DNA of 64,000 nt. It comes from an uncultured Methanoregulaceae archaeon (GTDB lineage Archaea > Halobacteriota > Methanomicrobia > Methanomicrobiales > Methanospirillaceae). Below are positions 1-64,000 of this stretch, in pieces (the first letter of the stretch is position 1; each line of letters starts with the position of its first letter). Location: NCBI GenBank assembly GCA_963705255.1, contig OY970061.1, positions 1,600,001 to 1,664,000 of the forward strand. Direction: 5' to 3'. Both the position numbers and the translations under genes were made by a program. Under the pieces are notes generated by a model, which ran no database searches, was not told the origin of the DNA, and saw only the letters and a program-made list of their open reading frames with translations.

Positions 1-219
1 GTTGTTTTCCAGGGCAGTCTTGAGTTCCGCAGAGGGGTTGGCAATATTGACAAATACCGCGGCCTGCTCCGCGAACGAGAGGTCATACTGGAAATCCACC
101 TGCGCATTACCGTTCGCATCAAGGTTGATGGTAAGTGCTTTTGCCGTGAATGCTTGTGCGGGCATAACCGCCCATGCAAGGAGGCAGATGCATCCGATAA
201 GGAGATAGGTGCTCTTCAT
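1..219 (-). CDS. Secreted hypothetical protein, N-terminal part (runs off window start)
   Basis: Manual translation from ATG at 219: MKSTYLLIGCICLLAWAVMPAQA-FTAKALTINLDANGNAQVDFQYDLSF..., signal peptide with AQA cleavage site; open to position 1. Confidence 0.75.
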   Translation of the reverse strand, partial: MKSTYLLIGCICLLAWAVMPAQAFTAKALTINLDANGNAQVDFQYDLSFAEQAAVFVNIANPSAELKTALENN

Positions 220-446
220 GTGTGTCAGGTTCACTGTACCTTTTATGCCTATATACGTTTGTCCCTCAACTCCCCCGGCCAGATCGTTACCCGAATGCCG
301 GTCCGGGAAAACCGGCCCGGATCCTCCGGCAATGGGGGGACTATAAATTCCTGAAATCCTGTTTTCCGGCCCGGCAGCGTCCGGATTTTGGATTATCCTG
401 CAGCGGTCCGGGTTGTAACCAGTACACCACACGAAAAAGAGAAAGA

Positions 447-520
447 TGGGCCCGCTGAGATTCGAACTCAGGACCTCCGCCATGTCAAGGCGACGTCATA
501 GCCAACTAGACCACGAGCCC
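447..520 (-). tRNA. tRNA-Val(GAC)
   Basis: Reverse complement GGGCTCGTGGTCTAGTTGGCTATGACGTCGCCTT-GAC-ATGGCGGAGGTCCTGAGTTCGAATCTCAGCGGGCCCA folds as a cloverleaf; AT-rich TATA-like box at about 556-566. Confidence 0.96.
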
Positions 521-669
521 GCGAAAGGATGATGCTCTATAACATCTGCTCTGGTATTATTAAAAATTAGTGTCCCTTATCCGGAATTGCGATCAGCCCG
601 TGTGTCCCGGGAAAGCAGAGAATGCGGATAGTTTATTTCCCGGACTCCCCAATCTCATGACGATATATT

Positions 670-984
670 ATGACCGACGGAACACCAACGCAAAAACAGC
701 TCTTCCTGTTCGAACACGATGCAGGCCGCCTCGAACTGCTCATCCGTATCGTCTACTGGATCCTCATAGGCATCGTCCTCGGGGTCTACGGGATCATCGC
801 GTTCATCGTCCTGTTCATCCAGTGGTTCCATGTCCTGATCCTCGGAAAGCGTAGCCAGGCGCTCTCTGATTTCGCAAAAGGCTACCTTGAATACATGGTA
901 CACGTGCTGCCGTACACGTACATCATGACTGACAAGCGGCCGGACATCCTGCCGGTACCGGTGAAGATACTCGAAGAACGCTGA
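670..984 (+). CDS. Small membrane protein, DUF4389-like
   Basis: RLELLIRIVY..hydrophobic segment..QWFHVLILGKR..Y..MTDKRP pattern typical of the family. Confidence 0.8.
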   Translation: MTDGTPTQKQLFLFEHDAGRLELLIRIVYWILIGIVLGVYGIIAFIVLFIQWFHVLILGKRSQALSDFAKGYLEYMVHVLPYTYIMTDKRPDILPVPVKILEER

Positions 985-985
985 T

Positions 986-1036
986 GCGTTCTTCTCGTCC
1001 TCGGGGTCTGATGACCCCTCGGAATTCGAAGAAGCG
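986..1036. repeat. Long imperfect hairpin downstream of DUF4389-like gene, related to the GAAGAA/TTCTTC hairpin family
   Basis: cgttcttc..tcc..ggggtc-tgat-gacccc..gga..gaagaagcg; T-tract at 1073-1082. Confidence 0.55.
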
Positions 1037-1244
1037 TAGACACGAGACTGCTGCTGGCCGTTGCTGGCCGGCTTTCTTTTTTCTGTCTGGCTGCAGGGAC
1101 CTGTACCACCCCTACTGCACGAAATCTCTTGGCAATTTTTCGATTGGGCCCTGCTTAAAAATTCAATCAAGGTTTGATGATCCGGATCACATTTTTAATC
1201 GTAATATGATCGCGATAAAAAATTTCAGTCAGGGTTCGATTAAA

Positions 1245-1510
1245 GATCTGATCCGCTCTTGGGGACTGCGCCCCCACCACTCAGGTACAGCGAAGACCTT
1301 TCAGCGTCTTCTCGACACTGCCACAGTCTGCTGCGACAATGGCAGTATTCCCCCCATGGGGAGAGTGCAGTATTACCTGTCATATGGCTTATCAAGTGTC
1401 TTCTCCTATGGGGTATTAATCGGTGAGGCCCTGAAACCGCACTCAAGCCCGAAGGGTCTGGGCTCACAAATGCGGCAGGGGTGCTTGCCCACCCTGCCAC
1501 GCGGAGATGT
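1245..1510 (-). ncRNA. Candidate structured non-coding RNA of unknown family
   Basis: Between convergent genes; terminal stem, several internal hairpins, cUUCGg and GAAA loops on the minus strand, TTTAAATA box upstream, T-rich tract downstream; no credible ORF. Confidence 0.55.
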
Positions 1511-1564
1511 TGAGAATTATCCTCCCCGAGGTTATCTGAAAATATTTAAAAAAAAAGAGTATTC

Positions 1565-3169
1565 TCAGATCAGTTCACTCGATATCTTGGCAAACGTTGC
1601 GGTGAAGATGCCGGGCATTCCGCGGATCTCCTCCATCACTGCTGCGGGGACCTCGCTGTCCACGTTCAGGACCATGATCGCCTGTTCGCCGGGGTTGATC
1701 CGCCCGACCTGCATGCCCGCGATGTTGATGTTGCACTTCCCGAGGATGGTCGAAGCCCTGCCGATGACCCCCGGCTTGTCGAGGTGGCGGGAGACGATGA
1801 CATACCCTTCTGGGATCATGTCCATGGTGTAGCCGCCGACCGCAACGATTCTGCTTCGGCCCTTGAAAAAGACGGTCCCGCTGACGGACTCGCCGCCCTT
1901 GTCGGTCTTGATCTTTATCGTGATCAGGTTCCTGAACCCTTTTGCCTCCTGCGTGACAGTCTCGCTGACCGCGATTCCCCGCTCCCGTGCGATGAACTCT
2001 GCGTTCACGATATTGACCGGCTCCTGGAGGATCGGGTCGAGGAGCCCCTTGAGGGCGAGCCGTGTTACGAACTTCATGCTGCCGGCATAGGCCGACAGGT
2101 CCCCGCCGTAGATGCACTCTACGGAAGAGAGGCGCCCGCCGGCAGTCTGGATGGCAAACCTGCCCATCTTCTCGGCAAGCTGGGCGTAGGGCTCGAGCAC
2201 TTCCGCCTGCTCCGGCGGGACCATGGGTGCATTGACGACATACTTCGCCGACCCGCCCCTGAGCACCTCGATGCACTGCTTTGCAACGGAGACTGCGACA
2301 TTCAGCTGTGCCTCGACCGTACTCGCACCAAGGTGTGGCGTGACGATGACCTGGTCGAGCGAGAGGAGCGGGGACTCGAGCGGGGGCTCCTCCTCGAAGA
2401 CATCGAGGGCTGCCCCGGCTACCTTGCCGCACTTGATAGCGTCATAGAGCGCCTTCTCGTCGATGATGCCGCCGCGGGCGCAGTTGATGATCCGGACGCC
2501 GTCTTTCATCGTGGCAATGCTCTTCGCGTTGATCACGTGCCGGGTCTCCGCGATCAGGGGAGTATGGACGGTGATGATGTCGGCGACTTTGAAGAGGTCT
2601 TCCATGGACATCATCTCGACGCCGAGCTGTGCCGCCCGCTCCTTCGTGATGAAGGGGTCGTAGGCCACGCACTTCATGTCCAGTGCGTTCGCCCGCTTTG
2701 CCACCTCGCGGCCGATACGCCCGAAACCGACGATGCCCAGCGTCTTTTCGTTGAGCTCCACGCCCATGAACTTCGAGCGCTTCCACTCCTTCTTCTTCAG
2801 GCTCGCGTTCGCCTGCGGGATGTTGCGGGCGAGCGCCTGCATCATCGCCATCGTGTGCTCGGTTGCCGCAAGGGTGTTGCCCTCCGGCGCGTTGGCAACG
2901 AGGATGCCTTTCCGCGTTGCCGCGTCCACGTCGATGTTGTCGACCCCGACACCCGCACGGCCGATGAACCTGAGATTTCTCCCCGCCTCTATCACTTTCG
3001 CGGTGACTTCCGTGCCGCTCCGCACGAGCAGGGCGTCGTAGTCCCCGAGGATCCTGCAGAGCTCGTCCTCGGAAAGGCCCGTCATGACATCAACGTCGCA
3101 CGCCGCCCTGAGGATCGCAAGCCCTTCTTCCGCCAGCGGGTCGCTGACGAGCACCTTTGCCTTTGCCAT
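1565..3169 (-). CDS. serA: D-3-phosphoglycerate dehydrogenase
   Basis: GRAGVGVDNID, GFGRIG, INCARGG, TPHLGAST motifs; C-terminal ASB and ACT domains; 534 aa. Confidence 0.97.
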   Translation of the reverse strand: MAKAKVLVSDPLAEEGLAILRAACDVDVMTGLSEDELCRILGDYDALLVRSGTEVTAKVIEAGRNLRFIGRAGVGVDNIDVDAATRKGILVANAPEGNTLAATEHTMAMMQALARNIPQANASLKKKEWKRSKFMGVELNEKTLGIVGFGRIGREVAKRANALDMKCVAYDPFITKERAAQLGVEMMSMEDLFKVADIITVHTPLIAETRHVINAKSIATMKDGVRIINCARGGIIDEKALYDAIKCGKVAGAALDVFEEEPPLESPLLSLDQVIVTPHLGASTVEAQLNVAVSVAKQCIEVLRGGSAKYVVNAPMVPPEQAEVLEPYAQLAEKMGRFAIQTAGGRLSSVECIYGGDLSAYAGSMKFVTRLALKGLLDPILQEPVNIVNAEFIARERGIAVSETVTQEAKGFRNLITIKIKTDKGGESVSGTVFFKGRSRIVAVGGYTMDMIPEGYVIVSRHLDKPGVIGRASTILGKCNINIAGMQVGRINPGEQAIMVLNVDSEVPAAVMEEIRGMPGIFTATFAKISSELI

Positions 3170-3341
3170 AAAAACCCATACAATATCAGCACAATACTTA
3201 AAGAGGGTTATTCTTCCCGTGCAGGTGCCCCCCCGGAATCCCGGAATATCCGCCCGTCCCTGCAGCTGTTCCGGACCCGGGGCGGGACAACACGATGATA
3301 GTTATTATACAGGTGAGGTTGACATTTACAGTGGTGCGAGC

Positions 3342-5624
3342 ATGAAAGATGTGCCTAATATTCTGTGGCTCGAGGAGATACGGAAGGAAGACATCATCTC
3401 GGTAGGGGGCAAAGGGGCTTCCCTTGGAGAGATGGCGTCGATCGGTCTTCCCGTCCCGAAAGCCTTCGTGGTCACTGCCCAGGCCTTCCGCAGGTTCCTT
3501 GTCGAGACCGGCCTTGAAGCGAAGATCTTTGCGTCCTATAACAAGCTCGATGTCGAAGATAACGAGGCCCTCGAGAAAGCGGCCGAAGGTGCGAAGGCCA
3601 TGGTGCTGAAGGCGAAGATGCCTGCGGCGATCCGCGACGAGATCAAGAAGGCCTACAAAAAGATCTCTCCCGACGACCTCATCGTAGCGGTCCGGTCGAG
3701 CGCCACGGCAGAAGACCTGCCGGACGCAAGTTTTGCCGGCCAGCAGGAGACCTATCTCAATATCAGGGGAGAGGCAGCACTCCTGACAGCAGTCCAGAAG
3801 TGCTGGGCGTCCCTGTACGGTGCCCGGGCGATCTATTACCGGGCCAAGCAGGGGTTCGACGACCATACCGTGAACATCGCCGTGGTCGTCCAGCAGCTGG
3901 TCCATTCCGAGAAAGCCGGCGTCATGTTCACGTCCCACCCCATCACGGGAGAGCCGAAGACCATTATCGAGGGCTCATGGGGGCTTGGCGAAGCCGTTGT
4001 TTCCGGCACGGTCTCGCCCGACAACTATGTTTTTGACCAGCGGGCCGAGAAAGTCGTCGACCATTTCATTGCCAACAAGAAAGTCGAGATCATCGCGGAT
4101 GGCGATAACGGGACAAAAGTCGTGGATATTGCAGGAGCCCGCCAGGACGCACAGGTTCTCTCGGACGAGGAAGTGACCAAGCTCGCGATGTACGGCAAGA
4201 TTGCCGAGGACCATTACGGTATCCCCCAGGACGTGGAATGGGGTATCGTCGACAAAACTATCTATATTCTCCAGTCCCGCCCGATCACCACGATCGGGAA
4301 GAAGGAGGCAAAGGGCATGCCAGGGCAGACATCAAGCGGAAAGATCATCCTGAAAGGGCAGGGGGCTGCGCCCGGTATCGCCTCCGGAAAGGTCGTCATC
4401 ATCAGGGACGTCAAGGACACCGGGAGCGTAAAGGAAGGGGACATCCTCGTCACCCGCATGACCAACCCGGACATGGTGCCGGCAATGCGGAAAGTCGCGG
4501 CGATCGTGACGGACGAGGGCGGGATGACCTGCCATGCGGCGATCGTGAGCCGGGAACTGGGCACCCCGGCGGTCGTGGGCACGAAGACGGCGACCAGTGT
4601 GCTGAAAAACGGGCAGCTGATCACGGTTGACGGGGAGATGGGGCTGATCTACGACGGCGTGATAGCCCACGCGGCACCCGCACAGGCGGCAGCCGCACAG
4701 GGCGTGGCTGGGCATGCTCCGATCATCACCGCGACGAGCGTGAAAGTGAACGTCTCCATCCCCGAAGCGGCTCAGCGGGCGGCTGCGACCGGCGCGGACG
4801 GCGTCGGGCTGCTCCGGATCGAGCACCTGATCCTCGGGCTCAACAAGACCCCGGGCTGGTTCATCGCGAACAAGAAGGAAGAGGATTTTGTCCTTGAGCT
4901 CCACGACGGGATCAAGACCGTGCTCGACGCGTTCCCCGGAAAACCCGTCTGGGTGCGGACGCTCGATGCCCCCACCGACGAGTTCCGGAACATGATAGGC
5001 GGCGAGAACGAGCCCCACGAGCACAACCCGATGCTCGGCTGGCGGGGGATCCGGCGCGACCTCCAGAGCCCCGACCAGTTCCGGCTCCAGGTGGAGTCCT
5101 TCAAGCGCCTCTGGAAGGAGGGGTACGAGAACCTCGGCATCATGTTCCCCATGGTCTCCCACCCCGACCAGTTCATCCGGGCAAAGGAGATGATGCGGGA
5201 GGCCGGCGTGGATGTCGAGAAGATCACGCTCGGCATTATGATCGAGATCCCGTCGAGCGCCATCATGATCGAGGACTTCCTCAGGGCCGGCATAAAATTC
5301 GCCTCGTTTGGCACAAACGACCTCATCCAGTACACGCTCGCTATCGACCGGAACAATGAGAACGTTGCGGACATGTACCAGCCCCAGCACCCGGCGGTGC
5401 TTAGCCTGATCCACAGCGCGATCCAGATGTGCCGGGCTTACGACGTCGAGTGCTCGATCTGCGGGCAGGCGGGTTCCGACCCGAAGATGGCAGTCTGGCT
5501 GGTGGAACACGGGATCTCCAGCATCTCGGCAAACATCGACGCGATCGCCAAGATCCGCGAGGCGGTCGCCCGGACGGAAAAACGCATCGTCCTGGAAGCC
5601 GCGAGAACAAAAGATGCTGACTAA
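3342..5624 (+). CDS. ppsA: Phosphoenolpyruvate synthase
   Basis: VGGKGASLGEM, VRSSATAED, GGMTCHAAIVSRE phospho-His, SFGTNDL, SICGQ; start set at MKDVPNILW. Confidence 0.96.
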   Translation: MKDVPNILWLEEIRKEDIISVGGKGASLGEMASIGLPVPKAFVVTAQAFRRFLVETGLEAKIFASYNKLDVEDNEALEKAAEGAKAMVLKAKMPAAIRDEIKKAYKKISPDDLIVAVRSSATAEDLPDASFAGQQETYLNIRGEAALLTAVQKCWASLYGARAIYYRAKQGFDDHTVNIAVVVQQLVHSEKAGVMFTSHPITGEPKTIIEGSWGLGEAVVSGTVSPDNYVFDQRAEKVVDHFIANKKVEIIADGDNGTKVVDIAGARQDAQVLSDEEVTKLAMYGKIAEDHYGIPQDVEWGIVDKTIYILQSRPITTIGKKEAKGMPGQTSSGKIILKGQGAAPGIASGKVVIIRDVKDTGSVKEGDILVTRMTNPDMVPAMRKVAAIVTDEGGMTCHAAIVSRELGTPAVVGTKTATSVLKNGQLITVDGEMGLIYDGVIAHAAPAQAAAAQGVAGHAPIITATSVKVNVSIPEAAQRAAATGADGVGLLRIEHLILGLNKTPGWFIANKKEEDFVLELHDGIKTVLDAFPGKPVWVRTLDAPTDEFRNMIGGENEPHEHNPMLGWRGIRRDLQSPDQFRLQVESFKRLWKEGYENLGIMFPMVSHPDQFIRAKEMMREAGVDVEKITLGIMIEIPSSAIMIEDFLRAGIKFASFGTNDLIQYTLAIDRNNENVADMYQPQHPAVLSLIHSAIQMCRAYDVECSICGQAGSDPKMAVWLVEHGISSISANIDAIAKIREAVARTEKRIVLEAARTKDAD

Positions 5625-6720
5625 GGGTTGTTCTGAAGAAGAACTTTTCTCATTTCTCTCCCGGAAAAAGCGGGAGGACATCGACCATTCGTTTATCCTG
5701 AGCTCCATGTGCACGCTCCCCCACCCGGTTGCGGTCCAGGCACACTGCATGTTCATGGAGGCCAACCTCGGCGACCCCGGGCTCTTTCCCGGAACCCGAT
5801 CGATCGAACAGCTCCTCATCAGCAGGCTGGCGACCCTCTTCCACGGCCCGGATGCGGGAGGCTACGCTACGAGCGGCGGAACCGAGTCCAATATCCAGGC
5901 CCTCCGGCTTGCAAAGGCACTGAAGCCCGGGGTACCATCGCCGAACGTGATCGTTCCCGAATCTGCCCATTTCTCATTCAAGAAGGCCTGCGACATCCTC
6001 GGCCTCGGGATGAGGAGAGTGCCACTGGGGAGGGACTTCCGCATGGACGCCGATGCCGCGGCAGAATCGATCGATGCCGGTACCATTGCCCTCGTCGGGG
6101 TCGCCGGCACGACGGAGTACGGGATGGTCGACCCCATCGAAGACCTCGCACGGATCGCCGGGCAGCACGACCTCTTCTTCCATGTCGATGCGGCTTTTGG
6201 CGGCATGGTGGTCCCGTTTCTTGACCGCCCGATCCCCTTCGACTTCGCCCTCCCGGGGGTGACGACGATTGCCGTCGACCCCCACAAGATGGGCATGAGC
6301 ACGATCCCGGCGGGCTGCCTGCTCACGCGGGACCCGGACCTGCTCCATGTCCTGGACATCGATACCCCGTACCTGACGGTAAAGCAGGAATTTACGCTTG
6401 GCGGCACCCGCCCCGGTGCACCGGTGGCCGCTGCACTCGCCGTGCTCGATTACCTCGGGGTCGAGGGCATGAAGGCGGTCGTGGCGGGGTGCATGAAGAA
6501 TACGGAACGGCTCATCGCGGGCATGGAGACATTTGGTATCCAGCGTGCAGTTACGCCGGATGCCAACGTGGCTACGTTCGTTTGCGAAAAGGAACGCGTC
6601 CCCGGGCCATGGAAAGTTTCGTGGACCTGCCGGAAGCACCTGCGGATCGTCTGCATGCCGCACGTGCACCGGGACCGCATCGAGGCATTTTTAAAAGATA
6701 TTGGTGAACAGCATGCTTGA
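5614..6720 (+). CDS. mfnA: L-tyrosine/L-aspartate decarboxylase (PLP), methanofuran/CoA pathway
   Basis: ILSSMCT, NLGDPGLFPG, SGGTESN, HVDAAFGG, DPHKMG. Confidence 0.92.
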   Translation: MLTKGCSEEELFSFLSRKKREDIDHSFILSSMCTLPHPVAVQAHCMFMEANLGDPGLFPGTRSIEQLLISRLATLFHGPDAGGYATSGGTESNIQALRLAKALKPGVPSPNVIVPESAHFSFKKACDILGLGMRRVPLGRDFRMDADAAAESIDAGTIALVGVAGTTEYGMVDPIEDLARIAGQHDLFFHVDAAFGGMVVPFLDRPIPFDFALPGVTTIAVDPHKMGMSTIPAGCLLTRDPDLLHVLDIDTPYLTVKQEFTLGGTRPGAPVAAALAVLDYLGVEGMKAVVAGCMKNTERLIAGMETFGIQRAVTPDANVATFVCEKERVPGPWKVSWTCRKHLRIVCMPHVHRDRIEAFLKDIGEQHA

Positions 6721-7261
6721 CAGACTCGTAGAATCCCTTGAAACCTGCCCCATGGTGAAACGCGGGGAGTACAACTATTTCATCCACCCGATCACGGACG
6801 GTGTACCGGTTGTGGAACCCGCACTCCTCCGCGACGTGTGCAGCGCCATGATAAAAGTGCTCGACCTGAACGGCGTGGACAAGATCGTGGTCGTCGAGGC
6901 GATGGGCATCCATATCGGCGCGGTTCTCTCGACTATGACCGACATCCCAATGACGATCATGCGCAAGAGGGTGTACAACCTGCCCCACGAGGTCCCCGTC
7001 CACCAGACCACCGGCTACTCGAAAGGCGAACTCTACCTGAACGGCGTGTACAGGGGCGACCGTGTCGTCATCATCGACGACGTGGTGAGCACCGGCGGGA
7101 CGATGAGGGCACTCCTCAAGGCCCTGGAGATCGCCGGGGCCGAGGTCGTGGATGTCTGTATCGCGATCCAGAGGGGGGACCCGGATATCGGGCGCCCGTA
7201 CAAGTCACTGGTCACGATCGAAGTGACGGAAAAGGTGCGTGTGGTTGAGCGGCACCTCTGA
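6713..7261 (+). CDS. hpt: Hypoxanthine/guanine phosphoribosyltransferase (archaeal type)
   Basis: YFIHPITDG, EAMGI, VIIDDVVSTGGT PRPP-binding motif. Confidence 0.88.
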   Translation: MLDRLVESLETCPMVKRGEYNYFIHPITDGVPVVEPALLRDVCSAMIKVLDLNGVDKIVVVEAMGIHIGAVLSTMTDIPMTIMRKRVYNLPHEVPVHQTTGYSKGELYLNGVYRGDRVVIIDDVVSTGGTMRALLKALEIAGAEVVDVCIAIQRGDPDIGRPYKSLVTIEVTEKVRVVERHL

Positions 7262-8186
7262 TCTCATCAAGCTTCTGAACCAGCGGGGGGCAAAGAGGGT
7301 CGCCCTCCAGTTCCCGGAAGGATTGAAACGCCGTGGAGCTGACTGTGCCCGCCTGCTCCGGGAGGCCGGCTTTGAAGTTGTTGTGAGCGGTGACCCCTGC
7401 TACGGGGCCTGCGACCTGGCACTCGGGACACTCGGGTATGCCGACGTGCTGGTCCATTTCGGGCACACGCCGGTCGATGACCGGCCGCAGGTCATTTTCG
7501 AACCATATGAGATCGGTTTTGACTGTGCAGTCCTGGAGAATGCTCTCCCGCTCCTTTCCGGGAGACCGACCGGGCTCGTCACCACGGTACAGCACACCCG
7601 CCTCATCCCTGCCATGGAAGAATTCCTGCGGGGCAAAGGGATTGAAGTGCGGGTCGGCGGTGGCAGTGGGCGGACTCCCTGCAGGGGCCAGGTCCTCGGC
7701 TGCTCCTTTGCGGCAGCCAGAATCGAGGGCGTGGACCAGGTCCTTTTCGTCGGTACCGGGCTCTTTCACCCGGTCGGCATCGCCATCTCGACCGGAGCCC
7801 GGGTGATCGCCCTCGACCCGCTCACCGGGGCGGCACAGGAAGTAAACGGCGACGCTCTCCTGCGCCGCCGTTTCGCCGTAATGGAGAAGGCGAGGGGGGC
7901 AACGAGCGTGGGCATCATCGTCAGCTCCAAGAGCGGGCAGCAGCGGATGGACCTTGCCCGCCGGCTCGTCCCGCTCCACCCCGGCGCGGTCATTGTCCTG
8001 ATGCAGGAGGTCAGCCCCGCCGAGCTGCTCAACCTCGGGTTTGCCTGTTACGTGAACACGGCCTGCCCCCGTCTCGCGTACGACGACCAGGTGCGGTTCC
8101 CGGTTCCCGTCCTCTCCCCGCAGGAGTTCGAGATCCTCTGCGGTACAAGGACCTGGGAAGAGTACGTGATCGACGAGATCCTATGA
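7239..8186 (+). CDS. dph2: Diphthamide biosynthesis enzyme Dph2
   Basis: LQFPEGLK, CYGACD, GQVLGC, TACPR (three Fe-S cysteines); start uncertain by a few codons. Confidence 0.93.
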   Translation: MWLSGTSDLIKLLNQRGAKRVALQFPEGLKRRGADCARLLREAGFEVVVSGDPCYGACDLALGTLGYADVLVHFGHTPVDDRPQVIFEPYEIGFDCAVLENALPLLSGRPTGLVTTVQHTRLIPAMEEFLRGKGIEVRVGGGSGRTPCRGQVLGCSFAAARIEGVDQVLFVGTGLFHPVGIAISTGARVIALDPLTGAAQEVNGDALLRRRFAVMEKARGATSVGIIVSSKSGQQRMDLARRLVPLHPGAVIVLMQEVSPAELLNLGFACYVNTACPRLAYDDQVRFPVPVLSPQEFEILCGTRTWEEYVIDEIL

Positions 8187-8800
8187 AACTCAGGCGCCTC
8201 GAGATGGAGCTCCAGCGCCTTGCGGGATTTACGCGCCCGCGTGCTGCCCTCGAACAGTACCAGACACCCGCCCCGCTTGCGGCACGGCTGCTGTACCACG
8301 CCCTCATGAAAGGGGACATCGGAGGAAAGAGGGTCTGCGACCTCGGGAGCGGTACCGGCATCCTGGCAATCGGCGCCGCACTTCTCGGCGCTGCGTCGGT
8401 CACCGGTATCGAGGCCGACGCGAAAGCGGTGGAGGTGGCGTACGAGAACGCAGCCCTTCTCCAGGAGGCTGACGCCGGGTTTATCGTTGCCGACGTGAAA
8501 GACCCTTCGCTCTCTTCCCGGGCGGGAACATTCGATACCGTGGTCATGAACCCGCCGTTCGGGGCACAGAAGGAACACGCCGACCGCCCGTTCATCGACC
8601 TCGCCCTCGTCCTCGCACCGGTAACCTACGGCATCTTCAATGCGGGATCTGCCCCGTTTGTCAGGACCTACACGGAAGGACGTGGCGAGATCACCGAGAC
8701 GGTTGGCGGCACATTCCCCATAAAAAGAACATTCACCTTCCACACAAAAGACGTGCAGGAGATCGAGGTCGAGATCCTGCGTCTGATACGAAAACAATAG
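8183..8800 (+). CDS. METTL5-family N6-adenine RNA methyltransferase
   Basis: LEQYQTP, DLGSGTG, VMNPPFG, HADRPF. Confidence 0.9.
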   Translation: MKLRRLEMELQRLAGFTRPRAALEQYQTPAPLAARLLYHALMKGDIGGKRVCDLGSGTGILAIGAALLGAASVTGIEADAKAVEVAYENAALLQEADAGFIVADVKDPSLSSRAGTFDTVVMNPPFGAQKEHADRPFIDLALVLAPVTYGIFNAGSAPFVRTYTEGRGEITETVGGTFPIKRTFTFHTKDVQEIEVEILRLIRKQ

Positions 8801-8957
8801 CCCGGCCCCGCAGCACCAGGAATATGGTTGCCAGGCTTGCGACCGGGTTCAGCGGATATACCGGCGCACCGGATATAGTTGCTCTGTAGAAAACCTATTT
8901 TATCGTGTGATTCGCTTATATTCTTTGACGGTTATGAGCGTGACCCCCTCTCTCAGG

Positions 8958-8983
8958 TCGAAGAATTCGTCAGAATTCTTCGA
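8958..8983. repeat. Perfect palindrome of the GAAGAAT..ATTCTTCG hairpin family
   Basis: tcgaagaattc-gtca-gaattcttcga. Confidence 0.7.
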
Positions 8984-9261
8984 ACAGCAGTCTCCTCCAA
9001 GAGCGTCAATTATGAAAACCGATGATTTCTCCAGAGCAGATATATTTTACCAGATAAACCAGGAAATGAAAGCACAGGGCCCGTATCAGCTCCGGACAGG
9101 TGGAACGAGAGGGAGAGGCAGTTTCTGCACGGTGCTGCCGGTTGAAACGTCCGATGATTCTTTCCGGTTCGGGGAAAACGCCCGTTTCACAGTGTGGATG
9201 GCTCCCGGATGAGAACAATACGCTTATATCAGCGGATAAAAAAATACTATCCGGGTATGTT

Positions 9262-9441
9262 ATGGATAAGACAGGAATTATCTCTCTGATCCTCGGGCTG
9301 GTATTATGCGCCCTTGGAGGTTATGCGATCTGGGTATTCCTTCCGGAAGTGGTTGTTGCGGTAGAAGACCTCATCGGCATCGTTGTTCTCTTGGCCGGCC
9401 TGTTGCTGGTTATCTTCGGTATCCTGATCTTCAAAGATTGA
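9262..9441 (+). CDS. Small two-TM membrane protein (59 aa)
   Basis: MDKTGIISLILGLVLC...GIVVLLAGLLLVIFGILIFKD; T-rich terminator follows. Confidence 0.75.
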   Translation: MDKTGIISLILGLVLCALGGYAIWVFLPEVVVAVEDLIGIVVLLAGLLLVIFGILIFKD

Positions 9442-9479
9442 AAATTTTAAAAAACACCTGAATTTTTTTTATCCTCTTT

Positions 9480-10223
9480 TTATACTTTGACCACGAGGCA
9501 CTGCGAACCGGCGGTTTCCAGGACCGGTTCTGCCTTTGCCTCAAAAAAGTCATCGAATGCCTTTTTTACCCCCGGTGCCGTGATATAGTCGTGGGAGATG
9601 ATGATGCCCCCCGGGCTCATGCGGGAATAGAAAAATTCCAGGCACTGCTTCGTGCTCTCATAGCAGTCCACATCGAGGTTCACCATCGAGAATGACTTTT
9701 CCCTGACCGGGTCCGAGGTATGGGGGAAGATCCCCTTGTAGAAATAGACCCCGCCGGCGTCCTTCAGGTAATCCCTGACATGGTCGTACGAGGCAGCGAA
9801 CTTCCCTTCGTAAAAGGGCCAGACCATGTCGATGTCATCCACATTCGGGAGCCCTTCGAACGTGTCGAACAGATGGAGAGGTTTGTCACCCTTGGCAGAG
9901 CAGATGATCTTCGCTGAACCGCCTTTGTATACCCCTACTTCGGCGATATCGCCCGGCACCTTCCGGGTCCGTTTTACTGCCATGAAGATATGGTACGCCT
10001 CGATGTCCTCGAGGAGGAGTTCGGTCTCCGATCGGATCTTCCGGAGATCCCTCGCGAACTCCTTCCGCTCATCGCATCCATAGTGGGAGAGCCGGCCCCT
10101 TGTCGCGATATCATTGCCGATGAACGGCTCAAAAACAGCGATCTTCCTGAATTTGAGAAGATATTTGCTGGGGACAACGGTATCAAAAACCCAGAACAAA
10201 TTCTTTTTCGGGAACAGACTCAT
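9480..10223 (-). CDS. TylF/MycF-family O-methyltransferase
   Basis: GDIAEVGVYKGGS, LFDTFEG, LDVDCYEST, GGIIISHDY. Confidence 0.88.
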   Translation of the reverse strand: MSLFPKKNLFWVFDTVVPSKYLLKFRKIAVFEPFIGNDIATRGRLSHYGCDERKEFARDLRKIRSETELLLEDIEAYHIFMAVKRTRKVPGDIAEVGVYKGGSAKIICSAKGDKPLHLFDTFEGLPNVDDIDMVWPFYEGKFAASYDHVRDYLKDAGGVYFYKGIFPHTSDPVREKSFSMVNLDVDCYESTKQCLEFFYSRMSPGGIIISHDYITAPGVKKAFDDFFEAKAEPVLETAGSQCLVVKV

Positions 10224-10365
10224 GCCTTAAACCATGCGTTCTCATAAAATTTATAGTGTCTTGTCCGAAGCCGGAAACTCCCCCGGAACGCGGGTCCGCA
10301 TAAGAAAGCAGCAATCCTGAAAAAACTGTCACAGCCGACCCAGTTTTTCCGGCGCCCGCGGCACC

Positions 10366-10797
10366 CTACTCCGGGGATTCCCCGGCTGCATCCAGTTCGT
10401 CAAGGAACGGCATCAGTCCGGTGACAAAAGGTACGGTTTTGGCGCCGGGTCCCTGGTGATATTCACCGAACGAGACGATCTCGACCATGAGCGGGAACTC
10501 GCGCATGGTCTGCGCAAACGAAGGATCGTTCTCCCGTGTGAACCTGAGGAATGCATCGATGGTAATATAGGGCCGTTCGTACTCGGAGACATCCCGGAAC
10601 ATTTCCACAATCTCCCCGATCGTGTGGGAGTGCGCGAGATCTTTTTCAAAAAAAAGAAAAACATCGATACCATATCTCCCGGCGGTCTCGTCCAGAGCGA
10701 GGATATCAAAAGTCCTGCCGGTCCCAATCCCCAGCGATTCAAGTTTTTCCCGGACGGTTGTGCCGCACAATGCCGCCCATGCAGCAGAATTATTCAT
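10366..10797 (-). CDS. Hypothetical protein
   Basis: Coding-like ORF from MNNSAAWAALC with TATA-like tatatttac upstream; no recognisable family. Confidence 0.7.
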   Translation of the reverse strand: MNNSAAWAALCGTTVREKLESLGIGTGRTFDILALDETAGRYGIDVFLFFEKDLAHSHTIGEIVEMFRDVSEYERPYITIDAFLRFTRENDPSFAQTMREFPLMVEIVSFGEYHQGPGAKTVPFVTGLMPFLDELDAAGESPE

Positions 10798-11144
10798 AGA
10801 AGATAAGGGGCGTGTATTTTTGTAAATATATGGTTTGGGGACCGCTGGTTGCCGGAGGATTTGTGAACACGATGCCCTGTCCTGAAAGGGATCCGGCGGG
10901 TACATCCAGCCGGATACCTGAAGCGGAGAGCACCGCGGTCTCCTGCTTGCACCATGTTGTGACCGGAAGTTTCTTCAGAAGCAATTCCCTGACGAGGTCC
11001 GGGGCAGGGTTGCCCCGGGAGACTCAGATACTACGGACTATCCCGGAAAAAAAGATGACAGTTATCCGGTTCTGGTGACGCCGCGTGCCAGGAACCACAA
11101 CCCGAGCGCTATCAGGAAAACAGCGGCAAAATACGGCCAGAGAT

Positions 11145-11216
11145 TTGCCGGGCCCGGCCTGTTTCGGGACAAAGGCATTTTGGATGAGTTCCCTGCTGAA
11201 TGCCGCGGGGACACCG
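11145..11216 (-). pseudogene. Orphan 3' remnant of a DUF6159-like gene
   Basis: Encodes GVPAAFSRELIQNAFVPKQAGPG, homologous to the C-terminus GSVPSAFNPDLIKNAFAPKQAGPG of 12266-13105. Confidence 0.7.
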
Positions 11217-11339
11217 AGCTCAGATAACCAACAAATTGCCAATAGAATGTACTGGATTTTTTCCATGGGGTCTGGATTATATCAGATATACATCCCAAAA
11301 AAGAATATACATATGTATAGGCAATATTTTTTAATAAAA

Positions 11340-11897
11340 TTAGGAATTTTTTAATATTTCTGATTCATACTCCAGTTTCAATGAATTATAACGTGCCTCA
11401 TCGAGTCGCCCCATTTTATATTCATCAGTAATTTTTCTAATAGATTGGCGGATTTCATCATTCTTCTTAAATTTTACGAGACGTTCTTCGATTATAGCTT
11501 TGATCATCATCGGATTCGCTACACCTCTCATCATCTCAGTTCCAGTTGCAGTTCCCGGGGTAGCTATAAGCACATTACCAAAATTAAGGATTCTGCCAAA
11601 AAAATCTTGAACTAATGACGTATTGGTAACCCATTCCATCTTGATATCGTTCATTACTCGGGAAATTAATCCATATTTCACAAAAATTCGTTTATTAGAG
11701 ACGAAATATTCAGATGTTGCAACATTTATCCATGCGATAACGATGAAAATAATCGCTATTGGTATCCCCAAAATTGTTATAGCAAATATAACCGCACATA
11801 ACAACCAGACCCAATTAGCAGCCCAACTCATCTGACCGAACCAAAATGGTGTTTCTCCTTCAGTCATGCTTATTTCAGTAGGTATACGAATTGCCAT
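11340..11897 (-). CDS. Bacterial PH-domain (bPH_2-like) membrane protein, AT-rich
   Basis: TM hairpin then EYFVSNKRIFVKYGLIS..QDFFGRILNFGNVLI; markedly AT-rich. Confidence 0.82.
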   Translation of the reverse strand: MAIRIPTEISMTEGETPFWFGQMSWAANWVWLLCAVIFAITILGIPIAIIFIVIAWINVATSEYFVSNKRIFVKYGLISRVMNDIKMEWVTNTSLVQDFFGRILNFGNVLIATPGTATGTEMMRGVANPMMIKAIIEERLVKFKKNDEIRQSIRKITDEYKMGRLDEARYNSLKLEYESEILKNS

Positions 11898-12062
11898 AAT
11901 ATATCTCACACCCCACTTATAATAAATGATTTTCTATTCTCCAGACTGATATTCTATGTCAAAAATTAATGGTAAATAATCAATATTGCCTTTTTATGGA
12001 AACGATTTAATTAAGAATGTAATTAGGGAATTGATGCTACCATGCCATTAATTATGATGAAT

Positions 12063-12147
12063 GCCGCCGCCCCCGAAGGGGCGCCCCCGCGGCGGATCAA
12101 TGAAAAAAAGCAATTTTAAAAAATCTTCCTACCTCCGCCGTGCCTTA
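12063..12147 (+). repeat. GC-rich REP/MITE-like palindromic element, copy 1
   Basis: 33-nt core 32/33 identical to reverse complement of 46051-46083; second 13-nt block identical to reverse complement of 46023-46035. Confidence 0.85.
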
Positions 12148-12265
12148 AAGAGGTCCTGAGGTGAGGAAGTTTCACAAATGTTGCCTCAACTAACAATATC
12201 CATCATTCATATATGGACACATTGATTTATCCCATTTTAAAAGGTAAAAAAATTGAAAAAATGTT

Positions 12266-13105
12266 TCAAATATTTCCCGGGCCTGCCTGCTTAGGAGCAA
12301 AGGCATTTTTGATCAGGTCCGGGTTGAATGCTGATGGAACTGATCCGGTCTTTGCATAAGTGTAGAGTGCAGTCACGAAGATTCCTTGCATGGCCGAATA
12401 TACCACTGCAAGGAGAACAACCAAGATGAGGAATAGTACAAGTGCAACGCCAAAAATGACATCGTTCCCAAGGAGCCAAATGGCAAAGACACCAATTGCT
12501 GCAATAACGCCAATAATCATAAAGACGAGCACGATCGATACAGAACCGATGATGCTCTCACCCCAGGTCTTCCGGATCAGGGAGAAGGACTCTTTCACGG
12601 AACCGATGACTTCCTTGTCCTCAAGGACAAGGACGGGGACGACAAAATACGTCACCAGACTCCAGACACCCCCGACGATCAAGAGGACGATCTGCCCGAC
12701 GAGGCCTGACCGCTCCTCAAGGATGTGGAGGATGAGCCCGATCGTCGCGGAGATCAGCGCCCAGCCGAATATGGCGGGAATATGCCGTGCGGAACCGGAC
12801 AGTCCCTCCCTGACGGTCATATCCTTCCCGTTCAGCCGTGCACTGACGCAGGAGATGAGCGCCGTGTTGAAGAATATCACCACAAAGTAGCTGACCACGT
12901 AATACAGGAAGAGGATCCCGTAAAAGAGGAGCCCGGTCGTGTTCAGGAAGCTTCCGGCAACAAAGAGCGGGAGGACGAAGGAGAGGATGACAAGGATCGT
13001 GATGATTCCCGAAAGGACCGGGAATACGAGGAGTTTTTTGTCATCCATGAGAATATTCCAGCTCGTCTTCACCAGCTCGAAACTTCTGCCAATGCTTTCA
13101 AACAT
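12266..13105 (-). CDS. DUF6159-like membrane protein
   Basis: SFELVKTSWNIL..DKKLLVFP, WALISATIG, TYFVVPVLV, KTWGE motifs. Confidence 0.82.
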   Translation of the reverse strand: MFESIGRSFELVKTSWNILMDDKKLLVFPVLSGIITILVILSFVLPLFVAGSFLNTTGLLFYGILFLYYVVSYFVVIFFNTALISCVSARLNGKDMTVREGLSGSARHIPAIFGWALISATIGLILHILEERSGLVGQIVLLIVGGVWSLVTYFVVPVLVLEDKEVIGSVKESFSLIRKTWGESIIGSVSIVLVFMIIGVIAAIGVFAIWLLGNDVIFGVALVLFLILVVLLAVVYSAMQGIFVTALYTYAKTGSVPSAFNPDLIKNAFAPKQAGPGNI

Positions 13106-13185
13106 ACTGACAGCGTGGACGGTAAAACGAGATGAAGGTTATGCCGCATACGAACCCGGGGCCAAAAAGGTCGGATCTCACGGAC

Positions 13186-13890
13186 TCATGCCCTGCGCAT
13201 GAAAAGGAGGAACCCGAGGCCCAGTCCGGCAACCGTTGCAGGAAGAGAGAGTCCGGGCGAGGGTGCAGTCGGGACGGCCGTCGGGGCGGGGGCCGGGGTG
13301 AATGTGGGGGAAGGCGCCGTCCCGGTCGTCTCCGGCTGCCCCGCCACCGGCACCGTTATGACCATCACGCTGCCCGGGACGAGCTGGTTGCTGTTGTCGA
13401 TCTCCTCCACCTGCAGGAGCATGACCTGCGGTCCGGCTGCCTGCGGCACGGTCCCATCGACCGAAACGATGAACGAGACATCGTGATAGGAGGAGTAGGA
13501 GAGGAGGAAGCCGCTCAGGAATGCGGCACTCCCCCGGGCAGTCTGGTTTGCAGTGTTCAGGCCATCCACAACGACCTGGATAGTCCATCGGGCACCGGAA
13601 AGCCCGGTCTGCATCTGGAGCTCGTGGCCGCTGTAAAATGTGCAGGGCCCGGGACTGATATACAGGCACGTGCTGGTAGAGGCAGACGTACAGGCGCCGA
13701 CAGGATAAAATGAGCACGTGGCAGTGGGAGTCAGGATATACCGTGCGGCCACGTGCTGCTGACCGCCCGGCGTGAGGGGCGGGGACGGGAGATACGTGAC
13801 GCTGGAGAGGGAGAGCGATGCGGCTGCTGGATACGCCGCGAGCAGGAGGGCCGCGGTCCCGCAGATGACCAGAAGGGGCAGGGTTTTCAT
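13186..13890 (-). CDS. Secreted/cell-surface protein with Thr/Pro linker and C-terminal membrane anchor
   Basis: Signal peptide, Cys-rich patch, PT-rich linker, SPGLS + TM + RR tail (archaeosortase-like). Confidence 0.75.
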   Translation of the reverse strand: MKTLPLLVICGTAALLLAAYPAAASLSLSSVTYLPSPPLTPGGQQHVAARYILTPTATCSFYPVGACTSASTSTCLYISPGPCTFYSGHELQMQTGLSGARWTIQVVVDGLNTANQTARGSAAFLSGFLLSYSSYHDVSFIVSVDGTVPQAAGPQVMLLQVEEIDNSNQLVPGSVMVITVPVAGQPETTGTAPSPTFTPAPAPTAVPTAPSPGLSLPATVAGLGLGFLLFMRRA

Positions 13891-13922
13891 GATGCTTCAT
13901 CGCTCCCGGGGGTTCGTCCTGA

Positions 13923-14828
13923 TCAGCGGGCCTGTATGCTGCGGATGAACCGCCCGGCATGATCGATCGCCTGCTGGGCTTCGGGTATCTGCTCTGCAAA
14001 CACCTGCCAGCAGTGGAACATTCCCTCCCACAGTTCTGCCTGGACCGGTACTCCGGCCCAGCGGGCCTTGTCCACGAACTTCCCGACATCGGATAGCAGC
14101 AGCTCGTGCGTCCCCACCTGGATATAGAGCCGCGGGAGGCCGGAGAGGCTGGCATGGAGAGGGGATGCGATCGGGTCCTGGGGATCATGGCCTGCAAGGT
14201 AGACGCTGCGGATCGCGTGGAGGCGGCCCGGCGTGATCCAGTCCCGCTCCTGGTTCTTCGCCACGGACTCCCCTTCAAAGAGCATATCGACTTCTGGTGA
14301 CAGGCAGACCGCGGCAGGGGGGAGCGTCAGGCGCTGGTCGCGGAGCGTGAGAAGGAGCCCAAGGACGAGGGTGCCCCCGGCAGAGATTCCCGCGGGGAGT
14401 ATGCGGTGGGGGGGATACCCCCGTGACTGGAGGTACCGGAATGCAGCAACGGCATCTTCGACCGGGGCAGGGAAGACATGTTCGGGGGCCAGCCGGTAAT
14501 CGACCGAGAAGACTTTTGCCCCGGCAGCCCGGGCAAGCCTCAGGCAGAGGCCGAGGTGGTCTTCGGTCGACCCGATCGTGAACCAGCCCCCGTGGAAGAA
14601 GAGGACGACATGGTCCGGATCCGATTCCGGGACCGAGATCCAGTACCCCCCCACGCCGTCCCTGAACATGACCTTCTCGATCTGGTGGGTCGTGCTCCCG
14701 ATCGTCTCTTCCTGCATATCCTTGTAAAAAGCGGAGAAGTCCTGACGTACCGCTGCAAGGGGCAGTTTCGGGTCAGGCGTATGGGATCGGATAATTTCAA
14801 GGAATTCCTCAGGAGATTCGCGGATCAT
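13923..14828 (-). CDS. Alpha/beta hydrolase (HSL-family esterase)
   Basis: HGG oxyanion motif, DYRLAPEH, GISAGG nucleophile elbow, GMFH. Confidence 0.92.
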   Translation of the reverse strand: MIRESPEEFLEIIRSHTPDPKLPLAAVRQDFSAFYKDMQEETIGSTTHQIEKVMFRDGVGGYWISVPESDPDHVVLFFHGGWFTIGSTEDHLGLCLRLARAAGAKVFSVDYRLAPEHVFPAPVEDAVAAFRYLQSRGYPPHRILPAGISAGGTLVLGLLLTLRDQRLTLPPAAVCLSPEVDMLFEGESVAKNQERDWITPGRLHAIRSVYLAGHDPQDPIASPLHASLSGLPRLYIQVGTHELLLSDVGKFVDKARWAGVPVQAELWEGMFHCWQVFAEQIPEAQQAIDHAGRFIRSIQAR

Positions 14829-15247
14829 TATTTAGTCTCTTTTAGCAGGACTTGTAAATAAAATGAAGGGGTACCCGGACCCGCGATGGGCAGGGATCAC
14901 CGGTAAAACCAGTACGCATACCATCCCCCAGAACCGGGATCCCCGGCAGGACTGCCGGCACCCGTGAGACCGGGGAACGGACCGTACGGAACGTATCCCG
15001 CCGCCTGCTACCGTTCCGCGACCTTTTTGGGATCTTTCATCGGTTTCATAAGGAGATGCCCTTCTGGTCCTTCAGGTCCGGGTCCCTCTCCGGAGAAACG
15101 CGACCACATCGGTTCTCCGGCAATGCCTGATGTCAACCAGGAACCGAAGACAGATGGCATCCGGACAGCCGCTTCTGAAGATGCCTTCCTCATCCTGATC
15201 CTGATTTATCAGCAAGAGATTTATTAATCTGCACCCTCCATCATTGT

Positions 15248-16400
15248 ATGAACGCGATGCCCTCCCATAGTTTCTGTTTTTCAGCGGATTCTACACGGGA
15301 AATTTCCGAAAGGATCAGGAATTTTTCAGATTTTCACCCAGCGCTCGGGATCATCTTCAGCTCCGTTGCGCTCGGTATTCCCGGCCTGGCTTCTCAAATC
15401 GCTTCAGCCGGGTTCCCCGTGTTCGGCTGCTCGACCTGCGGGGAGATCCTGAAGGGGGAGGGGGAGGGTCCCGTACTCGAGGAGTCAGCCGTGTGCTGCC
15501 TGCTCGATATCGATCCGTCCGTCTTTTCCGTGGCACTCTTTGAGAGACGCGATGAATCGTCCTTTGACTTCGGCAAGCGGATCGGTGCCTGGGGGAAGAA
15601 GACGTTTGCCAGCCCGGCCTTCATCGTCACCATGGCGGGCCTTAAAAATGACGGGGAGGCATTGGTCCGTGGCATTGAATCGGGAAGCCACCCCGGGACC
15701 CGGATATTCGGGGGGCTTGCAGGAGATGACAGGAAATTTTCCGGGACCTACGTTTTTTCCCATACCGGCTGGTCGGCGGATGGTGCGGCAGTGATCGGTA
15801 CTGGACCGGTCCCGGATAGAAGTGAACGGCATTGCCACCAGCGGATGGGCTGGCGTAGGGGGGGAGATGGTGATAACCTCATCGGAGGGGAACGTGGTAC
15901 GGACCATCAACAACCGCCCTCCTGTCGAGATTTACAAGGAGTACCTCCATGTGAGTGACGGTGACCTCCAGGATATGGGAATATCCTTCCCCCTTCTCGT
16001 GAGGAGGCCGGATGGATCCGAAGTACTCCGTGCGTTTCTGGCTGTCGATTTCGAGACCGGTTCCCTGGTGTTTGCGGGAGCCGTGCCCCAGGGAGCCAGG
16101 GTGCGGTTTTCCAGTTCGTTCGGACATGAGATCATCGAAAAATCGGTCCAGGATCTCACGTGCTGGCACCGGCAGCACCCCCGGGCGGATCTCGTCCTCA
16201 TCTTCTCCTGCATGGCACGCCATCAGGTCTCAGGGCCCATGGTAGCAGAAGAGATCGCCGCGGCATCGGATCTCTGGAAGGCCCCGCTGATAGGCTTCTT
16301 CACCTATGGCGAGATAGGCCATAACCTCTACGGGACCTGTGATTTCTACAACGAGACACTCAGCCTTGTCGCGATCGAGTTCCTCCCTGACCGGATATGA
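15248..16400 (+). CDS. FIST (NosP-like) sensory protein, split by one frameshift near 15797 (probable sequencing error)
   Basis: FGCSTCGEI, IFGGLAGDD in ORF 15248; FSCMAR and GFFTYGEI in ORF 15822; removing one G at GGTAC restores VIVLDRSRIEVNG. Confidence 0.85.
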
Positions 16401-19400
16401 AACAGCTTGACCGACTCTGGACCGAACTGCAGCCGCTCCTTGCGCAGCATTCAGCGGAAGAGCAGGAAAACCTGAATGCTGCCTTCGGCCGTGCAAAAAA
16501 GGAGACCTCGCTCCTCGAATCAAAATATCAGCGCGCGATCCGGGACCGGGCTGCGGTCCATGCCCTGCTCAAGAAGGCGTCCGAGGATCTCCTCCAGAGG
16601 TACCAGACCCTTTTCGAGAACTCCGGAACAGCGATGGTAGTCATTGAAAATGACGGGACGATCTCGCTTGCCAATACCCTGTTCCTGAACCTCCTTGGTT
16701 ACCGTCGGGAAGACATTGAGAACCGGAAAAGTTTCTTTGCCATTTTCGACGAACGCTTCCAGGATCAGGAGCAGGACTATCACCTGCGCAGGCGGGCCGG
16801 CGATACGACTGTGCCTCACCGGTACGAGGCCCAGGTTATCAGCAGCGACGGCAGAGTTCTGGATGTCATCATCATGATCGGGCTGTTCCTCGGGACCACC
16901 CAGAGTGCGGCATCGATCGTTGACATCACCGACCGGAAACGTATGGAGGATGAGCTCAGGCTCTTTAAGGCCTCCGCCGACCGGGCATATGATGAAGTAT
17001 TCTGGCTCGATTTCGAGGGCAACATGCTCTACGTGAACGACGCGGCCTCGCGGAATACCGGGTACTCGCGGGAGGAGCTCCTTGCCATGAAGGTCTTTGA
17101 ACTGGACCCGGACTTCAACCCGGATATCTGGAAGGGATTCACCGAGGACCTCCGGAAGAAGGGATCCATGATCTTCGAGACCCGGCACCGGCGCAAGAAC
17201 GGGGAGCTGATGGATATCGAGATCGTATCGAACTATGTCACCAAAGAGGGGAGCGAGTACAGCTTCGCCTTCGTCCGGGATATCACCGACCGCAAGCGCA
17301 CGGAACGGGACATTCTCCAGAAGAACGAAGAACTGAACAAGGCTTACGGGCAGCTGGCTGCGATTGAGCAGGAACTCCGGCAGCAATATGACGAACTTGC
17401 CAGCAGCCAGAAGCTGCTGAAGGAGAGCGAGGCCAAGTTCCACGGTGTCTTCAACAATGCGAATGATGCGATCTTCATCCACCACGCCCGGGAAGGCACC
17501 CCGGGCAGGTTCCTGGAAGTAAATGACTTCATGTGCAACGCACTGGGGTACTCCCGGGATGAACTCCTCACCATGGAAGTGAAGGATATCATATCCGAAA
17601 CCCACCTGAAAGAGGTGCCGGATATCAGCAGGGAGATCGCCGAGAGAGGGTCCCATAAATTTTACGCTGAACTGGTGCGGAAGGACGGGTCAACATTCCC
17701 CGTTGAGGTGAACTCCCACAAATACCAGTTCTCCGGACAGGAGGTCGTCCTGGCGGTTGCACGGGATATCACCGAATGGAAGCACGCAGAGCAGGAGATC
17801 CTCCATGCGAACAAGGAGCTCAACGCGGCATATGAGCAGCTGGCTGCCGTCGAACAGGAACTCCGGTCAAATTACGAGAACCTGAGCGCAACGGAGAAAA
17901 AACTCCGGGAGAGCGAGGCATGGTCGCGGGAATTCGCCGAGCTCCTCCCCCAGTGCGTCTATGAGGTAGATACGGCCGGGAGGATCCTCTTCGGGAACCA
18001 GAACGCCATGGACATCTTCGGGATCACCCGCGAGATGCTTGACGCCGGCCTGAACATGCGGGATATCATCATCCCGGAGGAATGGGAGCAGGCAGAGAGG
18101 AACATGGCCCAGATTGTCAAGATGGGAAGGAAAACCTCAGAGGATCTGTATCACTGCCGGAGGAAGGACGGCTCCCTGATGCCGGCCAACTTTTACACCG
18201 CCGCGGTCTATCGTGACGGTGCGCTTGCGGGGTTCCGGGGCATCGTCGTTGATATAACCGATGCCCTCAGGGCACAGGAGGCGCTGCAGAGAAGCGAGAC
18301 CCGGTTCCGTGAACTTGCCGAGCTCCTGCCCCAGATCGTGTTCGAACTGGATGAAAACCTGAAGTTCACCTTCTTCAACTGGAATACCATCGAGATGACC
18401 GGGTATGCCTATGACGACCTGTCACACAACAGGACCGGCATCTATGATATTCTCCAGCAGTCGGATCGCCTGCCTGCCGAGCGTTTTTTTGCCCACATCC
18501 TCCAGGACCGTGCCAGCGGCCACCTCGAATGCGGGCTCGTTACCCTTGACGGCAGGGAGATCCGCGCCATCATCTACGCTTCCCCAATAATCGGGGGAAA
18601 CCGGGTTGCAGGCATCCGGGGAGTCATCGTCGACATCGCAGAACAGAAAAGCCTTGAGCTGGCGTTCCGGGAGAGCGAGCTGCGGTTCCGGGAGCTGGCC
18701 GAGCTCGTCCCGCAGTTTATCTTCGAGACCGACAGGAACTTCCGGTTCACCTATTTCAACCTGAGCGCGCTGAACGTCACCGGGTATGATCACGAGGACT
18801 TTGCGAAAGGGCTGGATGCCTTTTCCCTCGTGGACATTGCCGACAGGCGACGTATCAGGGAGTCCTTCATGAGGATTTTCGCGGGTGAGGACGTGCCTCC
18901 CCTCCAGTTCCCTCTCACAACGAAGGAGCGGGACAAGATCCCGGTCATCATGTACGCTGCGCCGATCATCAGGGAGAACGAATATGCGGGGATACGCGGG
19001 ATCATCGTCGATATTTCCGATCAGAAACGGCTCGAGACCGCACTCGCGACCACAAACCAGAAACTCAACCTGATGAACAGCCTGACCCGCCACGATGTCC
19101 TGAACAATATCACCGGACTTCTCGGCCTCGTCGATATGCTGGGGGAGATTACAACTGAGAGCAAGGCACGGGAACTCATCCTGGAGATCCACGACCTGAT
19201 CAACACGGTAAAGGACCAGATCCTCTTCACCAGGGACTACCAGAGCGTGGGGGTGAAGGCTCCCCAGTGGCAGAGCCTCTGCGAGGGCATCGGGAGCGCG
19301 GTATCGGCCATCGGGCGGGACACGGTACCGGTGAAGATGCCCGTATCCGATGCCGAGATCTATGCCGATCCCTTTTTCGGCAGGGTCTTTTACAACCTGA

Positions 19401-19690
19401 TCGATAACAGTTTCAGGCACGGTGAATCGGTCCGGAACATCTCGGTTGATACCGAGGTTCTGCCGGAGGGGGGTCTCCTTATACGGTACTGCGATGACGG
19501 GACGGGCGTCCCGCCGGATGAGAAGGAACTGATCTTCAAGCAGGGATACGGCAAAAATACCGGGTTCGGCCTTTTTATCATCCGCGAGATCCTGGGGATA
19601 ACCTGCCTGACCATCAGGGAGACCGGGGTATATAAGAGCGGGGTACGGTTCGAGATCACGGTCCCGAAAGAGGCATGGCGGGCCGTATAG
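16397..19690 (+). CDS. Multi-PAS sensor histidine kinase
   Basis: Six PAS/PAC repeats, H-box LTRHDVLN, NLIDNSFRHG, DDGTG, GFGLF; ATGA overlap with FIST gene. Confidence 0.93.
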   Translation: MKQLDRLWTELQPLLAQHSAEEQENLNAAFGRAKKETSLLESKYQRAIRDRAAVHALLKKASEDLLQRYQTLFENSGTAMVVIENDGTISLANTLFLNLLGYRREDIENRKSFFAIFDERFQDQEQDYHLRRRAGDTTVPHRYEAQVISSDGRVLDVIIMIGLFLGTTQSAASIVDITDRKRMEDELRLFKASADRAYDEVFWLDFEGNMLYVNDAASRNTGYSREELLAMKVFELDPDFNPDIWKGFTEDLRKKGSMIFETRHRRKNGELMDIEIVSNYVTKEGSEYSFAFVRDITDRKRTERDILQKNEELNKAYGQLAAIEQELRQQYDELASSQKLLKESEAKFHGVFNNANDAIFIHHAREGTPGRFLEVNDFMCNALGYSRDELLTMEVKDIISETHLKEVPDISREIAERGSHKFYAELVRKDGSTFPVEVNSHKYQFSGQEVVLAVARDITEWKHAEQEILHANKELNAAYEQLAAVEQELRSNYENLSATEKKLRESEAWSREFAELLPQCVYEVDTAGRILFGNQNAMDIFGITREMLDAGLNMRDIIIPEEWEQAERNMAQIVKMGRKTSEDLYHCRRKDGSLMPANFYTAAVYRDGALAGFRGIVVDITDALRAQEALQRSETRFRELAELLPQIVFELDENLKFTFFNWNTIEMTGYAYDDLSHNRTGIYDILQQSDRLPAERFFAHILQDRASGHLECGLVTLDGREIRAIIYASPIIGGNRVAGIRGVIVDIAEQKSLELAFRESELRFRELAELVPQFIFETDRNFRFTYFNLSALNVTGYDHEDFAKGLDAFSLVDIADRRRIRESFMRIFAGEDVPPLQFPLTTKERDKIPVIMYAAPIIRENEYAGIRGIIVDISDQKRLETALATTNQKLNLMNSLTRHDVLNNITGLLGLVDMLGEITTESKARELILEIHDLINTVKDQILFTRDYQSVGVKAPQWQSLCEGIGSAVSAIGRDTVPVKMPVSDAEIYADPFFGRVFYNLIDNSFRHGESVRNISVDTEVLPEGGLLIRYCDDGTGVPPDEKELIFKQGYGKNTGFGLFIIREILGITCLTIRETGVYKSGVRFEITVPKEAWRAV

Positions 19691-19751
19691 CGCGGAAGAA
19701 AGAGAGAGTATTATCCAAAAAGCGATGTATGATTGTATAGGAGACTGAACG

Positions 19752-20115
19752 ATGACGAAGATCCTCCTTGTCGAAGATGACGATATTGTCTCACGGGTTG
19801 CCATCTGGCGCCTGGAGAAACTCGGCTACGAAGTCTGCGGGAGAGCGACCAACAGCGCCGCTGCCGTGAACCTGGCAAGAGAACACCATCCCGATCTCAT
19901 CCTGATGGACATCAAGATTGCCGGACCCAGTGACGGCATAACGACCGCGAAGATGCTCAAAGAGGTCACCACTGCACCGCTGGTGTATCTTACGTCCCAG
20001 AGCGACGAAGAGACCGTCATCCGGGCGGCCGAGACCCGGCTGCGGCTTCATCTCGAAGCCATTCGAGGACAAGGATCTCAGGATCGCAATCGAGATCGCG
20101 CTCCGGAAGAAATAA
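19752..20115 (+). CDS. Single-domain response regulator (frameshift near 20040, probable error)
   Basis: ILLVEDD, DLILMDI, YLTS; second frame gives CGFISKPFEDKDLRIAIEIALRKK-stop. Confidence 0.85.
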
Positions 20116-20217
20116 CCGGATCGAAACGTGGCGGTAAACGGCAGAATACGGGATATTCTCTTTTGACTGCTCCCGGAACAGGAGTGGGGCCCTTTCAGGC
20201 GGACTGGGAACGGCTGC

Positions 20218-21036
20218 TTACCGATAGTGCCCGCCCACCCCGGTCAGCTCCTCCGCCATCTTCCAGAGCCGTTCCTGAATCCTACGGTCGTAGGACAGGG
20301 CAGACGAGCGGACCTCCCGCCGTTCATCGAAATACCGCCCCGACACCCCGGCCACATCCGGGGAACGTGCGAGCCAGATCGATGTCTGCGCCCCTTCTTC
20401 CGGCGTGATGGTGGCGATACCGGGAGCCGCGGATCGGGAGAGCTTCGTGTCTGCGACGCCGGGGTGCAGGCAGTTGGCCGTGATCCCGCTCCCTTCGAGG
20501 TTCCGGGCAAGGGTATACGTGAATGCCACATCGGCAAATTTCGAGAGCGAGTAGGCCCCCCACGGATCGTACCGGCGCTCCTGCGGCAGGTTCTCCCAGT
20601 CGATCCTGTCCACATCCTCGTGGGCGCTCGAAGCGACGGTGACGATGCGGGAATTTTTCCGGAGCAGGGGGAGCAGCAGGTGGGTGAGGAGGAAGGGGGC
20701 GAGGTAGTTCACGGCAAAGGTCATCTCGACCCTTTCCGCCGTCACATGCCGGGCCTTCTGGTAGGTGCCTACGTTATTGACGAGGACATCGAGGCGGGGA
20801 TAGCGCGACGTGAGGTCAGCTGCCATTTCACGGATCCGGTCCTGCCGGGCGAAGTCGGCGATGAACAGATCGGGGCGGGCGGAGCCGGTCTTCCCCAGCT
20901 CCTGCTGTACCCGTTTCCCTTTCTTTTCGTCCCTCCCGTGGAGGATCACCTCAGCTCCCCCGGCGGCCAGTGCGGTCGCGGTGGCCTTGCCGATACCGTC
21001 CGTGGAGCCCGTGACAAGAATGAGCGGCTGTGCCAT
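20218..21036 (-). CDS. Short-chain dehydrogenase/reductase
   Basis: TGSTDGIG, YSLSK catalytic motif, LHPG. Confidence 0.92.
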   Translation of the reverse strand: MAQPLILVTGSTDGIGKATATALAAGGAEVILHGRDEKKGKRVQQELGKTGSARPDLFIADFARQDRIREMAADLTSRYPRLDVLVNNVGTYQKARHVTAERVEMTFAVNYLAPFLLTHLLLPLLRKNSRIVTVASSAHEDVDRIDWENLPQERRYDPWGAYSLSKFADVAFTYTLARNLEGSGITANCLHPGVADTKLSRSAAPGIATITPEEGAQTSIWLARSPDVAGVSGRYFDERREVRSSALSYDRRIQERLWKMAEELTGVGGHYR

Positions 21037-21343
21037 GCTGGCGTGTATCGGGCTGCGACGGGAAGAACGTTTCGGATACGTTCCAGCGTTTCCGTGGAGC
21101 CCGCCCTTTGAATCATCCGTCAGGATACTCCGGGAGTTCCCCCGGACCTATCGTACTCCGGATTTTTCCGGAACAGTTCACGGGTTTTTTCGCCGGATGA
21201 AAACCGGCCACTTCCCGATATTTTATATATTTCTTCAGTCAAGCATAGCACGTGCTGAAAAGGGCACACAACCGGAACATGAGCCAATGCCGGGAGAAGA
21301 CCGGGGGTATCATGTCCAGCCAGGAAACGAGCAAGGTGAATCC

Positions 21344-21727
21344 ATGACAGGACAACACTCATTCGGAAACCTGATCTATACCTATGATGCCGCAGCCGGG
21401 GAAGCGCTCGGCAAGCGGGAGAGCCACACGCCGAAGATCGAGGCGCCGGCTACTGTGAAGCCTGATGAACTCTTCAGCCTGAAGGTAACCGTGGGGTCCC
21501 ACCCGAATACGGTCGAGCACTCGATCCGGTGGATCATGGTCACGTTCGAAGAGGAGGGGCGGGCCTTCAACCCGGTCTTCCTCGGGAAGGTGTCCCTGAA
21601 CTCCGTGACCACCCAGCCGGAAGTAGTCCTGAGCGTAAAGCTGCCAAAGAGCGGCGTCATCCACGCGCTCGAGTACTGCAACCTTCACGGCCTGTGGGCG
21701 GGGAAACGGGAGATCAAGGTCCAGTAA
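21344..21727 (+). CDS. Superoxide reductase (neelaredoxin-type)
   Basis: ESHTPKI, HPNTVEHSIRW, YCNLHGLW iron ligands. Confidence 0.9.
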   Translation: MTGQHSFGNLIYTYDAAAGEALGKRESHTPKIEAPATVKPDELFSLKVTVGSHPNTVEHSIRWIMVTFEEEGRAFNPVFLGKVSLNSVTTQPEVVLSVKLPKSGVIHALEYCNLHGLWAGKREIKVQ

Positions 21728-21782
21728 TTTTTTCGGTTTTTATCGTCCGGAACACGGGAGGAACTGACGGGAGTTTTCTCGC

Positions 21783-22214
21783 ATGCCACGCTACTGGATC
21801 ATAGTCGCATCAAAGGACCATGTCATGCATGGTGTCTCGCTCGGTATCGCGCAGGCAGGGCACGGCAAACGATCGGGGATTGCACGGATGCACGCGGGGG
21901 ACGGGATCGTCTACTATTCCCCGAAGGAAGAGTATTCGGGTCATGAACCGCTCAAGGCCTTCACCGCTCTTGGCTTTGTCGAAGATGAGGAGATCTGGCA
22001 GGGAGAAGAGTCGCCGGATTTCCGGCCGTTCCGGCGCAGGGTGAAGTACGTTGCAACAAAAGATGTGCCGGCTGCACCCCTTGTCGGGGATCTGAAGTTC
22101 ATCCGGAACAAGAAGGCATGGGGCTATGTCATGCGCTTTGGGCTCATCGAGATCCCGGAGGAGGACTTCCGGCGTATCGGCGCTGAAATGCGAGTCCCTG
22201 ACCCTAATCCCTGA
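21783..22214 (+). CDS. EVE-domain protein
   Basis: YWIIVASKDHV, HGK, GDGIVYYSP, WGYVMRFGLIEI. Confidence 0.85.
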   Translation: MPRYWIIVASKDHVMHGVSLGIAQAGHGKRSGIARMHAGDGIVYYSPKEEYSGHEPLKAFTALGFVEDEEIWQGEESPDFRPFRRRVKYVATKDVPAAPLVGDLKFIRNKKAWGYVMRFGLIEIPEEDFRRIGAEMRVPDPNP

Positions 22215-22442
22215 TTCTTCTGAAAGCGGATCGGGACGGCGGTGCTGTCTCTCCTTGCAACGGGAGGGCAGGGGGCGGGTGCCCGAGAAGAGCCTGGGCT
22301 GCTGTTCACTACAGGTTTTGATAACACATCACTCAGGCCGCGAACCTGATGCTGTCCCGATAGGGACAGGATGACATTTTTCAGAGAGCATCCGCTCTTT
22401 GAGTAAAATTTCATAAGAACAGATACCGTGTAAGAAGGAAGG

Positions 22443-22565
22443 TGATAGCAGCTTGGTATGCTTCCCGGGGACTCGCGTACCTCGATACAACATACTACGT
22501 GTGCCGGCTTAACTGCTGGGTTCGGAATGAGACCAGGTGTGTCCCGACAGCTATGGCCGCTATCA
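22443..22565 (-). rRNA. rrf: 5S rRNA
   Basis: GCGGCCATAGC..CATTCCGAACCCAGCAGTTAAG..; ends complementary. Confidence 0.93.
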
Positions 22566-22584
22566 CCACATGTTTGCTTTTAGA

Positions 22585-22678
22585 TGCTGGTTCTGAACGA
22601 AGAGCGATCGCATCATCTCCGAAGTCGAAGAATCGCAGGCGATTCTTCTCCTCGTCGATGTGTTGACACACATCTCCG
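22585..22678 (-). repeat. Hairpin cassette (GAGAAGAATCGC..GCGATTCTTCGAC) in tRNA-Cys/5S spacer
   Basis: Stems at 22627-22648 and 22657-22674 (GTCA loop on minus strand). Confidence 0.7.
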
Positions 22679-22680
22679 AA

Positions 22681-22752
22681 AGCCAAGGTCCGGATTTGAA
22701 CCGGAGTGTAGTTGATCTGCAGTCAACCGCGTGGCCGCTCCGCCACCTTGGC
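22681..22752 (-). tRNA. tRNA-Cys(GCA)
   Basis: GCCAAGGTGGCGGAGCGGCCACGCGGTTGACT-GCA-GATCAACTACACTCCGGTTCAAATCCGGACCTTGGCT. Confidence 0.96.
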
Positions 22753-22792
22753 GACCGTGTAGGATGATACCCTATCCTCTATGTCAGGATAC

Positions 22793-22804
22793 GATATAAG
22801 GTTT
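22793..22804 (-). promoter_or_regulatory. Putative internal BRE/TATA promoter for tRNA-Cys-5S
   Basis: Minus strand AAACCTTATATC about 40 nt upstream of the tRNA-Cys 5' end. Confidence 0.5.
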
Positions 22805-22835
22805 GCACTCAGAATTTCGTCTGGGTTTAACGTGG

Positions 22836-25757
<2,922 letters not shown>

Positions 25758-25870
25758 GCTCCGCTAAACCCATTTAACGTCCTGAGTGCACCTTTACACG
25801 ACCTCGCAAAGTCATTGGTTTGACTCTCAGCCCTTCCCTCGTGATTCGCATCCCGAGGTGCATCTAAACC

Positions 25871-25922
25871 GGCCCACCGGGATTCGAACCCGTCCTCGTT
25901 CACCCCAGGAGGTGATTGAGCC
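25871..25922 (-). pseudogene. Degenerate tRNA-like element at the tRNA-Ala position of the 16S-23S spacer
   Basis: GGCTCA..TGGGCC acceptor-like stem and CGGG-TTCGAAT-CCCG T-arm; no D or anticodon arm. Confidence 0.7.
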
Positions 25923-25992
25923 TTTTTCATGTCGACACCGGCAATTTTACAGTTTGTCCAGTAACCGCTTTTAACCCGAAATCAAATTCGTT

Positions 25993-27460
<1,468 letters not shown>

Positions 27461-27655
27461 TCTACAAATATACGCACACTATCTGAACTGTTTCGAGGAA
27501 TTAGCGGTTACTAAACAAATTTCCGCATTGCCAGTATCAACGTCAGAACCAACACCGGTCATGCCGGGTATCGTTGGATCTCCATCAAAGAGAATTTGTG
27601 TTACGCTTCGTCGTGTTGTTTGATTGAACACGGGCTCATAATGTATGTCTCAAGG

Positions 27656-27820
27656 ATATTTATACCTTGTGACCCGAGCCATCTCCCGTCGGAACCAATG
27701 CCGTGAAAACCGGCCTACTTGGTCCTTCACTGTGGGTGCCTTATTGGGTGAACTGCGTCGTGATTTTTCACGCGTTCACGGGCTTACAATGTAGGTTAGA
27801 GGATTATTTATACCTTGTTG
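27656..27820 (-). promoter_or_regulatory. Tandem rRNA promoters (BRE + TATA)
   Basis: Minus-strand ACAAGGTATAAATA repeated at about 27657-27670 and 27805-27818. Confidence 0.75.
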
Positions 27821-28401
27821 CCTATCTTGTATTTTCCGTCGGAGCCGACACCGGTCCCTTGCGGGGCGGTCTTCGCCGGTTCGTCATCAGGTTTTGCAGG
27901 ACATATTATAGGAGAGCCGGACACTTAAACATTCTCTCTGGCGTCCCGCCGGTATTGCCTGCCGGATCTATCGCCCCGGAAATATACCCGGGCCGGATAG
28001 AGCAGGAATGACTCCTGAACTTTTCTTTTGGGGCGATTTTGGGATTTCCCGGAAATTTTTCTTCTTGTACCGGTCGGCTCGGCTGAAGTTCCCGGAAATG
28101 GCTGGTTATCCGGAAAAGTGCGGGGAGCGCGGCACGACCTAATGGTCACTTCTGATGGAACGCGCGAAAGGTTGGTGATTGTGTGCGGGTACCTTGCCGC
28201 AATCGCGTATGCAGGTTGGATATCTTACATCATCTACTATAATACGTCCTTATGAGACAGAATTGACATATCAATAAAAGCACTTATCGCGGAATAGACA
28301 TACACTATGCGGAAATCCTATCTCAAAGCAAGAGGTCCAAATGACAGCGCAACGACCTCCCAAGAATGTTTTTGTACTTTTTCAAAAACACAACTTCAAA
28401 A

Positions 28402-29313
28402 TTAAACCAAATTGATATTTGGTGCGATGTCTGAAGGTATCAGATTATATTCCCGCTGCCAATCAGATATGAGTCCATTTATAAGACCATCCATTTCATT
28501 CATTGTTTTAATTAGAGCATCCTTGTCTCTTTGATATTCATCCATATCCTCTTTAAAAGATAGTTCGATTAATTTTGATCTCAATTGGTCTCTATTCATT
28601 TTATAAAATGGAAAATTCTGATATCGGTAGGCTTTTTTTGCATCTGCAATTGCAAAAGCGAATACCATTTCATAACCCACTTCATTTGTAATGCAATCAC
28701 CAGAACTAATCAAAGTGTTGCAGAACGATTTAAATTCTGACCATATGTTACTCCTTTTTTGGATTATATTTTTAAGATTTTTCTCGATGAGATTTGAGGA
28801 TTTTTCGAATTCCTCACTTAATTGTTCGATTTTAGTTAGGTATTTATTTAAGACCTTATCGGGATTATGAATTCGTCTTTTCAACAATAAGTCCGGTGAA
28901 AAAAATATATTTATTTTCTGATGGACAGGTAATTTTTCATTATCAGACAATTTTTGGAGAATATAACCACTTTGAAGCAACTTATCAGTATCTTTGTTCA
29001 TTTCCTTAATCGGCGAAAATATTGTAACCGCCATATTGGCATAGACACGGCTTTGGCGTTCTTTTTCATTTAAATCCACTAATTTCTGGTTGTTGATTGT
29101 GGAAAAAACAGTCATTATTAACAAACGTATTGTCAAAAACGGAGCCGCCCAAGCAGGATCCCAATATGCAATTACAGAAAACAATGCTACAAGAATGCTT
29201 CCAACTATTAAATAACACATTCTTTCGAGTAAAATTTCAGCTTTTATAATTTTCCAACCAACGTAGATGAGAAATGCAAAAATTATAATTAAGCCAAAAC
29301 CACGAAGCCACAC
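28402..29313 (-). CDS. AT-rich hypothetical membrane protein
   Basis: 303-aa ORF with three N-terminal TM segments in a very AT-rich tract; start uncertain. Confidence 0.7.
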   Translation of the reverse strand: MWLRGFGLIIIFAFLIYVGWKIIKAEILLERMCYLIVGSILVALFSVIAYWDPAWAAPFLTIRLLIMTVFSTINNQKLVDLNEKERQSRVYANMAVTIFSPIKEMNKDTDKLLQSGYILQKLSDNEKLPVHQKINIFFSPDLLLKRRIHNPDKVLNKYLTKIEQLSEEFEKSSNLIEKNLKNIIQKRSNIWSEFKSFCNTLISSGDCITNEVGYEMVFAFAIADAKKAYRYQNFPFYKMNRDQLRSKLIELSFKEDMDEYQRDKDALIKTMNEMDGLINGLISDWQREYNLIPSDIAPNINLV

Positions 29314-29372
29314 ATTTGGGATCTTTTTTAAAATATCAGCATTTTGATTAGCATTTTCATTTTGGTTTTGTA

Positions 29373-29780
29373 TTATCGATTCGTTAACACAATTTTGTTG
29401 ATTGTACTTATTTTCAGTTGATGCAATATTCGTATAATTATTTGTGTAATATGTGTTTTCGATATGAATTGTTTGTTAATTACAATATTTGGTTGAGATG
29501 TTGTTTTTTCAATTACAGTATTTTGATTACTAAAAGGAAGAAGAGCAGCAGAGAATAAGAAATAAAATAGTAAAAATGCTATTATTATCCCCAAGGCGAT
29601 CGTCGGAACGATTGCTTTTTTGCAGAGCTCTTGTGCACTCGGTTCTTTTTTCTCTTCTTTATTTTTCTGTTTAATGTACTCATACCAAGCTGAAACAACC
29701 CATCCGCCAAACGTACCCATAATTATCCCAACCGCCAATGAACCGAAAAAGAGCAATCCATCTTCTGGGGAAATGGACAT
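29373..29780 (-). CDS. AT-rich hypothetical membrane protein
   Basis: 135-aa ORF with two TM segments; C-terminus may be frameshifted. Confidence 0.6.
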   Translation of the reverse strand: MSISPEDGLLFFGSLAVGIIMGTFGGWVVSAWYEYIKQKNKEEKKEPSAQELCKKAIVPTIALGIIIAFLLFYFLFSAALLPFSNQNTVIEKTTSQPNIVINKQFISKTHITQIIIRILHQLKISTINKIVLTNR

Positions 29781-29978
29781 GTAATGAATATTCTTCGAAC
29801 TGGATGTAAATATATTGTCTTATATTTTTAAGATACTAAAAATCAGAATTGCCATTCCTGCATCAGCAAATGGTGGGTGAACAAGTAAAGACATTCCTAA
29901 ACCAGCAGAGTTGATCAAAGTGGTCTTTTAATTAAATCCACAATTTTCCAAATGAGGGGTCACCTCCCACTACATGTT

Positions 29979-30271
29979 TACCCCATCCGACCCCCCCTCC
30001 CCAATATAGCCATCCTGATGGCGGGTGCCGTGAATAATTAGCGTCTATAAATTGCAGTAAATCACCGGCAAAATACATGCCGGAAATGCGTAAGGTCTAG
30101 GGGGGTCGGATGGGGTACTCATGCATTGAAACACCCCCTGCCGTACGCGAACACGCTGCCACGCAATCCGGAACAGACCAACTCAAACAACGGAATCCCG
30201 GGCAGGCTGGGCAGGGCCGAGTCGCCAGAATCTCCGGCCGACAGGATCATTTTTACCCCATCCGACCCCCC
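29979..30271. repeat. Three copies of 18-bp TACCCCATCCGACCCCCC (forward, reverse, forward)
   Basis: Exact copies at 29979-29996 (+), 30100-30117 (-), 30254-30271 (+). Confidence 0.9.
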
Positions 30272-30397
30272 GCAACCAACCACCAAGGATTTATCGGACC
30301 CCCGCACATTCTCCTTGATCAGAACCGTACACCAGCCCACCCATGCGGCAGAATGCCCGGTCGCTGTTGGAGCTGCAGTCATGCAGATGGGTATGCT

Positions 30398-30901
30398 ATG
30401 GGATATTTCAAGCCGAAACCCGGAACAAAAAGTGCTGTCCGCTACCTGAAAACCCCATTCCCCGACCTGATGGCGTTTGATGCCGTCGTCCAGTCGCTCG
30501 TCATGAATAACCCGCTCGGGTGCATTTCCTACATGAGCGCGGGAAAGAACCATCCCCCGATCGAGAAGGCCAGGGAAATGTATACCGCGAAATTCGTGTA
30601 CCTGAATGCGGGAGGAAAACAGATCGGGCGCGGGCTGGACATGTATGACTCCATCGACGGTTACGAGACCGGTGTCGCCGCAGTCATCTCGAACATGGCG
30701 AACATCGCATCGCACCGCGGGAAGGTCCGGCACCTCCCTGGCGCAGACCTCTTCTCCGTCACCCTGAAGTGCCGCGACCCGGACGGCGAACTGTACTTCC
30801 TGAGCATCGCCCGCGACCGGGTTACGCTGTCATCCTATAGTGATGATGCGATCCGGAAGCGGGTCGAGAAGTGGGCGGACGGCGTGCCGGGGCTGGCGTA
30901 A
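30398..30901 (+). CDS. Uncharacterised Methanomicrobiales protein (KSAVR..NNPLGC..LKC.DP.GELY..SY.DDAIR..VE.WAD)
   Basis: 167-aa coding-like ORF from MGYFKPKPGTKSAVR; resembles a family I recall as multi-copy in Methanomicrobiales. Confidence 0.8.
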   Translation: MGYFKPKPGTKSAVRYLKTPFPDLMAFDAVVQSLVMNNPLGCISYMSAGKNHPPIEKAREMYTAKFVYLNAGGKQIGRGLDMYDSIDGYETGVAAVISNMANIASHRGKVRHLPGADLFSVTLKCRDPDGELYFLSIARDRVTLSSYSDDAIRKRVEKWADGVPGLA

Positions 30902-30928
30902 GAGGATAATCTAAAAGTCAACGAGGAT

Positions 30929-31204
30929 TCAGAAGTCCCGGTAGGAGTGTTTCCGATGTTCGACTTCCAGGACATGAATGATCAGGACATCGTCATGGAT
31001 GGACAGGAGGGCACGCACCTCCCGCATGACCCTGAAGGAGTACACCGGGTGTTTCGGGTTGGATGCCTTTAGTTTTTTCACGTAAAGATATGGGGCGTCA
31101 GAGATTTCGTCGATTGTACGGATGGTCTTTTGGGCAACTTCCCGCGGGAGTTTGCGAAGATCCTGACGTGCACGGCGAGTGTACCTGACCAGATACACGC
31201 TCAT
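30929..31204 (-). CDS. RelE/ParE-family toxin
   Basis: YTRRARQDLRKL..KKLK..YSFRV..R..VEHRKHSY; ATGA overlap with upstream antitoxin. Confidence 0.85.
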   Translation of the reverse strand: MSVYLVRYTRRARQDLRKLPREVAQKTIRTIDEISDAPYLYVKKLKASNPKHPVYSFRVMREVRALLSIHDDVLIIHVLEVEHRKHSYRDF

Positions 31205-31437
31205 TCAACACCGAATTCGGCCTTGATATCTTCTTCAGAGATGAGGTTCCCTTTTTTAATGTCTTCAAGGGCTTCTTCCAGCCCTTGGATCGCTTCCTCG
31301 CTGAGCGGCTCGTCATCGATTGCAACAGACACAAGCCGCTCGATGACATCGCTGTATGACTCTTTCGGATGTCGTTTAAGGTCATCCAGCTGGCCCTTGA
31401 GATCTTTCCGGATATAGATCGTGGTCGCTGCCTGCAT
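31201..31437 (-). CDS. Antitoxin (RHH-like, acidic C-terminus)
   Basis: TTIYI..LKRHPKESYSDVIERL..LEEALEDIKKG. Confidence 0.8.
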   Translation of the reverse strand: MQAATTIYIRKDLKGQLDDLKRHPKESYSDVIERLVSVAIDDEPLSEEAIQGLEEALEDIKKGNLISEEDIKAEFGVE

Positions 31438-31614
31438 AGTAGTAACTCTATGCACCTATAGGTATTAAACCGGATGGTTCCTACAAATAACGGACGGAGG
31501 GAGACGTGGGCGCTGAAGTGCCATGATCTGAAGGGGTACTCTAGATCGGAATCCGTCCTTATTACCGGAGTACTACCTATAAAAAATCAAAAATCCTACG
31601 ATTTCGTATCGACC

Positions 31615-32101
31615 ATGATCATCCTTCGTCCCATTACTCCCGACGACATCGCCATCATCCGGGGATGACCTCCCTACCCACCGGAATTCCGGGACCTCGA
31701 TTATGCTCTCAGGGATGGTGGGTGGCTCGATGAGGTACTGGCAAAAGACCGGCGCGGATATCCTTGTCGCTGACGATAACGGGGAGATAGCCGGTTTTTC
31801 GATCATCGCGCGGGAACCCTGGGGGATTGCAGAGTTCCGGATCGCACTTCATCCGGCGAGACTCGGGCAGGGACTGGGAAGAACCATCACACGCCTTTCC
31901 CTAACCCATGGGTTTTCAGATCCGGCGACCACCACCATCCGGCTCATCGTAAGGAAGAATAACCCGCGTGCAGAAAGACTGTACGAACACCTGCATTTCC
32001 GTCGTACCGGTGAGTGCATGGAAGTGATCCAGGGAAAAGCGGTGGAGTTCTGGCGGATGGAAATTGACAGGGATACATTTCATGGGGTGAATACACAATG
32101 A
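31615..32101 (+). CDS. GNAT acetyltransferase, interrupted by TGA (31666) and a frameshift (about 31734), both probable miscalls
   Basis: [36 protein letters not shown] then [20 protein letters not shown]. Confidence 0.75.
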
Positions 32102-32658
32102 AGGAAGCATTACTGGTCATCGATGTCCAGAACGAATATTTCTCCGGAAAACTGCCGGTCACCTACCCGAAGGGGAGTCTGGTCAGTATCCTGCAGGCCA
32201 TGGATGCCGCACACGCTGCACAGGTCCCGGTCGTCGTCATCCAGCACGCCAGCCATGCGCCGGACGCGGCAACGTTCCGGCACGGAACCTATGGCTGGGA
32301 ACTTCATGCCGAAGTGAAAAAACGGCCCCGTGATCTGCCGATCGAGAAGACCCTGCCGGGGAGTTTCAGCGGTACCACCCTCGACACTTGGCTCAGGAAT
32401 CGCGGCATCGGCTCGGTGACCATTGCCGGTTATATGACCCAGATGTGCTGCGACACGACCGCACGACAGGCATTCCATAACGGGTACGGCGTAAAATTCC
32501 TTTCGGATGCGACCGGGACGCTGAGCGTCACCAACCGGGCCGGGACAATCGGCGATGCGGACCTGCACCGTGCAGTTCTCGTGACCCAGCAGATGCGGTT
32601 CTCGCAGGTCATGACGACCGCGGAGTGGATCCGGTCATTGAACGTTGTCTTCGATTAG
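32098..32658 (+). CDS. Cysteine hydrolase (isochorismatase family)
   Basis: [25 protein letters not shown]. Confidence 0.92.
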
Positions 32659-32703
32659 CGGACAGGACAGAAAGAGAAATATCCCGGACAACGAATGAAG
32701 ATT

Positions 32704-34107
32704 ATGCACCGGGAACGAATCTGCCCTGCAAGCCGTTTTCTCCTGATTGCCATCGTTCTCCTGATCGGATGCCTTTCCCTGATCGTTCTCCCGGCGGCAG
32801 CAGAATCGGACGGCAGTATCCGGATTTATTCGAACCCTCCCGGCAGCGGCGCATGTCTTGACAGCACTGATAACTCCGGGAACTGCATAGCATTCGACAG
32901 CAGCGGGTTTGCTGAATTCTACAATATCGCCGGGGGCAGTTCTCATACCGTTTCCGTCTTCCTTGACGGCTACCAGACCTCCACAACGACGGTCTATGTA
33001 CCGGAGGGCCAGGAGGTCGAGCTCCATGCAGACCTGCAGCCGAATCCTTCCGCGACAACCTCCCCCATCCCGACCTCGGCGACCACAACGACCCCGGATT
33101 TCCTGCAGGGCCTCATCACCGCGATCCGGAACCTCTTCTCCGGTGGCAGTTCCGGCGCCATCAATAGCCAGTCTCAGGCCGGGAGCACCGGAACCACCGT
33201 TTCCGGAACTGCAACCACCCTTCCGACCCCCACAACCCCGGGAGAGGGGCCGAAGGTGATCGCCGCCTACTTCTATCTCTTCGACCCTGCCTACGATGCC
33301 GCGATCTCGGTGCAGGACCAGATCCCGTGGAAGAAGGTCAACCGCGTGTATATCGGTTTTGCCACGGTCCAGGACGGCGTACTGACCGATTTACCGGCTG
33401 GCAGCTCGGCAGAAGACACCGCACAGCGTGAAGTAAACAAGGCAAAGATCCGGAACGTCATCGCATTGTGCCGGCAGGGCAACCCGGACGCCGAGATCTT
33501 CATCACGTCCAACTTCGGGGAGGGCATGGACGACCAGTACCTCCAGGCGGCACAGGATCCGCAGAAGTTTGCCGGCAGCGTCCTTTCCTACCTGAAAGCC
33601 TATGACCTCGACGGCTACGACATGGACTGGGAGAGCCGCCAGATCGACGACTACGCCCCCCAGCTGACCTCGCTCCTCTCGGCCTGCCATGCCACGTTTA
33701 CAGCAGCCGGGACAGACCCACACGGCCATACCTACCAGCTGACCCACACGGTCTGGCCCGGGGTCGAGTCGGCGCAGACCGTTGCCGGCCTGAAGGACAG
33801 CGTGGACCAGATCAATATCATGTCCTACGGGCCCGGGGACACGTATGACCTCGCATCCTATGCAGATGCCTATTACCAGGCCGGGTTCCCCTACGGGAAG
33901 ATAATCGGGGGCGTAGAGAGCGAATCCGGGTATCCCGAGAGCGGCGGACCGGATACGCAGGCCTCGGTTGATGCCAAATGCGCGTATGTGAAGGCGAACG
34001 ACCTGGCCGGCCTGTTCGAGTGGCGCATGGACAACGACATGCGAGCAGACAACGGCCCGCCAACCTTCCGTGTGACAGGGTGGATGCACGATTGTCTCAC
34101 GGGGTAA
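32704..34107 (+). CDS. Secreted GH18 chitinase-like glycoside hydrolase with PEGA-like domain
   Basis: Signal peptide, IYSNPPG PEGA-like domain, Thr-rich linker, LDGYDMDWE (DxxDxDxE), INIMSY, GLFEW. Confidence 0.85.
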   Translation: MHRERICPASRFLLIAIVLLIGCLSLIVLPAAAESDGSIRIYSNPPGSGACLDSTDNSGNCIAFDSSGFAEFYNIAGGSSHTVSVFLDGYQTSTTTVYVPEGQEVELHADLQPNPSATTSPIPTSATTTTPDFLQGLITAIRNLFSGGSSGAINSQSQAGSTGTTVSGTATTLPTPTTPGEGPKVIAAYFYLFDPAYDAAISVQDQIPWKKVNRVYIGFATVQDGVLTDLPAGSSAEDTAQREVNKAKIRNVIALCRQGNPDAEIFITSNFGEGMDDQYLQAAQDPQKFAGSVLSYLKAYDLDGYDMDWESRQIDDYAPQLTSLLSACHATFTAAGTDPHGHTYQLTHTVWPGVESAQTVAGLKDSVDQINIMSYGPGDTYDLASYADAYYQAGFPYGKIIGGVESESGYPESGGPDTQASVDAKCAYVKANDLAGLFEWRMDNDMRADNGPPTFRVTGWMHDCLTG

Positions 34108-34214
34108 ATCCCGGTTTGGTATTCGGGCACATCAATCCAGGTTATTGACGGGCGCATTTTCCTGCGGGACCGGGGCTGCTGGACGAACGGGGCCGGCAGG
34201 GGTCCTGGGTCCAT

Positions 34215-34614
34215 TCAGGTGCCGGAAATGTTCAGGCTCTCCTCAAGGCCTTCAAAATGTTTGTCGCCGCTCAGGATCTTCAGCCCGCGTGACCGGGCTG
34301 TGGCAAGGATCATGCAGTCAACGGCTCCCATGGCAGTGCCCTCCTTCTTCTGCAGGGATTTGATCGAGCCCGCAGTGACCGCGATCCGGATATCAACCGG
34401 GATCACCTCTGCATGGGAAAGGATCGTTGCAAGGAGCGACCCGGATTTTTCTTCTCCATACAAATCTCCAAGCCGGTACTGGAGACTGGTACAGTGTCAG
34501 CACGGAGACTGCGAGCGGGGAATTCCGTTCAATGCATTCCAGTGCCTGCCGTCCCCACGGGCTGTCCCGGAAGATCTCGATCCAGGTGAACGTATCAATG
34601 AGGATGCCGGTCAC
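34215..34614 (-). CDS. VapC-like PIN toxin (frameshift at about 34485, probable error)
   Basis: ILIDTFTWIE..; MGAVDCMILATA, LSGDKHF. Confidence 0.8.
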
Positions 34615-34917
34615 TCCGCATCCTCCTCCTCAACCTCCCGGTCATGGTCGCGATAGATTGCTTCGATATCCAGATCGGGAAGGATGCCCAGGAGCGAGCT
34701 GAGCGGTTTGACCGGAATCAGACTCGATGTGGCCTTCTACCTCTTTCACCTCGAAACGGTTTGCATGGTAATGGTCCCGGATCTTTTTGGGAAGCACCAT
34801 CCGGCCGGTTGCATCCACGGTGATGACCGTCCCGGTCTCTGCCCGGTATTCAGCCAGGGGCTCGCTGACTCCATGGAGCTTTTTCCGTTTGCCGGAATCT
34901 CGGGTTTTCTGTTTCAT
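34611..34917 (-). CDS. AbrB/MazE-family antitoxin (frameshift at about 34722, probable error)
   Basis: VDATGRMVLPKKIR; corrected C-terminus IELIPVKPLSSLLG..EEEDAE. Confidence 0.78.
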
Positions 34918-35183
34918 GGCCAGCCCTTTTACTGAAAGGTGGGATGTATGGAAAAATATAATTTTTGGCAAAAGAAAAAAATGGCAGAGCGGGTTTATTG
35001 GCAAAATCGGTATTGATTGGTGGCATATCGGTATCGGTAATTTTTTAGTTGATCCGATATTCACTGAGGGAGCGTTAAAAGTATTGATGGTAAAGCAGCG
35101 GCGTGGAAAACCGGAACTGCTGCAGTCATGTCGAGTGCGAAGGGGATATGAAAAATGTTGAGGGAGGATATTGCTGTATCCAA

Positions 35184-36629
35184 TTATTCTTCCCGGATTT
35201 TTACCGGTCCCCCGCCGCTGCATAAGAACTGCACAGTATCATCAGTGACCTGGTAACTTAACAACAATCCATCTGTCGAATTGAATACTAACCTCACCCC
35301 ATAGTCTGATTCAAGTGCCCGGTCACCTTTAAAAATAAACAGATTATTGTAATTGTAAGAGTTATATGGGGTCAGATTCAGGTGCCTCTGATCGAAATGA
35401 TAATATCGGTCCTTTGTAAAGTTCGTGACGGTTGAGATTGTGGATTCTGAGGGAGACCTTTTTTCAAGGGAAAAATTCCCTATACCCGCATTCGAGCAGG
35501 ATGGATCTAATGAAGCAGATATTATCGTGCCAGTGAAGGCATCCACCTTGAAATTACATTTCAGTGTCGAAAATTCATAGTGATTCCAGAAATACGAACT
35601 GCCACCGCATCCACCACTCCCATGCTCAAAAAATTTTCCTTCGAATGAAGGGTTGATGCCCGGGTTTTCCGTAAATTTTTTAATTGCTTCCAGTGCTTTT
35701 TCTTTTCCCACCGGGCCCGATGTTCCAAGCCACATCCTCACAGGGAAAGTGAGATCCGGCTGAAGTGAAGTATTTCGCATCTCCGTGAAGTTTGTTCGAT
35801 TATCAAACGGGTCCCGGAAGTAATAATCCCATTCAGAGGGTTCAGACCCTGCCGGGACATACAATGTCAGAGACCTGCCTCGGATTTCATCGGTCGCATT
35901 CATAATCCAGACAGGTACAAGGTACTGCGGGACAGTGCTGTTCACCGGAGTATAGTAGCCCAATTGCATATCGTAAATAGTGAGGTTGAATACAAGATCC
36001 GGGGTATCTCTTCCCTGCCCGTTTTCAAGTCTTTTTATCGCTTCCGATGCTGGGACGACCCGGGTCATCCCTGTTTCTTCAAGCGTTAACCAGTGTTTGT
36101 TAAGATTACTCAAAGCCCCTCTTGCACCTAATTCAATACCCATACTCCCGGCATTTCCATAAACCGGCATTTCATGCAGTTCCTGACGGTAGTAAATCCG
36201 GCGGGTTCCAACCCCCGACTTCCCCGAATTGATTCCACTTACCGTAACCCACTCAGAGCTTGTAATAATGGAAGTAATTACTGCATCTTTTGGCATCCCC
36301 CCGTAGGGCTCAAGAGCAATTTCCGCATAGTGATTACATTCTTCCGGGGAAGGGGCAGATTCCCCAAGCGTCACGGCAAGGTCGTACGCCGTATCATTAC
36401 TATATTTTATACTACTGTATGTCCCGTTTACAATTTTGAACAGGGGCACACAAGGATCGAGCAGCTTGCCGGAACTGTCCAGCCGACAGTTCTGGTTTTC
36501 CCGTGCTTGAGAATCCCCTGAATGTATTCCTGAGAGTAAAAGAAAACCGACTGCTCCGGCGATAATTATCGCGATTACTGCCAGCATAAAAAGAACAGAT
36601 TTACGAATCTGTCTACGGTCATCAATCAT
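35184..36629 (-). CDS. AT-rich membrane-anchored extracellular protein
   Basis: N-terminal TM, LGYY..YLVPVWI and VDAFTG (PepSY/YycI-like) segments. Confidence 0.75.
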   Translation of the reverse strand: MIDDRRQIRKSVLFMLAVIAIIIAGAVGFLLLSGIHSGDSQARENQNCRLDSSGKLLDPCVPLFKIVNGTYSSIKYSNDTAYDLAVTLGESAPSPEECNHYAEIALEPYGGMPKDAVITSIITSSEWVTVSGINSGKSGVGTRRIYYRQELHEMPVYGNAGSMGIELGARGALSNLNKHWLTLEETGMTRVVPASEAIKRLENGQGRDTPDLVFNLTIYDMQLGYYTPVNSTVPQYLVPVWIMNATDEIRGRSLTLYVPAGSEPSEWDYYFRDPFDNRTNFTEMRNTSLQPDLTFPVRMWLGTSGPVGKEKALEAIKKFTENPGINPSFEGKFFEHGSGGCGGSSYFWNHYEFSTLKCNFKVDAFTGTIISASLDPSCSNAGIGNFSLEKRSPSESTISTVTNFTKDRYYHFDQRHLNLTPYNSYNYNNLFIFKGDRALESDYGVRLVFNSTDGLLLSYQVTDDTVQFLCSGGGPVKIREE

Positions 36630-36857
36630 GGAATAATCAACTCAAGAAAAGGCATTTCACGATTCCGAAATTTTTGCATGTTAAGGAAGTATAATATTTT
36701 GTTCTATATAAAAAAATATTCATTTTGATATTAAGAAAAGGAATTTCAGCAATTTTTCGCCAAACAGAAGGGATCCACATCCCTTGATTGTCGCAGTATC
36801 TTTTTCAATTCTTCGAACGGTTCGATCTACAATTCCGTAATTAAATAAATGGCTTAT

Positions 36858-37787
36858 TTATTCCGCAGCAGACCCGTGGTTGGATTCCCCTTCCACCCGG
36901 CATATCTGCACAAAGATATCCCCGAAGAACTCCTCCTGCCGCAGCGAGCACCGCCCGTCCAGTGCGAGGAACAGGAGCGGGATGTAGACTTCGGGAATGC
37001 CCCACTCCATCTGCCGGCACAACTCCGCGAGGGTCATCTCCTCGTCGATCTCCAGCCCTTCGAGATATTCCGCGAGCCGCACCATGGACGACTCCTGGAA
37101 CCCTTCTTCGTGAGCGATGCTGACGACATCGTCCGCATCGATCAGGAACGCCTCGGAGGGGTCAGCGGTCATTCTTCGTCGCCGGCGTTCTTCCTTCTCG
37201 ATATTTTTCAGCTCGGTGATCAGCTCGAAGAGCGTGATCGGGCTCTTGCGCATGTTCTTCCGGTCGAGGCGGCGCTGGATCTCGTGCTCGAGCCGCTCGA
37301 TAGGACCGAGCCTGCCGCCATAATCCATATCCTCCGACAGGCCGCCCCCGAAGTCGTCGCCGAACAGATCGTCCCCGTCGCTGTCACCCTCGTCTTCAGG
37401 AACTTCCACGACCACGAGCTGCTCGGATTTCAGCCGGACGAGGGTTGCGGCATAGAAGAGGGTCCGTCCCGAGAGCTCCAGGTTGAGCTGACGCCGCCGC
37501 TCCAGCTCGCTGAGGAAGCGGTCCGTGACCTCGATGATATCGATGTTCCACGGATCGATCTCGCCCCGCTCCGCAAGGCCGACGAGGATCTCGACCGGGT
37601 CCTCGACAATCCCTTCGGTCCGGGGGAGATCCGCAGTGCTCCCGCCCGCCGGGACCGCCCCGTCTGTCGGGCCGTGCTCCGGTTGAGGGGGAGCAGCCGG
37701 CGTACCCTGCTCCGCGTTTTCTGCATCACCGGCATGGAGATTCGGGTTGCCCCCCCTCCCCGCTGCCGGAGGTTCATCAGCCGGCAT
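36858..37787 (-). CDS. scpA: Kleisin ScpA
   Basis: GEIDPWNIDI, SGRTLFYAATLVRLKSE, LLFL..LRQEEFFGDI. Confidence 0.92.
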   Translation of the reverse strand: MPADEPPAAGRGGNPNLHAGDAENAEQGTPAAPPQPEHGPTDGAVPAGGSTADLPRTEGIVEDPVEILVGLAERGEIDPWNIDIIEVTDRFLSELERRRQLNLELSGRTLFYAATLVRLKSEQLVVVEVPEDEGDSDGDDLFGDDFGGGLSEDMDYGGRLGPIERLEHEIQRRLDRKNMRKSPITLFELITELKNIEKEERRRRRMTADPSEAFLIDADDVVSIAHEEGFQESSMVRLAEYLEGLEIDEEMTLAELCRQMEWGIPEVYIPLLFLALDGRCSLRQEEFFGDIFVQICRVEGESNHGSAAE

Positions 37788-40700
37788 TCGCCTTTACCCC
37801 GGTAACGAGCGTGCTCTTGTCGGACCGCAGGGTGACCCCCATGATCCGCTGTGCTGCCCCGATCATCGGCTTGCGCAGGGAGACGATGACGAACTGGGAA
37901 CTGGGGGAGAGTTCGGTCACCATCGATGCGATCCGCTCGACATTCGAGCCGTCGAGGGACATGTCCACCTCGTCGAAGGCGTAGAACGGGGCCGGGATAT
38001 AGCGCTGGATCGAGAAGATGAAGGCGAGCGTGGTGAGCGACTTCTCGCCGCCGGAGAGGGAGGAGAGGAGGTGCACCTTCTTGTCCCGTGGCTGGACCGC
38101 AAAGGTCATCCCGCCGGCGAACGGGTCCTCCTCGTTCTCGAGCACGAGGTGCCCGCTCCCGCTCGTGAGCCGGGCGAAGATCTCCCGGAAGTTCGCGTCA
38201 ATAGCACGGAACGCCGTGGTGAACGCCTCGTACTTCATCTGCTCGAACTTCTCGATCCGCTCGATCAGGGTCTCCCGCTCGCTCGAGAGGGTCTCCTTCC
38301 GTTCGGTCCGCTCCGTGACCTGCCGCTGCACCTTCTCGTACTCCTCGATCGCGAGCATGTTCACGGCGCCGATCTTCCGCAGCGCCCCGTCAGCCTCGGC
38401 GATCTTCCCCTCGATCTCCGGGAGCGTAAGGCTCGTGTCCATCTCCCCGACCTGCTGCCTGAGCATCCCGACTTCGATGCCGAGGGTCCGGGCGCGCTCC
38501 TCAATCGCCCCCATCTGGACCGCGATCCGCTCCTTTTCTGCATCGAACTTCATGAGGTTCAGTTCGGAGTTCTGGATATTCTGGGAGACCTCGCCCCGCC
38601 TGGCCCGGAGCTCGTCAAGTTCCCCGGAGAACTCCTTCTGTTTCTCCTCCAGCGCAGCGATCTGCGACCTGTTGGCCGCGATCTGTTCGTTCGAAGCCGC
38701 GATCTCGGCATCGATCCGGTGGTTGCTCCCCTCGTACCGCTCGCGCTCCCCGCCCAGCTCCCCGAGCCGTGCCGAGAAGTGCTGGCGCTCGCGCTGGGCG
38801 TCGTTGATATCCCCGTCCTTGTTCCGCAGGCGGCGTTCCGACTCCTCGATCTCCCGGCGCTTCTTCTCCATCTGCTCGGTCAGCGCCGGGATATCGGTGT
38901 CGTCGAGCCGTTTCTTGATCCCCTCGATCTCCGCGTTGATCCCGTTGATGACCTCCGTGGTCCTGTCGAGCTCCGCCTCGAGAGCCGCAAGCCCGGAGGC
39001 CCCGTTCCTCGTCTCCTCCTGCTGGCGTGCGACTGCCGCATCGATCGTCTGCTTCTCGACCGTTATCGCTTCGAACCGGCGGGAGAACTCCCCGGTGAAC
39101 ATCTCGAAGCGGGCGACCTTCTGGTCGATCTCGTTCCGGGCCGCCCGTTTCGCGTCCACCTCTTCGGTCAGGCGTTTGACCCCCGATTCAATCGCCGATG
39201 CTTCCCCCTGCAGTTCCGCGAGGTGCGCCCGGATGCGGTGGATCTCGTCGTCAACCGCGGCACCGAACCCCCGCCCGCCCTGTTTCTTTGTCGCCCCGCC
39301 GGTCATGGCACCGCTCTTCTCAAGGAGTTCGCCTTCCAGCGTCACCATCCGGTACCGGCCGATCAGCTTCCGTGCCCGCTCCAGCGTGTCGACAATAACC
39401 GTTGCACCGAGGACAACCCCGAACGCCCGGTCGTACTTCGGGTCGTACTCGAGCAGGTTCACGGCATAGTCGACGATACCCGGCTCCTTGACGGGGGGCA
39501 GGGCCGGGGCCTGAGCTTGTTTAACGGGAGGAACGTGACCCTGCCCAGCCGCTCCTCCTTGAGGTAGCGGATCGCGTCTGCCGCGATCTGGTCGTCGTCG
39601 CAGACCACGAACTGAAGCTTGTTGCCAGCGGCGATATTGAGCGCGGTCGAGTATTCCGCCGGGGCCTTCCCCAGCTCGGCGATGGTGCCGTGCACCCCAT
39701 CCATGGCCGCAACCGCCTCGATCGCCCTGCCCCCGGACTCGCCCCGGGCCTGCTGGGCGGCCTCGAGCCGGATCGCGTCCTGTTCGTTCTCGCGGATCTC
39801 CGAGCGGAGGCGCTCGAGGGTCGTGCGCTGGGCAAAGAGGGAACCCTCCAGTTCCGAGAGGTTCCGGTCCAGCTCCTTCTTCTCGTCCAGCAGCCCGGCG
39901 ACGCTCGTCTCGCTGTCCCGGAGCTGCAACTGTTTTGCCGTGTATTCCTCGTCCAGCTGCCGGAGCAGGGCGGTGAGGCGTTCGAGCTCGGTCGTGCGCA
40001 TCCGGCTCTTCTCGATCAGCATGTCCTGCTGGTGGAGGATGCCCGAGCGCTGCCCCTTCTTCTCCTCTGCCTCTTTGAGGAGGGAGAAGAGCTTCTCGCG
40101 GGCTCCCTCGGTGTCCTCGCTGTGCTGCCTGAGCCCGGTCTCGATCTTTTCGAGCTGGGCCCGGGACGTGGCGACCTCCATCGCGATATTGGTCCGGTCG
40201 ATGGTCAGCGTGCGGATCTGGTCGGTGCACTCGGCCACCCGGGCCTCCGCACGCTTGGTGTCCATGTACACCCGGTTGATGGCCTCGAGGTTCCCTTCCT
40301 TCTCCCTCCGCAGGCGCACGATGGTCTGCTCGGCGAGCTTGATCCCGCTCTTGGCTTCCTCGAGTTCCGCGATCAGCTTGAGATAGTCCGAACCGCTCTT
40401 TTTATTGATGAGCTCGTCGATGTCCTTCAGGTCGGCCTTCACATAGGAGAGCTCGTTCTCCTCGAGGCCGCGGTCGGATGCGATGCGGGCGAGCTGGATC
40501 CTGTGCTCCTCGGCAGACTGGGTGAGGGTCCTGAGCTCCTTCTCCCGGTCATGGAGCTGGGCCGCGGAGCGGCAGTTCTGGAAATGGGAGAGCTCCTTCT
40601 GCCATTTCTGGTATTCGAGGGCATGTTCCCGTTCCCGCTTCAGCTCGTTCGCCCGCCGGGACAACTCGATAAGCAAAAGCTCTTCGCGCTCGATCCGCTC

Positions 40701-41222
40701 ACGCACGATGTCGAGCTCGGCAAGCGACTGCTGCTTCTTGGTATCGAACTCGGATACCCCGGCGATCTCGTCGATGATCTTCCGGCGCTCGAAGTCGCTC
40801 ATCTCCATGATGCGGGTGACGTCGCCCTGCATCACGACATTGTAGCCATGGGGCTTGATCCCGTGTTTTGCGAGGTGATCGACGATATCGCTCTGCTTGC
40901 AGAGCCGCTCGTTGAGATAGTTGTAGCTGTAATACCCGTTCCCGGTCCGCTTGATCCGCCGGCGGATCCTCGTCCCGTCCGAGAACTCGAGCGAGACCTC
41001 GGCGGTGTTCCTGCCGGAGTTCAGGTTGATGAGGTCAGTCAGTTTCTCCGCCCGGAGGTTGCGGGAACTCGACAGCGCAAGGACAAAGAGGATGGAATCG
41101 ATGATGTTGCTTTTGCCCGAACCGTTGGGCCCCGATATGACAGTAAAGCCCTCTAAAAAGGGAATTTTTGTCTTTTTTGAAAAAGACTTGAAATTATCGA
41201 TCTCCAGTCCCGTGATATGCAA
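37777..41222 (-). CDS. smc: Chromosome segregation protein SMC (single frameshift near 39510, probable error)
   Basis: NFKSF, GPNGSGKSN Walker A, Q-loop, hinge GRVTFLPL, LSGGEKS, FDEVD. Confidence 0.93.
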
Positions 41223-41234
41223 AGATCCGGCTCC

Positions 41235-41720
41235 TTACTTCTTTGCAGGATCTGACTTGTCTTCTTCTGCGGCATAGATAAGGTCGCTCTGCTTGGCCTT
41301 GACAGACGTCCCCTTCTTGTTCCGCCCGTAGCCTGCCGATGCGACGATGTAGTTCTTGTCCCCGCGCCGGGGCTCCAGCTTCATGGTGCCGTCCGACTGC
41401 ATGATCATGTCCATCGCGGGTTCAGCCGGTTCCGCGGGGACCTCGGGCTGGCGTGCACTCTTGGGACGGATCACCGTGCTCCCGCTTGCGGACGGGCCTG
41501 CCGGAGGTGCAGCCGGGGATCCGGGCTGTGCGCCCTGGACAATCGGCCCGCGCCTGAGCTCCTGCCTGCTGCGCTCTTCGGTCTGCTTGGACAACTTCAT
41601 GGCTATGGACTTGAGGTCGAGCAGCTCCTGGGTCAGCCCCTTGACAAGCGCTTCCATCTCACGTACCTTCTTCTCGAGGGCTGCAATGCGGTCCTCGCTC
41701 CCTCCTAAACTTTCCAACAT
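41235..41720 (-). CDS. Coiled-coil hypothetical protein leading the smc operon
   Basis: DRIAALEKKVREMEALVKGLTQELLDLKS heptads, Pro/Ala linker, MIMQSDGTMKLE; 12 bp from smc start. Confidence 0.82.
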   Translation of the reverse strand: MLESLGGSEDRIAALEKKVREMEALVKGLTQELLDLKSIAMKLSKQTEERSRQELRRGPIVQGAQPGSPAAPPAGPSASGSTVIRPKSARQPEVPAEPAEPAMDMIMQSDGTMKLEPRRGDKNYIVASAGYGRNKKGTSVKAKQSDLIYAAEEDKSDPAKK

Positions 41721-41866
41721 CGTAATCAGTCTCTCCTCTCCAAAGTTCGTGCTCACGACTTCACGTGATCTTTGCATCAGGCCGCACCCGGTTCCGGTTT
41801 TTACCGCCCCGGTGCGGCTTACTCCTTACTATTAATAGTAATGATCGCCTGATAAGGAAAAAAGGT

Positions 41867-41987
41867 TTCTGATGGGAGTGGTTCATCAGAACCACGAGCA
41901 CGAGAAGAATTGCGCAGCAATTCTTCGCTGTCCCGAGAGTCCGTCAGGACTCAAGGGAAGTGGGGAGATCGGGCTCAGAACCACGAG
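41867..41987 (+). repeat. Three-hairpin cassette with 13-bp direct repeats
   Basis: GAAGAATTGC-GCA-GCAATTCTTC (41904-41926), GAGTCC-GTCA-GGACTC (41937-41952); TCAGAACCACGAG at 41886 and 41975. Confidence 0.75.
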
Positions 41988-42066
41988 GGGGTTTTCATGG
42001 GTCATATCGTCCTTCACTACCATCCCTAGAAAAGGTATTACCTGATCGGAACGAACCCTTCTCCAT

Positions 42067-43305
42067 ATGTCGTATCTGTCCAAAACGGATCCGGAAATAG
42101 CAGATATCATCGAGAAAGAGAGGCTCCGGCAGGTCAACGGCCTCGAGCTGATCGCTTCCGAGAACGTCGTCTCCCATGCAGTGCTCGAAGCCATGGGATC
42201 GATCATGACCAACAAATATGCCGAGGGTTACCCGGGCAAACGCTATTATGGCGGCTGCGAGTTCCACGATATGGCAGAGAACCTCGCCCGCGACCGGCTC
42301 AAGAAACTGTTCGGCGCAGAGCACGCAAACGTCCAGCCGCACTCGGGCACCCAGGCGAACATGGCGGTCTATTTTGCGTTCATGAACCTGGGAGACACCC
42401 TGATGAGCATGAAGCTCACGCAGGGCGGCCACCTCTCGCACGGCTCACCGGTCAGCTTTACGGGCAAGTTTTACAAGGTAGCCCAGTACAGCCTCGACCC
42501 GGAGACCGAGATGCTCGACTACGGCGCAATTGAAGAGATGGCGCGCAGGGAGAAGCCGAAGATGCTCGTCTGCGGTGCGTCCGCATACCCGAGGACCATC
42601 GATTTCAGGGCGTTCCAGGAGATTGCAGACGGCGTCGGGGCATACTGCATGGCAGACATCGCCCACATCGCCGGGCTCTGCGCGACGGGCGTCCACCCCA
42701 CCTCAGTCGGGGTCGTCAATTTCACCACCACTACGACCCACAAGACCCTCCGCGGCCCCCGCGGCGGCGCGATCATGTGCAACAGCGAGTATGCACCGGC
42801 GATCGACAAGGCGGTCTTCCCGGGCATGCAGGGCGGCCCGCTCATGCACACAATAACGGCAAAGGCGGTCTGTTTTGAGGAAGCTCTGAGGCCCTCGTTC
42901 ACGGAATACAATAAGCAGATCGTCAAGAATGCAAAGGTCCTCGCCGAAACCCTCCTGGCAAACGGCCTCCGCCTCGTCTCCGGCGGCACCGACAACCACC
43001 TCATGCTCCTCGACCTGACGGCCCAGGGCATCACCGGCCTGGAAGCCGAGACTGCGCTCGGCAGGGCCGGCATAACCGTGAACAAGAACACGATCCCGAA
43101 CGAGACCAAGAGCCCGTTTGTCACGAGCGACCTCCGAGTCGGGACCCCGGCGGTCACCTCGCGGGGGATGAAAGAGGCCGAGATGCGCCTGATAGGCACC
43201 TGGATCGCCTCGGTGGTAAAGGACATCCACAACGAGGCTGCCATCAAGGACATCCATGCCAGGGTCAGGGCACTTGCGGGCCGGTTCCCGCTCTATCCGG
43301 AATAA
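42067..43305 (+). CDS. glyA: Serine hydroxymethyltransferase (bacterial/folate type)
   Basis: [43 protein letters not shown]. Confidence 0.97.
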
Positions 43306-43324
43306 GGAGTAAGAGGAATTCCCG

Positions 43325-44173
43325 ATGGCCACGATCCTTGACGGCAAAAAGACTGCGGACCGGAAGCTTGCGGTCCTGAGGGAGAAGATCGAGGACTCCG
43401 GCCTCTCCCCCCACCTCGCCACGGTCATCGCCGGCACCGACCCGGCCTCCCAGATGTACGTGCGGATGAAGCACAAGGCCTGCGAGCAGGTCGGCATCAC
43501 GTCGGTGGGGATCACGCTTCCTGAAAACGCACCTACCAGGACTGTCGTGAATACGGTGCTGGAGCTGAACCGGGACGCGGACATCGACGGGATCCTCATC
43601 CAGCTGCCGCTTCCGGGCCAGGTGGATTCCGAACGGGTGATTGCCGCAGTCCACCCCGGGAAAGACGTGGACGGGTTCCACCCGGAGAACCTCGGGCTCC
43701 TCTTTTCCGGGAGACCGAGGTTCACCCCCTGCACGCCCACGGGGATCATGACCCTCCTCACAGAGTACAACATCCCGGTCGCGGGTTCCCGGGCTGTTGT
43801 CGTAGGCCGGAGCATCGACGTCGGGCGGCCGATGTCGGCCCTGCTCACCAATGCCGATGCGACCGTGACCGTCTGCCACAGCAAAACCAGAAACCTTGAG
43901 GAAGAGATCGGGCGGGCTGATATCCTCGTCTCTGCGATCGGCAAAGCGCATTTCATCACTCCCGCAATGGTCAGGCCCGGGGCGGTCGTGGTCGATGTGG
44001 GTATCAACCACTTGGACGGTAAGCTGGTCGGTGACGTGGACTTTGAGGCTGTCAAAGAGATCGCCTCGGCGATCACCCCGGTGCCGGGCGGCGTCGGCCC
44101 CATGACGATCGCCACATTAATGGAGAATACCTGCCGGGCGGCAAAGGAGCGGACATGCGATCGTGCGTTGTGA
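43325..44173 (+). CDS. folD: Methylenetetrahydrofolate dehydrogenase/cyclohydrolase
   Basis: [33 protein letters not shown]. Confidence 0.96.
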
Positions 44174-44967
44174 ACAAACTCATCATCGGGGGCGACGCGC
44201 CGCCACGGGTCATGGGCGTCATCAACTGCAGCCCGGAGTCCTTCTACCACGACTCGTTCATCCCGACAGCCGAGATCCATGCAAAAGCGGTCGAGATGGT
44301 GGAGGCAGGAGCGGATCTCCTCGATGTCGGGGCCCGGAGCACCGCCCCCAATGCCCAGGCGATCAGCGGTGCCGAGGAGGCGAGCCGGATCGATGCGGCC
44401 CTGAAGGAACTGGACGGAACCGGGTTCACGATCTCTGTTGACACCATGAACCCATGGGTGCTGGACGCATGCCTGAAGCACGAGATCCACGCGGTGAACG
44501 ACATAGCGGGTTTCTCTTCGGAAGCCTATGTCCGGCGCGTAGCGGACGCAGGACTGCCGGCCTTCGTGATGGCTGCAGACTACACGCCGGGCGATGCTGT
44601 CGGCCCCGATGCCACGGAGAAGACACTCGGGACCGTCGTCGCCCGGTGCGAGACCGCAGGGATCGACAACTACGTGCTCGACCCGGGTATCGGGATCTGG
44701 ACGCCATTCCGCTCTTATGACGACAACTGGGAACTCTGCCGGCACTTCGACCGTTTTACAAAATTCGACCGCCCGCTCCTTGCCGCAGTCTCCCGCAAGA
44801 GCTTCATCGGCAATCTCGTGAACCGGGAGCCCGAGGAGCGGCTCGCAGGCAGTCTCGCGGTCACCATCTTCCTTCTCCAGAAAGGCGCCGCCATCGTGCG
44901 GGCTCATGACGTGAAGGAGACCGTGGATGCCGTCAGGGTCTACAACCGGATGGTGAAGATGCCGTGA
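44155..44967 (+). CDS. folP: Dihydropteroate synthase
   Basis: [45 protein letters not shown]. Confidence 0.92.
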
Positions 44968-45740
44968 ACGCCTCATTTGAGGTGTTCGGGCTTTCCACGG
45001 GGCTCATCCGCAGCGGCGATCCCATTGCAGCACGCGTTCTTGAAGCAGCGGAGCGTGCGTGCGGCGGGTTTGAGGAGGGAGACATCCTCGTCCTTGCCGA
45101 GACAGCCGTTGCGACATCGGAGTCCAATATCATCGACCTCTCGGCAGTCACGCCCTCCGCGCGGGCGAAAGAACTCGGGGAGAAGTACCGCATGGACCCC
45201 CGCACCGTGGAAGTCGTCCTGCGGGAGAGCGATTCGGTTGTCGGGGGCATACCGGGGTTTCTCCTCTGCATGAAGGGAGGGACTCTCCTCCCGAATGCCG
45301 GGGTGGACGCCTCGAACGCCCCGCCCGGGTGCGTGACGCCCCTGCCGGCCGACCCGGACCTGAGTGCTGTCAGGATCCGGGCTGCGATAGAAGAGCAGTG
45401 CGGGGTGCACGTGGGGGTCATCATCGCGGACAGCCGCACCCATGCGATGCGCCTCGGGTGCAGCGGCGTTGCCATAGGATCTGCCGGCATCCCCTCGGTC
45501 ATCGATGACCGGGGCAGGAGCGACCTGTTCGGCCGGAAGCTCGAGGTGACCAAACGGGCGGTCGCGGACAACATCGCGTCCGCCGCCGAACTGGTGATGG
45601 GCGAGGCGGACGAGTGCATGCCGGCAGCAGTCATCCGCGGGATCGGCCTTCCCATCGGCGATTATCTCGGAGTGGAGACCATCGATGCCGATGAGTGCCT
45701 CTTCATGGGCGTGTTCGCCAAGAACCGGGTGCAGGAGTAA
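44964..45740 (+). CDS. CofE-family gamma-glutamyl ligase (F420 or folate glutamylation)
   Basis: PNAGVDASN, LPADPD, IIADS, DLFGRKL, LVMGEADE. Confidence 0.85.
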   Translation: MNASFEVFGLSTGLIRSGDPIAARVLEAAERACGGFEEGDILVLAETAVATSESNIIDLSAVTPSARAKELGEKYRMDPRTVEVVLRESDSVVGGIPGFLLCMKGGTLLPNAGVDASNAPPGCVTPLPADPDLSAVRIRAAIEEQCGVHVGVIIADSRTHAMRLGCSGVAIGSAGIPSVIDDRGRSDLFGRKLEVTKRAVADNIASAAELVMGEADECMPAAVIRGIGLPIGDYLGVETIDADECLFMGVFAKNRVQE

Positions 45741-45869
45741 GGTCTTCTTACGGTTTTGTGGCGCGGGTTCTCCTCAGGGGGATCCAGGATTCCCTGGTTT
45801 TTCTGATTCGCTTGAAACACACATGAAAGGATCGAGTTCCCCCGGAACCTTAAAAATCGTTCAGTTATG

Positions 45870-45975
45870 AGGGCTCCCGCCTCAGGGCCTCTCCGAGGAG
45901 TCAATCGTCGCGTAAGCGAGGATTGACTGGAGAAGAATCCGCAAGGATTCTTCGACTTGCTTCATCCTGTGCGGA
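45870..45975 (+). repeat. Multi-hairpin cassette of the GAAGAAT..ATTCTTCG family
   Basis: AGTCAATC..GTAA..GATTGACT, GAAGAATCC-GCAA-GGATTCTTC (45932-45953), CATCC..GGATG. Confidence 0.75.
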
Positions 45976-46022
45976 TGCAGCAAAGGAAGTTTGAAAAATA
46001 ACTTGCAGAATCTCATGAAAGA

Positions 46023-46083
46023 TAAGGCACGGCGGGGCAAGGAGGTTGGACCGCCGCGGGGGCGCCCCGTCGGGGGCGGCGGC
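46023..46083 (-). repeat. GC-rich REP/MITE-like palindromic element, copy 2
   Basis: Reverse complement matches 12063-12095 (32/33) and 12135-12147 (13/13). Confidence 0.85.
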
Positions 46084-46336
46084 GTTCATCGCAATGATTA
46101 AAAGAGGGCTCATCTCCTGTGATATCTGAATAAGATGATTTTCATTGGAAATCCGATGAACATCAGCCTGAAAGCCGGTTTCGGGTAGCGTGCGGAAGCG
46201 GGGGTGCCATATATCTCCTTCATGCGGATATGAATGCAGGCCCGGATACGGGCCACCCGTCGCGTCGCATAAAGTATAATATCCGGCGTGTGGGTAATTC
46301 TATATCGGCTCGCCATTAAAACTGGAGAATTCTCTT

Positions 46337-48319
46337 ATGGACCTGCTGCTTGCCAGTGTAAGTATTCTGACGCTCGCTATTGCCCTCCTGTATATTGGCC
46401 AGCGCCTCAGAATTCCAAGCATTGTCACCTTTCTCATCATCGGCATGCTGGTCGGGCCATATGGGTTTAGGCTCATCACCAACCAGGACGCCATCGACAC
46501 CTTCGGCACTATCGGGATTGTGCTGCTCCTCTTCACGATCGGTCTTGAATTCTCGTTCCAGAAACTGCTGCGCTCGTGGCGGACGGTGATCATCGGCGGG
46601 ATAGTCCAGGTCTGCACCACGATCGTTGCAATCACCCTCATCTCCGCGTACTTCGGCATGCCTCCCAACGAGGCCCTGATCTTCGGTTTCATCGTCTCCC
46701 TGTCGAGCACTGCCATCGTCATGAAGATCCTCCAGGAGAAAGGCGAGGTGGATACCCTCCATGGCCGTACTCTCCTTGGGATCCTGATATTCCAGGACCT
46801 TGCCATCATCCCGATGATACTTATCGCCCCCCTCCTCGTGGGAAGCGGGGGTCCCGATCTGGATGCGCTCCCCCTCCAGGTGGGAAAAGTCGCCCTTATC
46901 ATCCTTGTCATCATCATCATGGCCCGCTGGGTGATCCCTGCCTTCCTCTTCCGGGTTGCCCGGGAGAAGAACCGCGAGCTCTTCCTGATCACCCTTCTCG
47001 GCACCTGTATCCTCATCGCGTGGCTGACAAGCGAAGCCGGGCTCTCGTTCACGCTTGGGGCCTTCATCGCCGGTCTCATCATCGGTGAGTCCGATTACAA
47101 TATTGATGCACTGGGCCACATCATCCCGTTCCGTGACGTCTTTGCAAGCATCTTCTTCCTCTCCATAGGAATGCTTCTCAATACGCGGACCGTCTTTGTC
47201 AATTTCTATTATGTCGCCATGATCGTGGTCATCATAATCGCGGTAAAGATCCTGACCGGCGTGACCGCGGCAGCCATACTCGGGATGCCGGCCAGGATCT
47301 GCGTCTTCACCGGCCTCGCGCTCTGCCAGATCGGAGAGTTTTCTTTTGTCCTTGCAAAGAACGGGCTCGATACCGCGCTCATACCGGAAGGGGTCTACCA
47401 GGTCTTCCTTGCCGGGGCTATCATAACCATGGCCCTGACCCCCTTTGCCATAAAGGTCTCACCATGGGTGGTTGACCTCCTGTACCGGATCGCGCCGGGC
47501 CGGATTTCCCGTGGCAGAGAGGAGCCGGAAACGGAGGGGGAAGAAGAACTCTCCGATCACATCGTCATTGCCGGCTACGGGATTACCGGTAAGAGCGTTG
47601 CCCGGGCAGCCACGATTGCCGGCATTCCCTACATGGTCATTGAGCTGAACCCTGAGATCATCCGGCAGGAACGATCGACCTTCCGCCCCCATTTCATGTT
47701 CGGGGATGCAGTCCAGGCAGAAGTACTGGAGCATGCCGGCATCCGCCGTGCCCGGACACTGGTCATCGCGGTCTCCGAGGAGGAGGCCATACCGAGGATT
47801 ATTCATACCGCACGGCAGCTTGCGCCTGACCTGCACATTCTTGCCCGGACACGGCACGTGCGGCGTGCCCGCTACCTGCTGGAACTGGGTGCTGACGAGA
47901 TCATCTCGGAAGAGTTCGAGGCTGCGCTTGAGATCTTTTCCCGGGCGCTCAAGAAGTACCAGCTTCCGGACGAAGAGATCGGCTACATTATCAAACGGAC
48001 AAAAGAACTGGGTACCACCCTGTTCACGAAGAGTGCCGATGGCGAGGCGCAACTGGAAGATCCAAAGATCATCTTCCACGATCGGCACGTGCACACATTC
48101 CGCATCGAACCCGGGTCTGAATCGGAAGGAAAAACCCTCGGTGAACTGGAACTCCCTGCCCGTTTTGGCATCGCGGATGTCGGGATTCGCAGCGAAGGAA
48201 AGATTACACGACGGATCCAGCCCTCCCGTGCGTTGCAGGCAGGAGAGGTCCTCATCACCTTCGTAACGGACGAGACCGCCAGGGAACTGGCCCCTCTGTT
48301 TGCGAAGAAAAAACAGTGA
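46337..48319 (+). CDS. CPA2 cation:proton antiporter (Kef-like) with RCK domains
   Basis: LLLFTIGLEF, SSTAIV, LIFQDL, QIGEFSF, IAGYGITG TrkA-N, C-terminal TrkA-C-like. Confidence 0.93.
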   Translation: MDLLLASVSILTLAIALLYIGQRLRIPSIVTFLIIGMLVGPYGFRLITNQDAIDTFGTIGIVLLLFTIGLEFSFQKLLRSWRTVIIGGIVQVCTTIVAITLISAYFGMPPNEALIFGFIVSLSSTAIVMKILQEKGEVDTLHGRTLLGILIFQDLAIIPMILIAPLLVGSGGPDLDALPLQVGKVALIILVIIIMARWVIPAFLFRVAREKNRELFLITLLGTCILIAWLTSEAGLSFTLGAFIAGLIIGESDYNIDALGHIIPFRDVFASIFFLSIGMLLNTRTVFVNFYYVAMIVVIIIAVKILTGVTAAAILGMPARICVFTGLALCQIGEFSFVLAKNGLDTALIPEGVYQVFLAGAIITMALTPFAIKVSPWVVDLLYRIAPGRISRGREEPETEGEEELSDHIVIAGYGITGKSVARAATIAGIPYMVIELNPEIIRQERSTFRPHFMFGDAVQAEVLEHAGIRRARTLVIAVSEEEAIPRIIHTARQLAPDLHILARTRHVRRARYLLELGADEIISEEFEAALEIFSRALKKYQLPDEEIGYIIKRTKELGTTLFTKSADGEAQLEDPKIIFHDRHVHTFRIEPGSESEGKTLGELELPARFGIADVGIRSEGKITRRIQPSRALQAGEVLITFVTDETARELAPLFAKKKQ

Positions 48320-48464
48320 TGGTGCACCGTTACGGGAATGAGGGGAGAGAGATACGTGCATGAACTCCATGGAACAGGTGCTGCCACCATCCCTGCCGGG
48401 ACAGATCCGCAAGAGGTATCAGGAAAGAGCGAGAGATGATGGCGTACCGGGAGCGGGATCTGAA

Positions 48465-48890
48465 ATGACAGCAGGACTTTTTGGAACGATCCTCGTCGCA
48501 ACGGACGGATCGGAGAAGAACCGGGCAGCAGTGGAGGAAGCACTCCGGATCGGCAGGACCTCCGGGTAGACCGTCCACGCGGTCTACGTGGCCGACACCC
48601 TCGATTCGGCATCAGCGGACGTCGTCATCAGGGACACGTGGGAGCTGTTGCAGCGCGAGGGAGAGCAGGCGCTGGAGCGGGTCCGGGGCATGGCAGGCGG
48701 TGTACAGCTCGAGACCGTGATCCTCGAGGGAAAACCTGCGGCAGAGATCGTGAAGTATGCCGGGGAGAAGGGGATCGACCTCATCGTGATCGGCACGCAG
48801 GGAAAGCGGGGGATCGAGCGTATCCTCCTCGGGAGTGTTGCGGAGAGCATCATCCGGACCGCACCCTGCAAGATCCTCGTGGTAAAATAA
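48465..48890 (+). CDS. Universal stress protein with in-frame TAG at 48567-48569
   Basis: ILVATDGS..TSG*TVHAVYV..GKPAAEI..DLIVIGTQG..LLGSVAESI, one frame across the stop. Confidence 0.8.
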
Positions 48891-48905
48891 TGAGGAGCGG
48901 ACGGA

Positions 48906-49292
48906 CTACCTTCTCCGCCTCTTCGCAAACGCGATCTTGTCTTCGAGGGCCTTCATCTTCCCGCTGATGAGGCCGGGCTGTGCACGGTCCTCCCTGAGCG
49001 ACGCGATCTCTGCAAAGTCCCGGATCATGTCTGTCTTTTCCGGGTCGGTAAAATCTTCCTGGGATATCCGGTCCATGAACTCGGCTTCCCCGTCAATCGC
49101 CCTGTCGGGCCTCGGGTAGCACACGCGGAACTTTGAGCGGCAGTACCGGCACCGGGTATCGTAGCGCCCTTCATTCCGTTCTCCCCGGGTGAGGATCCTG
49201 AAGTTCAGGCCTTCACAGTCCGGGCATTTCCATTCGAGGGTCAGGGCTTTCAGCGTCCCTGCAGTATCGTGCCTGAAGAACCTGTCGAGCAT
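48906..49292 (-). CDS. Zinc-ribbon hypothetical protein
   Basis: WKCPDC and CRYC pairs. Confidence 0.72.
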   Translation of the reverse strand: MLDRFFRHDTAGTLKALTLEWKCPDCEGLNFRILTRGERNEGRYDTRCRYCRSKFRVCYPRPDRAIDGEAEFMDRISQEDFTDPEKTDMIRDFAEIASLREDRAQPGLISGKMKALEDKIAFAKRRRR

Positions 49293-49432
49293 CAGTGCCA
49301 CCGCTTCATTCCGGATTACTCAACGGTTTGCTCCGGGAGCCTCATTAATCCTGTGTCAGAGGCAAAAGGGGATGATCTCTCCGATCCGGGATACGGTGTC
49401 CCGCGCGGCCCGGGTGAACGGAGGGCGTGAGT

Positions 49433-50141
49433 TCAGTGATTTTCCCCGATATTTTCGAGAGCTTTCTTCGCGGCCGCCTGTCTCGATTCGGTAGTGTTTT
49501 TTCCGGTACCCCTGAATTCCTGACCGTTGTCAAGAATGACCCGGGAATGCCAGGTGGGGTCGTTGTCCGGACCTTCAGGACTGTCCTCATATCGAGGGGT
49601 GGTCCGGTGCAGTTTCTGGAAATGTTCCTGCAGGATACCGACCGCGTTCTGGTCCGGTGCGGAGGTACTGATGGCATCCCCCATGATCGCGTTGATGAAG
49701 AAGGCGACTTCATCAATCCCGGCCTCGCAGTACAATGCACCGATAAACGCTTCGAATGCCCCGCCGGTCACGCGCTCCCCGTACGTCTTCTGCTGCGCGA
49801 TGGATTCGGGGATGAGCCGGGCAAAGGTGTCGCCGTACTGGCGGGTCAGGCCACCAAGCGCCCGGTTTGATACCACGGAACTCAGGATCCGGGTCATCTC
49901 GCCCTCGCTGAGCACGGAATCCCGCTGGGTAAAAAGGGTCTGCGCGACGATCAGGTTCAGGACACGGTCGCCAAGGAACTCATAGCGCTGCCATTCCTCC
50001 TTTGTTATGTCCCACTGCTCCCTGCCCGGCACCCCATACGCGGCGTTGAACCGGGTGACAAAAGGTACTGACTATGCGGGGGACATCGGGACGGGAAGAG
50101 CGGAGGAGTTCGATCAGCGAGAGTCGGGGCGGGTCACTCAT
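49433..50141 (-). CDS. rnc: Ribonuclease III-family protein with dsRBD (frameshift near 50064, probable error)
   Basis: QRYEFLGDRVL signature, EGEMT, FEAFIGALY, LQEHFQ..G.G..ESRQAAAKKAL dsRBD. Confidence 0.82.
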
Positions 50142-50173
50142 GTGTTGCCATTCCGTCGAATATCCTGATAATC

Positions 50174-50802
50174 CTATCGTTTCCTGACAACGCCAACCCG
50201 CCCTTTCTCGACCGAGAGGGAAAAACCGAGCCCTTCAAGATATTCCCGGCTCTTTCCCGTACCGTGGATCAACAGACTCGGCAAGGTCCTCCTCCTCGTC
50301 GATGTCCGTGTGGAGCCGGAACGAATCGATGACGTCGACCGAGAGGCCGGCTTCCTCAGCGATCTTCATGTGCTTTAAGAAACTGGTCCCGTAATAATCG
50401 ACATGGAACTTTGTTGGTTCCCGGATGTAGATCACGTTGGTGCCGCCGCCGCGTCCCGGCACGATGGCCATATCCTTCTTGGTCGAGACAACCCGCCGTA
50501 TGGACTCGGCGTCGGCCAGCGGCAGGTCGGCCATGATGATCAGGCTGTCCGTGACCGACTGGGGGAGGATGGCATTCAGCGTCCCGTTCAGGTCGGTATC
50601 CAGGATGGTGACCTGGACGTCTTCGCTGTCGAAAAGCTCCGAACATACGAGGACCGGGCTGCACATGGCATCTTTTGCCGCGGCTTTCACATCCTCGAGC
50701 ATCACCCGTGCAAACTGCTCCCGCTCCTCTTGGCTGAGGACAGACTGAAAGACGGGTCTTCGGGTTTCTGGGTTTGAACGGGATGAGGGCCGGAGGACAC
50801 AT
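50174..50802 (-). CDS. cofC: 2-phospho-L-lactate/PEP guanylyltransferase (two frameshifts, probable errors)
   Basis: LIPFKP.NPKTRLS, MADLPL, GRGGGTN, SFLKH, DIDEEEDL; frameshifts at about 50744 and 50276. Confidence 0.88.
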
Positions 50803-50909
50803 GGTATACCGAGGTATGCCGGCCGATAAAAAAAAGGTGCTGATATGGATGCAGCGGGCGGGGGATGGAGAAGATCGCGGTGATGACCGACTCCTGTCGT
50901 ACTCCCGGT

Positions 50910-51674
50910 TCACGCCGCCGTCTGCAGGTCCCCGCCATCCATCCGGAACATCCCCTCCGGTATGCGGATCTCGAACCGGGCGCCCTTTCCCGGCTCACCG
51001 CTCTCTTCGATGGTCATGCCGGTCACGGCAAGGACCTCGCGGACCAGGAAGAGCCCCCAGCCGGTCCCTTTCCCGTACCCGCGTTCGAAGATCTTCACTT
51101 TTTCTCCGGCGGGGATGCCGGCCCCGTTGTCTTCCACGGTCATGACCGCGCCGGGCCCTTCTCTGCGGAGGGTGATGCGGATCTCGGTCGCACCGCTGCC
51201 GTACCGGAAGGTGTTGTCGATCAGGTTGGAGAGTGCCCTGCCAAGAAGGGGGTCGGCGTACACTGCAGCGTCACCGCTCTCGCAGGTTATCCGTATCGCA
51301 GTGGCGTCGAACTCTTCCCTGACGCGGGAGACGGTATTCTTCAGGTGCTGCCAGCGGGGGGGTTCCGTCGCGAGGTTCTGGTAGTCCTTGGCAAACTGGA
51401 ACTGGCGGCGGATCTTGTCGATGGCCTGCCGCTCCTTCTCGAGGAACGATCTGACCTTAGGGTCCTCGACCATCATCGCCAGCAGTTCGTTGTACCCCAG
51501 GACTGCGGTCAGCTGGTTGAGGACATCGTGCCGGGTGATGCTCCCGACCAGCTGGAGTTTCTTCTGTAAGAAAGCGATCTCTCCCCTGAGCCGCGCATTC
51601 TCTGCCTCCGGCGTGACCGGCTGCCCGCTGCCGCCTCCTGCCGGATCCGCTTCCTGACTCCTGCGATCTCCCAA
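50910..51674 (-). CDS. Cytoplasmic histidine kinase lacking a sensor domain
   Basis: ITRHDVLNQL, NLIDN, EDNGAG, GTGWGLF; start uncertain. Confidence 0.85.
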   Translation of the reverse strand: MGDRRSQEADPAGGGSGQPVTPEAENARLRGEIAFLQKKLQLVGSITRHDVLNQLTAVLGYNELLAMMVEDPKVRSFLEKERQAIDKIRRQFQFAKDYQNLATEPPRWQHLKNTVSRVREEFDATAIRITCESGDAAVYADPLLGRALSNLIDNTFRYGSGATEIRITLRREGPGAVMTVEDNGAGIPAGEKVKIFERGYGKGTGWGLFLVREVLAVTGMTIEESGEPGKGARFEIRIPEGMFRMDGGDLQTAA

Positions 51675-51842
51675 AGACGTACACCTCCCGGATACCGTGT
51701 GGCAGAACAACCTGTCCTGTCTGGAATGGTGAACGTTGATCCGCCCGGCTCTTTATGCTTGCCCTCTGCCCGTGCAGCGGCAGGCCTGCGACCTCTGCAC
51801 AGAGCATTAACCTTCAATAGATACAAAAGAGAACCTCTCTCC

Positions 51843-52832
51843 ATGCACCACCGCACGATCACCTTCTCGCGGAACGTATTCCTCCCCCTCACCACGGTCT
51901 GCAGGAACCGCTGCGGCTACTGCTGTTTCCGCACGCCGGTGCAGGAAGGCTGTATCCTGCCGCAGGAGGACGTCGAGCGGACGCTCCGGGCCGGGGCTGC
52001 GCTGGGGTGCACCGAGGCCCTCTTCACCTTTGGCGAACGCCCGGAAGAAGAACCGGGTTTTCTGGAAATGCTCCGTCCGCTTGGCTATACAACGATTCTT
52101 GATTACTGCGAGGCCATGTGCAGGAAAAGCATCGGGTACGGCGTCCTCCCGCACACCAATGCGGGCATCCTGACGTACGGGGAACTCGAGCGGCTGCGTG
52201 AGGTGAACGCGAGCATGGGCCTGATGCTCGAGACCACCGCGGAGATACCGGCGCACGCGACATCAACGGGAAAGGACCCAGCAACCCGCCTGGCCATGAT
52301 GGAAGATGCGGGAAAGCTCCGGATACCGTTCTCGACCGGCCTTCTCCTCGGGATCGGGGAGACGATGGCAGACCGGGAGGACTCGCTCCTCGCGATCCGG
52401 GACCTCCACAAACGATACGGCCATATCCAGGAAGTGATCCTCCAGAACTTCTGCCCGAAGCCGGGAACCCCGCTTGCGGGGGCACCCGTGCCGCGGACCG
52501 ATGAGATCTGTGCAGCGATCCGCCTGGCGCGGGATATTCTCCAGCCGGAGATTGCCATCCAGATCCCGCCGAACCTCACCGACGCGTCCCTGCTCATCTC
52601 CTGCGGGGTCGACGACCTCGGCGGCGTCTCCCCGCTCACCATCGATTACGTGAACCCCGAGCACCCGTGGCCTGCACTGGAAGAGCTGAAAACGATCGCG
52701 GGCGGTGCAGAACTCAGGGAACGGCTCTGCATCTATCCCCGGTACATCGAACGCGGCTGGTACCCTGCGGATTTGCAACCCCTAATAAACCGGCTCGGAC
52801 AAACAGTTAAGGCAAGGAGCAGTGTACGGTGA
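51843..52832 (+). CDS. cofG: FO synthase subunit CofG
   Basis: ITFSRNVFLPLT, CRNRCGYC radical-SAM motif, LPHTNAG, SMGLMLE, QIPPNL. Confidence 0.95.
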   Translation: MHHRTITFSRNVFLPLTTVCRNRCGYCCFRTPVQEGCILPQEDVERTLRAGAALGCTEALFTFGERPEEEPGFLEMLRPLGYTTILDYCEAMCRKSIGYGVLPHTNAGILTYGELERLREVNASMGLMLETTAEIPAHATSTGKDPATRLAMMEDAGKLRIPFSTGLLLGIGETMADREDSLLAIRDLHKRYGHIQEVILQNFCPKPGTPLAGAPVPRTDEICAAIRLARDILQPEIAIQIPPNLTDASLLISCGVDDLGGVSPLTIDYVNPEHPWPALEELKTIAGGAELRERLCIYPRYIERGWYPADLQPLINRLGQTVKARSSVR

Positions 52833-53590
52833 AGCAGAAGGGACTCCTCTATACCGGCAAGGCAAAATCGGTCTACCGGACGGATGTGAAGGGAAGACTG
52901 ATCGTTGAATTCCGGGACGACATCACCGCGTTTGACGGCGGGAAGAAGGACGTCCTGGAGAACAAGGGCAGCTGCAATGCAGAGGTCTCGGCCTTCATCT
53001 TCGAGTACCTGGAAAAGAACGGCGTGAAGACGCATTTTGTCACCATGCTCGATCCAAAAAGGATGGTCGTGCGCGAACTCTGCATGATCCCCCTCGAGGT
53101 GATCGTGCGGAACGTCGCTGCCGGGTCCATTGTCCGGAACTACCCGTTTGTGGAGGGGGCAAAACTCAGCCCCCCGGTCATCGTAATCGACTACAAGGAC
53201 GACTCGCGGCACGACCCGATGCTCAACGACGACCTGATCGTGGCGCTCAGGCTCGCGACCCCGCACGAGCTTGAGAAGATCAAAAAGACCGCGCTCGGGA
53301 TCAACCGGCTGCTCGTACAACTCCTTGCGTTGCAGGGGATCACCCTTGTGGACTTCAAGATGGAGTTCGGGAGGGCGGGCAGGACGATCTACCTCGGCGA
53401 CGAGATCAGCATGGACTCGATGCGCCTCTGGGACAGGAAGACCGGTGAGTCGCTGGACAAGGACGTGTACCGATTCAGCAAGGGGGACGTAATGGCCACC
53501 TACGACCGGGTGGCCGGCAGGATCACAAAAAAGATGGTCGTAAAGGCCAAACCTGCAAAGGCGGAGCCGGAGCGGGCACCAAGACGTTGA
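52829..53590 (+). CDS. purC: SAICAR synthetase
   Basis: GKAKSVY, IPLEVIVRNVAAGS, LVDFKMEFG, DEISMDSMRLWD, LDKDVYR. Confidence 0.96.
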   Translation: MKQKGLLYTGKAKSVYRTDVKGRLIVEFRDDITAFDGGKKDVLENKGSCNAEVSAFIFEYLEKNGVKTHFVTMLDPKRMVVRELCMIPLEVIVRNVAAGSIVRNYPFVEGAKLSPPVIVIDYKDDSRHDPMLNDDLIVALRLATPHELEKIKKTALGINRLLVQLLALQGITLVDFKMEFGRAGRTIYLGDEISMDSMRLWDRKTGESLDKDVYRFSKGDVMATYDRVAGRITKKMVVKAKPAKAEPERAPRR

Positions 53591-53732
53591 GGCTGCAGTC
53601 ATGGCCTGGCAGGGGTCGGAGCCAGAGCCTCCCGGACTGCCCCGGCGGATCTCCCGCTCTCCCTCCGTTCAATCGCAAAGACTAATGATAAAGATGCGCA
53701 ATCTATCCACACGCAAGACCTGATCGGGTACC

Positions 53733-54020
53733 ATGTCAGATGTTAATTCAGAGGAAGCGGATATGCTCAAGTGGGCAAAGGCCTATGCGCACAAGCACGG
53801 CTGGTCCCTCAACACCGAAGAGAAACAGCTCTCTACCGTGATACGGGGGCTTGTGCGGAACAAGACCAAGTTCGGGAGACCCTACTGCCCCTGCCGGCTC
53901 CGCAGCGGTGACGAGGAGAAGGACAGGAAGATCGAGTGCCCGTGTATCTACCACAAGGACGAGATCGGAAAGACGGGACACTGCCACTGCAACCTCTATT
54001 TCAAAGAGCCGGAGCCCTGA
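53733..54020 (+). CDS. Ferredoxin:thioredoxin reductase catalytic-subunit-like protein
   Basis: YCPCR, CPC, CHC motifs. Confidence 0.9.
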   Translation: MSDVNSEEADMLKWAKAYAHKHGWSLNTEEKQLSTVIRGLVRNKTKFGRPYCPCRLRSGDEEKDRKIECPCIYHKDEIGKTGHCHCNLYFKEPEP

Positions 54021-54045
54021 TGGTTTCCGTTTTTCCTTCCTTTGT

Positions 54046-54571
54046 ATGACCGGTCATTCACTCTGTTCCCCGGCTCCATCCTCCGGCCTTGGCCCGGTCA
54101 CCGGGTACTGAACCTCTCATCCTCATTCTCGGAAGTTTCCCCAGTATCCTGTCCCTTGAACGGCAGGAGTACGATGGGAATCCCAAAAACCGGTTCTGGG
54201 CGGTCATGGAAGAACTCTTCGCCGTCCCGGCCGGTCTTCCTTATCCCGGCCGGATTGCTCTTCTGGCACGGTACGGGATTGCACTCTGGGACGTGATCCG
54301 GACCTGTGAACGGGCGGGCAGCGCAGACAGCCGGATCCGGAACCCCCTTCCCAATGATATCGCAAGGTTTGTCCGGGCTCACCCGACCCTGCGGCTCGTA
54401 GCGCTGAACGGGAGCACTGCCGGGCGGTACTATGAGCGGTTCAACGAGATCCCGGGCGTGCCATCCGTGGTCCTCCCCTCGACGAGCCCGGCCAATGCAC
54501 GGCTCCCGTTCGCGGAGAAAGTGAGACGGTGGGAAGCGGTAAAAATCCGGGCTACCGCCGATCAGGAATAA
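54046..54571 (+). CDS. Hypoxanthine-DNA glycosylase (UDG family 6), frameshift near 54104
   Basis: LILGSFPS, NRFW, IALWDV, GSADSRI, LPSTSPAN. Confidence 0.85.
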
Positions 54572-54578
54572 AAAACCG

Positions 54579-56240
54579 TTACCGTTCCATCCGGAACCTG
54601 AGGAAGATCACATGGTAGATGGCATAGAACCCGACGAGCACTGCTGCCGTGTAGCCGGCGATCGCGATATAGGATATCTCTTTGGGCAGCACGAACTGTG
54701 ATGACTGGAGGACCAGCGATGAGCCGACTACCAGCGAAGCAACGACAAGGCCGATCATGATCTTGTCGCTTGCCTTGTCCAGTGCCATCTGCAGTTTCTG
54801 GAGGTCGGTGTCCACGATCTCGAGCTTGAAGGTCCCGGTCGAGAACCGCCGGAGCATCAGGTTGACATTGCGGGGCAGGTCCAGGATGGCGTCCGCTGCC
54901 TCGAGGAGGGACATGGACGCCCGCTTGACGTAGCCCGCGGAGAGGGTATTGGCATCGGCAAGCCTGGAAAGGTACGGGGTGACCTCGGTGCCGAAGTTGA
55001 ACTTCGGGTCGAGGCGGACACCGATGTCCAGCACCATCATGAAGACCTTGAGGAGGAGCATCAGGTTCATCGGCACCTTGAGCCGGTACCGCCGCATCGT
55101 CTCGGTGAGTTCGTTGACCACCAGCCGGAAGTTGAGCTGGGAGACGCCTTCCCCGCCTCCCCCGCTGAAATCGTGCATCATGAGATAGAGGTCGTCCCGG
55201 AGTCCTTCCCGGTCCGCTTCCGCGATCACGATGCCGAACCCCTCGAGGGACCGCAGCATCAGTTCGATATCGTCGTTCACAAGGGCAAAGAGGAGGTTGA
55301 TGAAGTTCTGGCGTTTTTCCGGGCGGAGGACGCCGACTATCCCGAAGTCGAGGAAGACGATGTCCCCTGCAGCGGTGACCAGCAGGTTGCCCGGGTGGGG
55401 GTCGCCATGAAAGAACCCGTCCTCGAAGATCATCTTGAGGTACGCGTGGAACCCCCGGACGCCGATCTCGTGCGGCTTGTGACCCATCGCCATGATCGAC
55501 TCGGGGTCGTCGATCCGTACCCCCTCGATAAACTCCATGACGAGGACACGGGAGGAGGAGTATTCCCAGTATATCTTCGGGAAACGGATGCCCGGGACGT
55601 CCCGGAAGTTGCGCGCCATGCGGTCGGCATTGCGGCCGTCACGGGCGAAATCGAGTTCTTTGACGATCTGGTGGGAAAAGTCCTCGACCATGCCGACAGG
55701 GTTGTAGACCCGGGTCTCGGGGAACACCGTCTCGATGCGTTCGGCCATCGATTGCAGGATGCCGATGTCGGTCTCGATGATCTCTTCTATCCCCGGCCGC
55801 TGGACCTTCACGGCGACCCGGGTCCCGTCCTTCAGGACGGCGCGGTGGACCTGCCCGATCGATGCGGATGCGACCGGGGTCTCTTCAAACTCGGCAAACC
55901 AGTCATCGATGCTCACACAGCTCTGTTCGATGACCGCGCGTATTTCAGAGAACGGGACGGGTTTTGCATGGTCCTGCAGTTTCTTGAGCTGTTCGATCAT
56001 CTCCGGCGGCAGCAGTTCGGTCCTCGTGCTCATGATCTGCCCGAACTTCACGAATGTCGGGCCGAGTTCCTCGAGTGTCAGCCGTATCCGCTCGTAGATG
56101 GTCGAGGTCTCGGGCGTCTTCCCTGCCGTCGGGAGCCGGAATCTCGCACGACCGGGGAATAACTTCTCAAGACCTATGCCGAAACCATATTTACTCAGCA
56201 CGTCTACGATCTGCGCATACCGCATGATACGGGTGACCAT
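54579..56240 (-). CDS. AarF/ABC1/UbiB-family atypical kinase
   Basis: LGPTFVKFGQ, ASASIGQVH, VAVKVQRP, FHGDPHPGN, LDFG; C-terminal TMs. Confidence 0.93.
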   Translation of the reverse strand: MVTRIMRYAQIVDVLSKYGFGIGLEKLFPGRARFRLPTAGKTPETSTIYERIRLTLEELGPTFVKFGQIMSTRTELLPPEMIEQLKKLQDHAKPVPFSEIRAVIEQSCVSIDDWFAEFEETPVASASIGQVHRAVLKDGTRVAVKVQRPGIEEIIETDIGILQSMAERIETVFPETRVYNPVGMVEDFSHQIVKELDFARDGRNADRMARNFRDVPGIRFPKIYWEYSSSRVLVMEFIEGVRIDDPESIMAMGHKPHEIGVRGFHAYLKMIFEDGFFHGDPHPGNLLVTAAGDIVFLDFGIVGVLRPEKRQNFINLLFALVNDDIELMLRSLEGFGIVIAEADREGLRDDLYLMMHDFSGGGGEGVSQLNFRLVVNELTETMRRYRLKVPMNLMLLLKVFMMVLDIGVRLDPKFNFGTEVTPYLSRLADANTLSAGYVKRASMSLLEAADAILDLPRNVNLMLRRFSTGTFKLEIVDTDLQKLQMALDKASDKIMIGLVVASLVVGSSLVLQSSQFVLPKEISYIAIAGYTAAVLVGFYAIYHVIFLRFRMER

Positions 56241-56339
56241 GGGTACACCTTGGATGTCGTGATACTTAAGGCGTCCTTTTCTCCGCAGTAACCGGGGAGG
56301 TCAGGCGGAAAAACCGGGCCGGAAAAGAGGATGGTTGGT

Positions 56340-56777
56340 TCAAGGGACTATGCTGCCCAGGTCATCATCCATCCGAACGCTCAGGTCCAGAGGTTCGACC
56401 GTAATCGGGGGATTGGTGGTAACGACCGGGACGGGTTGTACCGGACAGCAGCTGGAGGTATCCATGGCCGGCAGCCATACTCCCGGGCACGTCAGCCCCG
56501 GTGTCACGATGACTCCTCCCTGCATGGCGCAGGTCTGGTTCACGGAAGATGCAACCGGAGGAGCGGCTGTCGGTTGCCGCATGGGAAAATTCCCGGTCAT
56601 GGGTACAGTTTGTACCTGGGTGGCCTGCACGGTCTGGACAGTCGCCGGAGGAGCGGTTGTCGCCGTTGTCCCGGGCCCGGATCCGGGGCCGGGGATCGAC
56701 GTGCACCCGGCGGCTGCCAGGCTGCAGACGATAAGGATGGCCGCAAGAAGGCACAGGCCGGATCGATCCTCCATCAT
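56340..56777 (-). CDS. Putative lipoprotein with small Cys-rich domain
   Basis: LAAAGC lipobox, Thr/Pro linker, C..GG..C....CC. Confidence 0.7.
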   Translation of the reverse strand: MMEDRSGLCLLAAILIVCSLAAAGCTSIPGPGSGPGTTATTAPPATVQTVQATQVQTVPMTGNFPMRQPTAAPPVASSVNQTCAMQGGVIVTPGLTCPGVWLPAMDTSSCCPVQPVPVVTTNPPITVEPLDLSVRMDDDLGSIVP

Positions 56778-57835
56778 ACTATCCTCCCCATCTGGACGGT
56801 CATGTTATCCAGCTGTACCGCCATGGTGCCGAGCGAGGCCGAGAGGTCCGGGGGCAGGTCGGCACTGTGTTCCAGGTCGCGGTAGGCTCCTGCCAGGTCT
56901 GCCAGATCCTTTTTTACCAGTCTGAGGGGGGTTTTTGCCGACTCGAAGTTTCCGTTGTTCTGTAATGCCCTCGCAGATGCAAGGTCTTTTTTGGTCTGTG
57001 CAAGGATGCTGTCAGCCGGGCTGATATCGAGCAGGATGACCGTAAGGTTGTAATTGATCGTATCTGCCCTGGCCACCGCCCGGTAGCCCTGGTCGATGAG
57101 AAAACCGGTTGTGGTGTCGTCGCTGACCTGCCCCTGCACGTCATCGACCTGCTGCCCGAACTGCTGCGACATCGAAAGAATTTCGCTGTTCATGGACTGG
57201 ATCTTGAGCTCATTTCTTGACCCCAGGGCCGCAACCACGTCGGGACGGTGGAACGAGATGAGATCAAGACTCCTCTGTGCACCGGTGGTATCGTACCCTT
57301 CGTTCTTCAGCGTGTCCAGGGCCTGCTGCCCCTGCAGGATCCAGGCATCGAAATCACCCATAAGGGTTGTTTTCCGGGTATTCCAGTAGGTGTCCTCTTT
57401 GGCGGCAATATATGGGTTTTTGTTCGTTGCACCGGAGATCTGCTTGTTCAGCGTGTCCCAATCCCCCTGCCCCTTTGTCATCCGGGCTATGGTCTCGTTC
57501 CGGAACTGGCTGGTGATGGACCGCAGGTCAGCGGTAATTGTGTCGAGACTCGCCGGATCCGTGGCGGAGGGTATAAGGGATTCCTCGTTCCGGAAACCGG
57601 CCAGAAACCCAGTCATGTTGCTCGTGTCCGTACCGAACAGCGTCGTGCAGTACATGATGGCAGTGTTCATCTCCACATCGGTCTGGAGCGCAGTCCACTC
57701 GAGATGAGCCTGCCGGATGGCTGTTGTGCTGTCGGAAGGAGGAGCGCCCGCACCGGCGGCACTGGCAGGTATGAAGAGAAGGGATACGATGACGAGGGTA
57801 ATGAACAGCGGAATGCAGCTCTGTCGTGATGCCAT
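56774..57835 (-). CDS. Secreted helical hypothetical protein
   Basis: Signal peptide (PASA); 353 aa; overlaps downstream lipoprotein start. Confidence 0.78.
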   Translation of the reverse strand: MASRQSCIPLFITLVIVSLLFIPASAAGAGAPPSDSTTAIRQAHLEWTALQTDVEMNTAIMYCTTLFGTDTSNMTGFLAGFRNEESLIPSATDPASLDTITADLRSITSQFRNETIARMTKGQGDWDTLNKQISGATNKNPYIAAKEDTYWNTRKTTLMGDFDAWILQGQQALDTLKNEGYDTTGAQRSLDLISFHRPDVVAALGSRNELKIQSMNSEILSMSQQFGQQVDDVQGQVSDDTTTGFLIDQGYRAVARADTINYNLTVILLDISPADSILAQTKKDLASARALQNNGNFESAKTPLRLVKKDLADLAGAYRDLEHSADLPPDLSASLGTMAVQLDNMTVQMGRIV

Positions 57836-57984
57836 TATCGGTTACCCCGGAAATCGCCGTGCGCACCTGCCATGTAAAAGTCCGTCTCCATCCTGATCAC
57901 TCGTAAAATGAATTATTTTTCAATTAATATCAAGATTTGCAGGTTTTTTTTCAGTCCTGCGGGAACCGGGGCATCCCATGCGGG

Positions 57985-59228
57985 TCAGTCTTTCCGGAAT
58001 ACCACGATCCGGTTGGTATTGGTGCCGCAGGTGTTGTTCTCCACCCCCCAGATATTCGAGGTCTTGGTGAATACCTGCTGGTTGATCAGCACGCACTCGC
58101 AGGAGAACCCGGAACCGGTGCCGAGGGGGACGACATGCTCCTCCAGCCGGATCGTCTTCTTTCGAACTTCACCCACCTCGAAAGCAACGTGCCCTCCGGG
58201 GCGGGTGATCCGGAAGAGTTCGGCAAAGACCCTGCCCATGGCCGAGGTCCACTCGTCAACGGTCCTTGCCATGGTTATCCTCCGGCCGATCGCTTCCCCG
58301 TCAAGCCCGTTGAACCAGCAGCGGAGCCAGTTGTCCTCGCGGTACTGCACGATATCGAGAAACGGGGGGGAGGTCACGGTCAGCTGCACGGTTTCATCGG
58401 GGATCTCACGGGTTTTTCCAGCATCTTCCATGAGGAGCATTGCCCGCCTGCCGGCCCGTGCCAGGCTCTTCTCCTCCTCAGGAAGGAGCGTCCGGAGGAG
58501 GCTCTTGGTCTTGTTCAGGATTATCCTGCAGGTGTCCCGGTACTCGGGGGCCTGGCCGCGTTTCTCGTTGATCTTCTGCTGGCTCCGGGGCGAGACTGCC
58601 TGGTTGGGCGGGAGGGTATAGACGGAGAAGAAGCCCTTTGAATGCCCGGTCAGCCGGTTGGTCGCCACCATCGCGATCCAGCGGTCGATCATGTCGTCCC
58701 GTGCGATACGTTTCCTGCCGAGGAGGTACTCCCGCAGGGCTACGATCTCCTGTGCGGTATCCGGATGGTAGAACATGGAGAGGTCGATATCGGAACTGCC
58801 CCCCTCACGGGGGATCGAGAGGAGACGCTTTTCTACTGCAGCAATTTCGGGCGGGAAGAACCGCGGCTCGGTCATGATCCGTGAAAGGGGGTTTGCATCG
58901 TTCGCAATGACATTGCGTCCCATGAGGCCCGCTTCAATGACGGTCGTCCCCCGCCCGCTGAAGGGATCGTAGACCACGTCCCCTTTCCGGGTCAGGAGGC
59001 CGATGAAGAACCGGGGAGCTGCGGCTTGAAACACGCACGGTAGGAGATCTCATGGATCGATCCTGCCTGCCGCTGCCGGGATGTCCAGAACTCCCCGGTA
59101 AACTTTCTGAACGTATCCGATCCTATCCTTACTTCCTCGCTCTGCGTGGGAAGTCCCTCAGGATGCGTATTCATGCGCAGGAACCCGGGGAGGTCTTCGT
59201 CGCCAGGTGTGCGGGATCTGGTCGCCAT
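57985..59228 (-). CDS. Orphan amino-DNA methyltransferase (N4-C/N6-A), frameshift near 59012
   Basis: [25 protein letters not shown] motif I, VTSPPF motif IV; no adjacent endonuclease. Confidence 0.85.
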
Positions 59229-59387
59229 ACCTCAGGGTACGTTGGCGAGCGAAGGTATAATCCCGTACGGTCCGTTCCCGCTACACCGACAGCCTGACAT
59301 GCCAGGTGATGTACATTGAGTGCTGAGGAACAGAGATGATGCTGTCATCACCGCCCGGTCCCGGTTCTCCCGGACCGGGCAGGAGTT

Positions 59388-60123
59388 CATGGAGAGGACG
59401 AAATACCGATCTATCGGGAAGAGCGACCAGCAGAAGGGGGTGCCCCAGCCGCCGCTCGAGGTCCCGCCGGAACCGGACCGGCCGTGTATCGAACTCAGGC
59501 GACCGGAACTGCTTGAGATCCCCCCGCTCGATCTCAGGACCGCCATCGAACATCGCCGCAGTGTCCGGGCGTATCTCCACGAACCCGTGGCCCTTGACGA
59601 ACTTTCCTTTCTCCTCTGGTGCACGCAGGGAGTGAAACAGACATTCGGTTCGCAGGCCACGTTCCGCACGGTCCCGTCGGCGGGCGCCCGCCATGCCTTC
59701 GAGACCTTCCTGCTGGCAAACGACGTGGAAGGCCTGGAACCCGGGCTGTACCGCTACCTGGCGCTCTCCCACCGCCTCCAGCAGCGGGATACGGACCCCG
59801 CCCTCGCCCACCGGGTCGCATCCGCCTGCTTCGACCAGCAGTTCATCCTGCGGAGCGGGGTGGTCTTCCTCTGGACAGCGGTCCCGTACCGCATGACCTG
59901 GCGTTACGGCGAACGGGGATACCGGGACCTGCACCTCGACGCCGGGCACGTCTGCCAGAACCTCTACCTCGCGGCCGAATCGGTGGGCTGCGGGGTTTGC
60001 GCCATCGCGGCATTCGACGACGACATTATGAACGGGCTGCTCGGGATCGATGGTACGGACCAGTTCCTCATCTATCTCGCAACCGTGGGAAAAAAGGAGG
60101 AGGGGATCCCGGTTGCCGTCTAG
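59388..60123 (+). CDS. SagB/ThcOx-family nitroreductase-like protein
   Basis: RRSVRAY, RTVPSAGARH, WRYGERGYR, DAGHVCQNLYL; start uncertain. Confidence 0.88.
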
Positions 60124-60657
60124 GAGGTATGGGCGCCTACGGTATCGAACGCCGGGGGATACCGGACCACGCCTCCGATGTCATCGAGGGCGCCGGGCTT
60201 CAGCGACAGTGCCATGAATGCATCGTCCGGACAGGGAAACGGGGCCGTGATCCTTGAATCCTTTGCAGCGGTAAAGCCGAAGCGGGGATAGTATCCCGGG
60301 TGGCCGACCACGATTACGATGCGGTGGCCGAGACGTCTGCACTCGCCGAGCCCTGCTTCAATAAGGGCTGCGCCGATACCCATGCACTGGTAATCCTGGT
60401 GGACCCCGAGCGGGGCAAGCGCAAGAGCGGTCTGTCTCAACCGTGCCGGAGACAATGGCGACAGGACAGAACAGGATGTGCCCGATAATCCTGTCGCCAT
60501 GCACGGCAACAAGGGAGAGATCCGGGTTGATATTGCCATCGTCCCGCAGGGCATTCACGAGCCGTGATTCCCCGTCCTGCCCGAATGCCTGGAGAAGGAC
60601 CTCGGATATGGCGGAGGCATCCTCCGGGAGTTCCTGCCGGATGAAAAAGGAATCCAT
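60120..60657 (-). CDS. GNAT acetyltransferase (YhbS-like), frameshift near 60431
   Basis: IRQE..AFG..E..LV..LR, GHILF, LAPLGV..YQ..GIG, VVGHPGYYPRFGF. Confidence 0.85.
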
Positions 60658-60699
60658 CCTGTTCTTTTGGACGGCTGAGGTGATAAGGCAGTGTTCCGT

Positions 60700-60966
60700 C
60701 CCGTCCCGCTCCCCACCAGCCTGGACGGTGCAGCGTACTGGATCGCGGGTTTCACCGCGGTCAACATCGTGACGGCAGCGATCTTCATGGCCAGACCGGG
60801 GTGGATCGCCCGTGCGGGTATCATAGCAGGACTGGTCCTGATCCTGTACGCGAATTCGGTCATCCTGAAAGAGCGGACGCTGGATGCGGCGCTCCGGGTG
60901 CTCCCCTGCTTCCATGTCGCGATGGTGCTGTACGCGGGCGGAATTGTACTCGGGGAGATCGTGTAA
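60700..60966 (+). pseudogene. 3' fragment of a membrane protein, possibly UbiA-family prenyltransferase
   Basis: Three TM segments ending LPCFHVAMVLYAGGIVL; no room for an N-terminal part before the divergent GNAT start. Confidence 0.45.
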
Positions 60967-61012
60967 GAGATCCCCTGAACATTTTTATCCCCCGCTCCCC
61001 CAAAAAGATGCT

Positions 61013-61663
61013 ATGAAAGTCCTCGCATTCAACGGAAGCCCCCGGAAAACATGGAACACCGCTACGCTCCTCGTCCATGCACTGAATGGTGCTGAATCCG
61101 AAGGGGCTAGAACCGAACTTTTCCATCTTTACGATCTGGATTACAAGGGCTGCACCAGCTGCTTCTCCTGCAAGCAGATCGGCGGGGAATGGTATGGCCA
61201 TTGCGCAGTGAAGGATGACCTCACGCCGGTATTCAGGAAGGTGGAAACAGCCGACGCGATCCTCATCGGCTCCCCCATCTATTACGGGATTACAACCGGA
61301 GAGACGCGGTCTTTCCTCGAACGCCTGATGTTCCCGTACTCGGTCTACGACCCCCAGCGATCCACGCTGTTTGGCAGGAAGATCAGGACCGGCTTCATCT
61401 ACACGGCGGGTGCCCCCGAGGAGGCAGTGAAGGAGAGGGGGTTCGACCGGAACGCCCAGGGTACCGAGCAGGCGATGGAGAGGATCTTCGGGTCGTGCGA
61501 GACGCTCTTTGTCACCGATACCTGCCAGTTCGACGATTATTCCCGGTATGTCTCCACGGCATTCGACCCGGAGGAGAAGAAGAAGCGGCGGGACGAGCAG
61601 TTCCCCGTAGACTGCAGAAAGGCATACGAGATGGGGGCGAGGCTGGTCCGCAGGGCGCCATGA
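61013..61663 (+). CDS. Iron-sulfur flavoprotein (flavodoxin-like fold)
   Basis: NGSPRK..NT, CTSCFSC..C, GSPIYYG, FLERL. Confidence 0.9.
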   Translation: MKVLAFNGSPRKTWNTATLLVHALNGAESEGARTELFHLYDLDYKGCTSCFSCKQIGGEWYGHCAVKDDLTPVFRKVETADAILIGSPIYYGITTGETRSFLERLMFPYSVYDPQRSTLFGRKIRTGFIYTAGAPEEAVKERGFDRNAQGTEQAMERIFGSCETLFVTDTCQFDDYSRYVSTAFDPEEKKKRRDEQFPVDCRKAYEMGARLVRRAP

Positions 61664-62097
61664 ACCCCGATATTTCAGCGGACCCGGCCCGTCTCAGGAT
61701 GGATGATATTCAGGGCATGCTCGTAAAGACCTCCTGGAGCCCGGGCATAACGGAGAACGAGATTGCACAGGGCATCCGCAACTCCGCGCTCGTGGTCGGG
61801 GCGTATGATACCAGCGGGCGGCAGGTCGGGTTCTGCCGGGTCATCTCCGACAAGACCCGGTTCGCGTACCTCCTTGACGTGATCGTTGCGGAGGACTGCC
61901 GCCACCGGGGAATCGGGCAGGCCATGGTCAGGTTTGCGATGGCGCACCCGGACCTCAGGGACGTGTACCAGTGGCTGCTGAAGACGAGCGATGCCCACGG
62001 CGTCTACGGGAAGTGCGGGTTTGCTCCCATCGAGGATCCGGAGCGCTGGATGGGGCGGATGCAGCCGCGGCCGGAGAGGGGGGAATTTGAGGGATAA
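61660..62097 (+). CDS. GNAT acetyltransferase
   Basis: GFCRVISDKTRFAYLLDVIV..RHRGIG, TSDAHGVY. Confidence 0.88.
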   Translation: MNPDISADPARLRMDDIQGMLVKTSWSPGITENEIAQGIRNSALVVGAYDTSGRQVGFCRVISDKTRFAYLLDVIVAEDCRHRGIGQAMVRFAMAHPDLRDVYQWLLKTSDAHGVYGKCGFAPIEDPERWMGRMQPRPERGEFEG

Positions 62098-62360
62098 TGC
62101 AATTTCGGGACTTGAGCCAGTATCATGGCGAAATTGCCGGAGATTTTACAAAAATTGCCAGGTCCGGATCTGCCAATAAAAATAATTCCCGGATCTGTTT
62201 GGGGGGAATTTTTAAAAAATTGCTGACTTCCGAAAAAAAATAACGTGCCCTACGCGCGAAACGCTTTGTCGGGTTTTGCGCTAACTCCAGAGTTGTCTGT
62301 TGTTTTTTGCAGGCATTTCCTGATCCCCAAACAGGTAATACGGCATCATCGTAATGCGCA

Positions 62361-62398
62361 GGGGAGGGGTAGGGAGGGGACAGGCACTGTCCCCTCCC
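62361..62398. repeat. REP-like 12-bp perfect hairpin with purine-rich leader
   Basis: ggggaggggta + GGGAGGGGACAG-GCA-CTGTCCCCTCCC. Confidence 0.65.
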
Positions 62399-62470
62399 AC
62401 GACAGATGAACCGTAATAGATAATCGCAGAGATTTGGACAATTCTACAATTGAATCCTAATGCTTGAATC

Positions 62471-63142
62471 TCAGATCCTCAGCAGCCGCTCGTTCTCCCT
62501 CAGCCACCCCCTCCTCCGTTCGTAGTCCGGCAGGATCTCCCGCACCTTGTTCCAGAACTTCTTCGAATGGTCCGGCTGGCCGATGTGCACGAGCTCGTGG
62601 ACCACCACGTAATCGACGATCTCTGGCGGGGTCTGGATAAGGCGCCAGCTGAAGTTGAGCCCGCCCTTGTGGGTGCACGACCCCCAGCGCTGCCGGGCAT
62701 CGGTGATCCGGATTGACGCCGGCACATGCCCGGTGGTCATGGAGAACCACATGCACCGCGCCCGGATCTCCTTTGCTGCTTCGTCCATGTACCAGCGCCT
62801 GAGCCGTTGTCGGATCTCGGGTACGAGACTGCTGGAGACGTTGAGCCGGTCCATCCGTTCGATGGTGCCGTCCTCGTTTTCAGCAATATGCAGGGGATAC
62901 GATCTCCCGAGGAACAGGAACAGTTCGCCCTCCTTATACTCGTGCACGGAGGCGGACGGTCGCTTCTTCATCTCCTCCAGTTTCCGCTGGATCCACGCGT
63001 GCTTCTCACGGATCATCTCCTCGATATGCACCGCCGGGGTGCGCAGGGGAGCCCGCACGATCAGGGTGGCATCATGGGTTACTTCGAGCGCAATGGTCCT
63101 GCGGCGCGAGCGGATGAGTTTTTCAATCCGGATTTCGTGCAT
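62471..63142 (-). CDS. YgjP/SprT-like zinc metallohydrolase (DUF45)
   Basis: RSRRRTI, RWGSC, LNFSWRL, DYVVVHELVH, HSKKFW. Confidence 0.9.
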   Translation of the reverse strand: MHEIRIEKLIRSRRRTIALEVTHDATLIVRAPLRTPAVHIEEMIREKHAWIQRKLEEMKKRPSASVHEYKEGELFLFLGRSYPLHIAENEDGTIERMDRLNVSSSLVPEIRQRLRRWYMDEAAKEIRARCMWFSMTTGHVPASIRITDARQRWGSCTHKGGLNFSWRLIQTPPEIVDYVVVHELVHIGQPDHSKKFWNKVREILPDYERRRGWLRENERLLRI

Positions 63143-63200
63143 GGTCACGTATACGGTATTGGGCACCGGGGAAGAAAAGAATGCTGCCGGAGTCCCAGAG

Positions 63201-63896
63201 TCAGGAAATGGAAGACCTGCCGGCACCATCGCTGACGATTTTGCCGTCACTGAGGCGGATGATCCGGTGGAAATAGTCCTTGTGCCAGTCCTCGTGGGAG
63301 ACCATGACGATGGTCTGGTGCATCTCCTCATTGATCCCGCGGAACAGGTCGAGCACCAGCCGGGAGTTCTCCGTATCAAGATTCGCACACGGCTCATCGG
63401 CGAACAGGATGTCGGGCTTGTTCACCATCGCCCGGGCGATCGAGACCCGCTGCTGCTGGCCGCCCGAGAGTTCTCTCGGGAGGTGGTCCTGCCGGTCGAG
63501 CAGGCCGATCTTCCTGAGGATACCGGTGCTTGCCTCGCGGTACTGGTCTTCGGTCCGGTCCTTCCGGAGCATAGCCGGCAGGGAGACGTTCTCCATCACC
63601 GTGAGATCGGGTACCAGCGCGAAGTCCTGGAAGACGTACCCGAGCTTGTAGAGCCGGAACATGGTCTTTTCGTAATCGGTGAGGGTGCCTATATCGGTTC
63701 CGTCTATAACGATCCTGCCGGAAGTGGGGATGTCCAGCAGCCCCAGCATATGCAGAAGCGTGGTCTTGCCGCTTCCGCTCGCTCCCATGACCCCGAGAAA
63801 CTCTCCCTTTGCAATATCGAGCGTCACCCCATCCAGCGCCCGCACCTCGACACTCCCCATCCGGTAGATTTTCGTCAGATCCTGGATCTCGATCAT
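63201..63896 (-). CDS. ABC transporter ATP-binding protein (LolD/MacB-like)
   Basis: GASGSGKTT, LSGGQQQRV, ADEP, VSH. Confidence 0.95.
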   Translation of the reverse strand: MIEIQDLTKIYRMGSVEVRALDGVTLDIAKGEFLGVMGASGSGKTTLLHMLGLLDIPTSGRIVIDGTDIGTLTDYEKTMFRLYKLGYVFQDFALVPDLTVMENVSLPAMLRKDRTEDQYREASTGILRKIGLLDRQDHLPRELSGGQQQRVSIARAMVNKPDILFADEPCANLDTENSRLVLDLFRGINEEMHQTIVMVSHEDWHKDYFHRIIRLSDGKIVSDGAGRSSIS

Positions 63897-63900
63897 GGCA

Positions 63901-64000
63901 TCAGGCCCTCATTGCAGTCTGGATATCCTCGCGCGACACCTGGTAGGCAGGGACATAGCCGGCAACGATGGCAGCGGCAAAGAGGATCAGGGAGTTCATG
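63901..64000 (-). CDS. ABC transporter permease (FtsX/MacB-like), C-terminal end only
   Basis: ..SLILFAAAIVAGYVPAYQVSREDIQTAMRA-stop. Confidence 0.75.
   Translation of the reverse strand, partial: MNSLILFAAAIVAGYVPAYQVSREDIQTAMRA

Follow-up and report, generated by a model that had tools for sequence, protein, structure and literature searches.

A structured element between convergent genes in a Methanoregula genome is probably the fossil of a hairpin-rich transposon

Behind serA in the Methanoregula genome studied here (G000), a 580-nt gap separates that gene from a convergent DUF4389 gene, and within this gap, 3' of both genes, lies an element packed with helices. A first-pass annotation of the window (the whole stretch of DNA analyzed, 64,000 nucleotides long) had read this element as an orphan structured RNA, either an undescribed large archaeal ncRNA with its own TATA box or the protein-less relic of an RNA-guided mobile element. 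Does such dense pairing mark an RNA gene, or does it have another source? We approached this question by comparing the element with the rest of its own genome and with a set of 108 genomes of the genus, relatives being denoted by G-numbers. The features discussed are collected in Table 1.

Table 1. Coordinates of the element, its parts and other features of the window
Feature	Position	Strand	Basis or remark
tRNA-Val	447-520	(-)	left end of window
DUF4389 gene	670-984	(+)	
Hairpin modules of the repeat family fused to the DUF4389 gene end	951..1052	both strands matched	sub-family model
Possible remnant of type C right terminal repeat, GGGCCCAATCGAAAAATTGCC, weak	1131..1151	(-)	by eye
AT-rich imperfect palindrome around ATCGCGATCATATTACGAT, a separate repeat abutting the element	1180..1257		BLAST, fold
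Element as first delimited: decayed hairpin-core repeat copy without terminal repeats	1245..1510	(-)	fold, G025 orthologue, family-model matches
End pairing, ATCTCCGC with GCGGATCAGAT	1501-1508 with 1246-1257	(-)	
Family hallmark at the 3' end: GGGGGC-GCA-GTCCCC hairpin and AAGAGCG	1254..1275	(-)	pattern, type C model
GGGGGC-GCA-GTCCCC hairpin	1261-1275	(-)	
CAGGTA/TACCTG helix	1282-1379	(-)	
Hairpin modules CGAGAAGAC..GTCTTCGC (1290-1314) and CTGCC..GGCAG (1318-1345)	1290..1345	(-)	
GACACT/AGTGTC pairing	1314-1319 and 1395-1400	(-)	
Segment GACAGGTAATACTGCACTCTCCCCATGGGGGGA: conserved CAGGUAAUAC loop and 3' strand of the long core hairpin	1349..1381	(-)	
5' half: two GC hairpins (1474-1498, 1437-1475) and tail	1392..1506	(-)	only in G000 and G025
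CCGCA/TGCGG helix enclosing a C(UUCG)G hairpin	1437-1475	(-)	
GGCAGGG/CCCTGCC helix	1474-1498	(-)	
T9 run (1548-1556) and TTTAAATA (1543-1550) immediately behind the serA stop codon	1538..1559	(-)	
D-3-phosphoglycerate dehydrogenase gene (serA)	1565-3169	(-)	
Intact 159-nt family member, terminal repeats TGCTCTGTAGAAAACCT .. ATGATTTCTCCAGAGCA, one hairpin module, ..CCTCCAAGAGCG mark	8880-9038	(+)	
rRNA operon, complete (16S, 23S, 5S), ordinary	22443-27460	(-)	Rfam
Second tRNA, between the 23S and 5S genes	22681-22752	(-)	Rfam

The helices named in the first-pass annotation were all found at their assigned coordinates on the minus strand, and the TATA-like box and the T-tract also lie where it had placed them. 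The minimum-free-energy fold of 1240-1520(-) reaches -110.7 kcal/mol (z -2.91; 1 of 200 shuffles as good) and recovers most of these helices, compared with a z of -1.26 for the plus strand of the same interval, for which 21 of 200 shuffles did as well. One structural detail needs correction, in that the supposed GAAA loop is a loop of 8 nt, GCUGAAAG, and no tetraloop. Rfam, which includes the IscB-associated HEARO family, was searched as the annotation had proposed, and no known family (RNase P, SRP, HEARO or the rest) reaches threshold: the Rfam 15 covariance models at gathering thresholds gave no match in 1245-1510 and marked only rRNAs and two tRNAs in the whole window, while a permissive scan of 950-1650 returned five weak matches at chance level, all far under their gathering scores, the best of them (26.1 bits against a threshold of 53.4) on the neighboring AT-rich hairpin. 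Searches of eight syntenic loci found only tRNAs and three sub-threshold C/D-box snoRNA matches, and seven loci of the repeat family described below gave no match. The structure signal of 1245-1510 is therefore real, and no Rfam family accounts for it. The element is also without coding signal: the three ORFs covering the gap have no Pfam match, and the indels that separate it from its counterpart in G025 are not multiples of three and break the frame.

A family of dispersed repeats offers a different source for the helices. Its hallmark, a GGGGGC-loop-GCCCCC hairpin followed by AAGAGCG, was first spotted beside unrelated genes in other genomes, at loci matching the AT-rich hairpin, and the hallmark pattern has 19 matches in G000, compared with 0 and 1 for the reversed control. 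The looser motif CCCC[AG]AG[AT]GCG occurs at 52 sites in G000, 45 of which share flanking similarity that typically runs from about -226 to +40 of the motif, giving about 45 family copies in this genome. A hallmark 13-mer, GCCCCCRAGAGCG, is present in 84 of the 108 genus genomes, copy numbers across the genus running from 0 to 39, with 22 in G000 and 0-2 for control sequences; in fragmented assemblies it often sits at contig ends.

Many copies of this family have the ends of a DNA transposon. Copy alignments show that members of the first kind start with GGCTCTGTTGAAAYCCT and finish with its inverted complement, and the corresponding terminal repeat, GGCTCTGTTGAAATCCT, forms 28 pairs in the genome, spaced 159-578 nt apart. 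The 8-bp flanks of these 28 pairs agree at 8/8 positions in seven cases, at 7/8 in eight and at 6/8 in six, and an offset control never exceeded 5/8. The second terminal repeat, GGTGATTATCAATAATC(A/C)GCCCC (type C), bounds 13 elements of 273-412 nt, seven of which have identical 8-bp flanks; elements of this second kind occur in 67 of the 108 genomes at E <= 1e-8, and a search of G000 for their terminal repeat found one left end at <=5 mismatches. Target duplications of both kinds are AT-rich and 8 bp long. It is mildly interesting that both kinds of terminal repeat frame one shared, structured core, a GC-rich segment of ~123 nt with several hairpins that starts with CCCCTCTTGCGCC, contains the conserved loop CAGGUAAUAC and finishes with GGGGGC-loop-GCCCCC-AAGAGCG. 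Interiors vary among copies by whole hairpin modules, e.g. CGAAGAACGCTGATGCGTTCTTCTC, which as GAAGAAC-N4-12-GTTCTTC has 88 occurrences in G000 and none in the control, and extra palindromic modules are often inserted in the core. Intact family members are thus MITEs, that is, non-autonomous, gene-less DDE transposons, and their terminal inverted repeats and 8-bp duplications imply cut-and-paste movement by a DDE transposase acting in trans. Strong folding is a trait of the whole family: a canonical copy of 253 nt folds at -121.6 kcal/mol (z -5.97), and three family cores have z of -2.6, -2.5 and -1.3. We found no paper naming this hairpin-core family, which seems undescribed in the literature searched; the supplementary MITE catalogues of PMC11602168 might list Methanoregula MITEs.

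The window itself carries several pieces of this family. An intact copy at 8880-9038 is matched by the all-copy model at E 6e-14 and 1.8e-12, and its flanks, GATATAGT and GATATATT, agree at 7/8 of the 8-bp positions. Where the DUF4389 gene ends, its TGA stop sits in the loop of a GAAGAACGCTGATGCGTTCTTC hairpin, and the sub-family model has two matches there, one to 966-996(+) (E 3.4e-6) and one to 971-1032(-) (E 1.5e-4); relatives have one to five such hairpins at the same gene end. Family fragments at 45867-45977(-) and 62326-62356(+) consist of hairpin modules and a core piece with the CAGGTAATAC motif.

The element between serA and the DUF4389 gene belongs with these copies. Far from being an orphan, as had been supposed, it is homologous over its 3' part (1250-1381) to the dispersed multi-copy family in both nhmmer and profile-model searches. 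An alignment of the type C model to 1224-1287(-), with an E of 3e-7, takes in the hallmark, and positions 142-174 of the same model align co-linearly to 1349-1381(-) at E 0.0018, with two inserted hairpins filling the space between the two matches. Long MITE copies also contain the modules of these hairpins (1290-1345), in unchanged order, and a whole-window search with the sub-family model matches 1277-1364(-) at E 2e-6. When the element was compared with G000 by nhmmer, five further matches appeared (E 1.4e-4 to 0.035), all within MITE copies that share its orientation and its module order: an ACTATC..GGGGG segment, a CTGCC..GGCAG hairpin, a GAGAAGA..TCTTCGC hairpin and then the hallmark. 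The family consensus places CAGGUA in the conserved loop CAGGUAAUAC, and the CAGGTA/TACCTG helix is therefore probably incidental as judged from this alignment. The window copy had looked orphan because a BLAST comparison of hallmark sites that share flanks gave it no partner in G000 at E <= 1e-5; the best BLAST match of the element in that genome (E 0.0016 at 1880757-1880789) later proved to be a family copy. The tie to the family comes from profile methods, with modest individual nhmmer E-values, and membership rests on internal homology over ~130 of the 266 nt.

The ends of the window copy are lost, so that no target-site duplication can be defined for it, and no terminal repeat of either kind is detectable there. 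A possible trace of a right end at 1131-1151 resembles the right ends ..GGGGCTGATATTTTACAATCACC and ..GGCGGATGTTTTTCAATTGCC by eye, has no model match and is not significant alone; between serA and 1506, the search for a left arm or terminal repeat gave only weak by-eye resemblances. The copy is a decayed derivative and not an intact MITE, and we infer that it is immobile and without dedicated function. Taken together, these observations make it likely that 1245-1510 is a fossil copy of a Methanoregula-wide non-autonomous DNA transposon family and no RNA gene. The family's palindromic modules would account for its many helices, which are no evidence of an RNA gene.

The distribution of the element among relatives fits such a history. 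We compared 30 stretches downstream of serA from genomes of the genus. The convergent DUF4389 gene follows at no more than 1.5 kb in 15 of them, and at these 15 loci the two genes are separated by 46 to 1231 nt. BLAST over the 108 genomes found one real homologue, in the sister species G025, where the neighbors are the same (serA, gap, DUF4389) and identity is 89% over window positions 1395-1501; outside this interval the G025 copy can be aligned with many indels. The full element is thus found in G000 and G025 only, and G115 retains a stub, the last ~55 nt, directly after the serA stop. These three observations, full copies in two genomes, a stub in a third and a gap of variable length, indicate that the gap is hypervariable and the element an insertion specific to this lineage. 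As judged by eye, a 5' end of family type, GCCCCCCTCTCGCC, persists in the G025 orthologue, together with a module that also occurs in genome copy 855322. On this view the common ancestor of G000 and G025 would have acquired the element in the variable gap that follows serA. Recognizable terminal repeats would then have been lost from it and hairpin modules gained or swapped; the AT-rich repeat would have come to abut it, and a deletion would have left G115 with only the final ~55 nt. The structure signal, though real, has in all likelihood an ordinary cause, a transposon fossil that was already in place behind serA when G000 and G025 diverged.

Other small elements occupy the same place in relatives. 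Another inverted-repeat element, with ends like GGGGGGTCGGACGGTGTACTTT, lies in this gap at L043 (G025), L071 (G115), L054 and L057, and the gap behind serA seems to be a hot spot for small mobile elements. At L047, L048 and L064 (G129, G089 and G005), other GC-rich structured segments lie behind serA in the same orientation, with GGACAGTGCCTGTCC hairpins and a GGGGG..CCCCC-AAGTGCG end, and the type C model picks up the L064 segment with an E of 1.9e-4, which suggests an old or repeated occupation of the serA-downstream site by the hairpin-core family.

The 5' half of the element (1392-1506) is the part that the family models do not reach, and it has no nhmmer match in G000. It is also the best-conserved part between G000 and G025, at 88.8% identity compared with 83.1% for serA at third codon positions (93.7% for serA overall), an excess that is not significant (P about 0.07, one-sided binomial test). 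When the two sequences were made into a covariance model and the 108 genomes searched with it, G000 and G025 alone were recovered apart from G004, whose E of 0.027 is at chance level; a scan of contig records for homologues of this half returned G025 only, and metagenome scans with two of its conserved stretches gave 0 and 0 matches. Double changes affect 1 of its 29 pairs in these two sequences, and 6 of 53 pairs over the whole element between G000 and G025, too few sequences for a covariation test. Homologues and covariation in relatives, which the first-pass annotation had expected of an RNA, did not turn up for the 5' half beyond the G025 copy, whereas the 3' part has its homologues in the family. 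By eye, the 5' half parallels the family core, with a C-rich start (GCCCCCCTCTCGCC in G025), a hairpin and then GCAUUUG.GA. It is presumably lineage-specific module content of the same insertion, and it may have an origin or function of its own.

Could the element, or its 5' half, nevertheless be a lineage-specific ncRNA gene, perhaps exapted from transposon debris and yielding a minus-strand RNA of ~270 nt from the box at 1543-1550? The stronger fold of the minus strand (z -2.91 vs -1.26), the position of TTTAAATA ~30-35 nt upstream with a T6 tract downstream, the slight excess of identity over serA third positions and a closing CCGC/GCGG pairing that is kept in G025 would all suit such a gene. 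Against this, only two species among the 108 genomes carry it by BLAST and covariance model, G115 has deleted all but its last ~55 nt, the excess of conservation fails significance, double changes between the two sequences are limited to one of the 29 pairs of the 5' half, and the 3' half is repeat-derived. The promoter fares no better, since TTTAAATA lies inside a T-rich stretch directly following the serA stop, and in G025 ~140 nt of unrelated sequence separate that stop from the element, with no A/T box at promoter distance. The serA stop and its T-run are common to relatives; their spacing to the element is not. We therefore read the T9 run and TTTAAATA as probably the oligo-T terminator of serA rather than a promoter of the element, on the assumption that archaeal oligo-T termination operates here. 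With a single full homologue, a promoter that is not kept, no conservation above synonymous sites and a repeat for its 3' half, the element makes a poor candidate for an undescribed large archaeal ncRNA, and we regard an independent ncRNA gene as quite unlikely.

A subtler proposal moves the function from the window copy to the family, whose core would be a structured nucleic acid working on the MITEs, as a multi-locus RNA or as an ssDNA structure needed for spread, with the window copy as a decayed instance. The same ~123-nt core is found in two MITE families with unrelated terminal repeats, and in 17 cores from different genomes the unpaired CAGGUAAUAC loop and the AAGAGCG tail are near-invariant, which is compatible with either recent spread or a sequence-specific role. 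On the sense strand, a manual count of cells in predicted pairs gave ~29 G-U to 9 A-C, a biased excess given that the copies are related and that this strand is the one used for structure prediction. The same 17 cores yield a consensus of 33 pairs of which only 3 show a double change, so that covariation is almost nil (covariation term +0.43); conservation of sequence may reflect recent amplification, the seven family loci have no Rfam match, and copies occur in both orientations with respect to the gene upstream. On this balance a functional core of this sort is very unlikely. The broader proposition, that the core is a functional strand-specific module (RNA or ssDNA) and that the serA-linked 5' half could be an exapted derivative transcribed from the A/T box, is unlikely; were it true, two different transposon vehicles would have taken up and disseminated one and the same core.

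It is highly improbable that the element serves the two convergent genes as a structured 3' UTR or as a terminator or insulator, stopping read-through or stabilizing their mRNAs. Its position between convergent genes would suit that role, as would the family hairpin modules fused to the DUF4389 stop codon in the window and in relatives, but a T9 run directly after the serA stop already precedes the element, relatives have gaps of 46-142 nt without it, and its content differs widely among them.

Least credible of all is that the element is a relic omega RNA scaffold, or the end of an IS200/IS605-type element (TnpB or IscB) whose protein gene was lost: its size, dense structure and intergenic position do resemble omega RNA scaffolds, and G000 has five matches to the TnpB zinc-ribbon family PF07282, two of them above cut-off, but none of the five lies within 3 kb of a family copy, a search of G000 for core 5' and 3' ends spaced at 1-3 kb gave no pair that could frame an ORF, Rfam with its HEARO family gave no match, and the hairpin-core family has terminal inverted repeats and 8-bp duplications, both of which, to our knowledge, IS200/IS605 elements lack. 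Of the idea of a protein-less relic of an RNA-guided mobile element, the mobile-element relic is thus upheld, and the RNA-guided type gives way to the terminal repeats, the 8-bp duplications and the lack of a nearby TnpB. The likeness that the family does bear to TnpB/IscB omega RNAs and to PATE-type archaeal derivatives of IS200/IS605 lies in being protein-less, structured, 150-300 nt long, dispersed and intergenic; it differs from them in its terminal repeats and duplications, its lack of a tnpB link and the absence of an Rfam match.

Among known systems, the transposon family that we take the window copy to derive from resembles prokaryotic MITEs derived from DDE insertion sequences, in particular those with IS6-family ends. 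In the review PMC7986276, IS6 ends have GG tips, cTGTt and caaa motifs, repeats of 15-20 bp and 8-bp direct repeats, and two IS6-derived MITEs are mentioned, of 227 and 336 bp. The elements of the family are likewise short, without coding content and present in many copies, with inverted repeats at their termini and direct target repeats of 8 bp, and the first terminal repeat, GGCTCTGTTGAAATCCT, shares the GG tip and CTGTT, with GAAA in place of caaa. It differs in having an unrelated second terminal repeat and an unusually large GC-hairpin mosaic interior, and in the window copy that has no ends. Elements of the ISL3 group in Methanomicrobiales share with the first-kind MITE the GGCTCT start and the length of the duplication, and diverge from it beyond the first six bases of the repeat; the ends of the ISL3 copies in G039 read GGCTCTTCGCTAAATCCT.., with AT-rich duplications of 8 bp, and Methanoregula ISL3 ends start with GGCTCTTC... 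The bacterial REP/BIME and Correia/NEMIS repeats are likewise intergenic GC-rich palindromes that form variable mosaics with strong folds, often behind genes, whereas intact members of the hairpin-core family have 8-bp duplications and terminal repeats of DDE type. RAYT tyrosine transposases mobilize REPs, which are not known to make target duplications.

A transposase with matching terminal repeats was not found among the ISL3 and IS6/IS240 candidates. As a partner, ISL3 (PF01610) was rejected with no member in G000, members in 8 of the 108 genus genomes, which are not the repeat-rich ones, and ends that differ. IS6/IS240 (PF13610) was set aside as well, its ORFs in the genus being ~390-400 aa long and without the MITE repeats. 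Two 396-aa ORFs with a weak IS240 (IS6-type) DDE domain lie outside the window at C1:2148010-2148438 and 2153556-2153981 of G000; they share 78% DNA identity over the ORF only, have no terminal repeats, and are similar to ORFs in 19 of the 108 genomes including G000. One pair of first terminal repeats 1317 bp apart encloses what translation suggests is a DNA methyltransferase gene, an arrangement taken as coincidence.

Our results carry a caution for the annotation of archaeal genomes: GC-rich hairpin-mosaic transposon debris in intergenic gaps imitates a novel ncRNA in its fold statistics, its tetraloops, its closing helices and even its chance promoter-like boxes, and it takes profile searches of the genome, not BLAST alone, to expose it. 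The hairpin-core family breaks assemblies at contig ends and makes gaps behind genes such as serA hypervariable, and these two effects, together with a copy number of 0-39 per genome, make it useful for tracing Methanoregula genome evolution.

Finally, the AT-rich palindrome that abuts the element (1180-1257; fold -21.7 kcal/mol) is a repeat in its own right. BLAST matches to its sequence occur in many genus genomes, including four each in G031 and G032, and it is multi-copy in relatives, within arrays of units like CAGACYTTGATTGAAAA. In the relatives, palindromes of the ATCGCGATCATGATCGCGAT type form arrays of ~30-nt units such as TTTCAGGCAGACTTTGATTGAAAA, several per genome and often just behind genes (loci L003-L011, L013, L015, L022, L023, L027 and L030). 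The array units resemble the first MITE terminal repeat, and solo ends, protein-binding iterons or another repeat are candidates for what they represent.
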